29,195 bases of DNA from Cyanophyceae cyanobacterium (lineage in GTDB: Bacteria > Cyanobacteriota > Cyanobacteriia > Cyanobacteriales > JBHJGN01). The position numbers were made by a program, and so were the translations under genes. Positions 1-29,195 of the stretch are shown in pieces (within the stretch, counting starts at the first letter, position 1; each line of letters opens with the position of its first letter). The notes under the pieces were generated by a model. It was not told the origin of the DNA. It saw nothing but the letters and a program-made list of their open reading frames with translations, and did not search any database. The stretch is taken from NCBI GenBank assembly GCA_050331735.1, contig JBHJGN010000025.1, forward strand, positions 1 through 29,195, read 5' to 3'.

Positions 1-16
1 TGCAGGTGTAATAGGT

Positions 17-2488
17 ATGTTTGAACGCTTTACAGAAAAAGCCATTAAGGTAATCATGCTTGCCCAGGAGGAAGCCCGCCGCCTCGGTCATAATTTCGTA
101 GGCACAGAGCAAATTCTTCTGGGTTTGATTGGAGAAGGCACAGGAGTCGCTGCCAAAGTCCTAAAATCGATGGGAGTTAATCTCAAAGATGCTCGGATTG
201 AGGTCGAGAAAATTATCGGTCGCGGCTCCGGATTTGTGGCCGTCGAAATTCCCTTTACTCCCAGAGCAAAAAGGGTACTGGAACTCTCCCTAGAAGAAGC
301 TCGTCAACTCGGACACAACTATATTGGGACAGAACACTTACTTCTTGGTCTCATTCGAGAAGGGGAAGGAGTGGCGGCGAGAGTTCTCGAAAATTTAGGA
401 GTCGACCTTTCAAAGGTACGGACCCAAGTCATTAGAATGCTTGGAGAATCTGCCGAAGTGGCGGCAGGTTCTAGCAGTCAGGGACGGACCAAAACCCCGA
501 CTCTCGACGAATTCGGCTCGAACCTCACGCAGTTGGCGTCAGAAGGAAAACTCGATCCGGTCGTTGGCAGAGTCAAAGAAATTGAGCGCGTGATCCAGAT
601 CTTGGGTCGCCGCACCAAGAATAACCCCGTCTTGATCGGGGAACCCGGCGTGGGTAAAACGGCGATCGCCGAAGGGCTGGCCCAGCGCATCGCCAATAAG
701 GATATCCCCGATATCTTAGAAGAAAAGCGCGTTGTCACCCTTGACATTGGTTTGCTGGTCGCTGGCACAAAGTACCGTGGTGAGTTTGAGGAGCGCCTCA
801 AAAAAATCATGGACGAAATCCGCCAAGCCGGTAACGTGGTTTTAGTCATTGATGAGGTTCATACCCTCATTGGTGCTGGAGCCGCCGAAGGAGCCATTGA
901 TGCGGCCAACATCCTCAAACCCGCTCTAGCTCGAGGCGAACTACAGTGTATCGGGGCCACCACGCTCGATGAGTATCGCAAACACATTGAGCGCGATGCC
1001 GCCCTAGAGCGTCGCTTCCAGCCCGTGATGGTAGGCGAGCCGAGCGTAGAGGAAACGATTGAAATTCTCTACGGGTTGCGCGAGCGCTACGAACAGCACC
1101 ACAAGCTGAAAATTTTAGACGAAGCGTTAGATGCAGCCGCGAAGCTATCGGATCGCTACATCTCGGATCGCTATCTCCCCGACAAAGCCATCGACCTAGT
1201 GGATGAAGCCGGATCGCGGGTGCGCTTGATTAACTCTCAACTGCCGCCAGCGGCTAAGGAGCTGGACAAAGAGCTGCGCCAGATTCTCAAGCAAAAGGAC
1301 GATGCCGTAAGAGCGCAGGACTTTGACAAAGCCGGTGAGCTACGCGATCGCGAGATGGAAATCAAAGCCGAAATTCGGGCGATCGCTTCGGCGAAAAAAG
1401 GAGAAGCGGACGGCGAAGACGCGAGTCCGGTGGTGGATGCGGAGGAAATCGCCCACATCGTCGCTTCCTGGACCGGGGTTCCTGTCAACAAGCTCACCGA
1501 GTCTGAGTCTGAGAAGCTGCTGCATATGGAAGACACCCTACACCAGCGTCTCATCGGTCAAGAGGATGCGGTAAAAGCGGTTTCTCGCGCCATTCGTCGG
1601 GCACGAGTAGGATTAAAAAATCCCAACCGACCGATTGCTAGCTTCATCTTCTCTGGTCCTACTGGCGTTGGTAAAACCGAGTTGACCAAAGCATTAGCCG
1701 CTTATTTCTTCGGTTCGGAAGAAGCGATGATTCGCCTCGATATGTCCGAGTACATGGAGCGCCATACGGTGTCTAAACTCATTGGTTCTCCGCCGGGATA
1801 CGTGGGCTATAACGAAGGCGGTCAGCTCACCGAAGCCGTGCGTCGTCGTCCCTATACCGTCGTTCTCTTCGACGAAATTGAGAAGGCGCACCCCGACGTC
1901 TTCAACATGCTGCTGCAAATTCTCGAGGATGGTCGTCTGACCGATGCCAAAGGTCGCACCGTCGATTTCAAGAACACTCTTTTGATTATGACCTCCAATA
2001 TTGGTTCCAAGGTCATTGAAAAGGGTGGCGGCGGCTTAGGATTCGAGTTTGCGGAAGACCAATCCGAGTCTCAGTACAACCGGATTCGTTCCTTGGTTAA
2101 CGAAGAGTTGAAGAACTACTTCCGTCCTGAGTTCCTCAACCGTCTCGACGAAATCATTGTCTTCCGTCAGCTCTCCAAGGAAGAGGTCAAGGATATCGCC
2201 GAAATCCTGCTCAAGGAAGTCTTTGCTCGACTCACTGAGAAGGAAATTCAGCTAGAGGTCACTGACAAGTTCAAGGAGCGCCTCGTCGAAGAGGGATACA
2301 ACCCAGCTTACGGGGCTAGACCGCTTCGCCGAGCTATTATGCGTCTGCTCGAGGATGTTCTAGCTGAAGAAATTCTTTCTGGTCGCGTTGGTGAAGGAGA
2401 TGTTGCCACCGTCGATATCGACGAGGAAGGCAAGGTCAAGGTCTTCAAGAGCGAAGAACGAGAGCTCCTGCCCCAGGCAGCCGAGTAG
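17..2488 (+). CDS. clpC: ATP-dependent Clp protease ATP-binding subunit ClpC
   Basis: N-terminus [37 protein letters not shown] (Clp repeat domain); two Walker A motifs GEPGVGKT and GPTGVGKT; Walker B VIDEVH and LFDEIEKAH; 823 aa. Confidence 0.98.
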
Positions 2489-2512
2489 AAAACTAACTCA
2501 TTCAGCTTCATG

Positions 2513-2550
2513 AAAAAGGTAGTAAGGCATATCCTTGCTACCTTTTTTTT
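2513..2550 (+). terminator. Rho-independent terminator after clpC
   Basis: AAAAAGGTAGTAAGG-catat-CCTTGCTACC-TTTTTTTT: stem with one G-U pair followed by a T8 tract, about 25 nt after the stop. Confidence 0.9.
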
Positions 2551-2650
2551 AGAGTCCTGAAGATAACAAATTGTGAGAATTAGGTGAAGAGAGGGTTGAA
2601 GATATATTTCTCAATCTATACTTAAATAAACTTTAAACACAACAAAGTTA

Positions 2651-3766
2651 ATGATTAGAGTCGCAACAAGGCTGTTAATTGTTACAGTTGAAACCATTAT
2701 CGCCTTGTTTTTGGGGATGGCGATCGCTCACTTAGGTCTGGGGAGTGTCGCTTGGATCTTTGGGGGAATGGGGGCTGGCGCAATCGTTTTTAGAATCTAT
2801 CGGATGCTGAGGCGGCACCCGCTTAAACCGAACAAAATCGGGAGAAAAATCGGCCAGGGAATGGTCGGTTTATCGATTGGTTTTGCGATCGCGAATAGCA
2901 ATTTACTGGCGGCTTCTTCCCGATTGCCGCTGTTTATTTTTCTGACTCTATTTATGCTGCTCTGTGGCAGCGGGATTGGCTATGTTTATGCTCGCATCAG
3001 CCATACTAATTTACTGAACGCGATGCTAGCTACCGTCCCTGGCGGTGTCGCCACCATGTCTAGCATTGCTGCCGATTACGGAAGAAATGTGTCTGTTGTC
3101 GCATCGGTGCAAACTCTGCGCATTACGAGTGTCATTCTAATTATTCCTCTCATTGCTGGAACGTCGGGGGCTGCTCACCCAACGACATTTTCTTTAGGAG
3201 ATGCAGTGGTTGAGCGCGATCCTACTTATTTATTAGTCCTCACGCTCTCGATTTTGGCAGCATGGCTAGGGGTAACATTAGCGAGGCAGTTCCGCATTCC
3301 TGGGGCTTCCTTTTTCGGCAGCCTCGTAGTCGGGATTGGATTCAGCTATGGAATCGGCACTGCTTTTCCCGAGCTTAACTTCACGCCGCCTCCGGTGATG
3401 AGTTTGATGGGTCAGCTATTACTAGGGATGACGGTTGGTGAAGCCTGGAGTAATTGCGCAGAGCTTCAGAAAAAAAATTTGACCTATGCCATGATTCCGG
3501 TCGCTCTGACTATTGCCAGCGGATTTGTAGCGGCCACTGTGGCGATGTCGCTTACTTCTTGGGATTGGCTCACCTGTCTGCTCGTGACAGCGCCTGGAGG
3601 TTCAACAGAAATGATCTTAGTGGCCCTCGCCTTAGACCATCACCCGGAAATTGTTACTGTCGCTCATTCTGTCCGACTGATGGCGCTTAACCTATCCTTA
3701 CCGTTGTGGATATTTTTATTTCGCTACTGGGAGAAGCAGACGATTGCCAGCAAACATCAGTCATAG
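2651..3766 (+). CDS. AbrB-family (putative ammonia monooxygenase-like, AidB-regulator type) polytopic membrane protein
   Basis: 371 aa, very hydrophobic, internally duplicated halves with family motifs ATVPGGVATM...VQTLR and VTAPGGSTEMILVA...AHSVR. Confidence 0.8.
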   Translation: MIRVATRLLIVTVETIIALFLGMAIAHLGLGSVAWIFGGMGAGAIVFRIYRMLRRHPLKPNKIGRKIGQGMVGLSIGFAIANSNLLAASSRLPLFIFLTLFMLLCGSGIGYVYARISHTNLLNAMLATVPGGVATMSSIAADYGRNVSVVASVQTLRITSVILIIPLIAGTSGAAHPTTFSLGDAVVERDPTYLLVLTLSILAAWLGVTLARQFRIPGASFFGSLVVGIGFSYGIGTAFPELNFTPPPVMSLMGQLLLGMTVGEAWSNCAELQKKNLTYAMIPVALTIASGFVAATVAMSLTSWDWLTCLLVTAPGGSTEMILVALALDHHPEIVTVAHSVRLMALNLSLPLWIFLFRYWEKQTIASKHQS

Positions 3767-3844
3767 TCTCAGAGATTTTTTCTATACATCAGTCGGGTAG
3801 CGTTATTAAATTATTTTGAATATTAGCGACAGACTGACTAATTA

Positions 3845-3887
3845 GTAACGAAGACTACTAATTATCTAAAGAGCAAGAAGATAAAGT
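3845..3887 (+). promoter_or_regulatory. Putative NtcA-activated (class II) promoter
   Basis: GTA-acgaagac-TAC (3845-3858) inside a perfect 9-bp inverted repeat TAATTAGTA-N8-TACTAATTA; 23 nt downstream is TAAAGT (TAN3T -10 box, 3882-3887); about 120 nt upstream of the tautomerase ATG. Confidence 0.65.
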
Positions 3888-4004
3888 ATTAACAAAGGCA
3901 ACGGCAGCAATTTTAAGATCAGACTCTAGCTTAGTGAATAGTTTTGATCGGTGCTGTCAGGAAGATAAATATTGAGTTCTGCTCAAGTCTAAGGAAGTAA
4001 ATCA

Positions 4005-4238
4005 ATGCCGTTTGTTACCATTCAAATTGCTAAAGGACATTCTGTTGAACAAAAGCGTAAGCTTGCTCAAGCCGTCACCGATACTCTTGTTGCTAGTCTA
4101 GGCACAAAACCGGAATGGGTAACTGTTCATATTGACGAATTTGAGCGCGAAAATTGGGCCGTTGGCGGCAAATTGCACGTTGATAAGCATTCAGGCAGAC
4201 ATGGCGAAACCACGGGTGGGGACCAGAAAATTAGCTAA
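4005..4238 (+). CDS. 4-oxalocrotonate tautomerase-family protein
   Basis: M-P start (catalytic Pro1), GHSVEQKRKLAQAVTD helix and ENWAVGG motif; AAGGAAG RBS upstream. Confidence 0.9.
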   Translation: MPFVTIQIAKGHSVEQKRKLAQAVTDTLVASLGTKPEWVTVHIDEFERENWAVGGKLHVDKHSGRHGETTGGDQKIS

Positions 4239-4253
4239 AGAGGAAAGAAAATC

Positions 4254-4577
4254 ATGGAATTGACATCAACAGATGCTGAAACACTGGCGCTCAATTTCTT
4301 TCTAGAAGATTGGGAAGTTCCAGAAGGCGATCGCGACTTTTTTATTCCCCTTGATTCTCGCACTGTAGAGGAGCGCTGGTATGTGGTCGAGATTGGCGTC
4401 GAAGGCTTGCCGGATAAGTGGGTGATCCAAGTCTACGATGAAACCAAAGATTGCGATCCTTGTTTTACCTTTGTTTCTCCAATTAAAGCTTCAGAAAGCG
4501 AGACAGGATTAGAAGAAATGCCAGAAAGCATTGCTAAAATTCTCCGATCGGAACGGCAAAGTTTAGTAATTAGTTAG
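4254..4577 (+). CDS. Acidic hypothetical protein with CDPC motif (paralog A)
   Basis: 107 aa ORF with GAGGAAAG RBS, 15 nt after the tautomerase stop; alignable over its full length with the next ORF. Confidence 0.85.
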   Translation: MELTSTDAETLALNFFLEDWEVPEGDRDFFIPLDSRTVEERWYVVEIGVEGLPDKWVIQVYDETKDCDPCFTFVSPIKASESETGLEEMPESIAKILRSERQSLVIS

Positions 4578-4621
4578 TCGTTAGTTGTTAAAAAAGTAGA
4601 AAACCCAAGGATAAAGAGCTA

Positions 4622-4930
4622 ATGATTAACTCAACTGAAGCAGAAAAATTAGCTTTTGAATTTTTAACGAGCGAGTGGCATGTTCCAGCAGAAGACCGAA
4701 ATTGGTTTACAGTTCTGTCTACACGGACTTTAGGAGAAGATGGATATGATGTAGAAATTGGGATCGATGGGTTTCCTGACCGCTGGATTGTGGAGGTTTA
4801 CGATACGGGAAAATGTGAACCTTGTTATGAATTTTCTTCACCGATTCGAGGTTCTGAAAGCAACAGCGATTTAGAAGAGTTGCCCGACTGGATTGCGCAA
4901 GTACTCATGGCAGAAAGAAAGCAGAGATAG
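4622..4930 (+). CDS. Acidic hypothetical protein with CEPC motif (paralog B)
   Basis: 102 aa; about half of the residues identical to 4254..4577 by manual alignment (e.g. VEIG.[ED]G.PD.W...VYD, C.PC..F.SPI..SES). Confidence 0.85.
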   Translation: MINSTEAEKLAFEFLTSEWHVPAEDRNWFTVLSTRTLGEDGYDVEIGIDGFPDRWIVEVYDTGKCEPCYEFSSPIRGSESNSDLEELPDWIAQVLMAERKQR

Positions 4931-4992
4931 TTATTGGTCATTCGTCATTAGTCACTGGTTTTTAGGAAAAGGACGAAGAAGGACAAAAAACG

Positions 4993-5613
4993 ATGAAGGC
5001 AGATTGGTTGGTAACAGAAAATGGGGTTTGCTCTCTGTGCAAATCTGTACGGGAGTGGGATTTATTAGCTGAAGAATATCGACTGTATCGATTTTTAACG
5101 GAAGTGGAAGATATGACGAGAGTATCCGCTAGCGAAGGAATTGATGAAGAAAGTACTTTGTCGGGACTGCGAAGGCTCGTTAGGAAACTAATTATTAACT
5201 GCTATACCGTTAAAACTCGCCTCCCCGAACCTAATCAAAAAACGGGAATCTCTGTGGTCATGCTATACGATGAATTGGGTTTTCCGATGACGATTCAGAC
5301 AGAGATGAATTTACAGGGGACGAACTCACCGATCCACAATCACGGCACCTGGGGCATCGTTATGGTGTTGCAGGGTAAACAGAAAAATACTTTTTGGAAG
5401 CGCAATCCGTCTGCTGAGTTTCCTGGCAGAATTGAGCGCGTCGGCGAGAGAATTATTGAACCTGGAGAACTTATTAGCTTTACGACTGGAGCAATTCACA
5501 GCATAGAAGCCGTCGGAGACGAACCAACGGTCACGTTTAATTTGTATGGGGAAACTCACGGTAGTAAAAGATATCAGTTCGATCTTGATAAGCAGACTGC
5601 TAAGCATTTTTAG
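4993..5613 (+). CDS. Cupin-fold metalloenzyme, cysteine/thiol dioxygenase-like
   Basis: SPIHNHGTWG (HxH) and GAIHSI third His, VTFNLYG C-terminal motif; N-terminal CSLC. Confidence 0.8.
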   Translation: MKADWLVTENGVCSLCKSVREWDLLAEEYRLYRFLTEVEDMTRVSASEGIDEESTLSGLRRLVRKLIINCYTVKTRLPEPNQKTGISVVMLYDELGFPMTIQTEMNLQGTNSPIHNHGTWGIVMVLQGKQKNTFWKRNPSAEFPGRIERVGERIIEPGELISFTTGAIHSIEAVGDEPTVTFNLYGETHGSKRYQFDLDKQTAKHF

Positions 5614-5687
5614 TTTGAAGAGTTAGTCGTGTTTTTCGAGCTTGACAAGCAAATTGCTAAGCAGGTTTAGCTTTAAGGGTTAGTGGT
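5578..5687 (+). repeat. Imperfect tandem duplication (57-bp period) of the cupin gene 3' end
   Basis: 5578-5630 versus 5635-5687: 43/53 identical by manual comparison; they translate as FDLDKQTAKHF* and FELDKQIAKQV*. Confidence 0.85.
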
Positions 5688-7200
5688 TATTCGTATTTAT
5701 GGTGACGGAGAGAATAGAGTACAAGTAACGTTGAACCATCAGCAATCAACCAATAATCCTTTTTTTGATCTTGATTACGAACTGGCTTTAGAATCTTTAG
5801 GCCAGGAATTTTATGATCGCACCCAGCCGGCTCGTTTCTGTCAGCTTAACCTACGCTTTCGTAATGAGCGCCTGTTGCCAATTCTTGGTTTAGACCCAAA
5901 GACAGTTACTGATGAGCATTGGCTTGATTTTGGCGGTCGTTTTCGAGGGAGACAATCTTGTTTAGCCTTACGCTATCACGGTTATCAGTTCGGTCAATAT
6001 AATCCTTATTTGGGCGATGGTCGGGGTTTTCTCTACGGACAGGTGCGCTTAACGGATGGGATCTACGATTTTGGGACGAAAGGATCGGGTCAAACGCCTC
6101 ATTCTCAGTCTCGGGATGGCCGCCTGTCGCTTAAAGGAGGGGTGCGGGAAGTTCTGGCGGCGGAGGCGCTGCATCGGTCGGGAATCAGGACATCTCGCTG
6201 TTTAAGTTTAATAGAGACTGAAGCCTTGACAAGGAACGGAGAGACGGTGCGCGGATCGGTGATGGTGCGCTTTAGTCGTTCTCATCTGCGCTTTGGCACG
6301 TTTGAACGTTTAGAGTATTACGATCGCCCCGATCTTATTGAGATACTATTAAACCACGTTATTCAATACTATTATCCTCATCTATGGGGGCAAAAAGAGG
6401 TCTACCTTCGCTTCTATGCTGAATTAGTCCAACGCATCGCTCAACTGGTAGCGCAGTGGATGGCGGTGGGGTTTTGTCATGGTGTGCTCAACACCGATAA
6501 TATGTCGATTACAGGCGAGAGCTTCGACTACGGTCCTTATGCCTTTATTGATACCTACAACCCATCCTTCACGGCGGCGGATTTTGATCGCCAGGGACGC
6601 TACAGCTACCGCAGTCAGCCGAGTGTCTGTCGCTGGAATTTGGAGATGTTGCAGCGTCCTCTCTCTGCTGTCATTCCTATTGCAGAAATGGAGGCGATTT
6701 TAGAAAGTTTTCCTGAACTTTATACTCAATATTACCACCAGCACCTGCTGAATAAACTGGGATTTGATTGCTTATCGTTTTTAGAAACGGAAGAATTAAT
6801 CGATCTGACGCTACAGTTTTTGTTTTTAACTAAAGTTGGTTATCATCAGTTTTTTAGCCAACTCAGACAACAATTTTCTGTGTGCTGGCGCGAGAACCCG
6901 GACCTGATTTTGCAGGCGTTGGAACCCTTAGTGTCTGGAGAGGAAGTGGCTATTTTGAAGCGTTGGTGCTGGCTATATCATCAGCTATTGCTCGGGCGAT
7001 CGCCTGTTGAACTTAAAAACATTGCCCAACGATTGCAGCAATTTAATCCTCTCGCCGCGTTGGTTAACTCGGAAATTGAGATGATTTGGCAAGCGATTAG
7101 CGAACGCGATAACTGGCAGCCATTTGGCGACCTGGTTAATCTGATTCAGTCTGAAGAACCGAGAAGCGAGCGCACTTCTAGAATGATAACCAGAAGGTGA
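5683..7200 (+). CDS. selO: Protein adenylyltransferase SelO/YdiU family (true start possibly TTG at 5731)
   Basis: YHGYQFGQYNPYLGDGRG, KGSGQTP, HLRFGTFE and the catalytic HGVLNTDNMSITGESFDYGPY motif. Confidence 0.93.
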   Translation: MVIRIYGDGENRVQVTLNHQQSTNNPFFDLDYELALESLGQEFYDRTQPARFCQLNLRFRNERLLPILGLDPKTVTDEHWLDFGGRFRGRQSCLALRYHGYQFGQYNPYLGDGRGFLYGQVRLTDGIYDFGTKGSGQTPHSQSRDGRLSLKGGVREVLAAEALHRSGIRTSRCLSLIETEALTRNGETVRGSVMVRFSRSHLRFGTFERLEYYDRPDLIEILLNHVIQYYYPHLWGQKEVYLRFYAELVQRIAQLVAQWMAVGFCHGVLNTDNMSITGESFDYGPYAFIDTYNPSFTAADFDRQGRYSYRSQPSVCRWNLEMLQRPLSAVIPIAEMEAILESFPELYTQYYHQHLLNKLGFDCLSFLETEELIDLTLQFLFLTKVGYHQFFSQLRQQFSVCWRENPDLILQALEPLVSGEEVAILKRWCWLYHQLLLGRSPVELKNIAQRLQQFNPLAALVNSEIEMIWQAISERDNWQPFGDLVNLIQSEEPRSERTSRMITRR

Positions 7201-7293
7201 GAGCGATCGCATCCTTTGGCAATCCCTTTCCGTCACGCACGGTAAATAGAACGCAATAAAAATCTCCTCAGTGGGCAGTAATACAATGATTCT

Positions 7294-7580
<287 letters not shown>

Positions 7581-7727
7581 CCAAAGCTCCGTTCACAATC
7601 TTCAGCAGCAGAGTTTGTTGGTTAATGTTCAAGGCAGTACTCCCACTCAAGTTGTGGGAAATTTTTAACTCTCGGTTCCGAACTAGCTAGCATCAATGGG
7701 AAGCTGGCAAACCGGATAACGGAAATT

Positions 7728-8702
7728 TTACCAATGGGCCGCAATGAGTTCGTGGATTTTTGAACTACTCCAATATTTGTTGTGGACAGAAGAAACGTGA
7801 TCTCCTACATCCGTATAGATGTCTTTAACAACCGGAGAGTCTTGCATCAGTAAACTCGCAGGCCAGGAAATGATATCATCTTTGTCCCAAAAGTTGATCC
7901 AACGCGCTCCCTGGAGAGGAGACACAAATACTTCCGGATTGCGGTCTAATCCGTAATGACTCGGATTTAGCTTGTGACCACTCGCGAGAATTTCCACTAC
8001 AGCATTACTGCGAAATGCCAGCATCGATAGGGGAGAACCAAAGGTGATCAGTCGGCGCACCCGCAGTTTTTTGTTTTCAGCCAACTGACGCAGTTTCTTA
8101 AAATCGCTCATTGTGTCTGTGGCAGTAATAGGCTGCTTGTCTTCAATAAACTCGTGTTTGCTATAAATTTCTGGCGGGGAAAAGAGATAGAAAAGAAGGT
8201 CAAACGCAACCACCGAGCCAGCGCTGTGAGCAATCAATGTGAGAGAAATTGGCTCACCCTGCTCCAACGGTTGATGAATCCGTTGCAAAATCTGAGAGGC
8301 AACAGTAGCACGAATGCTATTTTTACCGTCTCTAGACGTGTAGTAGAACATATCGGAAAATCCTTTGATCATCAGTGTTCGCATGGTGAAGAGCAGTAAG
8401 CGAAACGGATTAAGGGTTGGATCAGCCGCATCTTTGATTTCTGGTAAGATATCATTGGCAAATTGCTCTTGAGCTTGTGCTAATAAGCGATCGCCCTCAG
8501 GAGCAGGATGGTTATCATAATTCCATCCCCATTCCACGTCGCAGCGGTTGGCAGTTTCCCATTTTGCTCGGTTAGGAAACTGCTTGTCTACTGCTTTGAC
8601 TCCATCATGGAGTTTGTCATAGGTTTCTTTGTGCTTCCGATTGTGGTCTTGCGAGACCCCATGAATATAAACTAAGTATTCGTGCATTGAGTTAGACAAC
8701 AT
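7728..8702 (-). CDS. Putative alpha/beta-hydrolase (lipase/esterase-like) of unknown substrate; start at ATG 8702 or 8687
   Basis: YLVYIHGV oxyanion region, LIAHSAGS nucleophile elbow, LITFGSP, WINFWDKDDIIS (Asp) and C-terminal VHNKYW (His). Confidence 0.7.
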   Translation of the reverse strand: MLSNSMHEYLVYIHGVSQDHNRKHKETYDKLHDGVKAVDKQFPNRAKWETANRCDVEWGWNYDNHPAPEGDRLLAQAQEQFANDILPEIKDAADPTLNPFRLLLFTMRTLMIKGFSDMFYYTSRDGKNSIRATVASQILQRIHQPLEQGEPISLTLIAHSAGSVVAFDLLFYLFSPPEIYSKHEFIEDKQPITATDTMSDFKKLRQLAENKKLRVRRLITFGSPLSMLAFRSNAVVEILASGHKLNPSHYGLDRNPEVFVSPLQGARWINFWDKDDIISWPASLLMQDSPVVKDIYTDVGDHVSSVHNKYWSSSKIHELIAAHW

Positions 8703-8846
8703 AAAATTAGAGTGACAAATTGTGACTGCAATCTGCAAAAGTGCCAGCCTGAAGCTTCCAATTATCACTCGAAGATACGCTATCCTTTCTATGCAGGTTA
8801 TCGAGACTTGTAAGAAGACTTTACACACTCGACGCTACGGGTGTCC

Positions 8847-8884
8847 TTAGTCGTTGGTCCGAATGACCAAGGACCAACGACTAA
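8847..8884 (-). terminator. Perfect 14-bp stem-loop overlapping the amidase stop codon
   Basis: TTAGTCGTTGGTCC (8847-8860), 10-nt loop, GGACCAACGACTAA (8871-8884); no clear U tract, so it may be a stabiliser rather than a terminator. Confidence 0.55.
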
Positions 8885-10626
8885 CGATCGAGGACACGAC
8901 GTTTTCGCTTCCAAACTCTGGAGCCGAGGAGAACGCCACCGATGCCAACGAGGACAGGACCAAAGCCCGCCTCTGGCACGGGCGTATAGTCAAATTCTTC
9001 TCCAGCAAGGGCTGGAGTGAGCGGTGGGGGCTGGCGGAACATCGTTTCCTGTTCAAAGGAGTAAGCCAGTCCCAGTAGGGTAGATTCGCTGTAGGGGCGA
9101 CCCGTGAACGAGAGGGTGAGGGGCAATCCCTGAGAGCCAAACCCGGCTGGAACCGTCACATCCGGCAGTCCTGTCGAGCTGGCGAACAACACCTGTCGAG
9201 CGGGAGGATTGCCCTGGGGATTAACAAAGGTGGGATCTTCAACGCCAAGTGCCGGACGAGCAAAGGTATCAATGGTGGGAAACAGAAACGAATCTAGCTC
9301 TAGGGAATCGAGAGTGTCGATTAAGGTATTGCGGAGAAAGGGAGCCGTCACTTCAGCCACTTCCTGATATTCCGCTTCCTCTGATTCTCCATCGGCGGCG
9401 GCAAATTCTAGAGTGCCGGTAATAATGGACGGAGTGTCAGAATTGGCAATTTCAGGAGATTCTAAAATCGCAATCAGCTCCTCTAGGGTCTTGGGATATT
9501 CGGGGTCTAGGGTCGCTAGGTACTCTTCCAAGTAAATTTCCTGCTCAACGGCGATCGCGGTTCCATAGACGCTACTGAGGGGTTCCAAAAAATCGTCCTC
9601 AAACGAGACGTCTACCACCTCAGCTCCCAGATTTTCCATCACCGCTATGGCGTTTTCGACCAAGCCCGTCACTTCAGGATCGACCCCGTTTTCTACGCCC
9701 AAATAGCTAGTCACCAATCCTAAGCGAGCCCCATCGAGGGCATCGGGTTCTAGAAACTGCGTGTAGTCGTCATAGAACTGATCTGGCTCAACAGGAGGAG
9801 CCGCGATGGGCGTTTGGATACCAGGATTCTCTGGGTCAAACTCTGCCATCGTGCCGAGAGCGATCGCCGCATCTTCGACGGAGCGAGCCATCGGACCAAT
9901 CATATCTCTAGACAACACGAAGGGAATAATCCCGTCAAGGCTAACTAATCCTCGGGTAGAGCGTACGCAGACGAGTCCTTGAAACGAGCAGGGGGTGCGA
10001 ATCGAGCCGCCGGTATCGCTACCGGTACCGAAGGTAGCAAAGTTAGCGGCGATCGCGGCGCCGGTACCGCCGCTCGACCCCCCTGACTGGCGAAGTAAAT
10101 TGTAGGGATTAAGGGTCTGTCCTCCCAAAGAACTGTAGCCGGAACCAGAGATGGCGAGTTCGTCCATCTCCGCTTTGCCAAAGATAATCGCTCCGGCATC
10201 GCGAAGCTCGTTGACCACAAAGGCATCATCAGGAGGAACAGAGCCAACGAGGGCATCTGAGCCACCAGTGGTGGGAATATCGAAGGTATCGTGGTTATCT
10301 TTCAGGAGCACGGGAATGCCGTGGAGCGGGCTTCGGGGTCCACTGGTCCGTCGCTCTATATCTAGGTCTCTGGCAATATCGAGGACATCAGGATTGGTGG
10401 TAATCACCGAGTTAATGGCGGGACCAACATCATCGTAGGCGTTAATTCGATTGAGATAGAGCTGCACTAACTGTTCTGCTGTTAACGCTCCCGCGTCAAA
10501 CGCCTCATTAATATCGCTAATCGTAGCATCCTGTAGCCGAAAGGCAGCAGCAACAGCAGTTTCTGCCGTCACAACCACTGAGGCGATCGCTACCGTTGTC
10601 CTCGCAATCGTTCTGAGCATAATCAT
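8881..10626 (-). CDS. Secreted amidase-signature family enzyme with C-terminal PEP-CTERM-like sorting signal
   Basis: Signal-peptide-like N-terminus from MIMLRTIARTTVAIASVVVTAETAVAA; PLHGIPVLLKDN (Lys), GGSSGG and GSDTGGSIRTP (Ser-cisSer-Lys triad); C-terminus PVPEAGFGPVLVGIGGVLLGSRVWKRKRR. Confidence 0.9.
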   Translation of the reverse strand: MIMLRTIARTTVAIASVVVTAETAVAAAFRLQDATISDINEAFDAGALTAEQLVQLYLNRINAYDDVGPAINSVITTNPDVLDIARDLDIERRTSGPRSPLHGIPVLLKDNHDTFDIPTTGGSDALVGSVPPDDAFVVNELRDAGAIIFGKAEMDELAISGSGYSSLGGQTLNPYNLLRQSGGSSGGTGAAIAANFATFGTGSDTGGSIRTPCSFQGLVCVRSTRGLVSLDGIIPFVLSRDMIGPMARSVEDAAIALGTMAEFDPENPGIQTPIAAPPVEPDQFYDDYTQFLEPDALDGARLGLVTSYLGVENGVDPEVTGLVENAIAVMENLGAEVVDVSFEDDFLEPLSSVYGTAIAVEQEIYLEEYLATLDPEYPKTLEELIAILESPEIANSDTPSIITGTLEFAAADGESEEAEYQEVAEVTAPFLRNTLIDTLDSLELDSFLFPTIDTFARPALGVEDPTFVNPQGNPPARQVLFASSTGLPDVTVPAGFGSQGLPLTLSFTGRPYSESTLLGLAYSFEQETMFRQPPPLTPALAGEEFDYTPVPEAGFGPVLVGIGGVLLGSRVWKRKRRVLDR

Positions 10627-10824
10627 TTTAGAAACCCAAGCGTCGTTGTTCCCCAACCTCAGCGAGCTGTCACTGATAGCCCTGCTTGACTGGGGATGAA
10701 AATCACTTGAGAGGTAGAATCCCAGTAATTTCCCCATAAAACCGTCCAGAATGAACACTCCTGGGGTTTCTCTCAGCGCAGCTAGTTGTTGAGTTGGTCT
10801 GAGAAGGGATATACAAAGAATCAA

Positions 10825-12654
10825 CTAAGCTTTTAAAAGCATGATTCTGAGCTGAGAAAGCTGAATCAGCCAGGGAAAGGAACGCTCTTTTAACTCTAGC
10901 CAGTTATCTTTAAATACTTCCGCTTGGAGATGATAATCTTCAGGATAGAGAGCGGGTTGGTGCAGCTTAAGATATAAAGTCATGCGGTGTTGGGTTTCGC
11001 TAATGGTTGCTAACCAACACGGGAACGTATTCACTCCGTCGGTTTCCGGAAAAATAAGCTGGTGGGCGCGAATCCCGACATACTCCAGAGATGGCGGAAT
11101 TGGTTCAATGACTGCTAACTGACAGTGCCAGTCGAGCGCTTTGATTTTGTGTTGAGCAACCGCAATGGCACGGGAGAAGTTTTTACAGCCCGTTAACTGT
11201 GCTGTTCTCCAGTTGGGAGGACGTTCAAAAATTTCTTGTTTAGAACCGTGAGCGATCGCTTTGCCGGCATCCACCACCAGCAATTGAGGACAGACGCGAT
11301 AGACTTCTTCTAGGTTATGAGTAATAAAGAGCGTCACCCCCTGATAGCGAATCAGGCTCATTCTGAGCAGCTTTTCCTGTTTATCTCGTAAATAGGTATC
11401 TAACGCTGAAAACGGCTCGTCGAGAAGCATCATTTCCGGATGGCTGGCCTTGGCTCTCGCGAGCGCCACTCGCTGCTGCTGCCCCCCGGAAAGTTCTCCC
11501 GGATAGCGGTTGCCCATGCCTTGGAGATCGACTGCCATGAGATGGGTTTCGACTTCCTGTCTGATGTCTCGACGGGATTTCTTGCGCACCCCAAAGGCAA
11601 TATTTTCCGCCACCGTCAGATGGGGAAACAGGGCATAGTTTTGAAACAAAAACCCGCAGGCGCGATCACGGGGAGGAAGATCAATGCCTCGGCGGGAATC
11701 GTACAGCACTCGTCCGTTGAGAATAATTTTCCCTCGATCTGGAGTGTCTAACCCGGCAATACAGCGCACGATGGTACTTTTTCCGGCCCCCGATGCCCCG
11801 AGTAAACCCAGGGGGGTTTGGTCAGTGGTGAAGGAAACATCTAAGCGAAAATCCGCTAATTGTTTTTGAATATCAACGATTAATTGAATCGTGGCTGGTG
11901 GCAGATAGTCTGGGTGTTGCAAACGGTTTCGACTAATGGCGCGATTTGCTAATCGGGCAGTCGGAAGGGTCCATGAGTGGCGACGAGGTTTTGGGGAGAG
12001 TTTCCGGTGGTTATCTCCATAATTAACCGCCGTAATCACCCCTAAAGAGATCGCCAGCATGATCGCGACCAGCATCCAAGCCCGATTCATTGAACCGCCT
12101 TCGGCAGCTAAAAAAATAGCGATGGGAATGGTTTCGGTTTTGCCAGGAATGGCCCCTGCTAACATTAACGTGGCGCCAAACTCTCCCAAGGCCCGAGCAA
12201 AAGCGAGTAAAGCACCAGCAATCAGTCCTGGTTGCGCGAGAGGAAACATAATCCGCCAGAAAACTATCCATTCTGAAGCGCCCAGGGTTCTGGCACAGGC
12301 CAGCAGATTCGCATCAATTTGTTGAAATGCCCCCAATGCCGTTCTGTACATGAGGGGAAAAGCCACCACTGTTGAGGCGATTACGGTGGCGTACCACGAG
12401 AAAATTACTCTAATGCCAACAGAATCTAAGAGTTGACCAATGGCCCCGTTTTTTCCAAACAGCAACAGCAGCAGAAAACCAACAACCGTTGGGGGCAGAA
12501 CTAAGGGGGCCGTCAATACCCCTTCGATGATTCCCTGTCCTTGGCCCCGATACCCCAGCATCCACCGCGCCGCCATGACTCCGAGGAAAAAGGTAATGAC
12601 CGTGGCAGTGGTGGCGGTTTTAAGGGAGATCCAGATAGGGGTGAGGTCGGTCAT
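10825..12654 (-). CDS. modB: Fused molybdate ABC transporter permease and ATPase ModBC
   Basis: N-half PLVLPPTVVGF, ARTLGAS, FARALGEFGAT (ModB); C-half GASGAGKS, FQNYALFPH, LSGGQQQRVALARA, LLDEPFSALD (ModC). Confidence 0.95.
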   Translation of the reverse strand: MTDLTPIWISLKTATTATVITFFLGVMAARWMLGYRGQGQGIIEGVLTAPLVLPPTVVGFLLLLLFGKNGAIGQLLDSVGIRVIFSWYATVIASTVVAFPLMYRTALGAFQQIDANLLACARTLGASEWIVFWRIMFPLAQPGLIAGALLAFARALGEFGATLMLAGAIPGKTETIPIAIFLAAEGGSMNRAWMLVAIMLAISLGVITAVNYGDNHRKLSPKPRRHSWTLPTARLANRAISRNRLQHPDYLPPATIQLIVDIQKQLADFRLDVSFTTDQTPLGLLGASGAGKSTIVRCIAGLDTPDRGKIILNGRVLYDSRRGIDLPPRDRACGFLFQNYALFPHLTVAENIAFGVRKKSRRDIRQEVETHLMAVDLQGMGNRYPGELSGGQQQRVALARAKASHPEMMLLDEPFSALDTYLRDKQEKLLRMSLIRYQGVTLFITHNLEEVYRVCPQLLVVDAGKAIAHGSKQEIFERPPNWRTAQLTGCKNFSRAIAVAQHKIKALDWHCQLAVIEPIPPSLEYVGIRAHQLIFPETDGVNTFPCWLATISETQHRMTLYLKLHQPALYPEDYHLQAEVFKDNWLELKERSFPWLIQLSQLRIMLLKA

Positions 12655-12707
12655 TGCTCATGGTTGATTGTTCATTAATGACGAAACGATTGACATAGAG
12701 AACAGAT

Positions 12708-13346
12708 TTAGGGTTTTTGCGCCACGATGTGAAAGATGTGCCAGTACCGCTCTTCTCCTAAAGGGGTTTGACCGGGGTGTTCTTCTTCCTCAAAGAGTTC
12801 GAGGGTGTAGGGTTTAAGTAAGTTTTCTACCTGTTGCCGAGTAAAGCAATTTATTAATTGGCGATCGCACCAGGAATCGCGATCACCAAATAAGTGTCCG
12901 CAAAATCTGCCCCCACTTCTTAAAGCCTCGAAAATTTGCTGCCACACCCTTGAAAAGGCTGCTGACGCACAAAAGGGTAGGGAAAAACTGGCATTAATTA
13001 AATCAACGGGTTGAGGCAGCTTTAACTCTTCAAAACTAGCAATTTGGGTGGATAACTGGTCGGTATTCGGAAGCGGACGAGCGAGTAATTGAGCGATTAC
13101 GCGATCGCGTAGCCTACGGATCGCCTCTGGTTCTCGGTCGATTGCCAGTACTGACCAATTTTGCCGGAGGATTTCGACTGTATCTCTCCCGTTGCCGCAC
13201 CCGAGATCGATCGCCACTCCTGGTTTTTCAAAAGCAGCCAGGGCGGTCAAAATTGTTTTTCTAGGGGGACGATTAGCGACAGTATTGTAATACGCATTCC
13301 ATCTTTTCTGGGAGAAAGGGGGGATTGCTGATTGTTGATTGGTCAC
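12708..13346 (-). CDS. Class I SAM-dependent methyltransferase (TehB-like)
   Basis: AIDLGCGNGRD motif I, VLAIDREPEAI, DLINASFSLPF, LRSGGRFCG; GTG start overlaps the modA stop (GTGA). Confidence 0.85.
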   Translation of the reverse strand: MTNQQSAIPPFSQKRWNAYYNTVANRPPRKTILTALAAFEKPGVAIDLGCGNGRDTVEILRQNWSVLAIDREPEAIRRLRDRVIAQLLARPLPNTDQLSTQIASFEELKLPQPVDLINASFSLPFCASAAFSRVWQQIFEALRSGGRFCGHLFGDRDSWCDRQLINCFTRQQVENLLKPYTLELFEEEEHPGQTPLGEERYWHIFHIVAQKP

Positions 13347-14185
13347 GGGTTATTGTTGATTGTTGATTGGTCACTGGTCACGGCCACAAACCCATGTTCT
13401 TCAAACACAGCTTGCGCTGCGGGAGTTGCTAAAAACTCAACAAGTTCGGTGGCGGCTTCTGGGTTGTCGCTATCTTGAATCACAGCGATGGGATAAATGA
13501 CGGGGGAGTGGGTGTTTTCAGGGGCAGTCGCAACGATTTCGACTGCGCTGCCTTGGGCGTCGGTTCTATAGACAATTCCGGCATCAGCGTTGGCTGTAGC
13601 GACGTAGTTGAGCACCTGGCGAACATCTGTTCCATAAACAGCTTTAGAGTTGACTGCATCAGCAATGTTATAGGAGGTTAATACTTCCTGAGCGTATTTA
13701 CCAGCCGGAACGCTTTCTGGTTCTCCAAGGGCGATGGTTGTTAGTTCTTTAGTCGTCAAATCGGCAAAATCGTCGTTTAGACTACTTTTATTCCCCGGAG
13801 GAACAATTAAAACCATCTGATTTTGTAATAGATCGCGGCGAGTTTCGCTTAGTAATAGACCCCGATCTTCAAGAGAATCCATCTGCTGAGGAGCAGCCGA
13901 AATAAACACGTCTACAGGTGCGCCCTGTTCAATCTGACGCTGCAAAGAACCAGAGGAAGCAAAATTGTAGATAATTTCTGTTTCAGGATATGCTTTTTGA
14001 TAAAGAGGCTTAATGCCCTCCATTGCTTCCTGCAAACTCGCTGCGGCTGAAACAGTGAGTTGAGTTGAGGGAGTCGCTTGACTCGGATGATCTAGTTGAA
14101 CAGGACCGAGACTACTGCATCCTCCTACTAGCAGCGATGACACAATTCCCACGCCTAAAAAGCTAATTGTTGAGCTGCTTCTCAT
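13343..14185 (-). CDS. modA: Molybdate ABC transporter substrate-binding lipoprotein ModA
   Basis: Lipobox LLVGGC; VSAAASL, NFASSGSLQRQIEQGAPVDVFISA, PESVPAGKYA, ADAGIVYRTD. Confidence 0.95.
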   Translation of the reverse strand: MRSSSTISFLGVGIVSSLLVGGCSSLGPVQLDHPSQATPSTQLTVSAAASLQEAMEGIKPLYQKAYPETEIIYNFASSGSLQRQIEQGAPVDVFISAAPQQMDSLEDRGLLLSETRRDLLQNQMVLIVPPGNKSSLNDDFADLTTKELTTIALGEPESVPAGKYAQEVLTSYNIADAVNSKAVYGTDVRQVLNYVATANADAGIVYRTDAQGSAVEIVATAPENTHSPVIYPIAVIQDSDNPEAATELVEFLATPAAQAVFEEHGFVAVTSDQSTINNNP

Positions 14186-14262
14186 CGGATTTTTACTCCA
14201 ATTCTCAGTAATCTTGAATCGCTTTAGCATATAATTATTTTATTCAAAATGAGGAACCTTTT

Positions 14263-14472
14263 ATGAAGCTAAGTAATCGCAACACTCTTAAAGGAACAAT
14301 CAAAAAAGTCGATTTGGGGGCAGTTAATGCTGAGATAACTTTAGAGGTAGCTCCTGGCGTAGACGTTGTTTCTATTATCACTAAATCTTCAGCAGAAAGA
14401 CTGGGGATAGCAGAAGGGAGCGAAGCCTATGCAGTCATTAAAGCGTCGGATGTAGCCATTGCTGTTGATTAG
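14263..14472 (+). CDS. mop: Molybdate-binding/storage protein Mop (molbindin, TOBE domain)
   Basis: MKLSNRNTLKGTI...SIITKSSAERLGI..G...YAVIKASDV, 69 aa; GAGG RBS; divergent from modA. Confidence 0.92.
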   Translation: MKLSNRNTLKGTIKKVDLGAVNAEITLEVAPGVDVVSIITKSSAERLGIAEGSEAYAVIKASDVAIAVD

Positions 14473-14526
14473 TGGTCGATCAATTGCCCTTTATTCCTTT
14501 TTTTACTCATAAAAAAGGAATAATGA

Positions 14527-14781
14527 CTATATTTTTGTGACTCTTACCTTAATAGAGCTGGCAATTTCTCGATCGATGGCTACCCGTGTTCGACCGACTT
14601 TAATCACAAAGGCAGGAAACTTTTGTTCTAGGGTAATGGGCATTCCGGTGTAGATGCCCATTGCCGAGAGTTTTCTGACAACTTGTTCGTCGTTATTTTT
14701 AATTCGGGTAATGACTCCTTGGGTTTTAGTTTCTAGTAGAGTTAATGGAGAATAGTTGACAGAAAAACCTTGACTAAGCAT
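14527..14781 (-). CDS. feoA: Ferrous iron transport protein FeoA
   Basis: RKLSAMGIYTGMPITLEQKFPAFVIKVGRTRVAIDREIA, FeoA pattern; directly after feoB. Confidence 0.9.
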   Translation of the reverse strand: MLSQGFSVNYSPLTLLETKTQGVITRIKNNDEQVVRKLSAMGIYTGMPITLEQKFPAFVIKVGRTRVAIDREIASSIKVRVTKI

Positions 14782-14782
14782 T

Positions 14783-16216
14783 TTAGTAAACCTCCGCCAT
14801 TGTTAATACTTGATTGAGAACATAGCCTAGGGAAAAGGCAAATAAAACCACAAAGCTGGCGATCGCCACTGTGGTTTTGACTCCTCGCTCTTTAAGCATA
14901 AATTGCAGTTGGGCAACGCAGGGAATAAACAGAGTCAGGGTAACGGCGGCAACGACTAATTGTTGACCGGTTAAAATCCCCGAAGCATGCAGGTCGAACA
15001 TGCCGGCTGCCCCGTAGTCGCGGCGGAAAAATCCGTAGAGAAAGGTGGGGGCGGCTTCGGTGGGTAATCCTAACCACCGCATCACCGGTTCTAATCCGCG
15101 AACGAGGATATCAAATAATCCGGTGAGTTTCCCTACCCAAATTAGGACGGAGGCAAAGATAAACAGAGGCAAAATTTCACCAAAGTACCATTTGAGGCGC
15201 ACGAAGGTTTTAGTGAGGATGGCTTGGAGACGGGGTAGCCTTAAGGGAGGAATCTCCATGTAGAAGCACGAGGCTTGTCCTGGGATCGCTTTTCCGGCGA
15301 CAAACCCAATGCCCAAAAAGATGGCTACCATGACACCTGCCCAGATGAGTAAGGCGGTAGGTTCTTGAGAGAGTAAGCCCAGAATAACTCCTAACTGGGC
15401 TGAACAGGGAATGGTCAAGGCTAACAGTAACGTAGCAATAATTCGTTCTCGTCGGCTTTCTAAGGTGCGGGTGACTAACGTTGCCATCGTCCCGCAGCCT
15501 AGCCCGAGAATCAGCGGGATAATCGATCGCCCGGAAAGTCCGATGGTCTTAAACAGGCGATCGACAAGTAAAGAGAGACGGGGGAGATAGCCGCTATCTT
15601 CTAGCAGGGAAAACATTAAAAAGAAAGTTGTAACGATGGGGAGAACGATCGCCACGGCGTAGCGAATGCCCAAGGTAATGATGCCGTACTCATTAGCCAA
15701 GAGATTGTGAATTACCGGCCAGGGGAACAGTGCTGCCACTACCGTATTCACAACGGGGTTAATATGAGATTCAAAAAACCCTTCAAGGCCATCGACTAAC
15801 GTCCCCCCACCGAATACTCCCACAAACTGATAAACCCCGAAGTAAAGGATGAAACCGAGAATGGGAATGCCGGTTACGGGATGAACGGTCAACTGATGCA
15901 GCCACTCGCGACCAGTCCGCTGCTGCTGAGGCTGAACGGTCACATCCTGTTCGATGGACATGGCTAGCTGATGACGAGATTGGGCGATCGCCAACGCCAA
16001 GGATTCTGAAAAATACGCCTGGGTTTCGGTAACGATGCGCTCGATTTCTGGGAAATAGGGTTCTTGCTGTAGCTGCGATCGCGTTCTTGGGTCTCGCTGT
16101 AGCAGTAATAGCGCCATGCTGCGCGGCGCTATCGGGTCAGGGTGATTGCTTACGTAAGATTCGATGCGGCTAATAGCCGCTTCAATAGGCGATGGATAAG
16201 GAACTTGACTGGACAT
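14783..16216 (-). CDS. feoB: FeoB membrane (permease) portion
   Basis: LLEDSGYLPRL, GLSGRSIIPLILGLGC, IPCSAQLG, FYMEIPPLRLP, LFIPCVA; lacks the GTPase domain. Confidence 0.92.
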   Translation of the reverse strand: MSSQVPYPSPIEAAISRIESYVSNHPDPIAPRSMALLLLQRDPRTRSQLQQEPYFPEIERIVTETQAYFSESLALAIAQSRHQLAMSIEQDVTVQPQQQRTGREWLHQLTVHPVTGIPILGFILYFGVYQFVGVFGGGTLVDGLEGFFESHINPVVNTVVAALFPWPVIHNLLANEYGIITLGIRYAVAIVLPIVTTFFLMFSLLEDSGYLPRLSLLVDRLFKTIGLSGRSIIPLILGLGCGTMATLVTRTLESRRERIIATLLLALTIPCSAQLGVILGLLSQEPTALLIWAGVMVAIFLGIGFVAGKAIPGQASCFYMEIPPLRLPRLQAILTKTFVRLKWYFGEILPLFIFASVLIWVGKLTGLFDILVRGLEPVMRWLGLPTEAAPTFLYGFFRRDYGAAGMFDLHASGILTGQQLVVAAVTLTLFIPCVAQLQFMLKERGVKTTVAIASFVVLFAFSLGYVLNQVLTMAEVY

Positions 16217-16802
16217 AATCAGCTACCTTGGCGGTTAATTTTTTCAGTCCTACTTTTTGCGCGGCTGCCATCGTGACGACAGGAATCCCTAGCCTGTAGG
16301 CTAACTTGTTTTCATCGACCCAAATGCCCAATTGCTGTGCTTCGTCGATCATATTAACGACCAGCAAAACAGGAAGTTGAGCTTCCATCAATTGCAGAGT
16401 CAGGTTGAGCATTCTGCCAAGATGTTTAGCATCGACAACGTGAATGACTAAATCTATTTTCTGGTTCGTCATCAAATCTCTGGCAACGTGCTCTTCTTCT
16501 GTAATGGGAATTAAAGAATACATCCCCGGCGTATCGAAAATAGTGACATTTTCTCCAGCAACGACGGCCTGACCTCGAGCCACCTCTACGGTGGTTCCAG
16601 GGTAGTTAGAAACCGTGACGTAAGTTCCTGTTAGCAGGTTGAATAAAAGACTTTTACCAACATTCGGCGAACCGACCAAGGCAATATTTGTTTGCTCGCT
16701 AGAAAGACGATGTTTCGACGGCTTTCTAAAGCGACTAAATAAATTCCAGCCTTGATTACGTCGCTTAGGATGACAGCTTTGATGACAATCGTGACAGTCC
16801 AT
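16182..16802 (-). CDS. feoB: FeoB N-terminal GTPase portion, separate ORF, with Cys/His-rich leader
   Basis: G1 GSPNVGKS, G2 VSNYPGTTV, G3 DTPGMYSL, G4 NMID; likely start ATG 16802 (MDCHDCHQSCH) with AGAGG RBS. Confidence 0.9.
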   Translation of the reverse strand: MDCHDCHQSCHPKRRNQGWNLFSRFRKPSKHRLSSEQTNIALVGSPNVGKSLLFNLLTGTYVTVSNYPGTTVEVARGQAVVAGENVTIFDTPGMYSLIPITEEEHVARDLMTNQKIDLVIHVVDAKHLGRMLNLTLQLMEAQLPVLLVVNMIDEAQQLGIWVDENKLAYRLGIPVVTMAAAQKVGLKKLTAKVADYVQSSSLSIAY

Positions 16803-17003
16803 TTTTTTTCCTCTAGCTGTTTTCAAAATAACAAAAGCTATTTTAAAAAACAGTAAAACTAATCACAAAGTAATTTATTGACAAAGTGATTGATATTGAT
16901 ATACGCCAAATCTGATATTTATAAAAAAGCCGTTTCGCTACAGCAGTACAGCAGTAACTGCTTTAATAAACTAGAGTTATATATCCTAGTTTTTCGTTAA
17001 TGA

Positions 17004-17198
17004 TTAATGTTTTTCTCTGCACAGTTTTTGGCATATTTCGCTTGCTTGATAAACAGCATACAGGCTCTTTTTGTCAAGTTGAAGTTGTAAATTGTTGCCT
17101 TTCAATAAAACAACGGCAAGATGACGCATTAGAAATTGCCCAGTCGAAAAATAAAAAGCTCTATTTTCTTGTGGTAAAAAATGGCTGCTCGGCGACAC
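17004..17198 (-). CDS. Possible small hypothetical protein
   Basis: 64-aa ORF starting 3 nt after the upstream ORF's stop; no recognisable motif. Confidence 0.3.
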   Translation of the reverse strand: MSPSSHFLPQENRAFYFSTGQFLMRHLAVVLLKGNNLQLQLDKKSLYAVYQASEICQKLCREKH

Positions 17199-17201
17199 TA
17201 A

Positions 17202-17480
17202 CTATTCAAAGCTTTCATGAGTAGGAAATAGTTTGTGAACGACAATCAAAAACAGAATGCTCAGCATTCCCTTAATAAGAGGCGGCGTTAAAATCAAAAA
17301 GCAAATCACGGCAAGCAAGCCAGACAAAATAGCGACAAGCTGATGAATTTCATCTTGCTCGTGAATGCTGAGAAGAATGGTTCCCATTCCTACTGATAAA
17401 ACTAATAAACTAGCTAACACTTTGACATCTCCTAATATTTCCGGTTTTAAGAATTGGCTATCCAGGATAGCTCTAGCCAA
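17202..17480 (-). CDS. Small hypothetical membrane protein (about 3 TM)
   Basis: Three hydrophobic segments; co-oriented with the nif operon; start uncertain. Confidence 0.65.
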   Translation of the reverse strand: MARAILDSQFLKPEILGDVKVLASLLVLSVGMGTILLSIHEQDEIHQLVAILSGLLAVICFLILTPPLIKGMLSILFLIVVHKLFPTHESFE

Positions 17481-17785
17481 AAGCGAAAATCTTGCTGCTT
17501 TATTTTTGAGAGCGGATCTCTTACTAAATGATTAGCATTCAAAAAAACAACTTCTACCAACCCCATGTTTTCGGCAATGCCTTTAAAAATGTCTTGCTGC
17601 TCTAGAAGGCGATCACCGATTTTATTGGGATAGTAAATTCCCAAGTAATAATGATTTCTATGGAGACTTTCGGCACGAAAACCAATAACTTTTACCAGGC
17701 AGTGACGAAGCAAATGTCCGGCTATCGGATGATAGTTATTGACAATGCTGACGTACTCTTTAACTAACTGATCTCGGCTAATCAT
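17447..17785 (-). CDS. Hypothetical protein in nif cluster
   Basis: 112-aa ATG ORF between fdxH and feoB with plausible globular composition. Confidence 0.7.
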   Translation of the reverse strand: MISRDQLVKEYVSIVNNYHPIAGHLLRHCLVKVIGFRAESLHRNHYYLGIYYPNKIGDRLLEQQDIFKGIAENMGLVEVVFLNANHLVRDPLSKIKQQDFRFWLELSWIANS

Positions 17786-18013
17786 CAGTCTAATATCCGA
17801 TTTGTTAAGTAGAGCCGCGAATGATTGATTGGGAAAAGGGGAAGGGGGAAAGGGTAAAGAAGAATATTAGCCCTTTCCCTTCAAAATTTTCCTCGACCTT
17901 TCACTTTTAACTTGTGTAGGATCTAAAGCAAGACATCAGTCGCTAGTCACTGGCTTAACATCTCCACGGAAGAAGAACACAGGCTCAAGGACAAGCGACC
18001 AATTACAGTTCAT

Positions 18014-18337
<324 letters not shown>

Positions 18338-18411
18338 TTAGTGGTTAAAGTTGATTGTTGATTGCTCATTGACGCGAAGAAGGACGAATGACTAATGACG
18401 CACCGCAGGTG

Positions 18412-18777
18412 CTAGGTGCAAGGGACGGCTTCGGGGGTGCAGTCTCCGGCAGAGAAAGATTTGCCACAGCCACAGCCATCGGTAGCATTAGGGTTTTCAA
18501 AGGTAAAACCGCTTTGAATTAGACTTTCGACGAAATCAATGACAATGCCATCTAGAACAGGGGCGCTTTGCCGATCGAGGTAAATTTTGACGCGATCTTG
18601 TTCGTAGATTAAATCGTCAGCTTCGGGGCGATCAACGATATCCATCGCATATTCATAGCCGTTACAGCCGCCGTTCACTGCTGCTACCCGCACCCCTTTT
18701 TCGGGAGTGTCGTTAGTACTCGCGCGGATAAAGCTACGAAGTCTAAATGCTGCTTTTTCGGTTAAGTAAACAGACAT
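18412..18777 (-). CDS. hesB: HesB/IscA-family Fe-S assembly protein
   Basis: GGCNGYEY and FENPNATDGCGCGKSF motifs. Confidence 0.95.
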   Translation of the reverse strand: MSVYLTEKAAFRLRSFIRASTNDTPEKGVRVAAVNGGCNGYEYAMDIVDRPEADDLIYEQDRVKIYLDRQSAPVLDGIVIDFVESLIQSGFTFENPNATDGCGCGKSFSAGDCTPEAVPCT

Positions 18778-18807
18778 GGGGATTCTCCTTGGGATGATTG
18801 TTGATGG

Positions 18808-19587
18808 TTAATTGTTGATAGTTAGTAGTTGGGGGTCTGCTTTCTCTACCTCTGGCTTGCCACAGACGGGGCAATCTGGATCTTTGTAGAGGCGCAGTTT
18901 GTGAAACTCGACGTTGGCTAAATCCATGTTGAGTAGGGTTCCCAGTAAGGGTTTACCGAGTCCTGTGATTAGCTTGATAGCTTCTAGGGCGGTTAAACAG
19001 GCGAGAGTGCCAGATACCGCACCGAGGACGCCAAAAGCGCGGCGATCCCAGTTGGGTTTTTCGGGAAAGAGACAAGAGAGACAGGGGGTGAGGCCAGGGA
19101 CGATGGTGGTGAGGTAGGCATCCATGCTGTTCATAGCGGCTTCTACCATCGGCTTGTGCCAGCGGACACAGGCAGCATTGAGCAGATCCCGTTCGGGGAA
19201 ATTATGAGCGCAACTGAGGGCAATGTCGGCGCGTTGAACGAGGGCATCGACGTTTTCGGGAGTGATGTATTCGGCGATCGCCTCTACTTCAACATCGGGA
19301 TTGATTTGGGTGAGAGTCGCTTGGGCTTTCGTTACTCTCGGTTTACCTACCCAGTCATCGGTCATGAGGATCTGACGATTCATGTCGTCGAGACGCAACT
19401 CGCCACCGCGAACTAGAATCAGCTTACCGATGCCAGCAACCGCGAGGTAGAGGGCAACCGTTCCGCCCAAACCTCCAACTCCAGACACAAGGGCAGTCGA
19501 GTTTTTGAGGGCTTGCTGTCCGGCTTCTCCGAAACCCGAAAGCTGGATCTGACGGCGATAGCGTTCTAGTTCTTTAGGTGATAACAT
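18808..19587 (-). CDS. hesA: HesA (MoeB/ThiF family)
   Basis: ERYRRQI, GVGGLGG, DMNRQIL, CLSC and CPVC zinc motifs. Confidence 0.95.
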   Translation of the reverse strand: MLSPKELERYRRQIQLSGFGEAGQQALKNSTALVSGVGGLGGTVALYLAVAGIGKLILVRGGELRLDDMNRQILMTDDWVGKPRVTKAQATLTQINPDVEVEAIAEYITPENVDALVQRADIALSCAHNFPERDLLNAACVRWHKPMVEAAMNSMDAYLTTIVPGLTPCLSCLFPEKPNWDRRAFGVLGAVSGTLACLTALEAIKLITGLGKPLLGTLLNMDLANVEFHKLRLYKDPDCPVCGKPEVEKADPQLLTINN

Positions 19588-19612
19588 AATTTTCTTCTCT
19601 TTGTTACTTGTC

Positions 19613-19984
19613 TTAACCTTCTGCCTCCTGCCCCCTGCCCTCTGCCTTCTTCGTCAGTTCTTCTAAGGAAACAAAGTTTTTTGGTTTGGTTTGAAAAACT
19701 TTAAACAGCTTCGTTTCTAAAGGACTGGAGGTTAAGAAAACCTGATAAGCTTCCTCTAAAGCTAGCCGATACTTCTCCAGTCTTTCGGCTTCATCGACAT
19801 CGGGAAAAGCCTGATCGACTTCTCTAATCAGAAGAGAAAACTGTTTGAGAATGTGCAGACGGTTGATATTGACGAATTCAGGATCGTAGTCAATGTTGAA
19901 GAACTGAAGATATTCTTCTGCATTAACGAGGTTTTGAAAGGTTGCTAGATTTTTTGGGGTGGTATCAGTTTCAGTTGCAGTCAT
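19613..19984 (-). CDS. nifW: Nitrogenase-stabilising protein NifW
   Basis: AEEYLQFFNIDYDPEFVNINRLHILKQF...KLFKVF; likely ATG at 19984 overlapping the upstream stop (ATGA). Confidence 0.93.
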   Translation of the reverse strand: MTATETDTTPKNLATFQNLVNAEEYLQFFNIDYDPEFVNINRLHILKQFSLLIREVDQAFPDVDEAERLEKYRLALEEAYQVFLTSSPLETKLFKVFQTKPKNFVSLEELTKKAEGRGQEAEG

Positions 19985-20217
19985 GACAATTGTTGCTCCC
20001 AAGTTTTTAGTTGCTGTTTGAGTTCGGCTAACTGACGATAAACCTCGTAGGTTTTAGTCGCTTCCTCGATGAGAGTTTCGTAATTGGCTGGTAAACCTTC
20101 AGCAAGATCGTGCAGGTCCATCTTGATTTGACCTGCTTTACTGTTGAGGCGTTTGATGGTTTTCTTCAAATCCGCAACAGCTTCGGGGGTTGGGGTTTGA
20201 GCTGTAGTTTGAACCAT
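19981..20217 (-). CDS. DUF683/CCE_0567-family nif-associated small protein
   Basis: LKKTIKRLNSKAGQIKMDLHDLAEGLP motif; ATG 20217 with AAGGA RBS. Confidence 0.9.
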   Translation of the reverse strand: MVQTTAQTPTPEAVADLKKTIKRLNSKAGQIKMDLHDLAEGLPANYETLIEEATKTYEVYRQLAELKQQLKTWEQQLS

Positions 20218-20254
20218 TGTTTGTCCTTGTTGAATGACAGATGAGCAATGAGCA

Positions 20255-20728
20255 TTACGCATCGGCAGCATCGGGGAATTTTTCGATGTTTTTGATGCCA
20301 GATTCGACCAATCTTTCTCCTTGGGCAGCGAGTTTATTGAGAGAAGGATAGCCAAAGCGTTGCGCATCTCTGAGGGTGCGAGAGAGCACGACTAAGCGTC
20401 CCGTCCAAACCAGCGCCCAGCCAAAGCCTTCGTGCGAGAGATCGGTGACGACTTGGCAAAGTTTGCCGGTTTGTTTTTCAATACTGGCGGCGATCGCTCG
20501 ATAGAAACAGAGAATTCTTAGCTGTGTTGCCGGATCGACATCGCCCTCTACAGAAATTTGGCTTTTCTTTTCTTTGCTGACGACAAAATTAGCTAACACT
20601 AATTCATCTTTCCAACTGCGATAGACTCCATAGTGATCTTGAGCGCGGACTTGCAGAACTAATTCTTTGAGAAAAGCACTTTCTTCAACGATGTTTGTGG
20701 TAGTTTCGGGGGTAGTGGTGGTAGTCAT
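20255..20728 (-). CDS. NifX-associated nitrogen fixation protein (DUF269)
   Basis: FLKELVLQVRAQDHYG, FYRAIAASIEKQTG, LSHEGFG, LRDAQRFGY. Confidence 0.93.
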   Translation of the reverse strand: MTTTTTPETTTNIVEESAFLKELVLQVRAQDHYGVYRSWKDELVLANFVVSKEKKSQISVEGDVDPATQLRILCFYRAIAASIEKQTGKLCQVVTDLSHEGFGWALVWTGRLVVLSRTLRDAQRFGYPSLNKLAAQGERLVESGIKNIEKFPDAADA

Positions 20729-20879
20729 GATTCGTTAATGGTTGATGGTTGATAGTTGATTGCTGATAGTTAATGGTTAGTAGTTCTTCAACTAGGAAAG
20801 TAGGTTTTGCAGTAGTCAAAGGACAATGAACAATCAACAAAAAAACTAGAATGGATGTTTATAACTAAAGAAATAAGGT

Positions 20880-21275
20880 CTACTCTTCTTCAAAATCGAA
20901 GCTCTTTGGGCTTTGCCCTAATGCTTTACGCAGCCAAGGAGGAGGATCGCTCATCGTTTTAACTAAGCTCTTGAGAACATCGGCAATTTCATCGTCTTGA
21001 TTTTCGGTTTTAAGGGGGGTAATTTTGTGCTTTAGCAACCGGGATGCGGCACTGCCTCCAATGGCGGAAACGTAAACAATTGTGCAATCAGAAACGGCAT
21101 TGATTTTGGGCACTAGCTTGTCTTCGTTGCCATCTTCTTTAAGGTCGCCGCCAAATTCGACGGTTTCAAGAAAGCGATAGCCTTCAGGGGAAACATCATA
21201 GACATCTACCTTTTTTGCCCAGCCGAAATGAGCATTAATATGGACGTTATCTTGGGTAGCAAAGGCAACTTTCAT
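20880..21275 (-). CDS. nifX: FeMo-cofactor precursor carrier NifX
   Basis: MKVAFATQDNVHINAHFGWAK, EDKL.PKI, IGGSAA, PPPWLRKAL; start at ATG 21275. Confidence 0.95.
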   Translation of the reverse strand: MKVAFATQDNVHINAHFGWAKKVDVYDVSPEGYRFLETVEFGGDLKEDGNEDKLVPKINAVSDCTIVYVSAIGGSAASRLLKHKITPLKTENQDDEIADVLKSLVKTMSDPPPWLRKALGQSPKSFDFEEE

Positions 21276-21375
21276 GGGACTGGTTGATAGCTGATGGTTA
21301 ATAGTTGATAGTTTTGTTATTGGTACATAGCCATCCATTAAAGCTATTAATCAATAGACAATGAGCTATACATGA

Positions 21376-21846
21376 TTAATAATCAACGAAATCTAAATAC
21401 TGACTGGCTTTCGTAACCGCGCTATTGATAAAGGTTTCAGCGGATTCGACTAACGCTTGTGTTGTCAGGAAGCTCAGGCTTCTATATCCCCAAATTAATG
21501 AGTACAAGACTAAAACTCCACCACAGAAAATCACCGCAGAGCTAAAATCTTTACCTTTCAACTGAACATAAGTTTCTGTTTTATGTCCCGTTCTTTTCTC
21601 GATTGCTGCCCCAACTGTCTGATAGAAAGCTTGCGTGAGAAGCTGACTGAGCGGATCGAGGTTGAGATTATTTGAAGAAATGGTTGGATCCGGAGAACCA
21701 ACTAACCGCTTTATTAAACGCTCATCAGACCACTTCTGATATCGATTGGCAGTATCTTCTAAACGAAATTGATCAATCAATTCTTGCAGAAAAAGATGTG
21801 GTGACTGAGTAATTTGTGGTGGCTTCTCAAGAGTTATTTGACTCAT
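21376..21846 (-). CDS. Divergent DUF269-like paralog
   Basis: FLQELIDQFRLED...WSDERL...FYQTVGAAIEKRTG aligns with FLKELVLQVRAQD...WKDELV...FYRAIAASIEKQTG of 20255..20728; near-identical length (156 vs 157 aa). Confidence 0.8.
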   Translation of the reverse strand: MSQITLEKPPQITQSPHLFLQELIDQFRLEDTANRYQKWSDERLIKRLVGSPDPTISSNNLNLDPLSQLLTQAFYQTVGAAIEKRTGHKTETYVQLKGKDFSSAVIFCGGVLVLYSLIWGYRSLSFLTTQALVESAETFINSAVTKASQYLDFVDY

Positions 21847-21889
21847 TTGTCTGTTCTCTTGCTAATGACGAACAACGAAGGACACGTGA

Positions 21890-23209
21890 TTAATGTCCTA
21901 ATTCAATGAAAATGTTGCCGATATCAAATAAAAACTGCATTGTCCCTCGATAGCCAATCAAGCAACGAGAACCATTACCGAGGCGGTCGTAGATAGGGTA
22001 GCCCATTCGGTAGAGGGGAATATGAAGTTTATCAGCGAGGATTTTTCCTTGGGAATTAGTAATAATTAAATCTGAACCAGAGGCTAAATCTTCTAAGTCT
22101 TCGAGATCGCCAATTGTCACGGTATCAACGGGCAATTCACTGAGCAACGGCGATTTAGTCGTCGTGACGGCGGCTTGAATTTCTGCCCCCATTTCGTGTA
22201 ATAGCCAACTGGTTTGATAGAGCAGATCGGGTTCTAACGCCAAGCACACCTTTTTGCCGCCAAAATAGAAATGAGTATCGAGGATGGCATCCTGTAGCTG
22301 ACGACGCTGACGTTGGTATTTTGAAGGGATTTGGAACGGTGACTGTCCGTTGCGATCGCCAATAAAGGCCGTTTGGACGAGCAGCCACAAAAACTGATCG
22401 ACGGCGGTCAAACCTGCGATTCGCGGCAAGACCTCGTAGTTGGTGCCAAAGCGTTGCTGCAAGATTTCCGCCGCCGGACGCATACTTTCGCCGATGGCGA
22501 TGGTAAACAGCGATCGCTCTAGCTGCCGTAGCTGTTCTCGGGAAGTGCCGCCCGGAGTTTTGCTGTTATAGTCATCATCTAAGTGTCCGTCTACCGAACC
22601 CGACAGATCCGGGATGACAAGCGGCGTTAGCCCCAATGACTCCACAATTTCTTTAATTTCCTCGACATCCCCAGGACCAAGCAGCGATCCGGCTAAAATC
22701 GTCACCTGCTTTGCAGATGTTTCTACCGATGCGCCGTAGTCAGCCGCGACAGTCGATTGAACCGCCGCCGCAAAGCCATCCTGCAATGACCCTTTATAAT
22801 CGGGAGTGGAAACAAAGATGATAGGCAGGGAATCGAGTTCAGGATGGCGCTGACGAATCGATTTGAGAATGCCGTGCATATCGTCTCCCCGCGTCTCCGT
22901 CAGCCCTGTGGTGAGCAAACCCAGCAAATCGGGTTGAGCTTTCTCGACCAGAGTTAAAATGGCCTGTTCGATATTCTCCTCCCCGCCCAAAATAGTCGAA
23001 ACCTCCGTCATCGCCGTCGTGGCTAGGGGAATTGCCTCGCGGAAATGCCGTACCAACAACACCTTGGCAAACGCCGTACACCCCTGAGAACCGTGAAAGA
23101 GAGGCACAATTCCTTTTAATCCCAAGAAAGCCAACGCTGCCCCTAGAGGCGCACTCTGTTTAAGAGGATTAACAGCAACAGATTTTTTATTGCGGGTAAC
23201 GGTAGTCAT
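21890..23209 (-). CDS. nifN: FeMo-cofactor scaffold NifN
   Basis: VNPLKQSAPLGA, HGSQGCTAF, RHFREAIPL, GYPIYDRLG. Confidence 0.97.
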   Translation of the reverse strand: MTTVTRNKKSVAVNPLKQSAPLGAALAFLGLKGIVPLFHGSQGCTAFAKVLLVRHFREAIPLATTAMTEVSTILGGEENIEQAILTLVEKAQPDLLGLLTTGLTETRGDDMHGILKSIRQRHPELDSLPIIFVSTPDYKGSLQDGFAAAVQSTVAADYGASVETSAKQVTILAGSLLGPGDVEEIKEIVESLGLTPLVIPDLSGSVDGHLDDDYNSKTPGGTSREQLRQLERSLFTIAIGESMRPAAEILQQRFGTNYEVLPRIAGLTAVDQFLWLLVQTAFIGDRNGQSPFQIPSKYQRQRRQLQDAILDTHFYFGGKKVCLALEPDLLYQTSWLLHEMGAEIQAAVTTTKSPLLSELPVDTVTIGDLEDLEDLASGSDLIITNSQGKILADKLHIPLYRMGYPIYDRLGNGSRCLIGYRGTMQFLFDIGNIFIELGH

Positions 23210-23299
23210 GGTTTGTTGATGGTTGATGGTTAATAGTTAATGGTTCTCAACTCAGTGGGGACAATGAACCATGAGCAATCAACAATGAGCAATCAGCAA

Positions 23300-24682
23300 T
23301 TAACCACTGATCGCTACCTCCCACGGTGCTGGCTGACGAACCTGTTCCCAGATGGGGCTGTGGAGAACGCGATCGAATTCTTTAGCCATTTCGATCAGTC
23401 CCACGTATCCGGCATAGGGGTTGTGGCGTTCCTGGTTGATGTCGAGGAAGGGAATGCGGGCTTTGAGGGCAGTGTACTGGTTGCGTCCTCCAGCAACGAG
23501 CATATCGGCTTTGGTCTTTTCAATCACTTTTAAGAGTTCCTGGGCATTTCCTTTGGCGAGCATAATGCCGTCTTTGCCCAATAGCTCTCGAATCTTGGCT
23601 TTATCTTCTTCGGTGCTTTTTTTGGTGCTGGTGGCTGCTACTTCCATGCCTAAATCTTGAGCGGCAGAAATAATCGACCAGCTTTTGACTCCTCCGGTAT
23701 ACAGCACCATCCGCTTGCCTTTAAGTCGAGCGCGATAGGGCGCGAGGGCAACATCGAGTTTAGCCGTTTCTTCGGCAATCACGGTTTCGACTCGCTGCTG
23801 TAATTCGGGATCGCCGAGTTTCTGGGCAATGTTGCGTAAACAGCGATTCATGTCGGCAACGCCGTAGAAGGATTCTTCAATGTAGGGGATGCCGTAGCGT
23901 TCCTCCATTTTGCGCCCCATATTGATCAGGGCTTTAGAGCAGATCATCACGTTCAGTTTGGCGCGATGAGCAGTGCGGATCTCTTCAAAGGTGGCATCGC
24001 CCGTAATCTTAGAAAGAACGCGAATCCCGACTTTTTCAAACAGAGGCAGGACGCCCCACAGTTCTCCGGCGATGTTGTATTCCCCAATTAGATTAATATC
24101 AGTGGGGGTGGTATATTCCGGTTCGGCTGTGCCGACAACGTGATCGAGTAACGATTCTCCGGCGAGTCTGTTTCCGAGGTTCTTGCTGCCGACAAAACCG
24201 GGAGCATGAACGGGGATGATGGGAGTGTCAAACTTGTTGGTGGCGGCTTCGCAGACGGCATCGAGATCGTCGCCAATCAGGGCCGTAACGCAGGTGGAGT
24301 AAACAAATACGGCTGGAGGCTGATAGCGCTTGATTACCTGGGCGATCGCCTTGTAGAGTTTTTTCTCCCCGCCGAAAATAATGTCGTTTTCGCCAATATC
24401 GGTGGTAAATCCCATTTTGTAGGTTGTTGCCCCCGAAGAGAGGCTACCGCGACTGCCCCAGGAATTGCCCGCACAGGCTATCGGTCCGTGAACCAGGTGA
24501 GCCGCATCGGTAATGGGAACGAGGGCAATAGACGCTCCATCAAAGGCACACCCTCCCTGAGCCGCTCCGGGCTTGGCTTGTTGGGTACAGGCTTTATTTT
24601 TACCCTGTTCTCCTTTTTTGTGATTGTGTTCGCAACCGGGTTCGTTGAGGAGGTCTGCGATTTTGCCTTTGGTGAGTTTCAT
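23300..24682 (-). CDS. nifE: FeMo-cofactor scaffold NifE
   Basis: PGAAQGGCAFDGA, HGPIAC, YSTCV, YTGGVKSWS, DINQERH. Confidence 0.98.
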   Translation of the reverse strand: MKLTKGKIADLLNEPGCEHNHKKGEQGKNKACTQQAKPGAAQGGCAFDGASIALVPITDAAHLVHGPIACAGNSWGSRGSLSSGATTYKMGFTTDIGENDIIFGGEKKLYKAIAQVIKRYQPPAVFVYSTCVTALIGDDLDAVCEAATNKFDTPIIPVHAPGFVGSKNLGNRLAGESLLDHVVGTAEPEYTTPTDINLIGEYNIAGELWGVLPLFEKVGIRVLSKITGDATFEEIRTAHRAKLNVMICSKALINMGRKMEERYGIPYIEESFYGVADMNRCLRNIAQKLGDPELQQRVETVIAEETAKLDVALAPYRARLKGKRMVLYTGGVKSWSIISAAQDLGMEVAATSTKKSTEEDKAKIRELLGKDGIMLAKGNAQELLKVIEKTKADMLVAGGRNQYTALKARIPFLDINQERHNPYAGYVGLIEMAKEFDRVLHSPIWEQVRQPAPWEVAISG

Positions 24683-24742
24683 GGTTCTTGAGCGAGCGGT
24701 GGTTAAAATGCGATCGCAAGTGTTACTACTAACAAATACCGA

Positions 24743-25045
24743 CTAACAGATATACTGGGTAATATCCTGCCCACAGTCCCCTTCTAAATAGCTCAGGGCG
24801 CGGAGGCGTAAATGCACAACTTCGTTGTAGAGGGGGTTGATTTTGCACAGCGCGGGAATGTGAACGGTGCGTCCGAAAAGGGTGACATCGCGCTCAAACG
24901 GACAGGTGCAGGGAATTAAATTACACAGAGAACGAGCGAATTTTTCGTTTTTGATTTCGATGCTGTTGACCCAGCGACGCAGAGGAGCGAACAGATCGAG
25001 GGGGCGGCGCGGAGCTAAATTGAGGTGGGGAGTGTGGGTAGCCAT
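24743..25045 (-). CDS. Mo-dependent nitrogenase C-terminal domain-containing protein
   Basis: LCNLIPCTCPFERDV.LFGR...HIPALCKINPLY...LRLRALSYL family signature. Confidence 0.88.
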   Translation of the reverse strand: MATHTPHLNLAPRRPLDLFAPLRRWVNSIEIKNEKFARSLCNLIPCTCPFERDVTLFGRTVHIPALCKINPLYNEVVHLRLRALSYLEGDCGQDITQYIC

Positions 25046-25052
25046 AATAGCC

Positions 25053-25313
25053 TCATTGGGTTACGAGTTCGAGTTCTTTCCCCAGACAGCCGACGACGTT
25101 TCCAGTTTCCATAAAGTGTACGGAGTAGATATAAGCCGTTTGCAGATAGGTACCGATGGAAATGATGTATCCTTCATCTCCTTTATTGGCTAACGTTTCA
25201 CCAATTTCTTTACCGGGGAAGGTGCCGTCATTGCGAATTTTTTTGCGGACTCTGACTTTAGCATCGAGATCGAAAGCAGGTTCTTGATCGAGTTCTACAT
25301 CACCGAGTTTCAT
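25053..25313 (-). CDS. nifZ: NifZ (MoFe protein P-cluster maturation)
   Basis: IRNDGTFPG...G..L...GDEGYI..IGTYLQ..YIYSVHF...VVGC; ATG 25313 with GAGG RBS. Confidence 0.95.
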   Translation of the reverse strand: MKLGDVELDQEPAFDLDAKVRVRKKIRNDGTFPGKEIGETLANKGDEGYIISIGTYLQTAYIYSVHFMETGNVVGCLGKELELVTQ

Positions 25314-25325
25314 GATTTTCCTCAA

Positions 25326-25388
25326 AGCTGTTAGCTCTTGGCTGTTAGCTATTAGCCTTAGCTAACAGCTAATGGCTAATAGCTAATC
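25326..25388. repeat. Inverted heptamer-repeat array (TTAGCTn / nAGCTAA) between nifK and nifZ
   Basis: ctgttagctcttggctgttagctattagcc followed by tagctaacagctaatggctaatagctaat; the two halves are complementary. Confidence 0.75.
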
Positions 25389-25396
25389 GCTACTAC

Positions 25397-26974
25397 TTAA
25401 CGAATCAGGTCGAAGGAGATATCGGTCTTCGACGGGATAATGGTCTTGCGATCCAGTTCGTCGAGGATGGTGTTGACGATCCAGTTGTGGAGGTTCAGCG
25501 CTCCTCGATAACCCAGTGTCTCGTAGCGGTGCATGTGGTGGCGATCGAAGATCGGATAGCCAATGCGGACGAGAGGAGTGTGGGTGTCGCGCCACAGGTA
25601 CTTGCCGTAGGAGTTGCCGATCAGCAGATCCACAGGCTCGGTAAACATCAGGCTCCGCAGATGCCAGAGGTCTTTCTTGCCCCAGATGGTGGCATCCTTA
25701 CCGTAGGGACTGGCAGCCAAGACGGCTTGTAGTTCTGCTTCAAATTCTGGGTTGCTATTAGTAACGACGATGTGAACGGGTTCTGCGCCCAACTCTAGGA
25801 GGAAGTTAACCAAACCAAATACATGGTCGGGATCGCCGTAGAGAGCGACTCGCTTACCGTGAATCCACGCCTGGGAATCGGTCATCGCGTCAACGGCACG
25901 ACCTCTTTCTTCGATTAACTCTTGGGGCACAGGCTTACCGCTGATTTCCGAGAGTTTGGAGAGAAACTCATCGGTGCCGCGAATGCCGAAGGGACGGAAG
26001 TTGAAGGTTTGCTGACCCCATTCTTTCTCGATGTATTCCTGGGTTTTGGGAGTCGTGTACTTCTGGAAGAAGAACGTGCCTTCGCCGTTGATGGAGTCGG
26101 CAGCATCTTCGAGTTTAGTTAGACCGTTGTACATCTCGAATTCACCCGTGTTCGGGGAATCGAACGAATCGGCGTTGTCGGAAAGAACGGTGTAGTCGAG
26201 ATCGAATAGTTGCAGAATCCGCTTGAGTTCTCGGATGTTGCCGATATAGGGATCGAAGCCCAGGTTGAAGTTGTACTTACCGTTGGTGGTGTCTTGTTTC
26301 TTGCCCTCGGTTAAGCACTCCAGAATTCCCTTGAGCATGTTGTCGTACCCCGTGATGTGAGAGCCGACAAAGCTAGGAGTGTGGGCGTAGGGAACCGGGA
26401 AGTCCTGGGGAACTGAGCCTTCGTTCTTGGAGGTTTGGATAAACGCGCCTAAGTCATCGCCGATTACCTCTGCCATGCAGGTGGTGCAGAGGGCAATCAT
26501 TTTCGGCTTGTAGAGGGTGTAGGAGTTTGCCAAGCCATCGATCATGTTTTTCATTCCCCCGAAGACGGCAGCATCTTCGGTCATGGAGGAGGAAACGGCT
26601 TGGAAGGGTTCTTTAAAATTACGGGTGAGGTGAGTGCGGAAGTACGCGACGCAACCTTGAGAACCGTGACTATAGGGTAGAGTGCCTTCAAAACCAGCGG
26701 CAACAAAGAGAGCACCTAGGGGTTGACAGGCTTTCGCGGGGTTGATGGTCAAAGCTTCGCGGGCAAAGTTCTTCTCGCGGTAGTCCCACGTTTTGGTCCA
26801 TTCGGCAATGCGGGCAACTTCTTCTTTGCTGTGTGCTCCTTCAAACTGACGCTTGTATTCAAAGAGTTCCTGATAGGGGTCGGTGTGAAAGAGATCGAAG
26901 TGGTCTTGAATTTTACCGGGCTCTGAAGCGACAAGGTTTGTTGAGTTTTGAGTATTTTCCGTGTTCTGAGTCAT
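25397..26974 (-). CDS. nifK: Nitrogenase MoFe protein beta chain
   Basis: INPAKACQPLG, HGSQGCVAYFR, TTCMAEVIGDD, TPSFVGSH, GYPIFDRHH, C-terminal FDLIR. Confidence 0.99.
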   Translation of the reverse strand: MTQNTENTQNSTNLVASEPGKIQDHFDLFHTDPYQELFEYKRQFEGAHSKEEVARIAEWTKTWDYREKNFAREALTINPAKACQPLGALFVAAGFEGTLPYSHGSQGCVAYFRTHLTRNFKEPFQAVSSSMTEDAAVFGGMKNMIDGLANSYTLYKPKMIALCTTCMAEVIGDDLGAFIQTSKNEGSVPQDFPVPYAHTPSFVGSHITGYDNMLKGILECLTEGKKQDTTNGKYNFNLGFDPYIGNIRELKRILQLFDLDYTVLSDNADSFDSPNTGEFEMYNGLTKLEDAADSINGEGTFFFQKYTTPKTQEYIEKEWGQQTFNFRPFGIRGTDEFLSKLSEISGKPVPQELIEERGRAVDAMTDSQAWIHGKRVALYGDPDHVFGLVNFLLELGAEPVHIVVTNSNPEFEAELQAVLAASPYGKDATIWGKKDLWHLRSLMFTEPVDLLIGNSYGKYLWRDTHTPLVRIGYPIFDRHHMHRYETLGYRGALNLHNWIVNTILDELDRKTIIPSKTDISFDLIR

Positions 26975-27017
26975 GACGCTCTACCTCTTTTATATTTGTC
27001 CTTTGTTGATAGTCATT

Positions 27018-27127
27018 CAACTTCTTGGCAGAAGTTGGGGAAAGGGAAAAGGTGAAGGGGGAAGAATTGAGCTGAGCGCCATCATTGGTTATTCGCTACC
27101 GAGATAACTCATAACCAATGACTGGCG
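27018..27127 (-). other. Two stem-loops in the nifD-nifK spacer
   Basis: CAACTTCT-tggc-AGAAGTTG (27018-27037) and TCATTGGTTAT...ATAACCAATGA (27082-27121), extended by CGCCA/TGGCG. Confidence 0.6.
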
Positions 27128-27133
27128 ATCGCC

Positions 27134-28582
27134 TTACTTGGCTTGCCAAGGATTTTGGATTAAGCTCCAGGTGGGATTGTTGATGGCTAAATCCATGTCG
27201 CGAGCAAAAACGGCAAAGCCGTGATAGCCGTGGTAGGGACCGGAGTAATCCCAAGAGTGCATCTGGCGGAAGGGCAGAGCCATTTTCTGGAAGACGTACT
27301 TCTCTTTGATGCCTGCTGCAATCAGGTCAGGATTGAGCTGTTTGGCAAATTCCTCAAATTCGTGACCGCTGACGTCATCGTAGATGATGGTGCCGTCTTT
27401 AACGTATTCGGCGGTGCGCTTGTAGTCATCACCGTGACCGAACTCATAGCCCGTACCGATCACTTTCATGCCCAAGTCTTCAAAAGCGGGAATAACGTGA
27501 CGGGGGCGTAGTCCACCCACCATCATCATCACGGTTTTGCCTTCTAAGCGAGGACGGTATTGAGCGATCAGGGCATCCATGTCGGTTTGATACTCGGCAA
27601 TCACCCGCTCGGCATTTTCCTGAATGGTTTCGTCAAATTGAGCCGCAATCTTCCGTAAGGACTTGGCTATTTGAGTCGGACCGAACAAATTGTATTCTAT
27701 CCAGGGAATACCGTACTGTTCCTCCATGTGTCGGCAGATGTAGTTCATCGACCGATAGCAGTGGATCAGGTTTAACTTAGCCAGGGGAGTCATGACAACT
27801 TCGTTAAAGGTGCCATCTCCAGAGAATTGACTGAGCACTCTCAAGCCAATCGCTTCGAGCAGCATCCGGCTGGGCCAAGCGTCACCACCGATGTTGTAGT
27901 CACCAATGATGTTGACATCATAGGGACCGGGTTCAAATCCTTCGGGAGTCTTGCGGTACTCGTCGGCTTTGGGGAGTACCCAGTCCCGAACGGTATCGTT
28001 GGCGATGTGGTGTCCTAAAGACTGGGAAACACCTCGGAAGCCTTCGCAGCGAACGGGAACAACCGGCTTGTTGTATTCCTTGGCTTTCTTGCGAGCCACC
28101 GCTTCAATATCGTCTCCAATTAAGCCAATGGGACATTCTGATTCAATCGTTGTTCCTTGGCTCAAGGGGAAGAGCACTTCGAGTTCATCGATCAGTTTCG
28201 CCAGCTTTTTGTCACCGCCGAAAACGATATCTCGCTCTTGAAAGTCGGAGGTGAACTGCATGGTGCCGAAGGTATCTACCCCAGTGGTGCCGATGTAGTA
28301 GTTACGACGACCAGACCAGGAGTAGTAGCCGCAGCCCACCGGACCGTGACTGAGGTGGATCATGTCCTTGACCGGACCCCAAACTACTCCCTTCGCTCCA
28401 GCGTAGGCACAACCCCGAGTCGTCATGACTCCAGGAACAGACTTTTTGTTAGACTTAACGCCGCAGTCAGATTTGCCTTCTTCGTAAACGCCGAGGTGCT
28501 TTTCCCGCTTTTTAGCTGCCTTGTCTGGATAGGCTTCTAGAACCTCTTTAATCAGTTCTTGGTTCTGTTCTACAGTTGACAT
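27134..28582 (-). CDS. nifD: Nitrogenase MoFe protein alpha chain (uninterrupted)
   Basis: [23 protein letters not shown], FeMoco ligands IHCYRSMNY and QMHSWDY, GGLRPRH. Confidence 0.99.
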
Positions 28583-28621
28583 AATGTTATCCCCTTACAA
28601 TAATCGGATTTGAGCTGTGGG

Positions 28622-28687
28622 ATGGGAGGGAGAAGGTAATACCAATTCGCAATTAGAGAATTGGTGTAGGTTGATCCTCCTCCCTAT
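28622..28687 (-). other. Stem-loop in the nifH-nifD spacer
   Basis: Inner stem ACCAATTC-gcaattaga-GAATTGGT (28641-28665) flanked by GGGAGGGAG / CCTCCTCCC arms. Confidence 0.55.
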
Positions 28688-28696
28688 GAGCGTTAA

Positions 28697-29195
<499 letters not shown>

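Follow-up and report, generated by a model that had tools for sequence, protein, structure and literature searches.

Five adjacent genes beside the nif genes of a cyanobacterium form a genuine operon-like unit, and our verdict is that this module represents one lineage's version of a nif-accessory gene set that is known but functionally unexplained. Its only new element is an extra copy of SelO; the core genes have previously been listed as specific to nitrogen fixers. We consider the odds slightly better than even that the module is an accessory operon specific to Pleurocapsales and regulated by nitrogen, situated at the outer margin of the nif supercluster, and that it works by the mechanism proposed in the Discussion.

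Results

As the first-pass annotation had claimed, five co-oriented ORFs with short spacers (15, 44, 62 and 69 nt) occupy positions 4005-7200 on the + strand of the window, by which we mean the whole 29,195-nt stretch of DNA that was analyzed. They encode a 77-aa protein of the 4-oxalocrotonate tautomerase family (4005..4238), small protein A (107 aa; 4254..4577), which belongs to a narrow cyanobacterial family, its tandem paralog small protein B (102 aa; 4622..4930), a 206-aa 3-His cupin related by its PDB matches to thiol dioxygenases (4993..5613), and SelO2, a second SelO/YdiU paralog of 505 aa with a GTG start (5683..7200). The nif/mod cluster in the window extends from modBC (10825-12654) to nifH at the window's end. 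Among the loci compared, the complete five-gene order was restricted to Pleurocapsales.

The consensus of class II NtcA-activated promoters places GTA-N8-TAC some 22 nt ahead of a TAN3T -10 box. A predicted NtcA-type promoter precedes the module at 3845..3887 on the + strand, with a GTA-N8-TAC copy at 3845-3858 (GTAACGAAGACTAC), a 23-nt spacer and a TAAAGT -10 box at 3882-3887. The single GTA-N8-TAC site in the whole window, against 2.56 expected by chance, is not significant alone; the composite of GTA-N8-TAC and TAN3T box also matched once, where chance predicts 0.06 matches. Of the 24 related loci, 17 have the motif ahead of the module at identical spacing, with unchanging GTA and TAC but a variable N8 and flanks; it was not found in the other 7. 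At two loci (L013 and L016), the module directly follows nifX-like genes. The single NtcA-like promoter described at first pass fits the class II activated pattern, and we infer from sequence that the module is co-transcribed and nitrogen-regulated in the source organism.

We profiled the small protein and NifW across the same 401 Cyanobacteriota genomes. NifW was found in 81 genomes and the small protein in 63, the latter in 63 of the 81 NifW-positive and 0 of the 320 NifW-negative genomes; this bears out the predicted enrichment in diazotrophs, in a profile that is dominated by 45 genomes of one family (f6) and in which related genomes are not independent. Because several of the 18 NifW-positive genomes without the small protein keep the cupin, the two are not an obligate pair. 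The cupin family is also wider than the diazotrophs: it occurs in 99 of 401 genomes, and NifW-negative genomes carry copies at 41–48% identity. Those above 53% identity, the closest cupins, are in NifW-positive genomes, several of them 2–8 kb from nifW (G023, G158, G166, G246 and G264). If diazotroph-specific means present with nif and absent without it, the term applies to the small protein, and to the cupin only for its closest subgroup.

The predicted conserved linkage to selO and the tautomerase did not hold. At 56 loci outside Pleurocapsales, SelO was present in none and a tautomerase in 4, on the opposite strand and 4–6 kb away. The cupin lay within the locus in 17 of the 56, and at least one nif marker lay within 6 kb in 18 (CnfR 12, NifX-like 6, NifV 5, NifT 5). 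Outside Pleurocapsales, the small protein and cupin are found in or near nif clusters, by CnfR, NifT, NifV and the nif-linked CysK. An 87-aa protein, c1, is encoded directly ahead of the small protein in 41 of the 56 loci, mostly with 2-nt gaps or overlaps. One genome (G128) has the order nifP-dps-nifV-nifT-fdxN-c1-cysK-c17-tautomerase-cupin-cnfR, and contig C34 of the source genome carries nifB/S/U and nifP-dps-nifV-nifT-fdx-c9-c1-cysK-c17-ArsC-like.

The Anabaena genes alr2517, alr2518, alr2520, asr2523 and alr2524 were described as present in N2 fixers and nitrogen-regulated, with alr2518 and alr2524 published in 2010 as diazotroph-specific and of unknown function (PMC2821919); the diazotroph-specific cyanobacterial gene set used for comparison is that of Stucken et al. 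2010, Table 5. From gene order and annotation (PMC2821919; PMC7065334) we infer that the Anabaena counterpart of the small protein is alr2524 and that of the cupin alr2518. According to two further sources, the patB-alr2524 region is strongly upregulated 21 h after nitrogen step-down (PMC3141674), and CnfR binds in vitro to the region upstream of alr2522 (a finding cited in bioRxiv 10.1101/2025.04.01.646610). The description of the module as an undescribed system can be kept for SelO2, which is new, but not for the cupin and the small protein, whose putative orthologs appear in the published list of diazotroph-specific, nitrogen-regulated Anabaena genes (PMC2821919).

SelO2 covers profile positions 1-465 of 466 in PF02696 (E 1e-187; 624.7 bits, cut-off 22.8) and scores 514.5 bits against the YdiU model NF000658 (cut-off 431). 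A further SelO of the source genome, encoded on contig C83, scores higher in Pfam (737 vs 625 bits). A quick tree grouped the C83 copy with ordinary SelOs and united the 19 module rows in one clade with SH-aLRT 100, whose stem measures 1.16 changes per site. Every module SelO has HGVLNTDN and FDYG (19 of 19), and all have KGSG except a truncated copy at L010 (18 of 19); when SelO2 was aligned to 6EAC, the lysine, catalytic-loop and metal-binding Asp motifs matched. We take the catalytic residues to be the active-site Lys, the HGV(L/M)NTDN loop and the metal-binding Asp in FD[FY]GP. With HGVLNTDN and FDYGP both in place, the catalytic core previously reported as intact (HGVLNTDN...DYGP) is confirmed, and SelO2 is a second, fast-evolving paralog, catalytically intact as judged from its motifs, that is confined to one clade and always found beside the cupin.

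SelO2 might nonetheless be a duplicated housekeeping gene that came to lie beside nif accessories (tautomerase, small protein and cupin) in a single ancestor and has remained by descent and not by functional coupling. The loci bearing it all belong to one clade, at 73–78% identity, and SelO occurs in 200 of 401 genomes, in nearly all cyanobacteria of the class irrespective of nif. Of 22 judgeable Pleurocapsales loci, 19 have SelO2 after the cupin and 3 lack it, and an opposite-strand GNAT gene stands between cupin and SelO2 in 4 loci. However, all catalytic motifs were kept after the long stem, and wherever SelO2 is present it lies next after the cupin on the same strand, with gaps that are often 4–130 nt, an arrangement that suits co-transcription. 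We regard descent without coupling as unlikely, while giving it real weight.

Small proteins A and B matched no Pfam or NCBIfam family. They are paralogs, 49% identical to each other; 21 of the 24 related loci have two copies, and the duplication was seen only in Pleurocapsales. The family numbers 105 homologs, all with cyanobacterial source names. Within the alignment of A, C67 and P69 are invariant (33 of 33) and C70 is absent in 12 of 33, leaving an invariant Cys-Asp/Glu-Pro in the loop. The AlphaFold2 model of A (pLDDT 88.5) is alpha+beta, in the order helix-helix-4 strands-helix. It places the invariant Cys in a predicted hairpin loop, and the best fold matches of the model are cystatin/PepSY/NTF2-like, with Z of 7.8 or below and no thioredoxin among those listed.

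Under the model built on the first-pass annotation, the locus would be a self-contained system for thiol/disulfide exchange: its three CxxC proteins would switch between dithiol and disulfide states, and the small ones would be AMPylated by SelO. SelO is known to AMPylate redox proteins such as glutaredoxin, SelO2 is by its motifs catalytically intact and is syntenic in most Pleurocapsales loci, and the three motifs CDPC, CEPC and CSLC are indeed present in the window, with CDPC retained in all 25 Pleurocapsales copies of paralog A. Conservation of the pairs is another matter. Among 55 homologs from outside Pleurocapsales, 19 have the second Cys and 36 have N or S in its place; the CEPC of paralog B is unique to the source genome, the other 21 B copies having CEPY, CER(Y/D) or CESY, without a second Cys; and C13 of the cupin is found in only 24 of 38 sequences. 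The small proteins thus do not have the conserved CxxC pair of thioredoxins, only the first Cys being invariant. The cystatin/PepSY-like fold predicted for A and the lack of SelO at every locus outside the clade also speak against such a module. The first-pass annotation had staked this reading on conservation of the Cys pairs, and because the pairs are not conserved among homologs, it fails by its own test; we consider it improbable. A dithiol (CxxC) redox relay was likewise rejected, as the second Cys is not conserved.

Searched as a single sequence against the PDB, the cupin matched the mercaptosuccinate dioxygenase 8vni (E 6.5e-8) as well as CDO and 3-mercaptopropionate dioxygenases. A profile search gave 8vni at 5e-12 and 3uss at 3e-6 over positions 31-190, and across solved thiol dioxygenases its E-values lay between 5e-12 and 7.5e-5, with alignments spanning most of the length. 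H115, H117 and H169 are invariant (38 of 38) and, when aligned, fall on the HxH and IH motifs of 8vni, 3uss and 6xb9. These results uphold the earlier assignment of the cupin as a 3-His relative of thiol dioxygenases. Pfam gave a weak match to Cupin_1 (22.9 bits), Cupin_2 under its cut-off and no CDO_I match at E <= 0.01, and NCBIfam gave no match. In thiol dioxygenases, a Ser-His-Tyr outer-sphere triad has a role. The triad region of the solved enzymes is s-I-H-V-Y-G in 3uss and 6xb9 and H-L-H-M-Y-G in 8vni; in the cupin family it is T-v-T-F-N-L-Y-G, with the Tyr kept and the His replaced by Asn. Because of this Asn and the lack of a match to the CDO_I model, thiol dioxygenase activity of the cupin is not assured. 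The module cupin is the sole member of its family in the source genome. Within its first 30 residues, Cys16 is nearly invariant (37 of 38).

The tautomerase matched PF01361 (E 9e-16; 58 bits, cut-off 22) and TIGR00013 (61.6 bits, cut-off 56.9), and scored below the cut-off of every 4-OT/DmpI equivalog model. Its N-terminus is M-P-F-V, with Pro, the catalytic residue of the PF01361 family, directly after the initiator Met. It is the sole PF01361 gene in the source genome. Matches at 48–83% identity were found in 20 of 191 sampled genomes, including the source genome, and all 20 are NifW-positive. At a locus from an unrelated family (L107), the tautomerase precedes the cupin by 12 nt within a nif cluster; this independent adjacency lends support to the idea, raised at first pass, that tautomerase and cupin may process a thiol metabolite.

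Plant and animal N-terminal cysteine oxidases (PCO/ADO) are oxygen sensors, and by analogy the cupin could be a protein-cysteine dioxygenase that oxidizes the small protein at its invariant loop Cys as O2 rises. Such a switch would suit the one invariant Cys in its predicted hairpin loop, a cupin without the triad His of the small-molecule enzymes, and the joint movement of cupin and small protein at the origin of the Pleurocapsales arrangement, which left c9 and c1 behind in the nif cluster. If true, it would report oxygen to the nitrogen-fixation machinery of oxygenic phototrophs. However, NifW-positive genomes such as G074, G128, G266 and G286 have the cupin without the small protein, and the G128 cupin pairs with a tautomerase, which points to a small-molecule substrate; we think the switch very improbable. 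Its extension, in which the Pleurocapsales SelO2 AMPylates the same small proteins as a second, nitrogen-controlled input, is marginally less probable again.

Discussion

We favor a nitrogen-regulated accessory operon. NtcA would turn the module on under nitrogen limitation. The cupin may then oxidize a small thiol with O2, the thiol probably deriving from cysteine made by the nif-linked CysE/CysK, and the tautomerase could handle a keto/enol acid that results from, or precedes, the cupin step. Together the two enzymes might hold thiol and O2 chemistry within what nitrogenase and the assembly of its metal clusters tolerate. The small protein may serve as a carrier or partner protein through its single invariant, exposed Cys, and in most lineages would do so together with c1, the translationally coupled 87-aa protein. 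SelO2 would add a lineage-specific layer of AMPylation.

Each enzyme of the module resembles a known family and departs from it. Similar to the 4-oxalocrotonate tautomerases, the module protein is short, scores above the PF01361 and TIGR00013 cut-offs and has Pro after Met, but it has a nif rather than an aromatic-degradation context and a 17-residue C-terminal tail. The cupin shares with the thiol dioxygenases (8VNI; 3USS/4TLF; CDO 6XB9, 4QMA) the fold, the HxH...H iron site and the Tyr before Gly, and differs in having Asn for the triad His, Thr for the Ser and no CDO_I match. SelO2 matches the SelO/YdiU adenylyltransferases (P. syringae 6EAC, E. coli 6K20/6III) over its full length and in its motifs; in contrast to them, it is a faster-evolving second copy found only next to a nif-linked cupin, in one cyanobacterial clade.

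As a whole, the module compares with the patB(all2512)-alr2527 region of Anabaena/Nostoc PCC 7120, which has the gene families and order of the Nostocaceae loci we compared: cupin, ArsC-like, cysK (on the opposite strand), c6, c1, small protein, c7 and a luciferase-like monooxygenase. Relative to that region, c9, c1 and cysK of the source genome remain elsewhere in the nif cluster, and in the module the small protein is duplicated and lies directly ahead of the cupin, the two copies standing behind the tautomerase and the predicted NtcA-type promoter, with a second SelO at the end.

A five-gene module beside the nif cluster

Five co-oriented open reading frames occupy positions 4005-7200 of the forward strand, separated by spacers of 15, 44, 62 and 69 nt and encoding, in order, a tautomerase, two small proteins (A, 107 aa; B, 102 aa), a cupin (206 aa) and a SelO/YdiU protein, referred to here as SelO2. 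The first-pass annotation had described this arrangement, and ORF, Pfam/NCBIfam and motif checks bore it out: the tautomerase belongs to the 4-OT family, the SelO/YdiU match is full-length in Pfam and NCBIfam, and the motifs CDPC, CEPC and CSLC and the SelO core HGVLNTDN...FDYGP were all found. The small proteins are paralogs with 49% identity, and neither matched a Pfam or NCBIfam family. Downstream, on the other strand, lie a 366-aa ORF (7728-8828) without a Pfam or NCBIfam match, an amidase gene and modBC; after these come genes for a methyltransferase, modA, feoB, fdxH, hesB, hesA, nifW, nifX, nifN, nifE, nifK, nifD and nifH. At 7286-7470 (+), directly 3' of SelO2, is what remains of a toxin gene of the BrnT family (PF04365, 34.9 bits), with an early in-frame TAG and a match to only the first half of the profile; it is probably a pseudogene. 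At 2651-3766 (+), upstream of the promoter, is the gene of an AbrB-duplication membrane protein (PF05145, TIGR03082), which is syntenic in about 14 of 24 related loci.

The predicted NtcA-type promoter consists of GTAACGAAGACTAC at 3845-3858, followed after 23 nt by TAAAGT. By itself, GTA-N8-TAC is not significant (one occurrence in the window against 2.56 expected); for the composite, in which TAN3T lies 23 nt further on, chance predicts 0.06 occurrences, and the same pattern with a 22-nt spacer had no match in the window. Of the 24 related loci, 17 have the composite 5' of the tautomerase gene; among them GTA, TAC and the -10 box do not vary, in contrast to the N8 and the flanks. It was not found in the remaining seven, which include two loci where the module lies directly 3' of nifX-like genes (L013 and L016) and one where it lies inside a nif cluster (L023). 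Among the sequencing runs listed, one DNA run, probably the source sample, contained this DNA, and no RNA run did.

Conservation of the gene order

A genome-wide scan for relatives of the small protein returned 289 stretches, and the best 80 of these loci were retained; the record titles among the relatives listed were all cyanobacterial. The order tautomerase-A-B-cupin-SelO was confined to the 24 Pleurocapsales-like loci, where two copies of the small protein were found in 21 and, of the 22 long enough to judge, 19 had SelO after the cupin. SelO was absent from L008, L011 and L023, and an opposite-strand GNAT gene separated cupin and SelO in four Pleurocapsales-like loci. In the 56 other loci the small protein was single-copy; the cupin was linked to it in 17, the tautomerase in four (on the opposite strand, 4-6 kb away) and SelO in none.

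Directly before the small protein in 41 of these 56 loci was an 87-aa protein, c1, and the gap was mostly 2 nt or a stop/start overlap. This spacing suggests that c1 and the small protein are translationally coupled and form a two-protein complex. Other frequent neighbors were c9 (160-170 aa), the cupin, a CysK-type PLP enzyme, an ArsC-family protein and a luciferase-like monooxygenase. Of the 56 loci, 18 held one or more nif markers; CnfR/PatB-like proteins, recognized as Fer4 plus HTH of about 535 aa, occurred in 12, NifX-like proteins in six, and NifV and NifT in five each.

The window's own genome carries, on contig C34, nifB-fdxN-nifS-nifU and, on the other strand, nifP-dps-nifV-nifT-fdx-c9-c1-cysK-c17-ArsC-like. 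Thus c9 and c1 remained within the nif cluster, and the cupin and small protein lie at its other edge. The row at 1108-4138 (-) of locus L083 on this contig, which follows nifT and ferredoxin, is a block of sulfur- and thiol-related genes: c9 and c1 come with a CysK paralog, a thioredoxin-like-[2Fe-2S]/DUF1636-like protein and a member of the ArsC family.

In the sampled genomes the small protein is confined to NifW carriers

Profiles were compared across the same 401 Cyanobacteriota genomes, using NifW as the marker for nitrogen fixers. The small protein occurred in 63 genomes and NifW in 81, and all 63 fell within the 81, so that the small protein was present in none of the 320 NifW-negative genomes and missing from 18 NifW-positive ones, numbers that overstate independence because one genome family (f6, 45/45) dominates the counts. 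In two of the 63, G226 and G232, the match is weak and interrupted by in-frame stops (G226:C1:1087154-1087303 and G232:C1:2558368-2558526). A follow-up comparison of these remnant-like matches gave 32% identity over 52 residues for G232 (L104) and no match for G226 (L106), and neither is given any weight here. Both are NifW-positive genomes of one genus, 2.8-3.1 Mb in size, that retain the cupin; a congener of 4.8 Mb (G228) has an intact small protein.

The cupin was more broadly distributed (99 of 401 genomes), and NifW-negative genomes hold copies at 41-48% identity. The closest cupins (>53% identity) were in NifW-positive genomes, several of them 2-8 kb from nifW. Tautomerase matches (48-83% identity) were found in 20 of 191 sampled genomes, all 20 NifW-positive.

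SelO2 is a second, fast-evolving SelO

SelO as a family was present in 200 of the 401 sampled genomes, a number that takes in almost all genomes of the photosynthetic class, irrespective of nif. The window's genome has two copies; the family model gives 737 bits to the copy on contig C83 and 625 bits to SelO2, and among the sampled genomes no copy more than 61% identical to SelO2 was found outside this genome. In a quick maximum-likelihood IQ-TREE analysis of 38 sequences with SH-aLRT support, the 19 module SelOs grouped in a single clade (SH-aLRT 100) whose stem measures 1.16 changes per site, and the C83 copy and 18 other ordinary SelOs fell outside it. The module copies retain the catalytic motifs. 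SelO2 is therefore a retained, fast-evolving paralog, always beside the cupin and limited to one clade.

A paralog that was kept and that always adjoins the cupin is suggestive of recruitment to the module, but it is confined to a single clade, and its position could possibly reflect no more than inheritance of gene order. A literature search on SelO AMPylation in cyanobacteria returned, in the excerpts available, reviews of adenylyltransferases as drug targets in ESKAPE pathogens and of bacterial pseudokinase families. Should SelO2 act on proteins linked to nif, SelO AMPylation would be connected with nitrogen fixation for the first time.

The cupin resembles thiol dioxygenases and pairs with the tautomerase

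In Pfam, the cupin scored 22.9 bits against PF00190 Cupin_1 (cut-off 22) and below the cut-off against PF07883 Cupin_2; the CDO_I model gave no match. As a single sequence it matched mercaptosuccinate dioxygenase 8VNI (E 6.5e-8) as well as cysteine and 3-mercaptopropionate dioxygenases, and a 28-sequence profile matched 8VNI (E 5e-12) and 3USS (E 3e-6) over positions 31-190. The three iron-binding histidines are invariant; C16 is present in 37 of 38 sequences and C13 in 24 of 38. The Tyr before Gly is shared with solved thiol dioxygenases, whereas the His two residues upstream is Asn in the cupin. Because its matches are to cupins in general and to solved enzymes, with Asn in place of His and no CDO_I match, we liken the cupin to a thiol dioxygenase, as which it would be predicted to work, and do not class it as a cysteine dioxygenase. 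A literature search joining cnfR, nif and cysteine dioxygenase found no paper.

Genome G128, which belongs to another family and has no small protein, carries nifP-dps-nifV-nifT-fdxN-c1-cysK-c17-tautomerase-cupin-cnfR. Its tautomerase (74-80% identical) and cupin (67-69% identical) genes lie 12 nt apart at 6891-7784 of locus L107 (contig C62), inside the nif cluster and flanked by a 2Fe-2S-like gene and cnfR. This independent adjacency supports the earlier proposal that the two enzymes act on one small-molecule substrate.

The small proteins share a single invariant cysteine

Every one of 33 aligned family members has the first Cys and the Pro two positions after it, and 12 have N or S at the second Cys. 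A motif census of all 102 members in the 80 related loci and the window gave CDPC in 25 of 25 Pleurocapsales copies of paralog A. For paralog B, CEPC occurred in the window only; the 21 other copies had CEPY, CER(Y/D) or CESY. Members outside Pleurocapsales had CDPC (19), CDPN (26) or CDPS (10). The conserved feature is thus a single invariant Cys within a Cys-Asp/Glu-Pro loop. The first-pass annotation had proposed an undescribed thiol/redox module of CxxC proteins and had itself named non-conserved Cys pairs as grounds for refutation; the pairs are not conserved, and we reject the reading of the module as a new CxxC redox system.

Paralog A was modeled with AlphaFold2 (pLDDT 88.5) as two helices followed by four strands and a helix at the C-terminus. 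Foldseek against the PDB returned nothing at E <= 0.001; a wide VIA-align search gave cystatin/PepSY/NTF2-like arrangements, and since the best Z of 7.8 is at a level that the tool rates as common, only this general arrangement can be claimed. ESM Atlas gave unnamed clusters and one PepSY lead at 0.83. The family profile found nothing below E 0.2 among PDB sequences and 30 matches at E <= 0.001 among 1.84 billion representatives, all of 42-159 aa and with no fusion partner hinting at function. A predicted complex of cupin and small protein scored 0.00 with no verdict, and counts neither for nor against.

Proposed role and significance

Cyanobacteria maintain an oxygen-sensitive nitrogenase alongside oxygenic photosynthesis. 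We favor a reading in which the module would handle thiols and O2 in aid of nitrogenase and the assembly of its clusters, and in which SelO2 may add a layer of regulation. Accessory genes that enable nitrogenase beside photosynthesis are relevant to transferring nitrogen fixation into plants, and the present analysis resolves a group of genes known vaguely as "hypothetical, diazotroph-specific" into defined parts that can be tested. These are a tautomerase together with a predicted iron enzyme of thiol-dioxygenase-like type; a very small protein with a single Cys, putatively translationally coupled to an 87-aa partner; and, within a single order, a second SelO (a predicted AMPylase) dedicated to the module and placed behind an NtcA-type promoter.

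Relation to published gene sets

Nostocaceae loci have the order cupin, ArsC-like, cysK (other strand), c6, c1, small protein, c7, luciferase-like, which agrees one for one with Anabaena alr2518-alr2526. From this gene order we infer that alr2524 is the counterpart of the small protein and alr2518 that of the cupin; c1 would be asr2523. In the excerpts available of each source, Stucken et al. 2010 place alr2517, alr2518, alr2520, asr2523 and alr2524 in N2-fixing cyanobacteria as regulated by N depletion, labeling alr2518 "cupin 2 domain" and alr2520 "nitrogenase-associated protein" (PMC2821919); Flaherty et al. 2011 report the patB(all2512)-alr2524 region as strongly up 21 h after N step-down (PMC3141674); and alr2517, asr2523 and alr2524 are among the lower-expressed genes in sigma-factor mutants (PMC4390870 tables). 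Similarly excerpted sources place asr2523 within a nitrogen-fixation co-occurrence module (PMC5862535), group alr2522-alr2527 as "unknown proteins, luciferase-alpha subunit" (PMC7065334), cite CnfR as binding in vitro to the region 5' of alr2522 (bioRxiv 10.1101/2025.04.01.646610), and depict one cupin-domain gene and one nitrogenase-associated ArsC/Spx gene in a Synechocystis nif cluster (bioRxiv 10.64898/2026.04.18.719408).

The claim of an undescribed module thus holds in part. Its core genes were already listed, as the excerpted PMC2821919 indicates; new here are the dedicated second SelO, the conservation of the predicted NtcA-type promoter among Pleurocapsales, the small protein's tandem duplication and its single invariant Cys, the independent tautomerase-cupin pairing, and the suggested tight coupling of c1 with the small protein. 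The module core is a lineage-specific rearrangement of this listed, functionally unexplained nif-accessory gene set.
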